Assembly: GCF_000143415.4 (NCBI RefSeq)
Contig: NW_003314334.1
Location: forward strand, 906,822-970,821
DNA from: Selaginella moellendorffii
Taxonomy: Eukaryota > Plantae > Lycopodiophyta
DNA: 64,000 nt
Direction of reading: 5' to 3'
This document shows, piece by piece, positions 1 through 64,000 of the stretch (positions are counted from its first letter, which is position 1; every line of letters starts with the position of its first letter). The notes beneath the pieces are model-generated. The model saw only the letters and a program-made list of their open reading frames with translations, ran no database searches and was not told where the DNA came from. A program made the translations under genes and the position numbers.

Positions 1-216
1 GGCGCTGGCGCTCAGCTCGCATTGCATCTCCTGGGGCGAGATTTCGGTCCGGCCAATGCGATTCGCGCTTGAACCGCTGGAATTCTTCGAATCCTCGGCC
101 TCTTCCTCAGCTTCTACTCTGGATCGCTTGCAATCGCTCGCAGCCTCACGAAGATCGCCGCCATTGCGGCAGCTCCCCTTTCTTTTTTTGGAGTCGCTGC
201 CCTGATGATCATCCAT
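1..216 (-). CDS. 5' end of a gene running off the window edge; low-complexity N-terminus with NLS-like motifs, family unknown
   Basis: ATG at 216 opens 72 stop-free codons to the edge (MDDHQGSDSKKRKGSCRNGG...KRSRVEAEEEAEDSK...). Divergent from the MA3 gene. Confidence 0.5.
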   Translation of the reverse strand, partial: MDDHQGSDSKKRKGSCRNGGDLREAASDCKRSRVEAEEEAEDSKNSSGSSANRIGRTEISPQEMQCELSASA

Positions 217-676
217 GCATGATCGATATCCCTTCTTCACGATATGGTGGTTTTGCTTCTAGCCTGGTTGGGCCACACGGTCCAAAATTCCACTAGGAAT
301 AGCGTACGAACACATGAAAATCTTAGCCTTTTGTTGATAGCAACGGTTCTAGAGAAGCGCACAGGGCATGGGCGATCAGGCGAGCATATTCCATAACGTG
401 GCATATTCCGTTTTTCTTTAACCATCCGTTAAAAGCAGAAGTGAATATTCTGGCAGGTCTCGATGAGAGACACGTGGACGGCCAGACAAATCACCTGCTT
501 CATTTCTTCTCCTTCCGCCCAGCGAAATGTAGCAGCCTCTTTCTTAGGGTTGGATTGGAACGGCAAGATCTCGCTAGGGCGTCGAAATCCCGCGCCGCGG
601 CGTCGATCTTTAGCTTGGCGAGGTGAGGAATTCTCGCGGCCTGTGCTGGCATTGTGATCTCCAGGCGGGAGGAGGA

Positions 677-2779
677 ATGGCCGTCTTGACGGATGATCAG
701 CGCAAAGTCATGAGCTCCGCTTGCATGGAGAGGGGCCGGGAGAAGAATTCGAGCAATCGTAAAAAGCCATGCAAGGCAAAGAAAGGTTTGCATGAATTTC
801 GGATCCATCGATTCGTGTTCTCTCGATTAAAATTTTTTGTTCTCTCTAGCTGGCGGGAGCGGGAAAGGCACCTGGGGCAGCCAACTGGATCAGATAGTCG
901 AGCTTAGAATCCATCCCGACGATCCAAATTACGATAGCGAGGAAGTAAGTTCATTTTTTTTTTCGATAGAAAACGCAAGTTACGATAGATTTTTTATCTG
1001 TTCTAGGAACCTTACTGGCTGGTGGAAGCTCCGGTTGCCGAATCCGTGGAAGAATTCAAGGGAAGAGTCCTGTTAGCCATCGAGGAGTACTTCATGTCGT
1101 CGAACATAGACGAGGCAGCTCAAGAGCTACGTGATCTCGGGTGCCCGGACTTTCAGCACTACTTTGTGAAGAAGCTCGTCTCCATAGCCATGGACAAGCG
1201 TGATCGCGAGAAGGAAAAGGCCGCGGTGCTGCTCTCGGCATTGTATGCCGACGTTGTTCCAGCGGACCAGATGGCTAAAGGCTTCCGGAAGTTGCTTCTC
1301 TCAGTGGACAACTTGGTGCTGGATAATCCCAACGCAGTCAAGATCTTGGCGGTGTTCGTGGCTCGCGCAGTGGTGGACGACATACTTCCACCCGCATTTC
1401 TCACGGACGCACAGAAGCTCTTGGCAGAAGGATCCAAGGGGATGGAAGTTGTGAACAAGGCTATGGCAACGCACTTGGGACCATCTGCTCATGCCGACAT
1501 GGTGGAGAAGAAATGGGGAGGAAGTACTCGCTCAACGGTGGAGCTTCTGGTGAAGAAGATAGACGAGACGCTCGAGGAGTATAGAGAATCCGGGGACGTA
1601 ACAAAGGCCTGCCAGTGCATCCGAGAGCTTGACATGGGCTACTATCACCACGAGCTCGTGAAGAGGGCCGCTACCTTGTCCCTGAAGAGCAACAAGAGCA
1701 CGCAAAGTTCCTTGTTGGCGTTACTCAAGCACTGCTCGGAAGAAGGCCTCATCAGCCCCAGCCAGATGTCGAAAGGCTTCATGAGATGTCTCGAGGAGTC
1801 GAGCGCCGAGGCTCGCGAGAAGTTGAAGCCGCTGGTGTCAGCGGCAGTGAATGAAGGATGGCTGAGTCCTTCGCTCCAGACTTCGTTAGCTTCGGCAGCT
1901 CCAGAGCCCGACTTCTCAAGCGCAGAGTTCAAGAAAAAGTCCACGGCCATCATCCACGAGTACTTCTCGTCCGACGACTCCCAGGAAGTTTTGAGGAGCT
2001 TGCAAGACCTGGCGAGCGTCCAGGACTTGTACCCTCTCTTCATCAAGAGGCTCATTCTGCTAGCGATGGACAGGAGAAGCCGGGAGAAAGAGATGGCTTC
2101 GAGCTTGCTGTCAATTATCCACACAGAGTCCGACACTGACCAAGTTGCCAAGGGGTTCGTCCTGCTTCTCGAGTCCGCCGAAGACACAGCACTGGACACT
2201 CCAGACGCAGGAACTCAGCTCACTTTCTTCCTCGCCAGGGCCGTGTTTGACAACGTCCTCACGCCGTTCTACCTGGAACAGATCAAGGGACAACTTCTAG
2301 AGAACTCGCTGGGAAGAGAGATCGTCGGCAACGCCAAGAGCATCCTCTCGGCCCAACACGCCGGCGAGAGGATCCTCCGGTGCTGGGGTGGCGGCACAGG
2401 CTGGGCGATCGAAGACGCGAAAGACAAAGTTTTTAAGATCGTGGAGGAGTTCGAAGCTGGCGGGGACTTGACGGAGGCGTGCCGGTGCATCCGCGAGCTC
2501 AACATGCCGTTTTTCCACCACGAGATCGTCAAGCGGGTGCTAGACATGGCGATGGAGAAGCAAAACGAGCGGCCGCTGGAGCTGCTGGAGCAGTGCTCGA
2601 GGGAGGGGCTCATCACCACCAGCCAGATGTGTGCCGGATTCACCAGGGTCTACAACTTGCTCAACGAGCTCGCGCTCGACGTCCCCAACGCGCACGAGAA
2701 GTTCCAGAGCTACGTCGAGACCGCGAAGCAGGCGAAGTGGCTGCGCGGCGAGTTTGATTTCCAGGGAGGCCTGTGCTAG
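677..2779 (+). CDS. MA3-domain translation regulatory factor (MRF/PDCD4-like); exons 677-758, 850-944, 1007-2779
   Basis: GT-AG splicing gives GGSGKGTWG...DPNYDSEEEPY followed by four MA3 repeats (IEEYF..., HHELVKRA, LALDVP). Confidence 0.93.
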
Positions 2780-2998
2780 ATCGAAGCGCAAGAGTTTTGG
2801 AGGATCTCACCGAAGAAACTTTGGATCACTGCGACAAGGGTACGTAAATTTTCCATCCTTTTTGTTCTTGACAGTGGGTATTTTGTTCTTGGGCAGTGGC
2901 TGACACTCGAGCTCCATGCCAGCATCGATCTTGTGAATAAACCCAGAAGAGAATTTGTGGAAAAAACTAGCCTACATTTTGCGCGTCCTTCGTCTTCT

Positions 2999-3175
2999 TC
3001 ATCGCATCTTTGCTTCGTTGAAGACGACGTGCTTGTTTACCCGTGGATCGTACTTGACGAGCTCCAGCTTGTGGGGCGTCTTGCGCGGATTCTTGGAGGT
3101 GACATAGAAGAATCCCGTGGCCGCCGAGGAGACGAGGCGGATGAGAATGCGCCCAGTCTTCTTCCCCTTCGCCAT
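2999..3175 (-). CDS. RPL33: Mitochondrial-type 50S ribosomal protein L33, 58 aa, intronless; below the ORF-track cutoff
   Basis: Manual translation: [58 protein letters not shown], a bL33 signature. Confidence 0.95.
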
Positions 3176-3182
3176 CGCCTAT

Positions 3183-3191
3183 AAACCCTAA
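3183..3191. promoter_or_regulatory. Telo-box in the bidirectional L33/lipase intergenic region
   Basis: AAACCCTAA begins 8 nt upstream of the L33 ATG. Telo-boxes are typical of plant ribosomal protein genes. Confidence 0.6.
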
Positions 3192-3532
3192 ATCTCCAAT
3201 CGCCCAAAGCCCTAAATCTTCATAGATCTCGACGGTCCACGTGTGGACGATTGGGGCCGTGCCACATGTCGGGCGCAGAAGGGCGCATTGCTGGCGCGCT
3301 TGCGACTGTTGGATTGGGGGAAGATCGGAAAGACTAGAGTGGGGGTTTTTTGTTGATTGGGGAAGCGTGTCGAGGGATCTCGCGAAGCATTTTGCTGTGG
3401 ATTGCTGGATTTGCGCTTTGCGCTTTGTGGCGAGCTAAGGGACGCTGGTGATCGTGTTAACCCTAAATCTCTTCTTCTCTCCGGGCGGGGCGGGGCGAGC
3501 GGTCGATCCATCCATGCGTGTGCGCCGCGGCG

Positions 3533-6500
3533 ATGATCGAGAGCGTGGTTGAGGGCGCATTGGGCGTCGCCAAAGAGTAAGCTAGGGGATTTTGGGGTTC
3601 TCGTCTAGATTTTGATTCTTTCCTTTCCCGCGCTCCTCCAGGTCGATCAAGACCTTCACGCAGGAGGCCTTCAACATCACGATCAAGCTCATCAATGGAT
3701 TCTCGGCAATGCTTCTCGCGCTCATTCCTGGGAAGACGGCAATGCTCGAGGGTATACAAGGATGGGAGCTCCAACCGACCTTTCGTGCTGCTCGTATGCC
3801 GCGATGGATGGAGAAGTAAGTTTTCCAAGTTTTCATTTTGTGATAGGGAGTCGGCAAGTTCTTTCGAATGCTTTTGGTTTCCTTTTTCTTTGTGGTGTTA
3901 GATCTCCCTGTGACCAGTCCTTTTAAGACACGATTGTTCCTAAGTTCCTTGCGAGCTTTTGATTCGCTTAAGTTTACTTCCTGTTCTAATGGTCGCAAGT
4001 TTTTATTTCCTCATTGTCGGCAGAGTAGACAGGGTTCCACCTTAAGTTCTTGAATATTTCCAAGTATTATTTCATTCCGTGATAGAGATTCGTCCAAAGC
4101 GAGATGTTGCTGATGCGTGGCGAGTCCTTTCAATGCTTTTGGTTTCCTTTTTTCGATGTGCTGTTCGTTCTCTCTCTGGTCAGTGAGAATTCTGTCCTTT
4201 TTAGCTGATTTAGACAGGATCGTCCTTGCAGTTTTTTTATGTTTGATTCGTTTTAGTTTCCTTCCAGTCGTGATGGTTGCAAGTTTTTCTTCTTCATTGT
4301 CAGTAAGAATTAATTCTAATTGTCTTCACGTTTCTTGAATGATCGTTTTCTCTTGTTGCCTTTTATAGTGGAGTTTCTTCCTTCAACGAATTTATTCACG
4401 AGTACGCGGCTGATACCGACAGTGAGACTGAGTCCGAGTATGAATCTGGGTTGGACGACGATAGTATGCCACCGTCGCCATCTTCACAAACTTCGCATTT
4501 TTCGAGGTCGAGCAGTATGTCGAGAAGGCAGGGGAGGTCCTCTCTCTTTCGGCGTTTCTTGCGTTTGATAGCTTGGCCTATACTGGTATGGAGGCAGCAG
4601 CCAAGAGAGAGCAGCAGGAGGAGATTTATATCTCACAGCCGGAGTGGAAGCTCCGGGAGCTTTACGAGCTTGTATAGCCTGGCCAGCAAACGCTTCAACA
4701 GCATGAGAGACTTTGTGATGCTGCACCAAAGCTCGGATAGTCGGAGAAGAGGTGTGATCGAGGTAAGTGATTTAGTCCTTTGTTGAAAGGTCTCGAAGAG
4801 CTAAGCCTCTTTTTTGTTTTCCTTTGCTCAGGACTTACAGCTTTTGATGGAGCTTTCCATCGAGAGATTTTTTGACGTGATGCACAACATTCTATTCTAC
4901 TTTATCTCACCCATTCAGACTATGAAAACCTTAGCTCGGAAGATTTTTTGCCAGCAAGAAGAAGCGCCTTCTCTCGAGCAGAAGAGTGTTCTGGGCGATG
5001 CTGATCCAGCTCCAACGTTTCGAGAAGCGAGGCCCAAACAGAGATTAAACACCGATGCTAGGACTTGTAAGGATATCATTACTGACCTTGGGTGAGTATC
5101 GACATTTTCTTTCTGTTTTTTTGCAATCTTTCTTGGACTAAATATTGCATTGCAGTTACCCATATGAATGTCTCCGAGTAACCACTGAGGACGGATATGT
5201 ACTTTTATTAGAAAGAATTCCCAGGTAACCTGTTGATGCTTGAGATGTAATTGTTTTTGTTGACATGAGTTTGCAGACGGGATTCGCAAAAAGTGGTGTA
5301 TTTGCAGCATGGAATGTTTGACTCGTCACTCGGGTGAGTATCTATAGCATTTTTTCTTTTCGTTCGTATCAAAGCTGTTAAAAATTTCCAGATGGGTCTC
5401 AAATGGTGTTGTAGGCTCGCAGGCGTTCGCTGCGTACGACCATGGTAAGTGACAATCTCCATTTCACTCGTCTCGTGTAACGGTGTTGGCTTTTTCCAGG
5501 GTACGATGTATTTCTCGGCAACTTTCGGGGGCTAGTGTCCAGAGAGCATGTAAATAAGCATATTTCTTCCGAGAGGTCAGGCTACTCTTTCATCTCCCCT
5601 TCCCTTCTACAATCTTATGCCTTGGAGCCTTTGTTCTTCAGATATTGGAGATACTCAGTGAACGAGCACGCCACGCAGGACGTCCCTGCCATGATAAACA
5701 GATTACACGAGCTCAAGACGTCCGAGCTGCAGGAACTATCCGAATCCCCTTCGTCCACTACCGAGGAGGAGATGCCTTACACGCTGTGCGGGATCTCTCA
5801 CAGCTTAGGCGGTGCGGCCATGCTCATGTACGTCGTCACAGCTCGCCTCGAAGGCCGGCCGCATCGACTCTCGAGGCTCATCCTTCTCTCGCCGGCTGGA
5901 TTCCACGAGGACTCCCCCTGGCTTTTCTACATCTTGCAGTACCTCATTCCTCTGCTGGGTCCGGTGCTGCGGCCTCTCGTCCCTGGTATCTACATTCCAA
6001 CGAAGTTCTTGCGGATGGTTCTCAACAAGCTCGCCCGCGACTTTCAAAACTATCCAGCTCTCGGCGGCCTCGTCCAGCTCCTCTGCGGCTCCGTCGTGGG
6101 TGGCGACAGCTCCAACTGGGTCGGAGCGCTGGGACAGACGCACTACAACATGGACGACATGCCCGGGGTGGCGTACATGGTGGCGGAGCACATGACACAG
6201 ATGCTGCGCGCCAAGAGGTTCATCATGTACGACTTTGGCAGCGTCGCGGCCAACACGGAGGCGTATGGGACGCCGGAGCCGCTGGACGTGGCGGCCTTCT
6301 ACGACGTGATCGACATCCCGGTGGACTTCGTGGCCGGGAAGAAGGACCGGCTCATCCCGAGGAGCATGGTGAGGAAGCACTACGAGACGCTCAAGGCCGC
6401 GGGGGGGCAGGCCTCGTACCAGGAGTACGAGTACGCGCACCTCGACTTTACGTTCGCGCACAGGGAGGAGCTGCTGGCTTACGTAATGTCGCGGCTCCTG

Positions 6501-6971
6501 CTGGTAACTCCTCCGGAGAGGAAGCCAAAGGAGACGAGCAGGAGTAGCAGCGGCAAGAGATCGAGCGCTCGCAGCAAGTCGATGAGGAAGCTCAGCTCTG
6601 GAAGATCGTCGCAGAAGAAGCAGCTCAAGGTCTCGGCGGATGGAGAGGTGGTGACCAAGGAGAACGTCTCGGACAGGGAGCAGCGTCTCAACGGGCCGGG
6701 GCTGTTCAAGATTTCTTCGCTGGGCGACCACGATGGATTCGAGCAGGAGGCGGTAGAGCAGCAGTCGAGAGGCCAGGCACAGATCGTTGCGAGCGCAAAG
6801 GACGATGAGCAGTCGAGAGGCCAGGCACAGATCGTTGCGAGCGCAAAGGACGATGAGCAGTTGAGAGGCCAGGCACAGATCTTTGCGAGCGCAAAGGATT
6901 GTCTCGAAGGCTTGAACGATGAACAACTAGAGGAGCTGCAAGCTTCTTTGATGATCGAGAGAGCAGAGTGA
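3533..6971 (+). CDS. Alpha/beta-hydrolase lipase (AB-hydrolase-associated lipase family), multi-exon
   Basis: N-terminus MIESVVEGALGVAKE|SIKTFT. Motifs YPYECLRVTTEDGYVL, LQHGMFDS, nucleophile elbow SHSLGG, catalytic D (GKKD) and H (YAHLDF). Many short GT-AG introns. Confidence 0.9.
6757..6898 (+). repeat. 3 x 48-bp coding tandem repeat in the lipase C-terminus
   Basis: EQSRGQAQIVASAKDD repeated three times, nearly identical at the DNA level. Confidence 0.95.
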
Positions 6972-7186
6972 GTGATTCTTTTGTTCTTCTAGATTTTGTG
7001 TGACTTCCAAAGGAGCGATGGAATTAATTGTATTTATCATGGTCTAGTATTGACGTGCGCGGTAAATTCAAATTCAAATTTTCGAATTCGAATTTTTAGG
7101 GTTCTTGGAGAAGGCGGGTTGACGCGAGGAGAAATGGCAATTGGAGGTTTCGGCGCGCTGTAGCTGGATTGGATTGATCGATCGGC

Positions 7187-9629
7187 ATGGCTCCGAAGAA
7201 GGGGAAGAAGCAGCACGGCAAGGGAAAGCCGGGGGTGCTCAAAGCGAAGGGGAAAGAGACGAAGAAGAAGAAGAAGGACAAGAAATCGGGAGCGAAGAAA
7301 GATGGGAAGAAGAGCAAACTCGCGTCGGGGCTGGGGAATCTGCTCAAGGCCGGCGGCAAGAAGATGCAAGCAAAGATGAAATCGCAGGGCGCCAAGCTGG
7401 AGGAGAAGATGAAGAAGAAGGGGGTGGAGATGCAGCAGAAGATGAAAGCCAAGGGGAACGAGCTGCGCAAGAAGATGAAGGACAAGGTCCACGAGAAGTC
7501 GGAGGAGATGAAGAAGAAGATGAAAGACACAAGAGCGGGGATGAAGAAGAAGATGAGAGACAAGTCTCACGAGCTCAAGGCCAAGATGGAGAAAGGCGGG
7601 AGGGAGATGAAAGCCAAGATGAAGGCCAAAGGGAAGGAGCTCCAGGCCGACGCGAAGAAGAAGATGCGAGAGACTGGCAAGAGGATGAAAGAAACTGGGG
7701 AGAAGATGAAGCACTCTGGAGAGGAGCTGGAGAAAGAGATGGCGAACCTGGGCGGAGAGGCGGCGTCCGGGATCACGAACAAGCTGGTAGCCTGGCGCAA
7801 AACTTTCGAGGACAAAGGCTGGGCGATCGGCAAAGTCCAGGACGATTGGTTCTCGCTCATGCTGCTGGGACTCAACGCCTTTAGTGCGGGTTTGGCGATC
7901 CCAGTTCTCGGAGTCTCCATCTCCCTAGCTTCCGCGTTTAAAAGAGAGTGCCTGGCCTTCCTCCTCACTCCGGCCGTGACCATCGGCTTCCTCTTCAGCC
8001 TGCTGCTACTCGGGATCTCCCTGGCTGGATTCGCTGGGGTGTGGTGGAACCGTCTCGGCATCGTCAAGATCCACTTCTTCCTCACGGCCGTGCTGGTTGT
8101 CATGCTGCTGTGCTTCACCCTGTTCGGCTTCGCCGTGACTTATCGAGGTGGTGGGAAGAAGCTGCCAGGCATAGCCTTCCGGCGGTACCTCTTCACGGAC
8201 TACTCCAAGTGGCTCCAGAGGAAGCTGGTCGGGAATGGATCGCACTGGCAGGACATCCGGTCGTGCGTCGCCAAAGGGAGCTTCTGTCACAACTGGAACC
8301 TTGGCTCGGCCGAGGAGGTGTACTCCGCAAAGCTGTCCTCCACACAGGTCCCCTCTCCATCTTCTCTTTCGTTGTTGAATCGATCGTTGCTCTTCTCACG
8401 TAAACGTTGCTGCTCTTCTCACGTAAACTTTGTGCTGTTCGCAGTCTGGATGCTGCGCTCCACCATTTCCCTGTGGCTTTGCTTACCAAGGCGGGACCAA
8501 CTGGCGGCTTCCCAGCACCCCGGACGCGGACGCGGACTGCTCGGTGTGGAACGCCAACGAGCTCTGCCTCGACTGCGACTCTTGCAAGGCCGGCATCTTG
8601 CAGAACGTCAAGAGCAAGTGGTACAAGGCCTCGGTTGTCAACATCGTGGTGATTGCTGCGCTGCTTGCCATACTGTACCGGACGTGGTTCGTGATGCGCG
8701 TCAGCGGGAGGTGGGAGAGCGTCGCCCAGGAGGTAAAGCAGGCCGTCAAGCCCAAGGAGGAGGAACAGGAGCACGTCGAGCCGTCGGCGGTGATTGATAT
8801 CATCCTTGAAGGCGAGGAGCACGACGAAACCGCCAAGAAGAGAGCCGCCGCTCTGGTGGAAGAGGACGAAGACACGCTGTTCCCGTCGTGGCTGGAGGAA
8901 GACACACCTGCGGATTCCATACCGAAGAGTTCGTCAGCAACAAGCTCTCAAGCGAGTTCCACCAGCAAGAGAAGCAAGAAAGGCAAAGGGAAGAAGTCAC
9001 CACCATCCGAGACGTCGTCCGACGCTGGATCAAAGAAGTCTCGCAAGCAGAAAGGCAAAGGCAAAGCAACAACGGAGGACGAACAAGCGTCTGCTCAAGA
9101 TGACGATTCCTGGGCAAGTCCTCGGCAGCAGGCAGACTCAGCAGTGGGAACTTTCCCGCAGGGATTTGTAGCTCAGAATCCACTGGCTGCAATGTCTCCC
9201 TGGATGCAAAGTCCACAAGCAGGATACATGCAGAGCGGGGCTCTCTACAACGATCCAAACTACATGCAAGCGGCATACCTTCAAGGCCAGATTCCTGGAA
9301 ACTACACGTTCTACCAGACAGATCCATATGGACAAATGGCAGGGAACTTATACCAAGGATATCAAGATCCTCAGATGCAAATGTATATGCAAGATCCACA
9401 GATGCAACAGATGTACATGCAAGATCCGATGCAGGAGATGTATATGCAAGATCCTCAGATGCAGCAGATGTATATGCAAGACCCTCAGATGCAAAGTTAT
9501 GGTTTTCATCAGGACCCTTACGTGCAAGACCCCAACCAAGGATACCAGTACCAAGCTTACGATCCAAGCCAGGCTTACATGCAAGATCCAAACCAGGCAT
9601 ATCAAGAATGGCAGAATCCATCATATTGA
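7187..9629 (+). CDS. Tetraspanin with very long N- and C-terminal extensions (~781 aa); exons 7187-8347 and 8445-9629
   Basis: Four TM segments, EC1 Cys (RECLAFL), EC2 YSKWLQ...W..IRSC, Q|SGCCAPPFPCG and DCSVW...LCLDCDSCKAG. The single intron falls before SGCC, as in plant tetraspanins. Confidence 0.9.
9360..9600 (+). repeat. Coding ~30-bp tandem repeats (YMQDPQMQQM) in the tetraspanin tail
   Basis: Repeated atgcaagatcc units; about 8 QDP motifs. Confidence 0.9.
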
Positions 9630-9652
9630 CTAGAACGGTCTTACGTACCAGG

Positions 9653-12600
9653 TTAGATTTTTCCGGTGTACTTGAAGTTTTTCTCGTAGTCTTTCCTAAT
9701 CATCGCAAGATTGCTTCTCAGAGGTCCTTCTGCTAGATCAACAGTGAGAATCTCATAACACGAATGCAAGGCGTAACCTCCAAGTGCGGCGTGGAGTTGT
9801 TGTAGATCTTGAGACGAGCTCAAGAGTGCGTACACGCCCGGTCGAAGCTCCTTGTCCACCTCCCTGAAAGGAAGTTTTGGTTTACGATACGAAGGGAAAA
9901 GAAAGGGACTTTACCTGTCCAGGCCGGCTTCAAAAGGTCCAGCTCCTGACAAAACGGACAGATAATCGGAGAGGACGTTTATGCAGTACCTTCCCAAGGT
10001 CTCTTTCTGTTCTCCGAGCTGGATCGACGGGAAACAATGTTTCAGGCAAAAAAACATGTAAAACACGGCAAAGAAAAGTTACCTCTTCATATATTCGCCG
10101 AAGCCAACGGGCACACTGCATAGCAGTAACCGTAGTCATTGTACAAAGCTTTGATGAACTTTCCAAACAGTGTAACAGCACACGAAGAGATTCTCCCAGA
10201 AGTGCAATAGCGCGGCCGCTCTCTCTGTGAGAGGACAAAAGAGAGCGCTTTAGATGGATGCTCAAAATGATCAAATATGTTACCTTTTCCGATGTTTTAA
10301 GACTGTATATAGCAGCTTGCACGATGCAATATAAAAATGCAAGACGACCTCAGCGTCCACATTGCCATCCTCAATCTTGAAGCGGGGATTCCTGTGCTTG
10401 GTGTAGCTTGGGAGCTTGAACTGATATACTGGCTTTAAAATACCCACGGGACTGTGCAGAGCAAGAGCAACGTGAGTGGCTTTCATACAGAAAATGACTT
10501 CGCGGGAAGCGATCCTTGTTATGATGTCCAGGCTCTGGAGAAGGACGGAGGAGGAGGCGACTGTAGCTGGCCTCTCTTCCTGCCGTTTTTTCTTATAAAA
10601 CACAGCTGGTCCTTGAAGATGCGTGATTAGATTCACTAGCTCGGCGATGAATCTCGGTGAGTACTTTGCAAGGACTTTTAAACGTCGTGGACCTGTAAAA
10701 CAAAAAGACGATCATAGAGGTCACGATGGAAAAATAAAACAGCAACTTACCTGAAACAGCGTCCAGAGCGACTGCGAGGCACTCCACACAAGCCGCAGTT
10801 ACAACTCCAACTCTTCCATCGTCAGAGTCACCGAGTCTCAAAGCGGAGCTGAACTTGGAAACGTCAGAGCTTCCACAAAGTGCCTTCTGTATAGTCTGAA
10901 ACGCAAGAAGAAGCTGCGGCACTGGTGCGAACTTGATGAGCGCACAAAACGAATCCCTGATCGCAGCACCCAAGTCTCCGTAGAAACGGCCAAAGTCGAC
11001 ATGCAGCTCTCTGCCGGCTCTTATTTCAGACGACTGCAGCCATATAACAGCTCCCAGGAGATCAATATGCAGCTTCAAAAGTCTCAGGTACTCTGCTCGA
11101 GCTACCGGAGGTTGAAGCGAAGGTAGAACAAGCCCGAGTGACTCCATGCACTTGACTGCTCCGAAAATCCAGAAGAAACACGTACGCTTGGCGGGCGCAG
11201 CGTGATACATAAGGGACGTTGCCTCGGTGAGAAGTGAATAGACAACTTCCAGCACTGCACTGACTGTCGAAGGAGCCACCGTCTTACCGATAGAAGACGC
11301 TTTCAAAGCATACGGCGAAAAGTGTAGACTTCTCAGCTTCACCAAGGCAGCCATGGCCATCAAGAGCTCCCCAACGATTTCCGATCGTTCTCGTTGCAAG
11401 CCGCTGTCGAACAGCCAGCTTAGAGCAGCTTTCTGCGATTCGTCCAGTGGATGTAGCTGAGATGTCTCGTCCGCTCGAACGTTCACTTCCTCCATGTCAA
11501 TGTCTTGAGCCGGTTCTACTTTTCGATCCTCGTCGTCGCTCGAAGTTTCAGACTTTCCTTCGTCTTCTTGCTCTTCTTTTTCACTGTCGCTTTCATCGGT
11601 GCTCTCATCGTCCTCCTGGTCCTCCAGTAGTGTCTCAACTTTCAGGGCCTTCACATCGATGTTTTTCGAGTCCAGAAACACGTCTAGAATACTGCTCTGC
11701 CGTGACTCTGTACCCCGGGCTTCTGCAATACGTCCCAGTAGAATGGTAACAACCTTTTGCTCAATACTTCTGAGAGACGACACCCAAGGAATCGTTGTCA
11801 GCCATCGTAACTCTCTGCTTTTGTCTTCTTGACATTTTCTGTCCAGGAGCCCGAGAGTTTCAGCAGCTGTCCACAAAATACTCCTTGCGAAAGATATCGA
11901 TCCAAGAAAGCTGTAGCTTTGCAGCTCATTGTCATCTGCGTCCCAGGCACTGTCGGCTTGCTGTATACATTTGAACAGGAACTTAGTGTCGTCGTCCCTG
12001 TCAACTGATTCCGCCCGTGCTTCGGACCGCTTGACAAGGAGGCAGCTCGATTCCAACGCGAAGATCTGGTTCAAAATATGCTGGATGTATGACTGCGTAC
12101 TCTTGACAGCGGAAGCCAGCGAGCCAGCGATGGATTCAGCCACAAAAGCACTCCTTTCTTTCAGCTTCATTGCGCAATCTGAGGCCATGTTGATGGATCG
12201 ATATAGCCAGCTGAAAAGGTCCATATCGAATCCCGGAACGTCGCTACCGATCTGTTTGCTGCGGGTAATCGCGAATGCTTTTGTTGTCTGTCTGCAGACG
12301 GCAAAAAGTTCAAATATCTTGACACCTGAGATTTCTGATCTGTTCTTGATAATTGCAGCCAACATACTTAAGGCGAGTCTAAGAAAAAAAAAACATGTTC
12401 TTATAAGCAAAACAAAGAAAAAATGCGGTACCTTTCGACATAGCAAACCGAGAAAATGCACTGCATTGTATCCAGCTCCTTCTTTTGTCCCCAAGGAAAG
12501 GAAGCAATAAGCTGGAAAAGACCAATGCATGTTTCTAACGTTGAATCCGGCAACAGCTGGATGTTCAAGGTTGACGACTCAAAGCCTGTAAAAGAAGGCT

Positions 12601-15600
12601 TCTTGAACTTCTTGAATTCTATTTCCAGATGCAGAAGTTTCCGTAGAGCCTTCCAAGCAGCTGGTAGAAGAGCAGTTTGGACCCTCTGCAAAAAGAAATG
12701 TCTAAACGTTAGAAACCATCAAACTAGAAGATAAACACCACCTGGTTCTCACAAAATAGAAGATTATGAAGAAGCTCACGAGTAATGGGACGTTGAGCGA
12801 ATGCTGGAGGTTCAGGCCTCCAAGTGATCAAGGCGTAACTAAGGCAGCTCGTAAGACATTTCCTGGAAGCATATCTTGACCAAAGGTCTATTGTACGAGA
12901 AATGAGTTGCCATCTTGCCGAAGGCATGCTTTCCTCCGTTAGCATCACCACAACTCCATTCCAAGACGTGATCACCGTCTCACCAATCTCCTTGAGTGAG
13001 CACGAGGTGCCACCATCAAGGAGTAAAACGACCAAGTCTTTCGCTTCGGCCTTGAAATCCAGTAGCAACTGACGGACATCACCTTCTGACGATGACTTTC
13101 CGTTCTGATAATCCACACTGTCGAGCGAGTGCAAAACTGGATCTTCAACAGAAGAGGAGGTAAGTTTCGCTTCGAAATACTCAACGGACTGGATATACCT
13201 TTGCAAGTCACTCAGGCGCTGAATTGCAAGGAGATCCATCAAATAGTATAACGATGGAAATGACGTCTTCTGCGTCACTAGAAGAAGTCCGTTGATAAGA
13301 GCGGTAACGCTAGTTGCCTGTCCAATCCACGAGAAAGTGGACAAGTCCTGCGGTTCCAAAGCTATCTCCATCCAGTCGATTTCTAACGAGTCCAAGTGTA
13401 GCTCGTGCGCTGCTTCAGCCGCTTTCCCGGCCTTGAGAGGGGCCATAAGTGAGATACACTGTCGGTGCAGCATCCGGCATATTAAGTATAGCCGAAGAAG
13501 AAAGAAAGCCTTCAACCCTGCCCATTCTGCAAGTTTCTTCACTTTTCCTTTCGAGATCTTGACCAGAAGATCGGAAAGTGGCACTGCTACAACTGAGGTG
13601 ACAAGATGCCTCACGTTGACCCCTACTTGGTAAGCATTTGTTGATGTAACGTTGAGATTTTCCAAAATCTGTGCATGAAGTTCCCCTGAGGCCATCACCA
13701 CTGCTTCGACAACCACGTCGGTACTGTTGATCATTCGAAGCGTTTCCAAAGCGTCCCTTGACACCATGTTCACGACTTCAGGAGCTTGAGCTTCGGGCAT
13801 GTTCTCGATCATCTTCCGTAGTGCATTTAGAAGTAAAGGATCGCAAAAGAAGCTTTTAAGACCCTGCGCGAACAAAGAGGGCGACAGAAACTGCAAGCCT
13901 TCGTCTGGTCCCAGTGATTTCACGGAAGAAAAGAGCACCGGTAAAGCACCTGAAATTCAAGAGCTAGTTAAGAAGCAGTTTTGAATTTGTCCGAAAGACT
14001 CACCGAGATCTCGAAGCTCACTCGAAATTCTCAGCATTTGGCATCCAACCGCGATCACGTCTGCAACTTCGCTAGTTTCTATAACCGTTGCTGACAGTAG
14101 AATGCGCCAGAAGTCCTCCACGCCACCTTCAGCCGCTCGATGATCTATATCCAAGACAACGCCTATGCCACGAACTATTTCCCCGTAGCCAGCTGCTATC
14201 AATCCCGTCATCCCGCTATCGTTTACAGCTGAAAGTGACTTTGCGTAATCCACAAGCACCCCGTAGTATCGCTTGATAAACTTAAAGTGGCCATTTGTCG
14301 GCGTGTCTCTCGTTGGAACATACACAACCTGTTCCTTCACAACGCGAAACAAGCTACTTGTCGCAGACACCAAACTTGTCTTCCCGGAAACCTCTTTCTC
14401 GTCGATAAGTTGCTGGATCAGAGGCAGCGAAAGCTCTACAAAGACCAGAAACTGCAGCTGGTTGTCAGTGAGACGCACACTCTTGGACTCGCCGTCTTCA
14501 CCACCCTGTTGATTTTCCTTTTCCTCAGATCCTTCTTGCTGTCCCACCCCTCGTACCCCGAATACATCCGACTTGATGGATGCCCTGTGACCCTTAAAGC
14601 TTTGTGCGAACAGCCTCAGCAATTCCCCGAGCGATGCCAGCGCTGTGAAAGACCTTTCCTGTCCCAGCTCTTTCAGTTTCTCGAACAGAAGCTTGTGACT
14701 GGTTGTGGTTTCCATTTCCTGCGCGCTGGAATCGTTGAGCCACTTAGCAGCAGCAGTGGATGCCTCTGGGAACCCCTCTATAGGAACTGTGTGAAAAAGC
14801 CCGTAGTCCAAAACTCTGGCTATCGCCGTGCGTAGCAACTCCACCGCGTCACAGCCTTTTCTCTCGTAGATCAAAACCCCCGTCAACTTAAGCAGCGGAC
14901 ACAAGAGCTTCTCGACTATCGCTTGGAATGCCGCCTTGGGATTCGCCTGAGTCGTGAGAAACTTCCCGAATCCATCTGCTATCAATGCCCCGGTCTCCAG
15001 CATAGATCTTTCGGGTTCGCTACGCAGCAAAGCCTCGAAGAACGACGAAGCAAACAGGGTCCAATCTAGAAGCTGTGGCCGGAAACTCCTGTCATAAGTG
15101 TGTAGCAAGAGCTTCAAAATCTCGATCACCGAAACGACCACCACCTCGAGCTCTTCACTCTCATTGCCATCCAGAAGAAGTTCTCCCTCTCTTCTCCTCA
15201 TACCCTTCGTTGTGAGAACTAAATCTATTCCCTTGAGAATACCTGGATAGACGTGAAGGTTTCCCTGGCTCGACAAGCACCAGTGCAAGATAGCCCAGGA
15301 ACGAGCGTCGGTAGTCACATTTCCCCCTTTGTCCTTGGATCCTGGCTTCGCACTGGAAATAATCTCTGATTGAATCCATCCCGCCAGGAACGACACAAAC
15401 TGCGGCATCGGCACTCCTCTCGAGAGCGATCCCTTCTTCTGGCATTCCACGAACTGGAATGCCTGATCAAGCTTGCTGCAAAGGAGACACGATCGTGAGC
15501 AAGAACACGGAGAAAATCGAGAGCACGCAGAGAGACCTGGAATTTGGCGCGCTGGACAGCCGCAGCAATCGCATGAGCTCCACATTGGAAACCTCCAAAT

Positions 15601-15673
15601 CCTGGCCCTGAAGCTTGGGCTTCTTCACGGCGCCGGCGCCGCTCGTCGACGCCGACGACGTCCTCTTCCCCAT
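9653..15673 (-). CDS. URB2: Nucleolar pre-ribosomal protein URB2/Npa2, multi-exon
   Basis: Large exons match track ORFs 13957-15585, 12724-13938 and 10593-12530. C-terminus LRPGVYALL...LQQLHAALG|EGPLRSNLAMIRKDYEKNFKYTGKI* matches the Urb2 domain. Telo-box-like AACCCTAA at 15681-15688. Confidence 0.85.
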
Positions 15674-17100
15674 CACGAAGAACCCTAAACCTTACCAAAC
15701 AAACTAAATTCCCATTTCGAATCCATAACATTGACTAAATAATATCTATCATAGCAAAAATTATGTTTACTACTAATATCTTCCAAGCTTGAGCATTGCT
15801 GGTTCTCTCACAAACAAAAGTTGGCGATGATATATACTTTGTAGATATGAACGTGGAAACAAAGGCTGTTCCGAAATCGATATCATACGAAAACAATGAG
15901 CATGAAATATACTAAGCTGTTTCAAAAGACACATCCATCCACGAAAGTGGTCGCAAAGTTATTTAGAATCTAAAGCTTTAAGAAGTAATGAACAAAACTT
16001 TCTACGGATCAACCAATCCCATGTTTCTCTTTTTCCTAGGCAAGACCACTCTCGTTTTTGTGAAAGATGGGCCGCCTTGTCCTAGATCGCTGCTGCTTGC
16101 ATTTGCTTTGCTCCTGCAGCAGTCGTCGGTCTTCCTTCTCGCAGCATTTCATTGTTATTGCACAGAATCAGATATTAATTTAAAAAGTCATCTAAAACAA
16201 TGTATTATTATTATTATCGAAATCTCTGAGGCATGACAATTTGGCTACACGGGGCCAGCAGCATGGAGAATCCTCTGCGCCGCCTTGTTGTAGCAGACAT
16301 AGTAAGCCATGGAAGCTATCGCGGTGAGAAAAGCGAAAGCCGCACCGATCCCAAATATCTCTTGCCGGGCAGCCTTACAGTCGTGGAATGAAGTGCGTTT
16401 CACTTTTTTCATCGATAAATTTACTCGCGAAGAACCCACAAGAATGAAGATCTCCGCGAAGAGAAACATCGTCCTGGCAGTGAGAAAACAACGCTTTTAG
16501 GTGAGCTCGAGATCATAAACGAAGAACACTTTTTACCATGAGAAGATACAAAGGATGATAGTGCAAATGTTTGCAACCTTTGCCTTGGGAGGGCACGGGC
16601 AGCACCTACATTTGGTGGAAAGAAGTAAAAAGAGCTGCCCGGCTGCGAGAAAAATCGCGGAGGCGGCTCCAAGAGTCGTGGCCCGGTGAAACTCACAGGT
16701 GAAAGTCTGGGCATTTCCGCTAACTCTTTGAGCAGTGGCCTATATCCATCCAAGAACATAGCAACATTTGCAAGTGATCTTAGAGAATTCTTGGTATAAA
16801 CTCTCCAGAGTTGCAGCTTACGTGAGTGATTCGAAACGCCGCTGCTACTGCGAGTGCGAACGATACAGAGTGCAAGATGAAAGCTAACGAGACGATCTGG
16901 GGGGACTTTCTCATCGCCATAAGCACCAAAAACTTCGAGATCTCGCACCAGAAACTTTGAAATCTCGCGAAAAAATACGAAGACTGGCCTCGCGGTGTGT
17001 TTAAAAGGAGCAAGCCGGGCGGCAGTGGACTCTAAAGGTAAAGTGGCATCCATTATTATGCTTTAACTTCTACGGAGGAGCCGACTCATTGTCCCACAGG
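15561..17100 (+). repeat. Segmental duplication copy A (URB2 5' end, promoter and DUF1218)
   Basis: Colinear with 38730-40229 from cgcagcaatcgcatgagc to gactcattgtcccacagg. Confidence 0.95.
16245..16920 (-). CDS. DUF1218 family 4-TM protein (MODIFYING WALL LIGNIN-like), copy A, 3 exons
   Basis: Spliced product MAMRKSPQIVSLAFILHSVSFALAVAAAFR...TCEF...CRCC...IFSW|TMFLFAE...C...IFGIGAAF...YY. Confidence 0.85.
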
Positions 17101-17172
17101 ATCATACGCATCTTCAATCATATCAATCTAAGTCATAGAGGAAATGACTTAGATTCAAAAGGCTTAAATGGC

Positions 17173-17360
17173 TTATTCAGTGATGGTTGCAAGCGTAGGG
17201 CACAGCACCACCAGATGCAGGTTATGCTCCTTGGCCAGATCCCAAGCTAATTTCTCAAACTCGGTCTTAGCCAGTTGGTAGCATACCAGATTCAAAGTAA
17301 CGAAAACGAAGAAGATAATTGTGTCAACTAGGATTTCACCTTGTTCTCTGGCATATACTG
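17173..17360 (-). pseudogene. Fragment of a cinnamoyl-CoA reductase/DFR-like SDR gene
   Basis: YQLAKTEFEKLAWDLAKEHNLHLVVLCP contains the YxxxK catalytic motif in its typical CCR context. The rest of the gene is absent. Confidence 0.7.
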
Positions 17361-17560
17361 CAAGATATATTGTCAATAAGATGCTTAGCTCAACAATGCA
17401 ATCTCTTGGGCACAAGTGGACTATAAACAAAACTATATATAAGAAAGCTCAAATGAATAACTCCTTATATATCATCCAACTGCATAAAGTTTTTCTGGGA
17501 ATCTTAACTATACATTTTCAAATGTAAACAAAGTTAAGATACATGGCTCTGTCATATGTT

Positions 17561-19509
17561 TCAGCACCAACACTTGTGTATGGTTTGCTGTACTTGTGTT
17601 GACAGTGCCTTTACCGGTAGCTCTGCAAGTCCTAAAAGTGAGGAGGCCATCCGTAGCACTGCAACAAAGTCGAAGCCCACAGCCTCATCGCTGGGATGAG
17701 AAACCACAAACGCGAGCCAAGCCTGCAGCGCTGGGCTCACAATGCCGGAGCTGGCAAGTTCATCATCAACTCTAAAACCTTGGCGCAATTCCCGACACGC
17801 CTGGACTTCTCCTCTCAGGGCGGCCCCTTCCCAAGGCAAACACTCGCCGGCCATGTCCAAACACACGTAGGCAACCGACACTAGCTCCGACATGAGGCCT
17901 GGCATTCTTCCCTCGAGCACCTCCCAAGAACTGTAGAGCAAATTGACTGCTGTTTCGTGCTGCTCTTGCTGCTTCAAATCCACGGCACAGCCAAAATCAT
18001 ACAAGTAGAAACGAGTGCCACCTTCTCGTGTGTGCTGGACACCGATGTTCGAGGGGTTTATATCAGCGTGAGCAATGCCTTGGCTCTGCAAAAGCACCAG
18101 CGATCAGCTCTCGGCACAGATGGCATGGTAAGCTTACATGGAGAACGAGGACGGACTCTGTCAAATCCTTGCACAGCCGCTCTACAACTCGCGCTTCCAG
18201 CGGACGCGTTGTGTAAGTGACTGCAAACGACTCTCCGTCCAGCTCCGTCAGCAGAACAGGCATTTGGTTCCAAAAGCCAGAGAAAACGACGCGCGGGAAC
18301 AAGTCGCTATGCTCGTTGAGACGCTGGAGAATCCTTGCGTCATTCTCTAGCTGAAAGGTTTAGAGTCGTGAATATAAAGACGAAGAGCTCCATGTGTATT
18401 ACCTGATCCCAAAGTCGAGAGTGGAGGCAAAGCTGCGTGATTTGCTTCTTGGTGTCCATCGAGTGGCCGATTTTCATGAGGAGAAGCTGGCCTGTGGCCT
18501 CGTCCATCACTTTAAAGACCGAATTGGATACGCTCGACGTACTAAACTGGTGCAGTACCCGAAGCCGTAGATCGTGCTTGCCGCCGGTGGCTATGGTTAT
18601 AAGCTGGCCGGGTTCGTAAGACATGGGTCGTATGCTCATCACGTTACCCAGCCAAGATAAGAACCCAAGCTCCTGAAAATACTATTAGTGAGATTTATAG
18701 AAGAACACGAACACAAACCAGTAAGGGAGAATCGTTGGCGTCGCCAAAGAGAAAGGGCTTAGATTGTAGGAGCTGGCCATGTCGGACAACCACACAAACA
18801 AAGCGGTCCCTCTGCAGGATCACGGCTGGAAAACTTTCTTTGGTGTTTGAAGTTACGAACTCCAGTTTCCTGCAGAGGAGAGTTGTAAGTTTTGAGTTTT
18901 GTACAAAAGGATTCAAAAGGATACAAACCCAGCAGAGATTTCATCCCTGTGATCGAACAGCCTCACACCAAAGCAAGCCTCGAAGTCTCCAACCAGCTCC
19001 TGAAACTGACCCTGATCGCTGCAGGTGTGAATGCGTGTAATCGCGGACACCATGGCCCTGCACTGCTCGTCCAGAGTGCTGGACTTGTTAGTAAACCGCA
19101 GGAACGCCGTGGCGGAAACGTGATCCAAGTGTAGCAAGCCCTTGAACACGGGAAACATGCTGTGCAGCCGATCAAACTCGAGAATACCACAACTGGTCTT
19201 TTGCCTTTTGTAAGATTCGGGAGCGGCCACGCGGAAATAATACTTGCGACAAGGCTCCAACGCCTGCTGAGCGTTCTGAGCCCGTATTTTCATCCAGTGG
19301 TTCTTCCCGGTGAGAAACCAGAAGACACTGCCTGGAGGGAGCCTCTCACCAGCCCGATGCTTGATCCTTTCAACAGCTTCACCCAAAGTGCTGCCCGGCG
19401 CCACCTGAATCGAATCCACGCCTGGGTGAGCAAGTACAGCCTCAGGCGTTGGCGCCAAGCCCGCGCCTGGCTCCCTCTCCACCTTACAGAACACTACATT
19501 ACCCTCCAT
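17561..19509 (-). CDS. 579-aa protein: N-terminal header, central alpha/beta domain and CK1/FunK1-like kinase (Crinkler/RHS-like). Exons 19509-18929, 18869-18719, 18672-18403, 18350-18138, 18085-17561
   Basis: Four GT-AG introns (59, 46, 52, 52 nt) join into one open frame. Kinase motifs LLMKIG, HADINPSNI, YLYDFG and SELVSVAYV...LPW. The kinase call is strong; the family call is inference. Confidence 0.8.
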
Positions 19510-19544
19510 CTATCTCAAAAAAACCCTAGCGCCGGCTCAAAAAG

Positions 19545-20340
19545 ATGGCGCTTTGGTGACGACTCATGCAAGCATCGAACTCTCGCTGCAAATGGATGCT
19601 CTTGACTTGCCTGCTGGTCTCACATACGAGCAGTCGATGATCGATAGGAGCAAGGTCCACATCTCGATCTTCACGAACGGGATCTGGCCCCGAGTTCGAG
19701 GAAGGCGGCTGCTCAAAACCATTGAGAGCGGTGAGACTTACTACTTTCGATTCGACTGCTGCTTCCAGATGAGGAACCCGAGCACAAAGTGATTAAGCAG
19801 TGCTTTACTGAGAGTAGAGCTCTTGCTTCTGGAAGATACCACATTGTCTCTAGCCTGGTGGATGCATTTCCACAGCTCGTTCGGGTTTTTGGCATTCCTG
19901 TGGAGCCGACAGTGTTCGAAAAACTGTGGGTAGCAAAAGGTGACAGCGAGCCAGCAGAGATTTGCGTGAAGCAAGTAGCTCCATGGGAAGAAGCTTCTGG
20001 ACACAATTCTAGTCCCAGGATGCGACGCAACGAGGGTGCAGGTCGAGATTAACAAGACGTTTCTTCACGACGAGAAGATTGACGTTCAAGCTTCGATGCT
20101 CGAGCTGCCTCAGGCATCGTGGAGCTCGTCATGGAATACAAGGGATGTCTGTCCGAGATGGAAAGATCCAAGTGGTTGGGCGGGTGCAAACGTCCCTGGA
20201 ACATCGGCATCTGAGGAAGCTCCTCCTTCCTGGCTCGGTCATGAGTAACCTTTACCTCATTCCCATTCAGGTTGGTACAAACGGGCAAGATGACATTATG
20301 TTCCAAGCTTCAGATGAGACACCCCAAGGTCAAAATTGAT
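19545..20340 (+). pseudogene. Frameshifted paralog sharing the N-terminal header of the adjacent kinase gene
   Basis: MDALDLPAGLTYEQSM aligns with VDSIQVAPGSTLGEAV, and WPRVRGRRLLKTIESGETYYFR with WMKIRAQNAQQALEPCRKYYFR. A TTCGA duplication at 19746-19755 breaks the frame. The 3' end is uncertain. Confidence 0.65.
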
Positions 20341-21323
20341 GCTGAATCGCTAGTTCTCTGACGATGGTTGCAATGTAGACTTGGACAAACGAAGAGTAAT
20401 GAACTGCAAAAGCATTTTTGGTATTGATTCTTCCCAAATCCCGACTGCATACTCCTGCGCTTAGAAAGCTATAGAATGGAACACTTTCTCAGATGACTAC
20501 CATCGATCTCGCTTTACCTCTCCCATTTCTTCGAATCACCGGCACCAGCCAAGGTGAATCGCTCTAAAGTCTGAAGACAAGCGTTTGGCCCTAACTTTTA
20601 CTACACGCATGAAAATATACCACCAAAAGTCAACTTAGATCTAAGATCGCGCCCTCATCATATTTATAGTATAGGTGGTAACAAATTATAACACAAGTAG
20701 GTAATGCATCTTCAATCATATTAATCTATCCGAGTCTTCTGAGTTTTGAACACGCTGCCACTCATCCAAAAGTGCCCGGCCCGCCCAGCGATCTCAGTGC
20801 ACTGCATAAAAAGCTATAGCGATGCTGACTGTGGGAGAGCCGCTATAATCGAATGCAAAGCCCGCATCTGCGCTTAAAAGAGATGTTGAAAATAATCGCA
20901 CGCCATTTGATGCATCTCAGCCAGATCAGTGACAAGTCGACCCGCAGCATCTTTCAACCCGAGAATAGAAACACTTCCCTCTGTTACACCAACCAGCAGC
21001 GTGGGGACTGCAGAACCACTCCCACGGGCACCGGCTGCAAGCTAGTTAACAGGGTGAGCGCACCAACCGGAGCGAACTACTCCCGCGAGCTCTATAGCTG
21101 GCTGCAAGTCGGTGGTCGTGATGGACTGATCGTGGTGAAAGATGATGGTAAGTGGTACGTGGTCGCCAGCAGAGATATAAGGTGTGTTGATGATGATGAT
21201 GTGATGATGATGAGTGATCAAGCCTGCTACGCTGCTTGAGCACAAATACTGTAGTCTCAGCCGCAGGACAAGTGCTAGTCCTTACTTCCACTGGAAATCA
21301 GACATTCGTCTCTTACTTACATG

Positions 21324-21616
21324 GCTGGGAAGCCTAGGAATATGGTGCATGACGTACCTGAGGCACTGGGGTGGATGAGCTTGCATCTTTCTCTTCATTT
21401 TCTGTGATTGAAGTGCTTGCCCCGTTAGGGTTCCTGAGACCTGTAACTTCAAGTCAATTCGGTCAATAAATCTCTACCATTCATCACCAGCAATCAAGTG
21501 CCACACGATCAGCCAACCAAAAGTTACGGGTCTCAGGAACCCTAATGGGGCACGATCACAGAAAATGAAGAGAAAGATGCAAGCTCATCCAGGTACATCA
21601 TGCAAGGCTTCCCGGC
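21324..21616. repeat. Long hairpin (inverted repeat)
   Basis: Perfect 37-bp stem 21372-21408/21555-21591, plus inner and outer imperfect stems and a 71-nt loop. Confidence 0.92.
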
Positions 21617-22204
21617 AACGACACAACTGCCTGGCTCAAGGACCATCCACAAGGCACCCTGACCAAAAGCTGGCGAGGAAGGTGGCTGCCTCCTTCAACC
21701 CCAAGACCGATGGCACCAACGAGATCACCATCAGCCCAGCAAGAATTGCTTCCATTTTCAACATCTCGGCAAGTGCACAGCAGAGGTCTATGGAGCTCTA
21801 CTCGACGTGTGAACGTGGCTCATCATCTCCACGAGCTCCTTCTCAAGCTTCTCGCTGTGCCATCCTCGCTACACTCAACAAGAAAACCATGCGAACAGTA
21901 ATGTTCCCACTGTTGGTAGCTCTACACGAAGCTCTTCCCAACAAGCAACCGTGGACAACCCAAATGAACTACAAAGAACAAAGCGACAGCTCTGAGGATC
22001 AGTCAAGATTAGAAGGAGCAACTCCCAGCAAGAAACCGAAGCCAGCACCTCAACAATCAAGCTCAGCTCACTCCAGCAACACCAGCTCCAGCAACAAACA
22101 CTCCAACAATTCAACTCCACTTCGCTGCTGCCTCACACGCAACACACCAGTGAATCTAGCTTGAAATCTGCTGCTCCAAGAGCAGCTCGTCATCAGCAAT
22201 AATG

Positions 22205-23643
22205 AAGACAACTCACACCAGCATCCACACACCCCAGCATCCGGATCCACTCGAATCAGCCCCAAAACCAACTTCTTCTCATCAACAACTCAACATCTCC
22301 AAAGGAAAACGTCAGCTGCTCGCCTAAGACTTGGTTTCTCCACCAGCTGAGAACGTCATTCTCACCACCCAAACCCCTCTACATGTTCCATGAAAGAAAA
22401 CATTGACTACCTTTGCTAATCACTCGCAGAACACGCAACCATAGCAAATGCTGCGACAAAAATTCCACCCCTTCAACAAAATTTCAAGTGGAAGATTTGG
22501 GCCGTTCAACCCCAGTGGATAGTTCCACATCTGGGCCGTTCATTCAGCATCAATGCGAAATGCTCATCTCCAACCACCTCAAAGAATCCAGACCGACCAC
22601 GCCACCCACATCCAATGAAGCAGATTAAGCCTCTAGCAACTTCAAATCCCGGGACCAAAAACACAGCAAACCCTAGTGAGGAACACCAGGATCATGGAGG
22701 AGGAGCAAGAGCAGCAGCTATGCCTCAGCCACAGAGTCAGGTACGCCGTGATTACGACAAGATCAGGAAGGAGTACAAGGATAAACTCTGCGACTTGAGC
22801 TACTGCACCCGTAAGTTGTTTGAAGCCCTTGATCAACGCATGTACCACGAGCTCCATGACCAAGCGAACCACTTCCCATGCTGTGTATGATATGCTGTGT
22901 ATGATCAAATCTATGGTTGGTATGGTATGATCAGATGTCAGCTGGTGTTGGGAAGTGGTTCGCTTGGTTGTGGAGCTCATGATGCATGTGTTGATCAAGG
23001 GCTTCAAACAACTTGCGAGTGCAGTAGCTCGGGTCACAGAGTTTATCCTCGTACTCCTTCCTGATCTCGTTGTAATCACGGTGTACCTGACTCTGTGGCT
23101 GAGGCATGGCTGCTGCTCTTGCTCCTGCTCCGTAATCCTGGTGTTCCTCGCTAGGGTTCACTGTGTTCTTGGTCTCGGGATTTGAAGTTTGCTGGAGGCT
23201 TAATCTGCTTCATTGGATATGGTGGCATGGTCAGTTCGGATTCTTTGATGTGGTTGGAGATGAGCATTTCAGATTGATGCTGAATGAACGGCCCAGATGT
23301 GGCACTGAAATTAATGTATCCACTGGGGTTGAACAGCCCAAATCTTCCGCTTGAAATTTTGTTGAAGGGGCAGAATTTTTGCTAATGCTTGTCGCGGCAT
23401 TTGCTGAAGGAGGCATGGTTGCGTGTTCTACGAGTGATTGGTGAAGGTAGTTGATTTTTTCTTTCATGGAGCGTGTCAAGGGGGTCGGGGCGGTGAGAAT
23501 GACATTCTCAGCTGGTGGAGAAACCGAGTCCTGGGCGAGCAGCTGATGTTTTCCTTTGGAGATGTTGAGTTGGTGGTGAGAAGAAGTCGCTGATTTGAGT
23601 GGATCCAGGTGCTGGGGTGAGTGTGGAAGCTGTGAGTTGTCTT
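22205..23643. repeat. ~680-bp-arm inverted repeat of the Ty3/gypsy 3' region
   Basis: 22205-22878 is the diverged reverse complement of 22949-23643, with a 70-nt spacer. ORFs 22615+ and 22931- encode near-identical peptides. Confidence 0.93.
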
Positions 23644-26600
23644 GAGGATAGTATGGTGTCAACGTTTTGTGTCGGATTTTGAACTTGGTGGTGAGATGTT
23701 CAATCATTTCATTGATGAAGTGGGTGCCTCTGTCGGTGACGAGTTCGAGTGGTGTGCCAAAACGAGTGATGATATTTTTGTAGATGAAGTTTGCTGTTGC
23801 TTTTGCTGTGGCGTGTCAGAGAGGTATTGCTTCAGCCCACTTGGTAGTGTAATTGATGGCATTGATGATGTACTGATTTTGCCCTTCTCAGATGTGGTTT
23901 GCGACTTTGCGCTTCCGTTCAAAGGTCGAGACGGCCTCGTGTAGAAGCTCGCAGAGATAGGTGCTGACTTGGTGTCCGACGAAGTCGAATCCCCATTTCT
24001 GAAATGGTGCCATCTAGAATGTCGGGTTGAGTTGCTGAGTCTGAGTTTTCAGTAGTAATCAGTGTCATTTGACATGTGTCGCAGCATCTGCAGAATTCTT
24101 CAGTGTCGTGCCAGAGTGTCGGCCACCAGAGGCCAGCTTAAAGAATCTTCTGAGTTGTGGTGTCAGCAGTGAAGTGTCCGCCGGAAGGTCCAGCATGAGC
24201 TTCCTTGATGATTTGAGTTGTGCTTGGCAGCTTGATGCATCGGCGAAGAATGTTGTCGATGCTGAGTTTGTAGAGACTGCCGCCAAAGACTGAGTATCAG
24301 CGGGTCTTAGTGACGAAAGTCTTCTTTTGGTCGGACGTGGTGTACCGGTCTAGAACTTTTGCTGAAATCAGGTAACTGAAGATGTTGCCAAGCCAGGTTG
24401 CCAGTATTGAAACTCGGAACAGGTTTGAGTTGGGTAAGTTGTCAGTGAGTCTTTCGGGTTTGTCGCCGGTGGTGATCCAGATGAGATAGTCATCTTGCTC
24501 ATGATTTTTGCCGGGTTTGTGGACGATTTCGAAGTTGTATTCTTGTAGTAAAAGGAACCATCTTGATATTCAATCAAATAGTATCGGCTTGTTGATGAGG
24601 TAAAGGAGTGTCTTGTGATCGACGAAAAGGACAACTTTGGTTGACAGTATGTTGTGTCAGAACTTCTGAAGTGAGTAGGCCATCTTTCTCTGTGGTGGTG
24701 TAGTTTCGTTCAGCTGGGTTGAGTAGTTGGCTAGCGTAGTAGATCGGTTGATCTCGGTTGTTGTGCTGAGTTTGATTGAGAATTGTGCTAGTGGCGATGT
24801 TGGAAGTGTTGACATGAATGTGGAACTCTTGTATCTAGTCGGGCTTGGTGAGGATCGGTGCTGTTGTGAGTTTGAATTAGAGTGTTGAATGTTTGTTCCC
24901 CTTAAGCCAACTAGAAAAGGGGCAATTGCTTGATGAGAGAGCCCTTAGTGGCTATTTTATCCCCTAAAGTTCTAAGGATCCACAGTGACAGTCATCCCAT
25001 GATCACATGCACTACAGTGTTAATGTTAGGTGATTTGTCTGTCGGTTTTCTAGTGTTGAGTCTTGGCATTGTTGTTGAGCTGGTGATGGCTGAGCTTCAT
25101 TGTCAGAGTCTAAAATCACTAATTCAGGTAGTCGTAGAGTGAGTTGCCATTGTATCTTGGCGACTAACTTTTGCTTCTTTTTCCATTCCCGAAGTTTTGT
25201 CAAGCTCTTTGGGCCCTTCTCTTCACTATCTTCAAAATCTCTGTCCAGTTGTTGTTTTTTTGCTCGAATTCATGCTCGGGTTTGTACTGCCATGACTTGA
25301 GGATCAGAGTCATCATTGTTGGCATAAGGTAGTTTGTCGGTCTCAACCATCCTTGTTGCTGGTAGTCACTATTAGTTCTGATCTTGTTGTCGAGGAGGCA
25401 GCGGACCAAGTCTTGGCAGACCTCCTTGGTTTTGAAGTCGAGGTTGCCATGGCCGGTTGTTGTAGTTGCTTTGGTAGCCCTGGTATTGATAACCTTGGCC
25501 TTGGTATCCTCAATTCTGGTATCTCGGGTATTGTTAGTATCCTTGGTTATAGTTGTCTTAGTTCTCCAGGTAGTTCCGATTTGGTGGGTATTGTCGATCA
25601 TTGTAGTTGTTGTTGTAGTTGTTGTAGTGAGGTTGATCATTCCATTGTCGACTCTGTTGTTGGAAGTTGTTTCTCGGTGGTCTCCAGTTTGTCAGAGGTG
25701 GTGCTAGGTAGTTGTCAAAGTATTGATTCAGATATGGTTGTTGAAACTACTGTCCGGATAGTTCAAGATTTGCCGAACTTTCAGAGAATTTCAAAATCTG
25801 CAAGTCTTGGCTTCATGACCTTCTTTGGCACAGATCTGGCATTTGGAGATTTAGAGTTTGCAGTCACTTGGTGGATGTCCTTCATTCTTGCACTTAATAC
25901 ACCAAATTCCAGATCGAAATTCTTTGATGTTGGCCTTGACCTTTCCCTTGAGTTTGTCAATTGTTTTCCTGAGTTTCCGAAGTTTTGACTTGGCATTCTC
26001 TCTGAGTTCATCGTCAGATTCGTCATTGGAACTACTGTCAGAATCTGAGTCGTCGGTGTCGTCGACTTGTGCTGTCATTCGTCAAGCTTGAACATCTTGA
26101 AGTGCTCTTGCTAGTTTGGGTAAGTGGCGATGTTGATGTGTGTCGCCACTTCTTGGAGGGATCGTCAGAGGCCTTGCATGTACCATTGGTAAAGTAAAGT
26201 TTCGGTGGTGTTGTTGCTGCATTTGCTGGCATGTCAAGTGAAGGTTTGAGAGTAGTCATCGATGGATTGACTGAACTTCTACTTGAGTTTTGGATCTTAT
26301 GAAGTTGTTTGCTTTGAGTGAGGGAAGACTTGAATTGGTCAATGAGCTTAAATGTGAGGTCATTGAAACTTGTATTTTGAGGAAGTGTTTGAGCCCATTC
26401 GTTGGCTCTCTTTCAAAGGGTACACTGGAAGTAGTATGGGAGTTTGGTTGTTTGGCTGTTGATTCAGATTGCTTCTTGGAACTATTTGACATGTTTCTCG
26501 GCATCTTCTGACTTCAGACCATGAAATAGTGGATACGAAACGTGTCTTCCGATGGGTATGTTGGCGATGGTGGTAGTGACTGCCATTTGCGGTTGGTAGT

Positions 26601-29337
26601 AATGTCGGTATTGTCAAGGTTGTTTTGTCAGGTTCTCACTGTGGAGTTTGAAGGTGATTTGTAGCAAGGGGTTGTTAGAGCAAGTTGGTGTAGGACGAAG
26701 CTGGTGAATTGTTGTTGTTGTTTAGTGGACTCTCCTCTGTTTTTTCTTCTTTCTTGGGACTCTTTTCAGGTGTGTCATCAACATTGTCGTCAGCAGTGGG
26801 TTGCTTGCCGGTGTTAATTTCCGGAAGATGCTGTTCGAATTTGTTGTCGACGTACTTATCGGAGTTATGTTGTGTTGGTTGTGGTTGTTCTTCTAGATTG
26901 TCGAAGAGTTCTTTGAGCATATAGTTGTGTGATGATTGTGGTTGTTGTTGAAGATTGTTGTTATCGACAATTGGTTCGTCGACTTCGTTGTTGTTGGATG
27001 TTGTAGCTGTTTGTCAGCTCGGTGTGAGTTGTCAACTTCTTCGTCGAGTGCTTGACTATTGGACGATTCGGGTTGTTCATCTTCACCGATGTTGACCGGG
27101 TATATCGGAGTGTGATTGTAGTGGGTGAAGTCGAGTTGTTGTCTTGTCAGTGCATTGAAGTCGAAAGCATGTTTGAAAGGTCTTGTTGATAGCGGGCTTC
27201 GGTAGATGTTGGATGCAAATGTCGGATATATTGGTGCTGTGAATATCGGTCGGTATGGCAAAAATGGTGCCAGTCTGGTGAAGTCTGTAAAGCCAAGTGG
27301 GAAACTCAGTCGTTCGTCATCACTGTAGATGGAGTTGGTGAATGTACCTTTGAACTGGTTATATGCTACTTGAAAAATGTTTTGTTGCTCAGGGATAGTC
27401 TATGTCAACTGCTCTAATGTTTGGTCGGGCTTGGGCACTTTGGTGGGTGCCGTCAAGGGTGCTGCCAGTGGTGTGTCCAGTGGTGTTGTGTAGTTGTTGT
27501 ATTCTTCGCAGATGTCCAAGACTAGTTTGTCGGAGTTAGCTCGCAGTAAGAATTTATGTCAGATGTAATTCTCTCTCTTGGAGGGTTTGATAGCTTGATT
27601 CAGCTTCTCTTGGTCTTTCTTTCTCCTTGTTTCTAAATTCTTCAAATCTCTATCTAAACGTTGGATAAGCTATTGTCGGGCTTCTTCTAACTTGCTGGAT
27701 GTTCTTCTTGATTTTGGATACATGCATTATTCTACTTGTTGTTGGTGTCACACTTGTGTTTCCTGTGATGTTGCAGATTTAATTTCGTAAAGCAATTGAA
27801 AATAAAACAACTCTAATTGTTCTAAGGGTCCTAGAAATTCTTCCCCATGGAGAAGTATGCCATTAGTCAATTGAACGAAGTGACTCCGGGGAAGGAGGTG
27901 TCAAGTCTTCTGTCGGATGAGTTCCTGAATGTCATCGGGGACTGTTCAAACTTGTTGGAGTAGTTGTGTCAAGTCAGTCATGCAGTTCTGTCAGAACTTT
28001 GGGAAGACTGTCAGCGGTCCAATTGTCGATAAAGTCATCAGGAATCGGGTAATGATAGATCTGGTCGACTTGTTTCTTGAGCTTGTTCTTTCTTTTCGAT
28101 GCAAATGTCGACGGTGGTGTGTGTTGAGTTGGGTTGTGTCAGGTCGAGTTGAGCTGAGTCGGGTTGTGTTTAGTCAAGTTGTGTTGGGTCGAGTTGGCTG
28201 GTGCAGTATGCAGACTGGTCGTCCACTTGCTGATGTTGAGATGGAGTTCGATGAAGAGTTTGGGATACTCGGGTTTGTCTGGAATGATTTCTTCAATAAT
28301 GTCGTTGAGTTGTTCAAGTCTGGATCAGGCGATGGCGTGATTGGCAAGAGTTGTTGTGGTGAACATGTTGACTTTGAACTGAGTTTGGACTGTCGCTTCT
28401 ATGCTGAGCTGCTGATTCTATCGGAGGGGTTGCTGAAAAATTGGTGGTGCTTTGTCAAGTTTTCCCTCAACGAGTTCTCTGACACTGGGTAACAGAGTGA
28501 TGGGTTCATCGTTGGTGCAGGTTCAGAGGATGTGCTTCGGTATTAGGAGTGGGCGCAGGAACTGGAATTGTGTTGGAGTGCTGGGATTGCCAGGTCGACA
28601 ACTGCTCAGAAGAGGGGTGTGTTTTGGCAGTGGTGTCAGTTTGTGTCAAGTGCACTAGTTGAGTTCTTGAGCTTGGAGTGTGTGTTCTTATGCTCAGAGT
28701 TGGAGTTGGCCAATGAAGTTGCCAAGGGCATCTGCTGATGGAGGTGCTGGTCGACTGGATGGTTGTTGGTGCAGAAACTCGGTTGTCAGTCAAATTGTGT
28801 CATGTCGGAGTTGTTGGAGTGCCTCGTCAGTGATTGGACTCGAAGATCTTGAGAGAGAGCTTTCAAATTCTTCAAAGATCTCCTCTGGGAAGCGTCTTCC
28901 TCTACTGCGTTGGGTGGTGACTGCTCGGACGCTCTTGATCCCTGTTGGTGGTGGCATTTTCTTGTCAAATCTTGACAAATCTTGGTGAGTTGGGTAGATT
29001 TCTTGATCTTTCTTGCTATATGTGCACAGAGAATGGAGAAAAAACTAAAGAATTTGTGAACCTAAAGGGGAATTCAGAGGTTGTGGTTGCCAAATGAAGA
29101 GGTGTGGATACTCCTCTTCGCTAGGTATCTACTACTAATGAGTAAACAAAGGGGGAAAGGGCCTGATCTCCAGAGGCTGAGAGGGAAAGATGAGTGAATT
29201 AGTGCTGTGTATTGATATGAAAACAATGAATGAAGATGGGGATCCATAACTTGGATTCCCCCCCTTAAAAGGCTGGCAGTTCTAACTGCTAGCATATGCT
29301 AATGAATGGTATATGCTGTGTATGATCAAATCTATCA
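22879..29337 (-). mobile_element. Degenerate, internally deleted non-chromovirus Ty3/gypsy retrotransposon
   Basis: Putative 5' LTR 29095-29337 followed by PBS-like TGGCAACCAC (tRNA-Arg-like). Gag with knuckle CIKCKNEGHPPSDC, RNase H (~24370-24880) and integrase (~23640-24300). PR/RT are missing. LTR remnant atgctgtgtatgatcaaatcta at ~22892. Confidence 0.8.
24890..25016 (-). mobile_element. Solo/truncated LTR of the TRIM family found at 55555-57050
   Basis: Reverse complement matches those LTRs (aaggggcaattgcttgatgagagagcccttagtggctattttatcccc...catgatcacatgcactaca). Confidence 0.9.
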
Positions 29338-30098
29338 CTTCGATGCAGCCCTAGGTTCAGGGTCGGAGTCCCCTGAGCCTGGTTTTTGGTTGATATAGTG
29401 AGCAAGATGGTCGTAGGACAATTCTACTGCAAAGTTTACACCTGTTCCAATATCCAGTACTCGAGATGGATATGAATGGATGCATTCCTCATTCTCTGCA
29501 TGCACAGGTGTACATGAACAAGTACAACTTAAAGATGCTAGCTCAAGGCTTGCAACTCTCTAAGGGTCTAGCTCCTTGAACTGAAAGGACCTGTCTCTCC
29601 TATTGCTACTGCTATTTATACTCTAAGACCTTTGGATCTGACGGTCCTCGGTGCTTGCTGGAGATCCTTTCTTGGCTGCAGTAATGCTCCTCCGCTTGTA
29701 TCCTGTGTCTGCTTCTGGGTTACAGGCTGAGGTCTATCCTATACCGTCTTGTTGCTGCTTTTGTCTTGTAGATCCACTGCTGGAATGAAATGTGCAAAAC
29801 TCCTAGCCTGTGCTTTTGCTGTTGTGGTTTTTATTGAGAGTAGGTAGACAGCCACGTGGCTGACACGTCACATAGGGAGACACGTCCGGTTGATTCTTTT
29901 TTTTGGTGGTTGTTTCAATCTGGAGAATCTGTTGTCAAGGAGACGAAGACAGCAACTTAGGATGTGTAGGTGTGCACGAGCAGCAGCACAACGCATCACC
30001 AAACGCATTGAAGCGAGGAGGAGGATGGTTCAGTTGGTTAGGGTTCTTCAAAACTGGAACCGAGTGGATAGGAGCGTCTCCTAGGGAGATGGCTACGC

Positions 30099-33000
30099 TG
30101 AAACGAACAAGAGAGCGAACCCTAGGCCAACCTCCCAACCCTTAAGGCGTTACGGCCTTAAATCCCACAGGCCATGGAATATTCTCGGAATATTCCCGTG
30201 GTTCATGTCATTCTCCCCTCCCTCATGACCCAGCCACATACGGTAGCCTCGAGAAGCTAAACGAGCCTCAAATGAAGGGAGTCCAAGGCAATACGGCCAT
30301 GGAGAAAAGATGTGCAAACGGCAACACCAACGTCGCAACAAACGGTCACGAAAGAAAGAAAGCAATACGGCTTTCTCACATGACAATACGGTCATGGAAA
30401 ACAAGAGAATGAGAATAGAACAAACGGCTCAAATCATATAGCAATACGGCTATAGAACTCAATTCTCCTCTTCCTCAGGAATGTCATCCAAGTCATAACC
30501 AAAACTCGGAAACACTCTCTTCACGTCATCCTCCGTTTCCCATGTAGCTTCGTCCATGGAATAACCATTCCACTGAACTAACAACTCCCTAGTTGTCTTT
30601 CGGCGTGTTTTCACCAATCTTTGAGCAAGAATATTGGCCGGACCAGCCTTCTCTGCATCAATCTCTGGAACCTGGATGATGGACTGATCCACGATATCAC
30701 CAGAGTGCAAACACGCTTTAAGCTTGCTCACATGGAACGTTGGATGAATCTTCGAACTAACTGGCAAGTCCAAAGTGTATGCAAGATCCCCTACACGCTG
30801 TAAAATTGTCCAAGGTCCACAATACCGTGGAGACAACTTAGCACTGCCACCTCCTTTTAGAGACCGTTGTGCATCCGACAGCTTAAGGAAAACCTTGTCA
30901 CCAACTTTGTACTCTTGATGACGACGATGCTCATCAGCCAATCTTTTGTCTCGTTCTTGAGCTTGCCTCATGTTCAATTTTGCCAACTCAAGCTTGTCTT
31001 GCATATCCTCCAGGAAATCACAAGCATGAGGAACTCGAACCAAAGCCAAATTCAAACTCACAGGAGACCTAGGCTCATAACCATACATCGCCATAAAAGG
31101 AGACATGCCAATAGCCGATTGATGAGCGCTATTGTGAGCAAACTGAAGCAAAGGCAAGTATTTTTCCCATACTCCCTGTCGAGTCAAGTTTCCCACAAAA
31201 GACCGTAGCATATCTTCTAATAGCTGATTCATGCGCTCTGTCTGCCCATCAGATTGTGGATGCTCACCACTACTCATGCTCAGTTTAGTCTCTAGTTTTT
31301 CAAAGACCGTTTGCCAAAACTTGGACGTGAACTTAGGATCTCGATCACTCACAATGTCACCCGGCAAACCATAGAGACTGAATAACCGGTCTACAAACAA
31401 CTGAGCAAGTTCAGAAGCTTTTATCGTTGTCTTCACAGGGAAGAAGTGAGCCATCTTCGTCAAACGATCCACAACAACCCAAATAGCATCATTTCCTCGA
31501 AAGGTTTTGGGCAAACTAGTGATAAAGTCCATCGAGATGCTATCCCACTTATTCTCGGGTACACGTAAAGGATGATAGAGGCCAGCGAGCTTCTGATGAT
31601 CAACTTTGACCGCCTGGCAGGTCAAACAACCACGTACGTACTTCTCAACATCTGACTTCATCCCAGGCCAAAAGAAATGCCTCTTCACCAACATATACGT
31701 TCTCAATACCCCCGGATGCCCAGCACTTGGAACATCATGACACTCAACCAAAATCCGTTTGATGAGTTTGTCAACACGAGGAACCACAACACGTCCCTTC
31801 TTCACCAGGATTCCATTTCGTATTTCGAATGACGCAAACTTGTCACCCTTTAAATCTGTAGAGGCGTCCCTCAACAAAACCTTCGCACGAATATCAGTGA
31901 TGAAGGAGTCGAAGTCAGCAAACTCCTTAAGCTCATCCAAGAGATCGCTGGATAGCTTCACAAACGAGATAGAATTTACCATCCTGGATAATGCATCAGC
32001 CACCTTATTATCACCTCCATGCTTGTACCGGATCTTAACAGACATTTCCTGCAGGAACTCTTGCCAACGAGCAAGATGGCCTCGAAGATCCTTTTGTCGA
32101 CTGAAATATTGGAGAGATTGATGGTCTGAATCCACATGGAAGTCCGATCCATATAGATAATGTCGCCATTCCTTCACAGCAGCAATCACAGCATATAACT
32201 CCTTGTCTCGAGTAGACCAATTCCGCTGTGTGGCATCAAACTTATGGCTCATGTACGCAAGAGGATGCCCAACTTGAAGCAAAATGGCTCCAATAGCAAT
32301 GTCACTTGCATCTGTCTCAACAACAAGAGGCTTTTCAGGATCAAAAATCTTCAACACCGGAGCAGAGACACAACACTGCTTCAAACGTTGAAATGCCACT
32401 TCACACTTCTCATCCCAACCATGAATAGTAGCATGTTTCGACGTATTCTGGAGAAGATCAGTTAAAGGGGCTGCTATCCCTGAAAAGTCCTTCACAAATC
32501 GTCGAAAAACTCTAGCCATACCAAGGAAACTACGGAGATCATGCACTGTGGAAGGTATAGGCCAATCAACCACGGCCTGAATCTTTGCGGGATCAGCTCT
32601 CACTCCATGTACCAAAATCAAATGCCCGAGATATCCAATCTCCTCTAAAAAAAACTCGCACTTGGATAACTTCGAGTAGAGCTTGTTGTCCCTCAAAAGT
32701 TGTAAAACACTTCGCACATGCATCTCATGTTCCTCCATGGAAGAGCTGAATACCAGGATATCATCAAAATAATCAATTGCAAACTTTCCCAAGTAAGGTT
32801 GTAGAACGTGATTCATCAATCTCTGAAAAGTTGCAGGAGCATTTGTCAAACCAAACGGCATCACTAAAAACTCGTAGTGACCTGTCCTTGTCCGAAATGC
32901 AGTTTTCGGAACATCCTCTGGCTGGACACAAATCTGATGATATCCTTGCCTCAAATCAATCTTCGAAAAATATCGAGCTCCACGAAGACGATCAAGCAAA

Positions 33001-35136
33001 TCATCGATACGAGGGATCGGGAACATATTCTTCACTGTCCTATCATTTAATCCCTTGTAGTTCACACAGAGACACCATGTACCATCTTTCTTTTTGACCA
33101 TCACCACTGGAGCAGCCCAAGGAGACTTACTGATCCGTAACCACCCTTTCCGAAGGTATTCAGCAAGCTGCCTATTAATCTCCTCATCTTCAGCGGGACT
33201 AGTACGAGTCGGTTGTCGCTGAAAAGGAGTAGCTCCCGGAACCAAGTCAATTTCATGCTGAATTCCACGTTCTGGAGGCAAACCATCAGGTAACTCATCC
33301 GGAAATACGTCACGGAACTCCTCCTGAATGGAATCCACCTGTGCCTCATGCCTACGAACGTACTCCAAATCAGACATGATCATATTAGAAAGAAACGGGT
33401 ACACCACAAAAGAATTAGCTATCTCATGCATGCATGTAACCAACTCCAAAGCGTTAATCAATGGAGTATCACTATTGTCTGTCCCGACAATCTCTTTGAT
33501 AGTGCCACCAACTTCGATACGCAGAACATTACGCTCCCAATCGATCCCTGGCTTCCTGTCATAAAACCATTCCTTCCCAAGAATAACGTCTGTGCGACCA
33601 AGATCCATAACCTGAAACAAAGGATGGTCGAGAATCCCTTGAACCGTCAAAGGAACACTCGGAGCCCATTCACCGTAAACACGAGTGCTATGTCCATCTG
33701 CCATAACCACCTTGTAGATTACTGAACTCTTTTCCACAGGCAAACCAAGTTTTGTCACCACCTTAGAGCTCAAAAAATTGTGTGTAGCACCTGGATCGAA
33801 AAGAATACTAACAGCATGTCCTTGAATGTCCCCCTTGGCCTTCACAAGTTGATTGCGCATAGAACCATTAATCTCTATAGAGTTGATACGAACTCGAGAC
33901 TTAGATTCTTGAACTTTTGCCACAGGGTGTGGAAGAGCCACCACAGCAGATGCCTGAACTGTATCCACGATGGATTCCACCGCATTCACCTTAGCATTCT
34001 TTGATCCCTTCACAAGAGGACAATCCTTGCCATGATGTCCAGCCTTATGACAACGAAAACAATTGCCCTCCACCTTGTCCTTCTCTCGTTGGTCTAACCG
34101 ATGTCTTTTTGCCTCATTGTCATCTCCACTCTTCAAGCTACGACGAAGCAATGGCCGTTTCTTCCCTGAAAATGAAGTATTGGTGGGTTGGTCATCACGT
34201 TGACCACCCCGGAGACCATCCGTTTGACCAGCGTTGACCGAATTGACCGACGGTTTGGGCGAAAAGATTTGAGCCTTAGTGATAGCATCAGTCAATGTTG
34301 CTGGAAAATCCTTCTTGACCTTCTGCTGCACATCCACTGAGCTCAATCCTTTGATAAAACATTGCACCTTTAGCAGCTCATTATAGGTGCCCGTGAGACT
34401 AAGGCAAAGATCACGGAACTTGCGGGCATACGCATCCAAAGACAAAGTCCCCTGCCGGATCTCTAACAACTGATTCACGAGATCAACCTCTTCAAACTTC
34501 TTGACAAACGAAGCGTGGAAAACCTTTATCAAATCAGTCCAAGAAGTCGGCATCGGATTAGCTTTGATGTAGTTCTTCCACCACGAAGAAGCATGGCCCG
34601 TAAGCTTCGTCACAAAGAAATCTATCTTCACCTTATCCTCACAAGGATTGTGAGACCAACAACTTTCCCACAATTCCAACCAAGAATCAACCTCTTGACT
34701 ATCACAAACATCCGGTGATGATTTCCATTCCACGATACCATAATCCTTGACATGCTTGACGTACCAATGGTAATCACGGACATGAGATTGATTCAACCCT
34801 TGAGGGTTCATGCGAAGCAAGAAATCCTTGATGAGATTGACGGAATCCTTAACCTCCTTTATGTCGCTTTGAACTGCAGAAATCTGGCGTCCTTGCCGCA
34901 CAACAACATCATCAAGAGTCTCTTCTGCATCGTCATGGCTATCCTCACTAACGCCATACTCCTCATCAGGATCAATATCTTGCTCTCCCGCCATCCCCAA
35001 AAGAACGTGCTGCTCCAATACCAATGAAACGAACAAGAGAGCGAACCCTAGGCCAACCTCCCAACCCTTAAGGCATTACGGCCTTAAATCCCACAGGCCA
35101 TGGAATATTCTCGGAATATTCCCGTGGTTTGTGTCA
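30099..35136 (-). mobile_element. Full-length Ty3/gypsy chromovirus (Reina-like), 5038 bp
   Basis: 112-bp TG..CA LTRs at 30099-30210 and 35025-35136 with 3 mismatches. TSD TACGC (30094-30098, 35137-35141). PBS TGGTATTGGAGC (iMet-like). PPT adjacent to 30211. Confidence 0.97.
30459..34994 (-). CDS. Gag-Pol polyprotein (gag, zinc knuckle, PR, RT, RNase H, IN, chromodomain), single open frame
   Basis: CFRCHKAGHHGKDC, LFDPGATH, KIDLRQGYHQI, YFDD, ETDAS, HHCC, SMDFI, SDRD, DGQTER, GPW and LVQWNGYSMDEATWE. Confidence 0.97.
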   Translation of the reverse strand: MAGEQDIDPDEEYGVSEDSHDDAEETLDDVVVRQGRQISAVQSDIKEVKDSVNLIKDFLLRMNPQGLNQSHVRDYHWYVKHVKDYGIVEWKSSPDVCDSQEVDSWLELWESCWSHNPCEDKVKIDFFVTKLTGHASSWWKNYIKANPMPTSWTDLIKVFHASFVKKFEEVDLVNQLLEIRQGTLSLDAYARKFRDLCLSLTGTYNELLKVQCFIKGLSSVDVQQKVKKDFPATLTDAITKAQIFSPKPSVNSVNAGQTDGLRGGQRDDQPTNTSFSGKKRPLLRRSLKSGDDNEAKRHRLDQREKDKVEGNCFRCHKAGHHGKDCPLVKGSKNAKVNAVESIVDTVQASAVVALPHPVAKVQESKSRVRINSIEINGSMRNQLVKAKGDIQGHAVSILFDPGATHNFLSSKVVTKLGLPVEKSSVIYKVVMADGHSTRVYGEWAPSVPLTVQGILDHPLFQVMDLGRTDVILGKEWFYDRKPGIDWERNVLRIEVGGTIKEIVGTDNSDTPLINALELVTCMHEIANSFVVYPFLSNMIMSDLEYVRRHEAQVDSIQEEFRDVFPDELPDGLPPERGIQHEIDLVPGATPFQRQPTRTSPAEDEEINRQLAEYLRKGWLRISKSPWAAPVVMVKKKDGTWCLCVNYKGLNDRTVKNMFPIPRIDDLLDRLRGARYFSKIDLRQGYHQICVQPEDVPKTAFRTRTGHYEFLVMPFGLTNAPATFQRLMNHVLQPYLGKFAIDYFDDILVFSSSMEEHEMHVRSVLQLLRDNKLYSKLSKCEFFLEEIGYLGHLILVHGVRADPAKIQAVVDWPIPSTVHDLRSFLGMARVFRRFVKDFSGIAAPLTDLLQNTSKHATIHGWDEKCEVAFQRLKQCCVSAPVLKIFDPEKPLVVETDASDIAIGAILLQVGHPLAYMSHKFDATQRNWSTRDKELYAVIAAVKEWRHYLYGSDFHVDSDHQSLQYFSRQKDLRGHLARWQEFLQEMSVKIRYKHGGDNKVADALSRMVNSISFVKLSSDLLDELKEFADFDSFITDIRAKVLLRDASTDLKGDKFASFEIRNGILVKKGRVVVPRVDKLIKRILVECHDVPSAGHPGVLRTYMLVKRHFFWPGMKSDVEKYVRGCLTCQAVKVDHQKLAGLYHPLRVPENKWDSISMDFITSLPKTFRGNDAIWVVVDRLTKMAHFFPVKTTIKASELAQLFVDRLFSLYGLPGDIVSDRDPKFTSKFWQTVFEKLETKLSMSSGEHPQSDGQTERMNQLLEDMLRSFVGNLTRQGVWEKYLPLLQFAHNSAHQSAIGMSPFMAMYGYEPRSPVSLNLALVRVPHACDFLEDMQDKLELAKLNMRQAQERDKRLADEHRRHQEYKVGDKVFLKLSDAQRSLKGGGSAKLSPRYCGPWTILQRVGDLAYTLDLPVSSKIHPTFHVSKLKACLHSGDIVDQSIIQVPEIDAEKAGPANILAQRLVKTRRKTTRELLVQWNGYSMDEATWETEDDVKRVFPSFGYDLDDIPEEEEN

Positions 35137-35977
35137 TACGCCTTCTCCCCCTCCTTCCCCTCCACCTCCTCCTCTTTCTCCCCTTCCTCCTCCAATCCCT
35201 TCCATCACTGTCAGCGCCTCCAAAATTCACAGCCACTGATTTTTCAATCTGGAAACGACAGATTGAATACTACCTAGATGAATGTGGATTGTGGGGAGTG
35301 ACAGCACGAGACCTTGAACCTGGTGCAGCAGCTCCTCAAGATGAAAAGGACAAATGGGCTGCGCTTAATCGCAAAGCCCTTGGTAAGTTCTTCCAGGTGT
35401 TGGACACAAGGGGCCGTGGCACGGTGCACAAAGGCATGTGAGGTGTGGGCGACCCTCACAGCAACCCACAAGCAGCAGACACCAGCCAATCGTGTGCATT
35501 TTTGCCGGAAGCTCTACTCCATGACAATGTCTGAGGTTGATGATCTTCATTGCTGCTGTCAAGAAAATTTTAGATGACTTGATTGCCATGGGAGCGCAAA
35601 TGGATGAAGCTGAGGAATGTGAGCATCTCCTCAGCACGCTCCTATCCTCCTTCGACACAACTATTCAGTTGTTGCAACCAGTCCCAGGCAGTCAACTTTC
35701 TTGGCCAGAGGTCACAATGGCATTACAAAACACTGTTTTGTGCCACAAGTTGATGGAGAAAACTGAGACTTCCTTATACAACACCACTGCAAGAACAAGC
35801 AAGAAAAAATCGTCACGTTCCAGTGGGAGTTCTTCCAACACAAAGACATTTGCCCTTTGCCCACATTGCAAGAAAACTAATCATGCAGAAAACAACTGTT
35901 AATTCAAGTATCCAGAGAAACAATTGAAAACAAAGGCTAAGGCATTAATGGTTCATCAACCCAATGAACCATCATTC

Positions 35978-37064
35978 TTCAGTTGTTTCTTTGGGTACTT
36001 GAATTAACAATTGTTTTTTGCATGATTGGTTTTCTTGCAATGTGGGCAAGGGGTAAATATCTTTGTGCTAAAAGAACTCCCACTGGAACATGACAATTTC
36101 TTCTTGCTTGTTCTTGCAATGGTGTTGTATAAGGAAGTTTCAGTCTTCTCCATTGTCTTGCAGTGCAAAACAGTGTTTTGTAATGCTATTGTGACCTCTC
36201 GCCAAGAAAGTTGACCGCTTGGGACTGGTTGCAGCGACTGAATAAAGGATGGGAGTGTGCTGAGGAGATGCTCGCATTCCTCAGCTTCATCCATTTGTGC
36301 TCCCATGGCAATCAAGTTGTCTAAAATTTGCTTGACAGCAGCAATGTGTGTGGCAAGATCATTAGCCTCAGACATTGTCATGGAGCAGAGCTTCTGGTGA
36401 AGATGCACACGATTGGCTGGTGTCTGCTGCTCGTGGGTTGCTGTGAGGGTCACTCACACCTCACATGCCTTTGTGCACCATGACACGGCCCGGAAATCTC
36501 TTGTGTCCAATGCCTGGAAGAATTTACCAAGGGCTTTGCGATTAAGTGCAGCCCATTTGTCCTTTTCATCTTGAGGAGCTGCTGCACCAGGTTCAAGGTC
36601 TCGTGCTGTCACTCCCCACAATCCACGTTCATCTAGGTAGTATTCAATCCGTCGTTTCCAGACTGAAAAATTAGTGGCTGTGAATTTTGGAGGCACTGAC
36701 AGTGATGGAAGGGATTGGAGGAGGAAGGGGAGAAAGAGGAGGAGGTGGAGGGGAAGGAGGGGGAGAAGGCGTAGCCATCTCCCTCCTATCCACTTGGTCC
36801 ATTTGAGTTCCAGTTTTGAAGAACCCTCCTCCTTGCTCTAATGCGTCTGGTGATGCGTCACGCTGCTGGTCATGCATGCCTACGCATCCTAGGTTGCTGT
36901 CTTCGTCTCCTCGTCATCCAGGATCGATGAACCTCTCTAATACCATGTTGTGGTTTTTATTGAGATTGGATTCTCTAGATCGAAACAACCACCAAAAGAA
37001 AAGAATCAACCGGACATGTCTCCCTACGTGACGTGTCAGCCACGTGGCTGTCCGCCTACTAACA
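35978..37064 (-). mobile_element. Truncated Ty1/copia (119-bp LTR, PBS and gag), right arm of the palindrome
   Basis: LTR 36946-37064 (TGTTAG...ACAACA), PBS TGGTATTAGAGA and gag ORFs 36454-36696 and 36004-36453. Confidence 0.88.
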
Positions 37065-37099
37065 TCAACACCCTCGTTGGGGCGCAGAGGCCGAAAGAA

Positions 37100-38729
37100 T
37101 TCCGCATGTAGTCTGACGATCGTTTGTGTACTACGCTTGATCTTTGAGTTTCTCCATACATGAGGCTTCCAATTCGTTGAGGTGGTCAGCAATCGCCTCT
37201 ACTCAGGCCAACAGCCAGGGATAATCTAGATACTTCTACAGTAAGCTTGCGAGCCACAATCAGCTTACCATGCATTTTGTATCTAAGACCTGACTGAAAT
37301 GCCTAGGCTTCGGTAGACAACCACTCCAGGAAGTCAGGAAGAGAGCTTGAATTCAAGGCCTCAGAACTATGGCCTGGGCTCATCCCGGGACCAGAATCAC
37401 ATGCCTGCTGACCGCTGCAGACCACCGACGCCCAACAATCAAGAGTGTGCCCCCCCGTAGCTGCCGAGACTGCCGGATTCCAGAAGAAGGCGCCATCACC
37501 AATCTTCCTGCATGCAACCACATGGTGATCCTAGATCGCAATAATGTCCAAGCAGCCCTGCAGACTAATCTCTCTCAGGTTCGAGCTGAGAATAACGTGT
37601 TTATTGAGCCTATGTTGAGAGCTGCACATTCCAGGATAAGATCTTCATTCTGAGAAGCGCTCTGTCAACGGACGTGGGAGAGGGAACGCAAGCCTGAGGC
37701 AAGAAAGAAGCCTCATCCGACGAATGAGGGATGAGCTCCATACAGGAGGTACGGTGTATCCCTGTGACCAAGCCTCATACCCAAAGCAGAATTCGCAGAG
37801 GCTGCTGTGAGCTTCCTCTGACATGTTTGCTTCTTCCGTGGTCATCTCTCTGTTTTTCTTCTGCTTGCGTCTGCTCCTTCGTTTGTTCTCCAACTGTGGC
37901 TGCTTCCTCTTTTCCAGCCCTCCTGGTTGTACTCTTCTTCCTCCGCGGCTGGGTGACTTCTCCTTTGCCGAGCGGTGATGGATTAGTAGCATGAACTGAG
38001 CTACTCCGCAGTACTCTCCTCTTCGGTGTAGTGAGTGGCGTCGCCGCCTCCTCATCTCGAGGTTGTTCCTCCTGTTGTCTTTTCCTGAGATCGTGATGAC
38101 TTCTTCTGCTGTTTTCTTCTTTGCCTTCTTCCTGCTAGGTGGTTGCTCCTTCTTCTCTTGCTTTGGCAAGTAAAACTCACAAGGCTGGAGTTCGTCCTTT
38201 TGTGCCAAGAGCATCGCTTGTATGTAAGGGAATACAAGCGTCTTCACCTAAGTTCCTTTCGCCTTCTGAATGCGCTTCACCTCTTGGAAGATGTTGTACC
38301 TGAGAAACTTTGCAATGTTGGGGTCTCTCTCCTTCTCGATCTCGTGATAGGCGAGTGGCCAGTTTCATGTAGAACTCCCAGGATGTTGATCAGTACTCCG
38401 GTGCTCCTCCTTAAGCTCGTACATCTGGACTCCTGCCTTCGGCAACCTGTAGTGGTAGTGTACTCCTTTTGGAGTGAATCAGTAGGCAGTAGGGTACCAC
38501 TACCCGATATTTTGAAGTACTACTTCTCGATCTAAGCTGAGCCCATTCTCTGTGACTGGGTCATCGTGGTGGTGTTGACCGCTGGTATCATCGCCTTGCA
38601 CTTTTCCCAATCGAAAAAGCCTTGTGCCCTCTGAGCTAGCTCCCACAAACCATGCTTTTTGAGCCACCTCCCTGGGTATCGTGAGCTGTTCTGGGATGAC
38701 CAGAAGCTCGGCCGTCCCCTCTTCTTCGG
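37100..38729 (-). pseudogene. Disrupted ORF, probably a retrotransposon accessory ORF, abutting the duplicated URB2 5' end
   Basis: Broken frames (APKKRGRP...WLKKHGLWELAQ; VFPYIQAMLL followed by a charged low-complexity stretch). Origin inferred from context only. Confidence 0.35.
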
Positions 38730-40229
38730 CGCAGCAATCGCATGAGCTCCACATTGGAAATATCCAAATCCTGGCCCTGAAGCTTGGGCTTCTTCACCCA
38801 TCACGAAGAACCCTAAACCTTACCAAAACAAAAATTTCAAATCCGAAGCTAAACATTGAATTATTTATATTTAATAATCTTTATCTAGAATAAGTTTCCA
38901 AACTTGAGCATTATTATGTGTTTGACTATCGTAGCTGGTTCACACAAACAAAAGTTGGTGATGATATGTATATTTTTGTAGATATGAACGTGGAAACAAA
39001 GGCTGTTCCGATATCCTATGAAAAGAATGAGCATGAAATATACTAAGCTGTTTCAAAAGACACATCCATCCACTAAAATGGTTGCAAAGTTATTTAGAAT
39101 CTAAAGCTTTAAGAAGCAAAGAACAAAACTTTCTACATATCAACCAATCCCATGTTTCTGTTTTTCCTGGGCAAGATCACTCTCATTTTTGTGACAGATG
39201 GGCCGCCATGTCCCAGATCGCTGCTGCTTGCATTTGCTTTGCTCTTGCAACAGTCATTAGTCTTCCTTCTCACAACATTTCATTGTTATTGTGCAATTAA
39301 TTTAAACAATCATCTAAAACAATGTACTATTATTATTATCGAATTCTCATAGGCATGATAATTTGGCTACACTGGGCCAACAGCATGGAGATTCCTCTGC
39401 GCCTTGTTGCAGACATAGTAAGCCATGGAAGCTATCACGGTGAGAAACGTGCAAGCCGCGCCGATCCCAAATATCTCTTGCCGGGCAGCCTTAGAGTCGT
39501 GGAATGAAGTGCCTTTCACTTTTTTTCTCGAGAAAGTTACGCGTGAAGAACCCACAAGGATGAAGATCTCTGCGACGAGAAACATAGTCCTGGCAGTGAG
39601 AAAACAACGCTTTTACGTAAGCTCGAGATCATCAAGATCATAAATGAAGAACACTTTTTACCATGAGAAGATACAAAGGATGATAGTGCAAATGTTTGCA
39701 ACCTTTGCCTTGGGAGGGCACGGGCAGCACCTACATTTGGTGGAAAGAAGTAGAAAGAGCTGCCCGGCCGCGAGAAAAATCGCAGAGGTGGCTCCGAGAG
39801 TCGTGGCCCGGTGAAGCTCACAGGTGAAAGTATCGGCATTTTCGCTAGATCTTTGAGCAGCGGCCTATATCTATCCAAGAACATAGCAACATTTGCAAGT
39901 GATCTTAGAGAATTCGTGGTAAAATCTCTCCAGGGTTGCAGCTTACGTGAGCGATTCGAAACGCCGCTGCTACGGCGAGTGCGAACGATACGGAGTGGAA
40001 GATGAAAGCTAACGAGACGATCTGGGGGGACTTTCCCATCGCCATAAACACCAAAAACTCCGAGATCTCGCACCAAAAACTTTGAAATCTCGCGAAAAAA
40101 TGCGAAGACTGGCCTCGCGGTGTGTTTAAAAAGAGCAAGCCGCGCGGCAGTGGACAGTGAAAAAGGTAAAGTGGCATCCATTATTATACTTTTAACTTCT
40201 ACGGAGGAGCCGACTCATTGTCCCACAGG
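38730..40229 (+). repeat. Segmental duplication copy B; URB2 exon-1 fragment carries a 41-nt deletion
   Basis: Colinear with 15561-17100; the equivalent of 15629-15669 is missing. Confidence 0.95.
39367..40045 (-). CDS. DUF1218 family protein, copy B, 3 exons
   Basis: Frame and splice sites retained. Recent paralog of copy A, with HDCK changed to HDSK. Confidence 0.8.
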
Positions 40230-40321
40230 TAGAATCCAATCACTATACAGGTGAAAAGTAAAGAACAAAATTACCATACACAAGTAAAAACCCTCTCTCT
40301 CTCTCTCTCTCTCTCTCTCCC

Positions 40322-41043
40322 CTACACATACTCGCCAGCACGGAGATTCTTCCGCGCCTCCACGTAGCAGAGGTAATAAGCTGAGGCAAGTAACCCGGTA
40401 AGCAACGCAGCCGCCGCGCCAATCCCGAATATCACCTGGCGCGCGACTTTACACTCGTGGATCGATGAGCCCGACACTCTTTTACTCTGGAAAGTTACGC
40501 GCGCGGTCCCGGTGAGGATAAAGAGCTCCGCGACGAGAAACGCGATCCTGGCAGTAAAATCCACACGGTAAAAACGGGCATGATCACGGTAAAAAGGCAA
40601 GAACACCGGAGAACCACGAAGAACACTCTTACCATGAGAAGATGAAGAGAATGACTGCGCAGATGTTAGCGGCCTTTCGCTTGAGAGGGCAAGGGCAGCA
40701 CATACATCTCGTCACCAGGGTCACAAAGAGCTGCCCGGCGGCGAGGAAACTCGCAGCGGCGATGCCAAGATTCGTGGCCTGACCCGCGCGATACTCGCAA
40801 GTGAAAACATCGCCCTGTGGGCTATCTCTTTGAGCAGTGGCCTATCAGCACAGAGACAATAGCTTAGAACTTCTAGATTGAGTCAATTCGAGAGCTATAG
40901 AACTATAGATTGGATGGATTGAATCTCTGTGAAAAACTTACTCGGTGTATCCGCAAGGTCGCCGCCACCGCGAGGGCGAATGCGATTGCATCGAGGATGA
41001 GGACTATCCAGACGAGCTGCGAATGCCGCCGCGAGGATTTCAT
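40322..41043 (-). CDS. DUF1218 family protein, older paralog C, 3 exons
   Basis: MKSSRRHSQLVWIVLILDAIAFALAVAATLRIHR|...|IAFLVAELFIL...CKVARQVIFGIGAA...YY. Same intron positions as copies A and B. Confidence 0.85.
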
Positions 41044-43060
41044 GCCGGGGGGGGTACTAGAGAGAAAGCTTTGGATGGTTTTCGACGAGGAGAGGGAGAG
41101 ACAGAGGAAACGATGCGAAGGAATATTACATGAGAAAAAAGAATTGGATTGCTTCGAGGTGTTTAAAGCGCTGTCGGCCACGCGTCCCTGGCTGGCGATT
41201 CGCATCGAGAAAAGTGACATGTAAGGGATTCCTTTTCCTTGTCATTTAATTTCAAAGCTAGTCAGCGTGGGGCAGCGTTGACGGAATTTTTGAAATGGAC
41301 TGCATGATCAAACGGTTTTGTAGTTAAAAATACAAGTTAATGAAAATTATATACTATGGTCAGTGTGTCAATAAGGATTTGATTAAAATCTGATTAAAAA
41401 AAGGCACTCCTATTCATTTCTCATTAGGCATTGCAATTTTGGTATGAGAAAGCATATTAAATGACTTATATATATATATATATTTTCTTAACAGCACATG
41501 TTTAACAATAAAGCTAAATGGGTTAATTGAATAAAGTTTGAAGTTAAATAGATTATATAATTTAATTAGTTTATATTTTTTCACTATTTGTTGTGTTAAA
41601 TTTGACTAAAAATAAGTTCTAACCTCAAGAACACATTATAAATTATTGCATTAAATAAGGATTATTTATGAGTATAAAATTAAATTACATTTATTTACTA
41701 ATTTAAAAAGTAAAACTTGTTAGAATTCCAGTCTAAGACTTAAAACAAAGAATGTTTTTAAAAACAATTGTAAATGGTTTACCTAGTTATTGATAAAATT
41801 TTATATAAAATAAAAGAAACAAAAATACGAATTTTACCTTAGAATTTGAAAAGTTTAAAATGAGAAATATTAAATTTACAAAAATATTGAAGGATTTAAT
41901 AAAATTTTACATTTTTAAATTATTTTTAAAAATAAAACTTCTTTAATACATCTGTTTTAAACTGTTTTAAGATAATTAATTTATCATTTTAATATAAATT
42001 TTGTAGTTTGATAATCATTACTATACAAAAATTCTGACTTGAAAATAGTTTAATTATTAGTATTCATGCTTTTTCAACTGTATATTATAATTATATTAGA
42101 CTTAACATAAATACAGGATGAAAATATGTTTAAAATTATTAAATAAAACAATGTACCATATTTATTATAAATTAGTTATAAACATTCAATATTATTATAA
42201 ATATTTGTTGCCCACCAAACTTTATTTGGATATTTTGTTTCATATGACAATAAAATCTTACTGATTATGCTGCAAACCAAATATTGGGTGGGAAAAGATA
42301 TTGAAAAGATGCAATCATATGAAATTTCTCAACATTCCTTGGTTTAATTTATCCTTCTTGATCTTCTCATTGTTAAATTACAATCATTTTGCAAAGTAAA
42401 AGATGTGAATTTTATACAATTTAAACAATATTTATTATTAAACTATACTATTTTTTTGTATTTATTATATAAATAATATTACCATTAATTTTAAATCTTA
42501 ATATAATGCTCTTCAATATTATTTGATCCCCATATTAATTTATTTTTTAGAATATATGGAAATTTTGCAATTATTTTCTACTAATAATATATTTTTACAA
42601 TTTGGAGAGATTAAAAATTGACCTGTATAAATATGGTCCTGTTTTGATCCAGCATTTAATGTTGTAAATTTTATATCAGAATTTTCATTAATATTATATT
42701 GAATATAAAACTTGAAAAATAAGTAATTATTTTTTATTTGTTGTGGTCCTAAACCAGGAGGCCACTGAAATAAAACACTATAGCCAATTTGATATTTTCT
42801 GGATGTGAAAGTACATTCATCAAAACATGTTTAACGCATATCATCTTTAAATAAATTAAATATGTATTCAAATCTAAATCTTAATATTCTAGGTTGAACT
42901 CTATCATTTGATAATTGCTCTATTGAACATATAGGAGGTGTACCCTCTATACATCTAAATTACACAATTATAATTGCTCTACCAAGATCAACCTCAATTG
43001 TATTTTCATAATTTATTTGATATCCATTAGGATTAAATAAATCTATTTGGCTTAAAAGCT

Positions 43061-43449
43061 CTTCACCGTGAGGGGTCTCGACCTGACCCGTGCGCCACAG
43101 GAAGGGTGAAGGGGAGGACAAGGCGCGGCCCGGGAAGAGTATGCGGATGGGCGGCCTCCACCCACCCCCCGCTCCTCGACCACGGCCATACTACGGAATG
43201 GGATGTGCTCTCGGGCGGGGTAGCCGTGGCTTCAGGGTCTACGCAGTGTGCGGGTCGGGTCGGGCCGACCCTCAGAAGAAGCCCCGATTCCTGGTGGTGG
43301 TATGAGCATTCCGGGTGTTCGAATCAGGAGTAGAAAGGAGTATATCATCTGTTGTTGTCCGGTCAGGTGTGTCTTCTGTGGTTTCGTGGGCAGGGATGGA
43401 GATGGTATGCACCACCCCTTTCTGCAGCCTGCCTCCCCAAATCCTTCAC
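43061..43449. other. GC-rich island in very AT-rich DNA, flanked by CTTCAC direct repeats
   Basis: Abrupt compositional switch. CTTCAC at 43061-43066 and 43444-43449. Confidence 0.6.
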
Positions 43450-44163
43450 TAATGATTTTTCCTATTTTATATTGATTAAATGTATTATTCCTTCCCTATT
43501 CAGGAATTGCACTTTTTAATGCATACATATATATCAATAAAAAATTATAAATCATACAAAAACTTATTATATTAACTTTAAGCATTAGTATTATCATCGT
43601 GTTTTTATTTATTTTCTTTATATTTTACTACTGGAATTTTAGCATAAATATTACTTTATTAAATTTTTTTATAATAAATTTCATTTACAATTGATAAATT
43701 TACTATAGATACCTTAAAAATATCTTGTTTTAATATTTATATTTAATGAAAATATAATAATTCCAAGAATAGTATCAATAAGAATTTTTTTAATGTTTTT
43801 TTTGTGCTTTATTTTCATCCTGCTAGTTAATTTATACTTTTCCTTCCATTGGTTACCTTTTAACTTTTCATACACTAAAAAGCATATGTTATTCCAGGTA
43901 TTCATAGCAAAGGTTAAAATATTTAAGAAAAATAACCTTGATGGCAAGAACATAACCTTTCTTTCTTCACTGTCTTAGATGTGTTGGAGGTTGGCCATAC
44001 ACCAAGAACAATGGCGCCTCTGAAACATTTTCAAGCCACTCAGGTGCATTTAGCTTCTCCATTCAATCGTCAAGCCTCACTAGATTGATCCCAGCATTGT
44101 TACAATTATCTTTTAAATTGAGAAACACTTAGCGTCTTGGATATATATTGGAGAAAGAATTTC

Positions 44164-45561
44164 TTACTGGCCAGGCTCCAGCAAACCTGACGAAGCTTCT
44201 CCTGGCAATGGGGAACCCCGGATGAACTCCAGCCACTTGTGGGCCTTGGCAGCCTCCAGTCCCCAGTAAAGCCCCAGCCCCACCACAATGACGCTCGCGC
44301 TCACTACTACCACCCGCAGCGACGCAAAGCTCATGACAAACACTAGCAACGCTGCTGGCGGCACACACACGAGCACGCACCCCAGTCTATCCCCAACCGG
44401 GGCCTTGTACGGCCTGGGTATATCCGGCCGCCGTACACGCAGCGCTACAAACGCCGCCAGCTCCAGCAGCATCCCCACGCTGTAGAGGAAGTTGAGCAGC
44501 TCGATGATCTCCGCGAAGCTCATCCAGGAGAGCATCACGATCCCCAGCGCGGAGAACGCGATCCCCCAGACGGGTGTCCCATGGCGCGATCTCCTCGCCA
44601 GGAACTTGGGCAGCATCCCCATCTCCGCCATTCCCAGGAGCTGGAAGGAATCGCTGCTCATCTCCGCCTCGAACAGCCCCATGTTGGAGAGCGCCGCCGC
44701 GAGCTGGACCCAGATCCGGAGCCACGATCCACCGATCGCGAACGCGATCGTGGAGAAGTATCCGTCGACCCATCGCGATTGATCCAGCTCCAGCGCTCCC
44801 GTTCCCGCCAGGATTGGGACGAGATACGACGCCACCACCACGAAGATCGAGATGTAGAGAGCTCTTGGAAAGGTCTTGCTTGGATCTTCCACCTCGCCGG
44901 CTAGAGTGCTGGATTTGTCCCAGAAGTTGAGGTTCCAGAAGAGATTGTTGAGGTAGTTCTTCCAGTTGACACGCCCCAAGTGGGCCGACGTCCATCGCCG
45001 GGGCTCCAGTTTGGGCAGCGCAAGTAGTCCCATGACCGCAAACGGGGCGAGCGAGAAGATGGCCAGGCAAACGGCGGTAAACCCCACTACGGCTAATCCT
45101 CTGTAGTTAAGAAATGTTAATCCCAAAGTGATGCCAAAGATGGAAACGCCCCTGGTGAGCCCAGACGCCAAAGTGGGGAATGTTGGGCTCAAGTAGTCCA
45201 GGAAGAGAACCGGGTAGAGTGCGTTGTCTATGACCCCGCTAATCCACTTCCAAAACCCGCCCTGGAATCCCCAGAAGGGGCCGAAAGCCTCGCGAATCCA
45301 TAGCACGTAGCCGCCGTTTGCCGGGAATGCGGTGGAGAGCTCCGCGGTGACGAGCGCTTCCGGGACGCTCCAGAAGAATGGGAGGATCAGAAAGCCCAGG
45401 ATCGCGAGAAGCGGCCCTCCCGCTCCCACGGAATCCTCTACTCCGAATGGGCCTCCAGAGACGCTGTAGAAGACGAGGGCGATGAGAGGGACGAGCGAGA
45501 GCTTGGGCGGCGGCGAGGATGGATCGCTCGCGGAGAGCTTGAATTTGTCCCAGAATCCCAT
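44164..45561 (-). CDS. Polyamine uptake transporter (PUT/LAT/RMV1 family), intronless
   Basis: VSGGPFGVED, PEALVTAEL, GFQGGFWKW, DNALYPVLF, LFEAEMSSDSFQLLGMAE; ~12 TM segments. Confidence 0.95.
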   Translation of the reverse strand: MGFWDKFKLSASDPSSPPPKLSLVPLIALVFYSVSGGPFGVEDSVGAGGPLLAILGFLILPFFWSVPEALVTAELSTAFPANGGYVLWIREAFGPFWGFQGGFWKWISGVIDNALYPVLFLDYLSPTFPTLASGLTRGVSIFGITLGLTFLNYRGLAVVGFTAVCLAIFSLAPFAVMGLLALPKLEPRRWTSAHLGRVNWKNYLNNLFWNLNFWDKSSTLAGEVEDPSKTFPRALYISIFVVVASYLVPILAGTGALELDQSRWVDGYFSTIAFAIGGSWLRIWVQLAAALSNMGLFEAEMSSDSFQLLGMAEMGMLPKFLARRSRHGTPVWGIAFSALGIVMLSWMSFAEIIELLNFLYSVGMLLELAAFVALRVRRPDIPRPYKAPVGDRLGCVLVCVPPAALLVFVMSFASLRVVVVSASVIVVGLGLYWGLEAAKAHKWLEFIRGSPLPGEASSGLLEPGQ

Positions 45562-45883
45562 CTTTGGATCTCGCTTCCAAGAAGCTAGGAGCTGGGATTG
45601 GATCCAAATGCCATGGATTGGCTGCGACTGGAGGAGAATTGGCCGGATCTGGGGGAAGACTCACTCACCAAATTGATTGGAGCATCGCCCAAAAGTCCGC
45701 GCACGAGGAACACGCTAAAGCTATCATCCCCTGTTCTAGGGATTTTATCATATGAACAGGGGAGTTTATCTTAAACATACTTTGTTTAGTTTAAGACAAG
45801 GTGAAAATGGGATTAGGGTTCTTGGGATTTTAACCTAACGACAAAGGGGAAAGGGGATTAGGGTTCTTGGCTATCTTGTGGCT

Positions 45884-46566
45884 ATGGCGTTTGTGACGAT
45901 GACGCTGGGGCTCTCTGGCGCCTCGAATCCGCCTCCGTCGATCGCCGATCCAGGTAACAGAGCAGCGCCCTCAGCTGCCGGATCGGCCCCGGCGCGTGTG
46001 GCGTTCGGTGCAGCGAGCAGCAGTGGCGCGGCGTTTCCATCGGCGGCCAACGCGAATCTGATGTGGTCTGGGAAGCCCGCGAATGCGGCAATCATCGTGA
46101 ACGCGAACGAGGGGCCGGATTCGATCGTGAGGAGGTTCCGAAGGGAGGTGATGAGTGCGGGGATAATCGCGGAATGTAGGAGGAGGAGGTATCACGAGAC
46201 ACCGCAGGAGAAGAGGAAGAGGAAGCAGCAGGCCCTTGCAAGGCGGAGGAAGATGAGGTAAGGAGAAGATCTTCTCAATGACTTGCGATTTCTTTCTTTG
46301 TTCTGCTTCTCTTTGTTTTGCTTGTGAGCTGATGGTGATCGATATGAGCTTTGGATCTGTGCCATCTTCTAAGATTTCTCTTTCTTTGTGAATGCAGTAG
46401 AAGAGCCTCGGGAGGTGGAGGGTTCCAAAGCGCCACCAGCGGCGGCGGTGGTGGTGGCGGATTCAAGCCCCCGGTCGATCCCTTCGCTCCCAAGCCAGCG
46501 AAATCAAAAGAGGAGGACGATCGTGAATTTTGGGGGGAGGATGATGACGAGCTCATCTTCCAATAG
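45884..46566 (+). CDS. RPS21: Plastid 30S ribosomal protein S21 with transit peptide; exons 45884-46257 and 46398-46566
   Basis: NEGPDSIVRRFRREVMSAGIIAECRRRRYHETPQEKRKRK. Ala/Ser-rich N-terminus. Duplicated TTAGGGTT telo-boxes upstream. Confidence 0.9.
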
Positions 46567-49500
46567 ATGATCGCGAGCGACGAACTCTCCTTGTACATTT
46601 AGTGTGTAGCTTGGCATTGGATGAACTTTTAATTCCAGCGTGTGAGCTCTGACTTTTTGTGCAATCAAGTCTAAGATCGTATATATTAGAAAAGAGTTAA
46701 AAAAAACGTTGATCTCTTTTTTGCTGCTAATATAGAATTGCATTCATTATTAGATTTTTGTACTGCCTTATTTTCCTTATATTTTTTAATATTTTTGGAT
46801 GATTCTCAAATAACCACTTCTAAAACAAAATTAATTTTTTTAAAAAAATGTAAGTAATTATTTATTTTATTTTGCCTTGGACTTTAATCATAGATTTGGA
46901 TATAATTAATTTTGGATTTGAGTTTGTTTCGATTGATTCCATTTTATCTGTCAGTCCAACTTGTTCATCTATCGTGTGACAATCACTCTTTCATTGTTTT
47001 GATATATTCCAGAGTGCCTTTTGTTGCTTTCTTTTGAGCATACAAACTTACACTGGGTGTATGTATAGTTATATATTAGTGTAACACATATAAAAATAAT
47101 GCTATAATGGATTTTAATGTTTATTATTGTTTTGGTGATTATCAAATAATTTATTGCATGTTGCAGGCAGCAACGTTTTTTTTGCTTAATACCAGTATTA
47201 TTCTTATTTATTAATCTAATTGATGAAATGGAAGTTTATAATTATAAACATGTTTATAATTTATAAACACAAGATTAATCTTATTGAATTAGATGGTAGA
47301 ATAAACTAGAATATACTATAAAGTGTTTAGGAAAGTTTATAAATTATAAATGCAAGATTAATCTAAATGAATAACAACTATTAGATGGTAGAATATCAAA
47401 AAATATTTATGCATATTCTAGGTGTATCCACTATCACCCCACTCTAGATTTCCTTAAACAACCCAAAAATTTATATTAATGCATATGAAGAAGGAATAAA
47501 GAAGGAAGTTATATTAAAGGAGGCTCTAAAAAAATTCCTACTTAGTTATTGTGAGGTTCAACTATATAGTATAATGCCATATACTAATTTTAACAACTAT
47601 ACACTAATATTAGCCTAGTGGGATTTTGATGGTTTCAATCCAAAGCACTTCTATATATAAACTAAAGTTTTTATATGCATATTTCTATCTTTCATTTTAT
47701 ATTTTATACACTCACATTGGTGGAAGTGAGGGGCAACTTTGATTGTTCCTAAAGAGTGATTGAATTTAAGGTTTTGGTTTAAATCTAACATTTTTATCGT
47801 CTAGATCTCACTTTTTTTATATTTTTTAATTTCTTCCTTTTTACTTTTTTTTTCATTCATCTTTATACCAAAAGAGTGTAAATTCCTGAATTTGGATTTT
47901 CTGGGATGTCATTTAGCTCAGTATTATTCAAACCTAAGAACACTTTTGTTTATGGATCATCTTTTGAATTGTTCTCTTTGGTTAATTATAATCTATCACA
48001 CATTAATGGATCATCTCTTAAGTCATTCTTTTTTATTGATTATAATTCACTACACTTCTTTTCTAGTTTACACCCTCATGGGGCTCTCTTGCAAGTTCAC
48101 ACCCTTGAATGGAAGTTGAGAGCCACAACTCTCCTGAAAGCTTTACTCTCTTATAAGTTCACACCCTTGTGAAAGGAAGCTAAGAACTACAACTCTCCTA
48201 AGAGCTATGCTTGACTTTTGTTAAATATCATTATTTAAACCTAAGGACAATTAACCCCAAATGTCCTAAGACTTTTAATTGATTGGAAAAAAAGTGCATT
48301 ATTATTTATGGCCCTTTCCCTTTATATTTAAACCCTTATGAGTCATATATTTAGTCATTCTCTTTAGTTGCTTACAAAGAATAACATCTTCCTCATTTGA
48401 ATCTGGAATAACAATTAGTGCAATTGTTTAATGCTATGTATAAACAATTAAACTCAGTTAATGGCGATATTCACAATGTGTGGTATAACTCCTCCCACTC
48501 TTGCTATCAATCCTCGTGTCTGGCTGCATGGGAATTGTAGGGATGATATATAGCATTCACTTTATAGTAATTACCACATCATTCTTGAGATGATGCTTGG
48601 TGTTTACATGAGTTTTTTATATGTTTCCAAAGGATGGCATTGTAGTGGTATAATGGTTTGACTATAGCCACTTATGTGGATTGGAGCATTTTTCTGGATG
48701 TTTTCAAACATGTATTTGAACTATATTAATGATTATGGTAATGCTTTCTAACAATTGCATTATTTTTGTTAAGAGCTATTTGAGTTAGTGATGCAATTTG
48801 GCATTCATTTTCAAAGCCTCTTGCTTCCTGTAGAGCCAAATATATTAGAGTATATCAAGTTGGGAATGTTATAGCTAACAATTTATGAAGATTTTGTAGG
48901 ATTTGTGATGCATTTGCTCTAGCCACTCTTGATGATGCTCTTTGCTTAGCACAACATTATAAGATATTGTCTCTTCCATTTCTCATTACACATCCTTTAG
49001 CTCCATTTTTTATAAAAGATAATTCTATTCCAATGGAGGTTGATGTTGTTAATGCCTAAATTGAAGAACAAGGATGAGGATGTGGTCATAGCCATAATGT
49101 CTATTGTTAGGCATGTGATGAAATTAGTCACACTTATAGGCATTATTGGCATTTTCAAGATTAGTGACCTCTATTTCCTAGGTGGAGACTTTGGTGTCGA
49201 CAACATTCTATTAGTGTTACTACAGTGGAAAGTTTGGACATCGATATGCTCTCTAGAAACGAAGAGTAGCAAAGGGTCTTTATGCAAATAAGTTAGTGAC
49301 CTTTTAATCTTTCTTTCGGGAGTATCATCAAGGGGTTTATTTTATACCAATTCATTCAATGTTTACTTTCCAAGCTCATTTTTATAACAAAAGGTTTTTT
49401 ATTATTCTCTCCATATTGGTTGATACAAGCTCAAGTTTATCTTCTATTTCTTGGCCTATTTTCACATATTGCCATCTATATTTGCATTATGTATAGAGTT

Positions 49501-50865
49501 AGTTTTCATTCTTTATGTCAACGGTTTGTACCCTTTTCCTTATATTGTTGATCTCTTGGATTATCTAGAGAGAAGTTGTTAATTCACCAAGTTAAATATT
49601 GTTTCTGGGTACTGGCAAGTGCTAATGAATGAGGAAGATATTCCTAAAATTACTTTTTATATGCCATTTGGTTTGTACGCTTTCTTGGTGGTGTCATTTG
49701 GTTTAAACAATGCTCTAGCCACTTTCTAGTGGATGATGGACGAGGTTTTTTGCAATATGCCATAAGTGACTACTGATTTCATTGATGATGTTTTGATCCA
49801 CTTGGAAGGGACGTGGGATCAACACATCCGTGATATTCATAAGGTGTTAGATCGGTTACGGGAAGTTTATTTAAAGTTGAAGTAGTCAAAGTGCATATTT
49901 AAATCTAAAGACACAACTTATCTTAGGTATTGTATTTCTCATGAAGGTTTATAAATTGATCTTAACAAACTTGTGGTTATTCTAAAATTCTTTACTCCGA
50001 AGTGTGTAAATGATGTGTAATGCTTCTTGGGCAAAGTGCAATATCTCAGTCGTTTTATCGATCATCTTTTTAATCACACTACACTGTTGCAAACATTATT
50101 GAAGTTGTCAATGTCACCTTTCATTTGGTATATGAACTATAAGTGGGCATTTACAAATTTTAAAGAACTATTAATGAATCCTTCAATTTTGGCATATCTT
50201 AATTACACTTGACTTTTCATTTTGCATATGGATACTTAAAATTTGATGCAAAAGAGCTTGAGTGTGCTTGGTCATCACCATCTCATTGCATATATCATCT
50301 ATACATTATAATTGATAAAAGTGAACTATTCCATGATAAAGAATGAGTGTTTAGCAACTGTTTGGAGTTTTGAGAAACTTCATACATATCTATATGGTTC
50401 ATAAACATTACTTAAAAGTGATCATATTATAGTTACTTCATTATTAAAGCAGAAGAATTTAGTTGGTCATATTGCTCGATAGGCTTTGAAACTTAAGATA
50501 TATAATTTTGATGTTCATCATTTAGGGAGTTCTATGCCTGATATTGATGCCCTTTCTTAAACTCCTTTTCCTTCTTCACTCTCTTCTCATATTTCTGATG
50601 AATTTGTTATTTTAGCATTTGTGAATTTTTTAGACGAGGATGTGAAACACAAATCCCTAAGCCCTAAAGTAGAGCCAAAAGGGGGCCATGTGGTAGTGGC
50701 CAAAACAAAAACCAAATAAGCATAACACATTTGGACCAAAAGCTCTGACTTAGACAGTTGAGAGTGGGAGTGGAACTCCTAACGAAGTGCTCAAGGAACA
50801 CAAGCAATAAGTAAGTCTCTAGAAAAGGGACACAAGAGGATCAATACATGACATGTGAAAGTGTC

Positions 50866-51320
50866 GAGATGGAGCTTGAGATGGACTTGAGATGGAGCCC
50901 GAGATGGAGCCCGAGAAGGAGTCCAAAATGGACCTGAGATGGAGTCTGATATAAACCTAAGATGGAGTCCAAGATGGAGTCTGATATGGATCTGAGATTG
51001 ACTCAAGATAGAGTCCAAGATGGAGTTTAAGATGGATCCAAAATAAAGTCTGAAATAGACCTGACATAGTGCCCAAAATGGACCCGAGATGGAGTCTAAA
51101 ATGGAGTCCAAGGTTGAGTCCAAGATGGACTTGAGATAAAGTCCGAGACTGAGAGCAAGCCCGAGGCCGAGACCAAGACTGAGATCAAGACCAAGATTGA
51201 GACTGAGACCGAGACGGAGACCAAGATTGAGAGTGAGACCGAGACCAAGATTGAGACTGAGACCGAGACTAGGATTGAATTTGAGTCCGAGTCCAAGTCC
51301 GAGTCCAAGTTCGAGTCTAA
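50866..51320. repeat. Degenerate 6/12-bp minisatellite
   Basis: GATGGAGYCYRA units grading into GAGACC/AAGATT/GAGTCC hexamers. Confidence 0.9.
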
Positions 51321-54300
51321 GTCCACCCAAAGCGTTCATCTCCCACACCCTAAGGGGTTTGGTAAGCTCCAAAAGTATAGTAGAAGGAAGACTCTAGTGG
51401 AGCCATTTTGGCCAGAAAAGGCCAGTGTGACCAAGGAAGGCTATACCCATGTGTTGGGTGATGATATATCCATTAAGGAGTTTAAGGCTAAAGTGAATAT
51501 GAACAAACAAGTGGGGCAGCTTGGTGAAATGTTCAAGAGCCAACTCTAGTTCCCCTAAGAGATCAAATAGTCGATACTCCCAGTCCAAGTGTGGGTGGCA
51601 CTACCTACTTAGATACCTAGTGTGGCTCAATGGAACCTTGTTCTAGCCCTATGGCTAAAACACCCAAAGGTGGAAGGTGAAGAGAGTACTCATGAGGCTG
51701 TCAAGACCCCCAACAAGATCAGGATTGGAAAATATAGAAGTCAAAGAGAAAAACTAATGGAGACAACGAAGAAGCCTTAGACTTGCGTTGATTCATATTG
51801 TGGAGAAATGGAACAAGACTAACCTATATATATTATAGGTTGATGAAGCTCCACCACTCTTGGATTGAGGATGGCTTAAATATAGCTGAGGTTGAGGAGG
51901 TGCCATGTTATCATTAGGAATGTGGTTCAAGAATCAGGAATCGTATGGGAAATTAGAGTGTCAGGAATAGGGAAGTGTCTCGAGAGTCAAGAATGTGGTC
52001 TGCAGGTCAGAAATCTGGCAAGAGTTAAGAATGTGGCAAGAATTAGGGGATTCCTGACAACACCCCCTCCTCAAGAATGAGTGGAACGAGGACGTGAATG
52101 AGAACGAAGAGGAGGATGAGATGGGCGTCGAGGGACGGGAGATGGAGAATGAAAAGAATGAGGACTGGGACGAGAAGAATAGCGGTGGTGGAAATCCTGA
52201 ACAATGTCAGGAGAATGAATCAGGTTGTTCGCATGTTCCCAAGTGCATTCCTAAGGTCCGTAACCCTTCCAGTCTACCAAATAGTAGAGTTTAGACTGTG
52301 AGATCTTGGAATCAAGGATGTCCTGAACCTCATATTTAGACCCATCCTTGAGCTGCACTAATGGAGGTGGAGAAATGACTCGATTTGGAATAGGATTGGG
52401 AATATAAGGCTCAAGGAGAGAGGGGTGAAAAACGGGGTGGGTGAATTTGATATGAGGAGGGAAGTGCAAGGCGATAAGTGACAGGATTAATGATGGTAGT
52501 GATAGAGAAAGGATCGAGGCATTTGAAATCAAGTTTGGGATATGGCCTGGTGGTGGAGATATTTTGCCTAAAGAGCCAGACTTTATCCCCAATATTGTAA
52601 GGGGGACAATCTTGACAATGGACATTGGCGAATGTTTTGTGAGATTCCTAAGCACAATGGAGGTGGAAGGAAATGGAGTTGTGGATTTCCTGGAGGTTGG
52701 AGACAAATGCCTTTTGAACAAAAGGATTCGGATTGAAAGATTGAATCAGGGATTTCGGCCAGAGTTTGCAAAGAAGGGGGAAACTCGAAGGGAGGAGTGA
52801 ACAGAGTTGGTATATGAGAACTCAGCAAGGGGAAGGATATTAAACCAGTCATCCTAATGATAGTTGATGAAGCACCTCTGGAATTGTTCCAATGTCTGAA
52901 TTGTTCACTCGGATTGTCCATCAGTTTGAGAATGATATGCCGAAGAGAGATTAGCCTTCACTCCAAGTAGCTGCAAGAATTGTTGCCAGAAATGAGAGAT
53001 GAATTGAGGTCCCCGATCCAAAACCACATTTGCAGGAATCCCATGAAGTCACAAAATTTCCTTGAATACCAATTTTGCTATATCCTCACCCGAAAACTCC
53101 TTGGTACATGGCAGGAAGTGCGCCATCTTTGTGAGGCGATCCACCACGACTAAAATGCTATTGAAGCCTCTAAAACTCGGAAGATCACTAAAGAAATCCA
53201 TGGAGATGAATTCCCAAGGATCTGAAGGGATCGAGAGGGAACGAAACAAACCTGAAGGAAGGTGGCAAGGTACCTTATTCTAGGCATAAGTGTCACAGAA
53301 GGTAACAAAAGCTTTGATGTAGTTGTCCATGTGAGGCCACCAAAAGTCCCGTGCAACTAGCTCATAGGTTTTTGCAATGCCAAAGTGAACTTGTCAAATC
53401 GCCGGCAGTCGGGATTCACTGGGTGTCCAACCTGAAAATGGGGGAAAATGTCGCTAGCGGGGTTGTCGGATTGAAGATCATTTTTGTTTACGTCCATCAA
53501 GGAGGAGTCCTGAGGGGCCAGGGAAATTGCCATAACTTGAAGCCGATTAGGACTGAGGATAACTTGATCCTGTTGATTGAAGGTAGGATTACCAGGCCTA
53601 AGACTGAGATAGAAGTGCCTTGAAAGAGCATCAGGAAGGCCTTGAAGCTTTCCAGGTCTGTACTTGATAACAAAGTCAAACCAACTCAGGAATTGTGCCC
53701 ACCTTGCCTGACGACAGCTCAAAACTCAGAAAGTGGCAAAGTACTTAAGATTTTTGTGATTTGTGTAGACCGTTGTTTGATGGCTCGCCCCTCAAGAAAT
53801 GACACCACTCTCCAAAGGAATCCACAATGGCAAGGAGCTCCTTGTCGTGGATTTCATAATTGATCTCCATAGGCTAGAATTTTTGAGAATGGAAAGCGAT
53901 CGGATGAAATTTCTGATCCACTCTGAGTTGAGACAGCACAGCACCGATGGCAAAATCGAAGGCGTCTGCCTCGATGAAGAAAGGTTGTGAGGGATCAGCG
54001 TGGATCAAGACGGGAGCAGAACTGAAGGCCGCATTGAGTGTGTCGAAGGCTTGCTAGGCAGCAGCAAACCAAGAGAAGGGAACATCCTTGCAAGTGAGAT
54101 GCATGAGAGGAAGGACAATGTCGGAGTAGTGATCAATGAATTTGCCGTAAAAGTTGGCGAAGCCAAGGAAAACCTGAATGTCCAACATTGATTGTGGAAG
54201 CTCCCATTCAAGAATAGTCTTGACTTTGGCAGGATCCATCGTGATACCCTCATGAGTGACAATGTACCCAAGGAACTCCACAGACTCCTGATCGAAAGAA

Positions 54301-55554
54301 CATTTCTCAAGCTTTGTGTATAGGCCATGTTCCTACAGCTTCGCCAGCACCTTGCATGCATGCTTGTCGTGCTCCTCCTAAGTTTTTGAGTAGATGAGGA
54401 TGTCGTCGAGGTAGACAATCACCATTTAATCAAGAAACTCCAGAAAGACATCATTCGCCATGTGTTGGAAAACTGATTGAGCATTTGTCAAGCCAAACGG
54501 CATGACAGTGTACTCAAAGTGGCCATAGTGGGTTCAGAATGCAGTCTTCCATTCATCGCTAGGCTGGATCCGGATCAAGTTGTATGCTCCACAAAGGTCA
54601 ATCTTGGTGAAGAAGCAGGCACCACCAAGGCGTTCCAACAGGTCCAAGATCAAAGGTAGCGGATAACGGTTCTGAAAAGTCACTTTATTCAAACCTCGGT
54701 AGTCGATGACTAGCCTCAAACTCCCATCCTTCTTCTTGACAAAGAAGACAGACGCTCCAACCGGGGACTACGAATGCTGGATGTACCCTGATGCAAAGTT
54801 CTCATCCACGTACTCTTTGAGGGTCTTAAGCTCAAATGGGGATAACCTATAGATAGGCCCTCATGGAGGTGACACTCCTTCTTGTAAATCAATGGGACAG
54901 TCATAAGGCTAATAAAGAGGTAGTACACTAGCTTTTTTCTTGTCAAACACATCCCCAAAATCATGATACTTCTCAAGAAGATGGACAAAAGAAACATACA
55001 AAGCAAAAAGGAAAACAAGTTCTTCATGAAGGAGTTCTTTCATAGTAATTGTGGAGATAGGAGGAGGTGTATGACTGAATAGAATGATGGGATGAAAATA
55101 CTGTCTAGTGTAAGATGGAAGAGAGGGAAAAGAAGAGTGAGGGATAGGGAGCAATCGTAGAGTCAAGAACAAAATCTCGATTTGAGTTTAGGGAACTTTT
55201 CCTAATTCAAACTCGATGAACAACAGGGGAAAACGTGGGAGATGGTGATGTGGGAGAGACGAGCTGTAATTCCTTCCAACAGATTTGGGGGTGGTGCATT
55301 TGGAACCAAGGAAGGCCGAGCACCATAGAGGAGGACTTGCTGTTGATGATGTTGAAGGCGATATCAGTGATGGTGGACCCAATGTGTACTCAAACGGGCA
55401 ACATTTCCCTAAGTCTAGAAGATGGAAACACAAAATGCCTGTTGATGCCTTCAACCCTCAGATCCCGTATAGTAGGAGAAAGAGGAATGTGATGTCGGGC
55501 AACAAAGTTCATGTCCATAAAGTAGGAAGTTGTGCCTGAGTCCAATAGCGCTAG

Positions 55555-57050
55555 TGTAGTGCATGTGATCATGGGATGAGATTTGGATATATTGTCACCG
55601 TGGATCCTTGGAACCTTGGGGGATAAATGGGGATAAAATAGCCACTAAGGGCTCTCTCATCAAGCAATTGCCCCTTTTCCAGTTGGTTTAAGGGGAGAGA
55701 GATAAGGTGCGCTACAGTTGGTATCGGAGCAAATGGCACGGGTTTGATTCCCATTGATTAGTGGCTATTTNNNNNNNNNNNNNNNNNNNNNNNNNNNNNN
55801 NNNNNNNNNNNNNNNNNNNNNNNNNNNNNNNNNNNNNNNNNNNNNNNNNNNNNNNNNNNNNNNNNNNNNNNNNNNNNNNNNNNNNNNNNNNNNNNNNNNN
55901 NNNNNNNNNNNNNNNNNNNNNNNNNNNNNNNNNNNNNNNNNNNNNNNNNNNNNNNNNNNNNNNNNNNNNNNNNNNNNNNNNNNNNNNNNNNNNNNNNNNN
56001 NNNNNNNNNNNNNNNNNNNNNNNNNNNNNNNNNNNNNNNNNNNNNNNNNNNNNNNNNNNNNNNNNNNNNNNNNNNNNNNNNNNNNNNNNNNNNNNNNNNN
56101 NNNNNNNNNNNNNNNNNNNNNNNNNNNNNNNNNNNNNNNNNNNNNNNNNNNNNNNNNNNNNNNNNNNNNNNNNNNNNNNNNNNNNNNNNNNNNNNNNNNN
56201 NNNNNNNNNNNNNNNNNNNNNNNNNNNNNNNNNNNNNNNNNNNNNNNNNNNNNNNNNNNNNNNNNNNNNNNNNNNNNNNNNNNNNNNNNNNNNNNNNNNN
56301 NNNNNNNNNNNNNNNNNNNNNNNNNNNNNNNNNNNNNNNNNNNNNNNNNNNNNNNNNNNNNNNNNNNNNNNNNNNNNNNNNNNNNNNNNNNNNNNNNNNN
56401 NNNNNNNNNNNNNNNNNNNNNNNNNNNNNNNNNNNNNNNNNNNNNNNNNNTACGTATTGGGCATCCATGCGTACGTCCTTCTGTGTGGAGTATCCACGAA
56501 CAAAGGTATCCACCGTGGGACTGCGGTACAGGTGGATGACTAGTTGCCTCACATGGAATAGCTGATCTACACAATGGAAGGATTGGTAGATTGAATGCGG
56601 AAATGGAGGTGCTGGCTGATCTACACAATGGAAGGATTGGTAAATTGAGAGCGGAAATGGAGGTGCTAATTCCCCTTGGCTCAGTAGGGGTTACTAGTCA
56701 ATAATCAATGAGGACATTGACATCTTTGAAGGGGGGGTGAGTGTACCGCATGTGATCATGGGATGATCTACACAATGGAAGGATTGGTAGATTGAGAGCG
56801 AAAATGGAGGTGCTAATTCCCCTTGGCTCAGTAGGGGTTACTAGTCAATAATCAATGAGGACATTGACATCTTTGAAGGGGGGGTGAGTGTAGCGCATAT
56901 GATCATGGGATGAGATTTGGATATACTATCACCGTGGATCCTTGGAACTTTGGGGGATAAATGGGGATAAAATAGCCACTAGGGGCTTTCTCATCAAGCA
57001 ATTGCCCCTTTTCCAGTTGGCTTAAGAGGAGAGAGATAAGATGCGCTACA
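55555..57050 (+). mobile_element. TRIM-like non-autonomous LTR element inserted in the protease region
   Basis: 162-bp LTRs at 55555-55716 and 56889-57050, TSD GCTAG, PBS TGGTATCGGAGC and PPT GAAGGGGGGGTGAG. The interior includes an assembly gap. Confidence 0.85.
55771..56450. other. Assembly gap (680 N)
   Basis: Run of N. Confidence 1.
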
Positions 57051-60000
57051 GCTAGAGCCTTGAGTCCTGATTGTCCAGTGAAAGAAAGAAGACATGGGAT
57101 GTGGAAGCTGCGGGAATTGGTGGTAGCTTTGATGAAGGTGGTGAGGAGCTTGATAAAGAAGAAAAATGATTTTTATTCGGGGAGTCCAAATAGACAACTC
57201 CTACTATATTTGGACAAGGTCATTTCCTGATTGTAACAGAGGTGGACCTTGAGGCAAAGTGAACTCAAGCAGTTGAGGAGGCTTCTTGGGACACACAACT
57301 ACTTTGTGATTAGGATCAGCATAATAGAGGCAAAGATTCTGAGATATTCAATGTTGCTTCTCAGCAGGACTCAACTTCCCTCTGATGAGTCGGGGAGTAC
57401 CAAAAATATCCATCAGGACTGGAGCAGTAGGTTCAAGAGTATGCCCCGAAGACTCAAGTTGGGATTCCTAAGTCTGGGACAAGAAAACAGCGGCACGGTG
57501 ACTTTCCTGATAACATTCAAAGAGACGATTGTTGCATAGAACAGCTTTGTTGATGGCGTCTGATAGGTCCGTGGGATCCTCCATGGTGAGTAACAAATTC
57601 TTGACATCGTTGTTGAGGCCGAAACGAAATTGATCAATTAGGGCCCACTCATCCCACTGAGTGTCCAAAGTAAAGAGTTGGAACTCCGCAACATAGATCG
57701 AGGTAGGACGAGACCCCTGAAAGAGATGTCTCATCTTTGTGGTGGCATCCTAAACCCAATCCGTCTTGCCAAAACATGCTTCGAGCTTCTCTTTAAACAA
57801 CTGAAAATCCATCAGCTTCGGAACCACGACCCCCTTTATGCTCTTCTCTAGGAGAGGAGAAAACCATGACAAAGTTACACCTTTTCTTTTTAGAAGGAGA
57901 AACTGAAAACTTTAAAGTATCTCCCAGGCTAATCACCTCAGTGAAGAGATCAACTCCATCTAATTCAAGAATCTGCGAAGCTCCAAACGCTTGCCTAAGA
58001 ACTACGTCGGGAAACTCACCTTCAGTTCAGGAACTTTGGTTGATCCTTGAGCCAAAAGTGAAGCAAGCTCCTGTTGCATGTGAAGAAGGGCCACCTTCAA
58101 CTCGGTATTCTCATACTGAATTTTTGCAAGGACTTCAGCGAAGGAATCAGGATGGCTTGGAGACTCCATCGGCAAAGAAGAAAGAAAAGGGGGAAAAAGG
58201 CAAAGGCAATCAAACAATTAAAACAAGTTAAAGCAAAAGTAAAATGCACAATCTGAATCAATCTATCAAGACCCCCAACAAGATTAGGATTGGAAAATGC
58301 AGAAGTCAAAGAGAAAAACTAGTAGAGACGAGGAAAAGGTCTTAGACTGGCGTTGATTCAGATTGTGGAGAAATGGAACAAGGCTAACTTATGTATACTA
58401 TAGGTTGATAAAGCTCCATCACTTTTGGATCGAGGACGGCCTAAATATAGCTAAGGTCAAGGAGGTGCCACATCATCATTAGGAATGTGGTTCGAGAATC
58501 AGGAATCATACAGGAAATTAGAAAGTTAGGAATAGGGAAGTGTCTCAAGAGTCAAGAATGTGGTCTACGGGTCAAGAATCTAGCGAGAGTCAGGAATGTG
58601 GCAAGAATTGGGGGATTCCTAATAGAGGCTTGCATAGGGCCATGGTATTCTAAAATATTGTTCCAAAGTCCTAAACTATAAAAAAGAAGAAGAGTAATCC
58701 TCTAGTGTAGAGACCAAAAATATGGTCACATGGTGAGGAAGTCCTAAAGGTCAATAAGATATAGTGGTTAGGCCTATACACCTTGACTTAGTGGCAATGT
58801 TGGCAAATACAGCCATAGACAGAAAGGTACTTAGTGGGGATGGAAAAAAGGATATTAGATAAAGTTGTTCCCCATGTTTGCAGGCATCTTATGGATGCTA
58901 AGGAGTGGATATGGAATTATCACTCATTGATAAATGGCCCAATCTTTGAGAGATAGAACTGTGGTGTAAGTGGTGTTGGATCCACCAATGTGATAAAGGT
59001 GAATACGTATGGCCTTAGCATAACGGGTTGATATATCAATAATACCTTTGGGTGTTGGTTGTGGGATCGAACATGTGGAGCAATTAGACCAAGTGCAAAG
59101 GTTGAATGGCATGGATGCTATTCTTGGGGCTAGCAAGTCTCCTAAGTCTGGAATAAGATTTATGGAGGTTATAAGTGAAGTTTCTCCAAGTGGCTGAAAG
59201 TGTGGTTAAGTGACTAAAGTAGAATGGAAAATCTAGTTTCTTACAAAGGAATTCATGTCGTTGGCAATTGTTATACTTGATGTTCAATATCCACAAGGTG
59301 TAAAGTAAGATTTACTTTCTTTTAATAAGGTTGAGTTGTGAATTCGAATGCTTCATGATGGATTTGAGAATCTTACATCATTTGTTAATGACTTCCTATT
59401 TTGACATTTACATTTTTAATATTGCCTTAAGGACGGTCTTTTTTATTTTGTGGGGATGGATCCTAATGATCATTTATGGTTAATAGTGCCTTTATTCTAT
59501 GTTTTCTCCACACCTACCATGATTTTCCTATTTTATGTGGGCATATAAAATGCATAGTTGTGTTTATTGCTAAACTCGTAATACTAACCTTCGTGTTATA
59601 AAAGGACTGTTGGAGTCAATTGTAATTTCTTGTCTATTTGAATTGGTGATGTTTGATTTAATGGGGCTTTTTCCACAATCAACTATTGGCAATGAGTACG
59701 TCATTATTACTTTTGACTACTTAGATCACTGGGTGAAAATCAATCCTTTTGCTAGTGCATTTGCAACTATTGTTGAATACTTCCTCCTCAATTGAGTGGT
59801 GTTTTAGCATTCATGTCTAGAGCAAATTTTTTTAAATAATAGTCTTGCATTTATGGCTAAGGCATTTCACGTTTTAATGTCTTGTTTGGGGGATACGCCA
59901 CACTTTCATGAGTGCTTATAATCTATAATCAGATGGTTTGGTAAAATAGCTCATTCGAACTTTCAAAAGGATGATTGCAAAATATATAAATTTTTAACGT

Positions 60001-61869
60001 TTAGATTGGGAAGGTTATTTGCCATTTCTTCAGTATGCATATGTTATAGGGGTGCAAAGTTCTATTGGTGCTTCACCATATAAAATTCTATATAATCATG
60101 ATTTGATATTACCAACGGAGTTGAATTTACCTTCACAATTGCCACAAGCTACTGATGTTAAGTTTTAGGATTAATATTTGATGAGCATACTTTCACTTGT
60201 TTGAGCAGAGTTTACCAAACACCTAACCCACATATAAATGGGACAACAATAGTGCTACAACTCCTATCATCATCCATCTAAGGAATATAAAGTGGATGAT
60301 TTAGTGTTAGCTTATTTTTCCAATCTTACGGTATGTGGTTTGTCTAAAAGGCTCCTTACTCAATGAAAGGAATTATATTAGGTGTTGCAGCAAGTAGGAC
60401 CATAAATTTACAAGGTTCAGTATAACATTCAACAAGCTGATCTTCTAGAAATTATACATGTGCAACAACTAAAACACTTTATACAAATGGATTAAGAACA
60501 ATTAGCACCACCTAGAAATCCATCAATGCATCCTCTTGATGTTCCTTCAAATTCTAGCCCGTCCATGAAAGAACCTTGATTGTCTTTCATCATTCCAAAA
60601 AGAGTGGATGATATGAGGTCCAAGTGTATACCTACAATGCCATATACTAATATTAGCATAGTGGGATTTTAGTAACCGTCGGATTGAGTTCAATCTGCTC
60701 ATATATATAAGCTAGGCTTTTTGAGCTAATTGATATGCACATTTTTTATTTCATTTTCATATGCCATGCACTCACAAGATCATTATTAAAATAATTATAT
60801 TATATATATATATATATATATTCTTCAAACTACCAGCTTTTGCTGGGTAGTTTCTATTCCTCCATAATAAATTAAAATATTTTACTCAGATGCCATGTTT
60901 AAGTTTGATAAGACCATAGAAGTTCAAATGTTATTTTTTAATTTATGGCAAACGAGCTAATAATTTTGTATAAAAATTATAATTTACTTCAATATTATTT
61001 TTAACTTCTCAATATAGTTTTTGTACCTACAGTATGACACTACCATGTTTTGGCAATAGTTTTATAATTATATCAATAGAGTCATCTTGAAAATAAACTC
61101 TTCCACCAAAGCCATGAAATATATAATTACAAATAATAAAAGTCAAAGCTTGAGCAATATCACTTTTATTACCAATCCTATTTTGAGCTCTCCACCCATG
61201 TACTTTTATAACAATTTTATAACTTCTTCTTTATGCTACATAAAGATATTTATAAGTTGAATGTGTCCATTGGAAGGTTAATTGACATATAGACTGGCAT
61301 ACAAAACCCATAGAAGCATGTCTTTGTGGCCCATGATCAAAACATCTTTCTACAACTTCACTTGAATAGCCAAGGCATTGCAAAATACTAAGTAAGATTA
61401 TAATACTAATCAATAATTTCATTTAAATATATAGTGACCCTTCAAAGAAGTTTGCAACTTATATTTGGATTTTTTGTATAAACACCCATGACATTTGGTA
61501 ATGTACTTGAACTATATAATCTATAATAGTCAAGTATCTAATCAACAGTATGATTAATGATTTTAATTTCTTAGATTGCCACTCTTATAATGAAATTGCA
61601 CAGAACAATGACTAATGTGAAAATTAGGACAAAAAAATGTGTCTACTGCAGACAAGAATTTACATCAATCAATGCATCTTCTCCTTCCACTCATAATGCC
61701 ACCATCAACACTTGTCTGGAAAGATGGAAAGAAACGAAGAGCAAAGGCATAGGATTCATACTTGATCTCTTCTTTTTTTTTTGTGCTATGTGATGCTAGC
61801 CCTTACTTGATTAATAATAATAATAATATTAATAATATATGTTTTCCAGCACTAATCTGAAGACTAGGG

Positions 61870-63400
61870 AGGGTAGAACTACCTACCTATAGTCCCTATA
61901 CTCTCTTGGACTTGAAGTTGAAGCTCCTCCATTTTATGTAAGTAGATGGTGAGGTGGTGGGAGACCCCTTGGTTTTCTAGGAGGGTATTGAACAAGGCAT
62001 GGAAGATGACCAATGGTGCATAGGAGGTATTATTGAAGATGCCTAGGAATTCTTGGTTATACATGTTGCCTAATCTCAGCCTAGAATGCATGATTCCCAT
62101 GCTGGTATGCTGGATATGGTGATATATATAAGGATCCCATCCCATCAGATTCATGGTCAAGAGATAAATCTTATACTTGACAGCCTCATAGGTCTTCTGA
62201 TCTAGCCATTTGTGCCATTCACCAGAGTCGTCTAGTGGTTCATGATGTATCTCCTCAACATCTAGACAAGGCATAATGTCCAGATTTTGACATTTGCCCA
62301 CCAGCCCCTATGTCTTTTATACATAAGGCTGAGTTATTAATAGTGCATATGGAGAGTTTCATTTGGACTACACCTTGATGTACCTAATAATATGCTTCTA
62401 TGTAAGGAGCGTGAGCTGAATTATTGGGTAGGAGATATTCCCTATATGCAACTCTATCTGAAAGAATTTGTATTACAAGTCCTCAACCAAGATTTATCTA
62501 TCCCAAATACCACAGAAGCATACAACACAATAGTGGTAACCTTAGAAAGAATTGACATTTTGCAGTCAGCTCTTGATGTGAGTATGGCAGTCAAACAGTA
62601 GTGCACAGTTAGCATAGTGAGCAACTACAATTCAATCAGATATGCTTACTTTCCATGAGTTGGCCTTTGAATAGCAAGTTGTCTACTATAATGAGCTGCA
62701 CCTTGGTAAACCATGAGCTATTTTTTGGCAATGCTTACTTCCATGCCTTTGGCTGCACAGAATTCACTTAAAACATCTAGACTGACGCTGTATTTGTGGC
62801 CTGCAACAAAATGTCATCAGGATACAACAATACATAGAGATACATGCCCAAGAGTTGGTCAGGTGTAAGTATCTTACCCTTGATTGTAGTCTAGAGTGTG
62901 GCAAGAGGGAGCAACCTTGTTGGACCCCAAGTATGACTCAATGGGCTGGCTATCAGCTATTTGTAGCCATGCAATCTTGAATAATTCAGCAATTGCTGCT
63001 AAAAGGAGAGTGGGGATTTGAAGTTCCAACAAATGCCAAATCAAGACATGATTGAAAGCTTGGTTAAAGCCACAGGAGAAGCCCTTGGTTTCATTGGAAA
63101 CCAAACATAGCTAATGCATATCACTGCATCCAACTTGTTAATCAGTATCATTCCTACTATCCGACAAAAGTTCAAGAGCTTTGTTCCAGTTGCATTGATA
63201 ATGGTGTCTATGGCATATATTCAAGCATAGTCCTAATCCATTCTTCCACAAGCACAGCCCCGTTGTGATTCTGTGCTTGTTTGTGGGCTAGCAACAACTA
63301 CCCATGCTAACATGAACTCCTCCAACCCAGTGAGAGGAGAAGTTTCTTCTTGGACCTAGTGAGGTGGGTAGTAGAAGTTAACAGGATCTGAATGGAGCAA
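61870..63400 (-). mobile_element. Decayed LINE (RTE-like) reverse transcriptase remnant
   Basis: FNQAFNHV...IPTLLLAAIAELF...SQPIESYLG, a frameshifted VQQGCSL, YPDD and C-terminal SRLRLGN. Confidence 0.7.
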
Positions 63401-64000
63401 CTTAGAGAGGATTTCCTAATGGCCATATTACTATGGCCCCTTGACACCCTATCAGATTTTGAATGAAGTATTTAATAGAGGGACAGGTTTTTGAAAAACT
63501 GATGTGTAAAAACTAGTTGGACATACTTTAGACTTTCTATATTTGAAACTATCAATGGTTTTCGATAGTGTTAGCTAGGAACTCCTCAAATGAAGTAGTT
63601 TCTAATATGAAATAAGATTAGTTATTTCAAGTGCTATTGAAAAATCTACATTTCAACCAAGATCTTTGTTTTATACAATAATATTTCTTACCATTGCTAA
63701 TGGAAAACAACATATCAAGCCTATGCTTTTGGTATGGAAGATCATTTAAAAAAAGAAAGAAAGTCTTGCTTTTAAGATTGCCATATTCGTAAGATTTAAC
63801 AAAAAAAATTGATGTTACCAATATAATAACCATTACTACTGAACTTCAGCATTTAAAAAAAATTGGGTGAAAAGCAAATAAAGAAACCCAATAAGTCTTG
63901 GGAATTAAGTGAAGTCTCTTGTATCGTAAATCCTTTAGGACACATCCCCCAACAATTCTATTTCCTACTCACGAACAATGTTAAATTTCTGGTGCTTCCA

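Follow-up and report, generated by a model that had tools for sequence, protein, structure and literature searches.

A Selaginella moellendorffii tetraspanin gene with two long in-frame tails and a predicted lipid-surface helix

Tetraspanins have both their N- and C-terminal ends in the cytosol, and they are thought to organise membranes via the transmembrane core and the extracellular loop, the cytosolic ends being tiny. An open frame in Selaginella moellendorffii (GL377638.1) raises the question of whether a member of this family can carry two giant ends instead, and what such ends might do. The window analysed is a stretch of 64,000 nucleotides, and all positions given here are window positions on the plus strand. 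The first-pass annotation had described a complete plant tetraspanin core joined in frame to two long tails, and had proposed a membrane scaffold coupling lipid binding to condensate formation. Public annotation of the gene spans less than one third of the open frame.

The two exons at 7187–9629 encode 781 residues (387 + 394), including an N-tail of about 216 residues before TM1 and a C-tail of 308 residues after TM4 (Table 1). Both tails were found to be in frame with the core, as claimed, and N-tail, core and C-tail share the two exons with no stop or intron between tails and core. The exon junction (STQ/SGCC) is the same in the public spliced core fragment P0001. The start codon at 7187 has G at both -3 and +4, and an in-frame TGA was read from the sequence shortly upstream at 7175. 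There are no in-frame stops before 9627. The convergent Urb2 gene ends close by, its stop codon 24 nt from that of the tetraspanin, and leaves no space between the two for another exon on the 3' side of the tetraspanin gene. A second copy was absent from the window when four parts of the protein were used in tblastn. The promoter and terminator scan was empty, being a scan of bacterial type that is irrelevant to a plant gene.

On the upstream side, only 215 nt separate the stop of a lipase gene from the ATG at 7187. A fusion with the lipase gene was considered and rejected: the putative donor 6968 and acceptor 7099 would add 20 codons and then reach the stop at 7163, which is in another frame than 7187, and the in-frame TGA at 7175 speaks against the fusion too. 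The possible upstream ORF ends 24 nt 5' of the main ATG, shares its frame with the tail of ORF 6996–7163, and would matter only if transcription starts further upstream. The lipase gene itself contains an in-frame repeat similar to those of the tetraspanin tails, with a copy number that differs between haplotypes.

Table 1. Features of the tetraspanin gene and its upstream flank in window positions.
Feature	Positions	Strand	Basis or remark
Possible upstream ORF, 9 codons, ATG to TAG	7134..7163	+	read directly from sequence
Exon 1	7187..8347	+	387 codons: N-tail, TM1–TM3, large extracellular loop first half
N-tail part 1, residues 1–48, K/G-rich polybasic, predicted disordered	7187..7330	+	AlphaFold pLDDT 45–53
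N-tail part 2, residues 49–209, predicted single amphipathic 11/3 helix	7331..7813	+	periodicity, AlphaFold
TM1, residues 217–250	7835..7936	+	hydropathy, AlphaFold helices
TM2, residues 253–287	7943..8047	+	hydropathy, AlphaFold helices
TM3, residues 293–320	8063..8146	+	hydropathy, AlphaFold helices
Large extracellular loop, first half, 2 Cys	8147..8347	+	
Intron, GT..AG, 97 nt	8348..8444	+	conserved family position directly before SGCC
Exon 2	8445..9629	+	394 codons + TGA
Large extracellular loop, second half, GCCAPP motif, 7 Cys	8445..8615	+	Pfam match
TM4, exon-2 residues 58–86	8616..8702	+	hydropathy; AlphaFold helix in P0001
C-tail part 1, acidic, E 23 %, net charge -16	8703..8924	+	composition
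C-tail part 2, Ser/Lys-rich, S 27 %, K 24 %; coding signal ambiguous	8925..9089	+	
C-tail part 3, low-complexity, 179 residues + stop codon	9090..9629	+	composition
30-nt (10-codon) tandem array, 4.8 copies, 84 % match	9359..9494	+	

The core is a bona fide four-pass plant-type tetraspanin, and its completeness was confirmed. Searches and folds were run with the exons separately or with P0001. The Pfam Tetraspanin profile (PF00335) gave 61.9 bits for P0001 against a cut-off of 32.1, and 32.9 and 18.6 bits for exons 1 and 2 alone, the matches spanning exon-1 residues 225–368 and exon-2 residues 5–78. By hydropathy, exon 1 holds three membrane segments and exon 2 the fourth, and AlphaFold predicted four long helices for the P0001 core (pLDDT 90.7). 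Foldseek placed CD81, PRPH2, uroplakins, CD9, Tspan15 and CD53 in its top rows with weak E-values (0.07–1.4). The VIA-align Z scores (uroplakin 12.9, CD81 11.9, PRPH2 11.2) support membership but are inflated by helical bundles and alone not decisive. Plant tetraspanins are recognised by nine cysteines in the large loop, a conserved cysteine in the small loop and the motif GCCK/RP (PMC4675852). The large loop was found to hold nine cysteines (2 + 7), and the conserved Cys255 lies where the small loop ends. The signature takes the form SGCCAPP, a variant in which Ala stands for the Lys/Arg of canonical plant tetraspanins. Short N- and C-terminal cytosolic tails were also a screening criterion in PMC4675852, and the two tails here are clearly not short; this is a descriptive criterion and no structural requirement of the tetraspanin fold.

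The N-tail is rich in lysine (31 %) and carries a net charge of +45. In the AlphaFold prediction its first 48 residues have no secondary structure and residues 49–209 form one continuous helix, with pLDDT 83–93 over about residues 70–170. This second part consists of approximately 12 degenerate 11-residue repeats of the type Lys-Met-Lys-x-Lys-Gly-x-Glu-Leu/Met-x-x, with strict periodicity over about 160 residues, and the autocorrelation of Met in the N-tail was 0.48, 0.48 and 0.36 at lags 11, 22 and 33, respectively. The hydrophobic moment reached 0.303 at 98.2 degrees per residue (0.078 +/- 0.041 in shuffles, z 5.5), a value matched by 0 of the 2000 shuffles, and no coherent moment was seen at 100 degrees. 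The periodicity, the 98.2-degree moment and the predicted helix are the sequence criteria for an 11-mer-repeat (3-11) helix, and all three were found. The N-tail is predicted to be an amphipathic helix of the apolipoprotein, alpha-synuclein and perilipin type, binding lipid surfaces.

Codon use also bears on the N-tail, which is well supported as coding. Its GC3 was 0.83 (0.85 when Lys and Met codons were left out), its codon score was +0.50 bit per codon in frame and -0.40 and +0.09 out of frame, and its synonymous-codon bias was 0.19 in comparison to 0.18 in the core. Apolipoproteins A-IV, A-I and E were the only PDB sequence matches of the N-tail, the best being apoA-IV (E 2e-4), and Pfam Apolipoprotein (PF01442) gave 38.9 bits, far under its cut-off of 90, so that on sequence grounds apolipoprotein is to be taken as an analogue and not as a family to which the N-tail belongs. 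With E values of up to 10 allowed, the N-tail still matched neither LEA_4 nor Dehydrin, and neither tail gave a usable match in the ESM Atlas.

The C-tail passes from an acidic part through a Ser/Lys-rich part to a part rich in Q, Y, M and P. The acidic part, approximately 70 residues after TM4, is well supported as coding (GC3 0.76, codon score +0.47, synonymous bias 0.14). The distal C-tail (8925–9626) has noncoding-like codon use, with GC3 0.48–0.55 and a synonymous bias of about 0; for part 3 separately GC3 was 0.48 and the bias again about 0. The frame of part 3 has zero stops against a mean of 8 in shuffles, with one stop in each of the two other forward frames; coding support for the far end of the C-tail is weak. 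Part 3 contains Q 22, Y 12, M 11, P 10 and D 8 %, and its tandem array encodes decapeptide repeats of Met, Gln, Tyr, Asp and Pro. Pfam was empty for the C-tail, and the PDB sequence search gave only rows at chance level. The scaffold proposed in the first-pass annotation therefore divides: its lipid-binding half is consistent with the anatomy of the N-tail (periodicity, moment and AlphaFold), while its condensate half is left with composition as evidence, since the distal C-tail has no host codon bias.

On GL377638.1 the gene occupies 914008–916450 on the plus strand, and its allele in the second haplotype occupies GL377604.1:1537532–1539968 on the minus strand. The second haplotype keeps the whole frame, the start, the stop and both splice sites. 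The only indel between the haplotypes in 2443 nt is one of 6 nt, in frame, and none breaks the frame in either tail; the 215-nt intergenic stretch just upstream has four frame-breaking indels. The dN/dS between the haplotypes was 0.21 in the core, 0.18 in the proximal C-tail, 0.56 in the distal C-tail and 0.94 in the N-tail, the last value being based on only five changes.

The sole public (JGI) model, P0001, is a 239-aa core in which neither tail is annotated. It begins at Met225, and residues 225–387 of the gene are 100 % identical to it. The model is flagged as partial and ends before TM4 is complete, and because of this it is read as a homology fragment and not as a measured start. No transcript-derived protein, peptide, expression record or full-length public model was found, and literature searches with the two locus tags returned nothing on the gene, including in the supplements of the Selaginella expression-atlas preprint.

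Relatives with comparable tails were not met with either: 0 of the 149 closest representatives measured had them, the highest identity to any representative was 40 %, and no orthologue with tails was found among these representatives or in the word searches. The word search with residues 1–387 of the 536-aa read-through ORF 7187–8797 scored nothing, its query being swamped by Lys-rich words. Residues 200–387 of the same ORF found nothing among proteins of 295–938 aa, and residues 95–399 of ORF 8430–9629 nothing among proteins of 219–698 aa. Ten N-extended relatives were looked up as precedents and set aside: four were Logan ORF calls, two came from ENA or JGI metagenome data, and the remaining ones, among them a LIM-domain fusion in Mikania, were automated gene models. 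Among the tetraspanins found here, the layout of two giant tails on a tetraspanin core is unique.

The gene is real and belongs to a known family, of which it is an unusual variant, and any function given to it here is one that we infer. A moderately probable reading is that it is an intact, lineage-restricted S. moellendorffii tetraspanin in which both cytosolic ends are enlarged and the N-tail forms a lipid-surface helix. The ends would have grown as short in-frame repeats were duplicated, in units of 33 or 66 nt on the 5' side and 30 nt on the 3' side. Folded with 11/3 periodicity, the N-tail would present a narrow face of Met, Leu and Gly, flanked by invariant lysines and with acidic residues on the far side, the class-A pattern that apolipoproteins, alpha-synuclein and perilipins also show. 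Because of this pattern, it would be expected to rest flat against the anionic leaflet on the cytosolic side, next to its own membrane anchor, and to add a lipid-binding footprint approximately 24 nm long. Such a footprint could draw in acidic lipids, sense curvature or impose it, or make a tetraspanin microdomain more stable. If translated, the last part of the C-tail would be a young disordered region under weak constraint, which could self-associate in a multivalent manner. It is highly improbable that the tethered Lys/Met giant helix and the Met/Tyr/Gln-rich tail together let the protein organise membrane domains or curvature by itself, with its lipid binding and self-association switched by methionine oxidation; if such a switch were true, the protein would be a redox-sensitive membrane scaffold without a described counterpart in plants or animals.

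Three other readings were weighed against this one. That the tails, though translated, arose by repeat slippage and are neutral in function, leaving an ordinary tetraspanin with tolerated disordered baggage, is unlikely. It would agree with the tandem DNA repeats in both tails, whose units are multiples of 3 nt, with the dN/dS of the N-tail and distal C-tail exceeding that of the core, with the failure to find a homologue with such tails, and with the variable in-frame repeat of the neighbouring lipase gene. However, the 33/66-nt repeats of the N-tail have decayed to about 75 % identity, whereas some 130 residues still keep the 11-residue register, the Met face and the lysines that flank it. 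As the register outlasts the decayed DNA repeats, this argues for selection on the helix pattern rather than on the DNA. It is quite unlikely that the real product is a tetraspanin of normal size, started internally at Met185 (7739) or Met225 (7859) and with a distal C-tail that is spliced out or is an accidental frame. The public model does begin at Met225, but it is the partial homology fragment described above. The tight intergenic gap, the upstream ORF, which could push ribosomes to later AUGs, and the 18 in-frame Met codons of the N-tail would all favour a later start, but the third-position GC and synonymous bias of the N-tail equal those of the core, in one frame only. Also the distal C-tail, with its missing codon bias and nearly stop-free other frames, fits a shorter product, but the acidic residues past TM4 are clearly coding, the haplotypes differ by no frame-breaking indel in either tail, and there is neither an in-frame stop before 9627 nor room for another exon before Urb2. 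If the tails were untranslated, the finding would shrink to an annotation curiosity.

It is also possible, and decidedly doubtful, that the N-tail is real and does something other than bind lipid, whether by oligomerising as a hendecad (11/3) coiled coil, by binding RNA or another polyanion through its positive charge, or through the many Met side chains of both tails, as a surface for metal (Cu(I)) or oxidant sensing. The 4/7/11 hydrophobic spacing fits hendecad coiled coils as well, but two helices of charge +45 would repel one another, and the narrow hydrophobic face has no bulky residues, as in lipid-surface helices (PMC5889406). The charge would also suit a polyanion, and Met makes up 8–11 % of both tails and forms Met-x-Met runs within the repeats of the C-tail, but no nucleic-acid- or metal-binding family was matched in Pfam. 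Moreover, the tether of about 8 residues to TM1 holds the helix at the membrane surface.

Under the preferred reading of a tethered lipid-surface helix, a tetraspanin with a 160-residue helix of this kind would bring together in one protein two modes of shaping membranes that have been studied apart, the tetraspanin web and the amphipathic helix of 11-mer repeats. As deletion of the tail is simple, the effect of a tethered helix on microdomain size, lipid content or curvature could be tested directly.

Compared with Arabidopsis TET1–17 and rice OsTET1–15, the Selaginella gene shares the four membrane helices, the small and the large extracellular loop, the nine large-loop cysteines, the SGCC..PP signature and the two exons with the intron just before SGCC. 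It differs in its cytosolic ends, which are a few to a few tens of residues in the Arabidopsis and rice proteins, and it lacks the juxtamembrane cysteine after TM4 that is present in both comparators read (P0027, P0091). Marchantia polymorpha MpTET3b (BFI17854.1, 1117-aa isoform; BFI17855.1, 595-aa isoform) is likewise a tetraspanin of a non-seed plant that carries very large low-complexity additions; in one annotated isoform a cytosolic tail of approximately 540 residues follows TM4. However, MpTET3b has no N-tail, and its main addition, a Pro-rich repeat, lies within the extracellular loop, while its C-tail is of unrelated sequence and arises by joining a separate gene of the older annotation (P0164). 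The cores are 31 % identical (rank 91). MpTET3b could not be cloned, possibly since its expression is limited to sexual organs (preprint 10.64898/2026.08.17.745377), and the analogy with this giant protein would be the only hint of the specialisation for gametes, spores or desiccation that had been suggested for the Selaginella gene.

Another tetraspanin with a cytosolic amphipathic helix is Peripherin-2/RDS, in which, according to Khattree 2013 and Milstein 2017 (listed in PMC7140794), an inducible helix in the disordered cytosolic tail generates membrane curvature. PRPH2 was among the best structural matches to the core, but the two have no sequence relationship past the family fold, and the Peripherin-2/RDS helix is short, single and C-terminal, whereas that of Selaginella is about 160 residues long, repetitive and N-terminal. 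Tandem 11-residue repeats forming a 3-11 helix are known from exchangeable apolipoproteins, alpha-synuclein, perilipins (the 'giant' helix of Plin4), CCT-alpha and group-3 LEA proteins, which share with the N-tail a narrow, weakly hydrophobic face and Lys at the interface (PMC5889406). This likeness is probably convergent, since the Pfam Apolipoprotein score was below threshold and LEA_4 and Dehydrin were unmatched. The N-tail differs from these proteins in its Met-dominated hydrophobic face and far higher charge, and whereas they are soluble and bind reversibly, its helix is joined by a covalent tether to a membrane protein with four passes.

The tetraspanin gene has two exons and two long tails (see table), and the Pfam Tetraspanin model matched the translations of exon 1 and exon 2 alike; the queries were throughout separate exon translations or the public protein. 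The two-exon tetraspanin described at 7187-9629 by the first-pass annotation was borne out, and also its long basic N-tail and low-complexity C-tail were recovered, the former measuring approximately 216 residues and the latter 308. Among 1.84 billion representatives searched with HMMER, one protein was identical to the exon 1 core: P0001, a public protein of 239 aa (EFJ12558.1, "hypothetical protein SELMODRAFT_123817, partial") from Selaginella moellendorffii scaffold GL377638.1. The gene region matches positions 914008-916450 of that record exactly. P0001 begins with Met225 in exon 1, ends in the middle of TM4, the last membrane helix, and has its splice junction, between STQ and SGCC, exactly where the intron was placed here. 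It is therefore a homology fragment, which confirms the splice and leaves the tails outside its reach.

Features of the tetraspanin gene and its upstream neighbour (window coordinates)
Feature	Position	Strand	Remarks
Start codon ATG	7187	+	in-frame TGA at 7175, four codons 5'
Tetraspanin exon 1	7187 to GT donor at 8348	+	387 codons
Tetraspanin intron	GT at 8348 to AG at 8444	+	97 nt
Tetraspanin exon 2	after AG at 8444 to TGA 9627-9629	+	394 codons
C-tail part 1, acidic segment			E 23 %
C-tail part 2, Ser/Lys segment			
C-tail part 3, Q/Y/M/P/D-rich segment			179 residues; contains 30-nt tandem array, 4.8 copies
48-nt in-frame tandem repeat	6760-6898		C-terminal extension of upstream Abhydro_lipase gene; 2.9 copies, 97 % match

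The gap between the upstream lipase stop and the tetraspanin ATG is 215 nt, and a short upstream ORF of 9 codons closes 24 nt 5' of the ATG. The close neighbours and the upstream ORF are compatible with the gene model, for which transcript mapping is the decisive test; protein-database and literature searches found no transcript-derived sequence or expression record of the gene. The stop codon of the convergent Urb2-domain gene on the minus strand (1838 aa model) lies 24 nt from that of the tetraspanin (9629-9653), so the 3' UTRs of the two must overlap, provided that both models are correct. A perfect GTGAGT donor at 6968 runs into the lipase stop (6969-6971), and a possible T-rich acceptor for it has its end at 7099; use of this pair would swap the stop for 20 extra codons, ending at 7163. 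In the other haplotype there is a 4-nt insertion at 6965 and the lipase model has 802 aa instead of 818 aa. The 3' end assigned to the lipase gene is tentative. Its repeat has one unit fewer in the other haplotype (48-nt deletion at 6815-6862), and the copy number thus differs between haplotypes. Between 40000 and 64000 the GC content is 0.30-0.40, compared with approximately 0.45-0.57 before, except for one GC-rich island at 44-46 kb, and this drop suggests that the right third of the window is a repeat- or transposon-rich block beside the gene-dense left part.

The core is an ordinary-looking member of the tetraspanin family, without a close partner. P0001 scored 61.9 bits on PF00335 (cut-off 32.1), and hydropathy and the AlphaFold model (pLDDT 90.7, built on 48 relatives) both gave four long membrane helices. 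The top Foldseek rows were CD81, PRPH2-ROM1, uroplakins, CD9, Tspan15 and CD53, with weak E-values, and VIA-align gave Z 12.9 for uroplakin, 11.9 for CD81 and 11.2 for PRPH2. The large loop carries nine Cys, and Cys255 is located at the small loop. The plant signature reads SGCCAPP, Ala replacing the Lys/Arg of the published consensus SGCC(K/R)PP (PMC4675852). Among 291 representatives with E-values no higher than 0.001, none but the gene itself exceeded 40 % identity, the best others reaching 38-40 %; the median identity was 31 % to 47 relatives and 34 % among those relatives.

The N-tail (K 31 %, G 12 %, E 10 %, M 8 %, net charge +45) starts with a polybasic, predicted disordered stretch (residues 1-48), followed by one unbroken helix over residues 49-209 in a single-sequence AlphaFold prediction (pLDDT 83-93 across residues 70-170), ending approximately 8 residues short of TM1, the first membrane helix. 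Met, hydrophobic and Lys positions recur every 11 residues, with Met spacings of 4, 7 and 11 and Met autocorrelations of 0.48, 0.48 and 0.36 at lags 11, 22 and 33. Over the whole 131-residue stretch the 11/3 geometry, with 98.2 degrees per residue, is the only one at which the hydrophobic moment is coherent (0.303 vs 0.078 +/- 0.041 shuffled; z 5.5, 0/2000 shuffles); at 100 degrees the moment is gone. When the repeats are aligned, seven of eight have Met in one column, and the two columns flanking it hold Lys in 8/8 and 7/8, acidic residues lying on the far side of the helix; as modelled, this is a class-A amphipathic pattern. A 3-11 helix of 11-mer repeats is known from apolipoproteins, alpha-synuclein and perilipins (PMC5889406). 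Apolipoproteins were the only sequence resemblance found in Pfam (38.9 bits, far under the cut-off of 90) and PDB (apoA-IV, E 2e-4), a likeness that we read as convergence and not membership.

The N-tail also has the properties of coding sequence. Its GC3 is 0.83 (0.85 without Lys and Met codons), compared with 0.79-0.80 in the core and 0.39-0.50 in noncoding sequence, and under a codon model built from the genes nearby this frame scored +0.50 bit per codon, the remaining two -0.40 and +0.09. For synonymous bias the values were 0.19 (N-tail), 0.18 (core) and -0.12 to -0.05 (intergenic and intron DNA). The 33/66-nt DNA repeats behind the tail have degenerated to approximately 75 % match with the protein register kept, which points to translation over a long time.

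The three parts of the C-tail differ in this respect. The acidic part appears clearly coding (GC3 0.76, codon score +0.47), the signal of the Ser/Lys part is ambiguous, and the last part, with GC3 0.48 and no synonymous bias, resembles noncoding DNA. Its frame has no stops, against a mean of 8 in dinucleotide shuffles (0/3000 open); the two other forward frames each contain just a single stop, so stops are depleted by the low-complexity composition itself. No family, structure or relative was matched by the C-tail in Pfam, PDB, ESM Atlas or a protein word search of 219-698 aa. From the sequence we conclude that the C-tail is genuine over at least approximately 70 residues. Translation probably extends through the distal 230 residues too, since no sequence feature closes the frame earlier, but we take these residues to be young or weakly constrained.

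In the allele on scaffold GL377604.1 (SELMODRAFT_109706) the frame is likewise open, and its start, its stop and both splice sites are unchanged. Across 2443 nt the haplotypes differ by 31 exon substitutions, one more in the intron and a sole indel, of 6 nt, in frame within a Lys-codon run; the 215-nt intergenic stretch directly upstream has four frame-breaking indels, and others occur in nearby noncoding DNA. Nei-Gojobori dN/dS was 0.21 in the core, 0.18 in the proximal and 0.56 in the distal C-tail, and 0.94 in the N-tail, the last from five changes only. These small counts are in line with tighter constraint on the core than on the tails, and prove little regarding the tails.

Among 149 measured of the best 150 of the 291 representatives, the stretch before TM1 had a median of 5 residues, and the longest protein was Marchantia MpTET3b (595 aa). 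Ten N-extended relatives looked up were four Logan ORF calls, two nameless ENA/JGI metagenome entries and otherwise unnamed automated models. One N-extended model, Mikania micrantha KAD3641299.1, combines a tetraspanin core with two LIM zinc-binding domains and is probably a merged prediction. The relatives thus supply one uncertain precedent for a long-tailed tetraspanin, in a bryophyte, and none for the N-terminal repeat helix. An annotated 1117-aa isoform of MpTET3b (Mp6g10130) has an approximately 540-residue tail after TM4, gained by absorbing a formerly separate gene; the absorbed gene is a whole 508-aa low-complexity protein, Mp_6g10120. All MpTET3b isoforms (Marchantia polymorpha) carry a Pro-rich repeat insert of approximately 330 residues within the extracellular loop. 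Cloning of MpTET3b reportedly failed, possibly owing to expression confined to sexual organs (preprint 10.64898/2026.08.17.745377).

The gene is a previously undescribed variant of the known tetraspanin family. Its N-tail is both well supported and of interest, its distal C-tail is the doubtful part, and its biological role is inference. Family topology and the positive-inside rule would place both tails in the cytosol. The N-tail, as modelled, would be a tethered, highly cationic helix with a narrow Met-lined face, lying on the anionic inner leaflet beside its anchor, where it could concentrate acidic lipids, or detect or induce curvature; the C-tail could add multivalent interactions. A functional precedent is peripherin-2, a tetraspanin for which curvature generation by a C-terminal amphipathic helix is described (references in PMC7140794), whereas the Selaginella helix is N-terminal.

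Follow-up and report, generated by a model that had tools for sequence, protein, structure and literature searches.

A transcribed Selaginella kinase gene with a predicted ubiquitin-like header and, head-to-head with it, the likely remains of an old header paralog

PB1-domain Raf-like kinases and the UBL-domain PI4K-gamma are plant kinases in which an N-terminal beta-grasp domain serves oligomerisation or partner binding. Divergent gene pairs are known from the head-to-head NLR pairs of the RRS1/RPS4 type, where both members are intact and co-expressed and the pairing itself is conserved. A third architecture is that of the Crinkler/CR effectors such as Phytophthora CRN8, in which an N-terminal ubiquitin-fold header precedes an enzymatic domain, protein kinases included, and in which one type of header is found on different C-termini. 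CR effectors with their ubiquitin-like headers are reported not only from pathogens but also from land plants and free-living eukaryotes (PMC5289972, summarising Zhang et al. 2016), and about one-sixth of their C-termini combine an REase with a kinase (PMC5289972). Here we describe a locus of Selaginella moellendorffii that shares features with each of these systems. It lies in a stretch of 64,000 nt (GCF_000143415.4 NW_003314334.1:906822-970821), referred to as the window throughout.

The minus strand at 17561-19509 holds a real, spliced and transcribed kinase gene of five exons (18929-19509, 18719-18869, 18403-18672, 18138-18350 and 17561-18085), which together comprise 579 codons and a stop. 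The exons were placed by spliced RNA contigs together with splice sites and reading frame. Three of the four introns, which measure 46-59 nt, are confirmed by RNA: in three presumed RNA runs from this organism, contigs 100% identical to the window show exact GT-AG joints at 18868|18928, 18350|18403 and 18085|18138. The remaining intron of 46 nt (18673-18718) is placed by its GT-AG sites and the frame alone. Part of the kinase stretch is present in four presumed RNA runs, with a depth of 2.5-9. An intact minus-strand kinase gene starting at 19509 had been proposed in the first-pass annotation; the ATG at this position, an in-frame stop directly upstream of it in the six-frame reading and the spliced contigs all bear this out. 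The protein has no identical or near-identical entry in the protein collection searched and the gene is therefore regarded as unannotated. It is a live, lineage-specific Selaginella gene, and the Selaginella reference thereby gains one expressed, unannotated kinase gene. Elsewhere in the window, far from the gene pair, lies a 465-aa amino-acid permease ORF, which agrees in every letter with scaffold GL377638.1 of the v1 S. moellendorffii assembly (GCA_000143415.2); a 21,398-bp locus of that scaffold matches window 34164-55561 gap-free at 100% identity, which places the window in this assembly.

Pfam, structure neighbours and an alignment to a CDPK identify the C-terminal part of the product, encoded by exons 3-5 (17561-18672, minus strand), as an atypical, CK1/FunK1-like predicted Ser/Thr kinase domain. 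Exon 5 matches positions 116-204 of Pfam Pkinase at 30.8 bits (cut-off 31.7), and the only paralog, introduced below, reaches 25-26 bits under the same cut-off. The marks of the kinase superfamily are visible in the product as LLLMK, ENDA, HADINPSN and YDFG, which correspond to the VAIK lysine, the alpha-C glutamate, the HxD..N motif and the DFG motif, and the catalytic loop HADINPSN and the DFG align to those of the CDPK. Thus the catalytic Asp and Asn and the DFG are present and the canonical catalytic-loop Lys is absent; because this lysine is missing, kinase activity can only be called putative. The C-lobe of the paralog matches the end of the profile of the FunK1 fungal kinases (Pkinase_fungal, PF17667) and shares with them an H-x-D-I-S/N catalytic loop devoid of the usual lysine. 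However, the two paralog haplotypes score 22.8 and 22.5 bits, so that the FunK1 gathering threshold of 24.1 is not reached, the match is confined to the last 90 positions of the profile, and both the taxon and the N-terminus differ. CK1 and TTBK1 are the nearest solved structures of the paralog by sequence (E about 1e-6), and the APE motif is degenerate as in CK1; here the differences are the very low identity, the lack of the catalytic-loop lysine in the window kinase and the lack of a ubiquitin-like header and linker in CK1.

The kinase domain is preceded by a header of about 95 residues (19225-19509, minus strand), for which structure modelling predicts a ubiquitin-like, beta-grasp fold. 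The model is that of the paralog and applies to the window gene by way of their alignment, which is unambiguous at 40% identity; a single-sequence AF2 model of kinase exon 1 itself was poor (pLDDT 43). In the AF2 model of the paralog N-terminus, built from a four-row alignment, residues 1-91 have a pLDDT of 67-90 and form, in this order, a strand, a short helix, a strand, a helix, two strands, a 3/10 turn and a final strand. Ubiquitin and UBL domains prevail among the Foldseek matches of this model (probability 0.9-1.0, E 7e-3 to 5e-2). The best 50 matches of VIA-align are all beta-grasp domains (Ubl, UBX, PB1, DIX, FERM-F1), cover residues 1-93 and align 70-80 residues at about 3 A; their Z of 6.3-8.1 is common in such searches, and the argument rests on the uniformity of the match list and not on the score. 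At the sequence level Pfam holds no family for the header at E<=1 (window header) or E<=10 (paralog residues 1-110), apart from a weak RBD match with E 0.025. We infer that the header serves the kinase as a module for interaction or targeting. This would agree with the PB1 Raf-like kinases and PI4K-gamma in the placement of a beta-grasp domain N-terminal to the kinase domain, although those proteins belong to other kinase families and the PB1 and ubiquitin Pfam models miss the window header.

Between header and kinase lies a linker (residues 100-260) that is helical or of low confidence in the model, and in this low-confidence model neither an REase fold nor a corresponding motif or Pfam match was found. 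The linker strings PG/PA and VLTRD/VVVRH could at most hint at a dead nuclease core. The architecture as a whole echoes that of the pathogen Crinkler/CR effectors, yet it is found in a free-living plant. In contrast to those effectors, the window header has no Pfam header match and lacks LxLFLAK on strand 3, where the three header copies read SVFWFLTGK, TRFSYVDEG and VHISIFTNG; an REase is not demonstrable, the family comprises two loci and is not expanded, and the host is a plant with no hint of secretion. As the header is not recognised as a CR header by sequence and a nuclease domain could not be demonstrated in the low-confidence linker model, we do not class the kinase gene as a CR member. 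The fold class modelled for the window header would be common to it and the CR headers, which does not by itself prove common descent.

A phmmer search with kinase exon 1 against 1.84 billion representatives returned one true match, the other three being repeat proteins. This sole detectable relative, SELMODRAFT_427587, is a paralog from the same genome and shares its 90% cluster with SELMODRAFT_415101. The two sit on two scaffolds and have identical neighbours (myosin XI, CPP1-like, ribosomal S6), which marks them as haplotypes of a single locus. The window kinase aligns to the paralog from end to end at 40% identity and shares its architecture. No member beyond this paralog came up in word-indexed searches that used exon 1, the kinase half of the paralog or the four-row N-terminal alignment, and feature searches of the ESM Atlas gave no match. 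These two loci define a small lycophyte-specific family in which a ubiquitin-fold header is joined to an atypical kinase.

Upstream of the kinase gene, on the opposite strand, the first-pass annotation had placed a second gene at about 19545, with start codons 35 nt apart. There is indeed a plus-strand ATG at 19545, but it opens an ORF of only four codons (19545-19559, stop 19557-19559). The ORF that resembles the header begins at the ATG of 19592 and runs to 19792 on the plus strand (66 codons and the stop at 19790-19792), which puts 82 nt between the usable starts, in a spacer that extends from 19510 to 19591. The telo-box that had been noted between the genes, AAACCCTA, is present at 19521-19528, within this spacer, but does not exceed chance in number: the window holds 3 copies versus 1.55 expected, and at least 3 were found in 19/100 shuffles.

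According to profile searches and Smith-Waterman and MAFFT comparisons, the partner ORF matches helix 1 and strands 2-5 of the ubiquitin-like header; strand 1 is not evident. The similarity covers about 40-55 residues at about 25% identity. In Smith-Waterman comparisons the partner scores 45 against the window kinase N-terminus (shuffles 21.5+-4.0) and 48 against that of the paralog (shuffles 21.8+-4.3, z about 6), values that 0/1000 shuffles reach in either case; an earlier test against residues 1-212 of a preliminary kinase gene model had given 2/2000. A profile HMM of the three headers scores the partner ORF at 13.2 bits and a profile of the paralog haplotypes alone at 7.7 bits, and 0/5000 shuffles reach either score. 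With both 110-column profiles the partner ORF is the top non-self match among 1917 six-frame pieces of the window (E 0.017 and 1.1, respectively), and in a search of the paralog loci it hits the paralog header best, at the corresponding position. A further header copy at 28.8 kb, hinted at by tblastn, was not borne out when the frames were read.

Three colinear blocks of similarity had been claimed for the two N-termini. The central block (W..YYFR) is significant and block 1 is placed by MAFFT, which sets MDALDLPAG... under VDSIQVAPG...; the comparisons thus support a modest homology, of about 55 residues, that takes in helix 1 and strands 2-5. Block 3 (SLVDAFP/RLHSMFP) did not hold, being non-significant by HMM and by Smith-Waterman. 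The downstream pieces of the partner gave no signal against the kinase linker by HMM or by Smith-Waterman versus shuffles, and Pfam matched none of the partner pieces. Could the likeness be a matter of chance, with the plus-strand ORFs being non-coding sequence upstream of the kinase gene? The short reach of the similarity, an E of only 1.4 for tblastn within the window, the lack of independent significance of blocks 1 and 3 and the E of 1.1 of the paralog-only profile across the window would fit such a reading, which is nevertheless very improbable in the face of the shuffled controls with either profile and either N-terminus, the paralog included, the first rank among the pieces of the window, the positionally matching hit at the paralog loci and the colinearity of the similarity with secondary-structure elements. 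As far as sequence comparison goes, the header similarity of the partner appears weak but real. The proposal of an old paralogy rather than a recent inversion likewise stands: the headers are about 25% identical and no colinear DNA similarity was found between the two sides.

Whether the partner is a living gene is a separate question. Its header ORF could be continued across a candidate GT-AG intron on the plus strand, found by splice-site scan and ORF path, of 47 nt (19789-19835) or 65 nt (19789-19853), and with one such intron it becomes an uninterrupted ORF of 137 or 131 codons that ends at the stop of 20050-20052. The second segment (19836-20052, plus strand), which lies in another frame, is coding-like in its codon usage and has no detectable similarity to the kinase gene or any Pfam family. 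Codon usage gives a log-ratio of +0.21 per codon in the header ORF and of +0.21 for 19837-19974, which places both segments in the top 5-6% of stop-free non-genic pieces, and at least 131 codons with one such intron are reached by only 4.4% of comparable non-genic ATG-ORFs. This rare one-intron ORF together with its coding-like codon usage means that the partner could be a live small gene. The coding signal is lost beyond about 19975 (about 130 codons): in 20053-20340 none of the frames shows coding codon usage, and the GC content there is exon-like (about 0.50), as it is up to about 20400. This stretch probably represents the 3' portion of the former partner gene in a decayed state. A third exon ending at 20339 would extend the model to 212-218 aa, but this three-exon version was discarded, as the added exon lacks coding codon usage. 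The earlier description of the partner as broken is correct only in part: one frame change could be the 47- or 65-nt intron.

Transcript data and a divergent copy of the locus bear on the same question. In about 18 presumed RNA runs no contig holds the sampled words of the partner (shares 0.00), although the RNA is available as assembled contigs only, which drop rare transcripts and from which silence of the partner is not provable. When three of the RNA runs were aligned to the window, no contig extended past 19292. A DNA run of the same organism contains a contig that diverges by 2-5% and represents the other haplotype or a close copy. Relative to the window, it has indels of -1, +1, +17 and -15 nt in the region of the header ORF, the last of them over the YYFR strand, and about 22 extra nt in the spacer. 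Within about 1.66 kb of kinase CDS the divergent contigs show 0 of the listed indels (4 further indels lie beyond those listed), and the 35 listed substitutions there split into 13 synonymous and 22 non-synonymous changes, which suggests moderate constraint.

These observations can be read in two ways. The partner could be a live two-exon gene (19592-19788 and 19836-20052) for a header-only protein of about 137 aa; one bidirectional promoter would then drive both it and the kinase gene, and its product would modulate the kinase through PB1-like pairing of the beta-grasp domains. Besides the rarity of the ORF and its codon usage, this would be in keeping with a header fold class that includes the PB1 and DIX oligomerisation domains and with the net indels of the divergent copy, which within the ORF are multiples of three (+18, -15). 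We nonetheless consider a living partner unlikely, as it is found in none of the presumed RNA runs, most of strand 5 is lost with the -15 indel, a domain starting from the ATG at 19592 lacks strand 1, the tail matches nothing and no such gene exists at the paralog locus. The other reading, that of a relic, takes into account that the header is far diverged yet stop-free for 79 codons, which implies long purifying selection and hence a recent date for any death of the gene. We infer that the partner is a relic that was long under selection and died recently, with the live small gene as the main rival.

On balance, the locus is best explained as an old paralog relic, a decayed header copy, that faces a live gene whose product joins a ubiquitin-like header to a kinase; a functional pair is unsupported. 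The minus-strand gene encodes a predicted beta-grasp header, a largely helical linker and the atypical CK1/FunK1-like kinase. An old paralog with the same kind of header, which presumably arose by inverted duplication, would have faced it head-to-head and then decayed, and its remains would amount to about 55 header residues, a second coding-like segment and sequence without a coding signal. The relic appears untranscribed and most likely serves only as the 5' flank and promoter region of the kinase gene. If so, the header once sat on another, different C-terminus, as is expected from the shuffling in such modular families.

The relic reading can also be set against the view that the two genes form a co-regulated module with pairing products, as had been proposed along with a sensor/executor, toxin/antidote or drive system. 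The partner is absent from the RNA contigs, its coding signal ends and it is rich in indels in the divergent copy. At the paralog locus an LRR gene lies upstream on the same strand in both haplotypes, and no divergent header partner or remnant was found there on either strand or in either haplotype. Divergent pairing is thus absent from the only other locus, an outcome that the first-pass annotation had named as speaking against its proposal, though in a family whose two loci are too few for pairing statistics, and neither the module nor any of the suggested systems finds support in an arrangement of which one member is not seen intact and transcribed and which does not recur. RRS1/RPS4-type pairs resemble the locus in being divergently oriented around a short common promoter region and in having N-terminal domains that are paralogous; here, unlike in those pairs, one member is decayed, unseen in RNA and absent at the paralog locus. 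If head-to-head header pairing were general in this genome, it would hint at a novel kind of two-gene module in plants, which one locus does not show.

A related possibility is that the pair is the remnant of a Crinkler/CR-type conflict module with two header-bearing effectors (nuclease plus kinase, or toxin plus antidote), the second of which is dead here. A ubiquitin-like header with an enzymatic C-terminus is indeed the CR architecture, in which REase plus kinase is a common combination (PMC5289972), and the same header would have sat on two different C-termini. In addition, a 23-nt direct repeat brackets the pair: its plus-strand copies at 17108-17130 and 20706-20728 are 3598 nt apart and 22/23 identical, with 0 such repeats expected in 100 shuffles, and the similarity ends within about 25 nt. 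We hold a conflict module to be improbable all the same, because the header matches no Pfam model, Crinkler or other, neither the partner nor the low-confidence model of the kinase linker yielded a nuclease fold or motif, the arrangement does not recur at the paralog locus and there is no sign of toxicity or immunity.

One could go further and speculate that Selaginella keeps header-sharing genes as divergent two-component modules, in which the headers would pair front-to-back in a PB1-like manner and one member would control or guide the enzymatic domain of the other, so that the present locus would be a recently disabled or weakly active, plant-encoded Crinkler-like conflict or immune pair. 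This we regard as a decidedly long shot. A co-fold of the two headers scored 0.00, with the partner's own fold being uncertain, and this score speaks neither in favour of binding nor against it. As to the header surfaces, that of the window kinase has a lysine on strand 1 and a basic turn between strands 3 and 4, and that of the paralog has an acidic YVDEG turn.

The kinase gene on the minus strand and the plus-strand header-like stretch that faces it lie together within a GC-richer block of 3.6 kb, which is flanked by a direct repeat of 23 nt (window positions 17108-17130 and 20706-20728). The two copies are identical at 22 of 23 positions, where none would be expected by chance, and their likeness stops at about 25 nt. 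This repeat could be the footprint of the gene pair having been inserted or duplicated as a unit. A longer repeat, dispersed and roughly 1.5 kb in length, is found at 15561-17100 and again at 38730-40229 with 85% identity; its left copy stops 8 nt short of the flanking direct repeat.

The spliced and transcribed kinase gene itself (17561-19509, minus strand; 579 aa) has no counterpart among the annotated proteins of S. moellendorffii v1, the assembly from which the window originates, and appears to be a gene missed by annotation. Its ubiquitin-like header carries a basic turn between strands 3 and 4 (LTGKNHW; residues 61-76), whereas the same turn is acidic in the paralog P0001 (YVDEG-YW; residues 56-67), and a lysine on strand 1 is present in the window kinase only. 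Read as motifs alone, these features may be reminiscent of the type A and type B surfaces of PB1 domains.

Elsewhere in the window, an ORF with four MA3 domains (1022-2779, plus strand; E 1.7e-91) is a PDCD4/MRF-like translation regulator and an ordinary neighbour gene. Three successive long ORFs of 542, 404 and 645 aa, rich in leucine and serine (10593-15585, minus strand), probably represent exons of a single large helical-repeat gene; they gave no match in Pfam, and no recorded gene product corresponds exactly to any of the three. At 22271-23587, inverted repeats are nested in a large structure whose arms measure 241, 107, 86, 75 and 65 nt and are 83-94% complementary; it has the appearance of either a foldback element or a locus encoding a long hairpin. 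An intact-looking Ty3/gypsy chromovirus polyprotein of 1525 aa, comprising gag, protease, RT, RNase H, integrase and chromodomain, is encoded at 30459-35036 on the minus strand.
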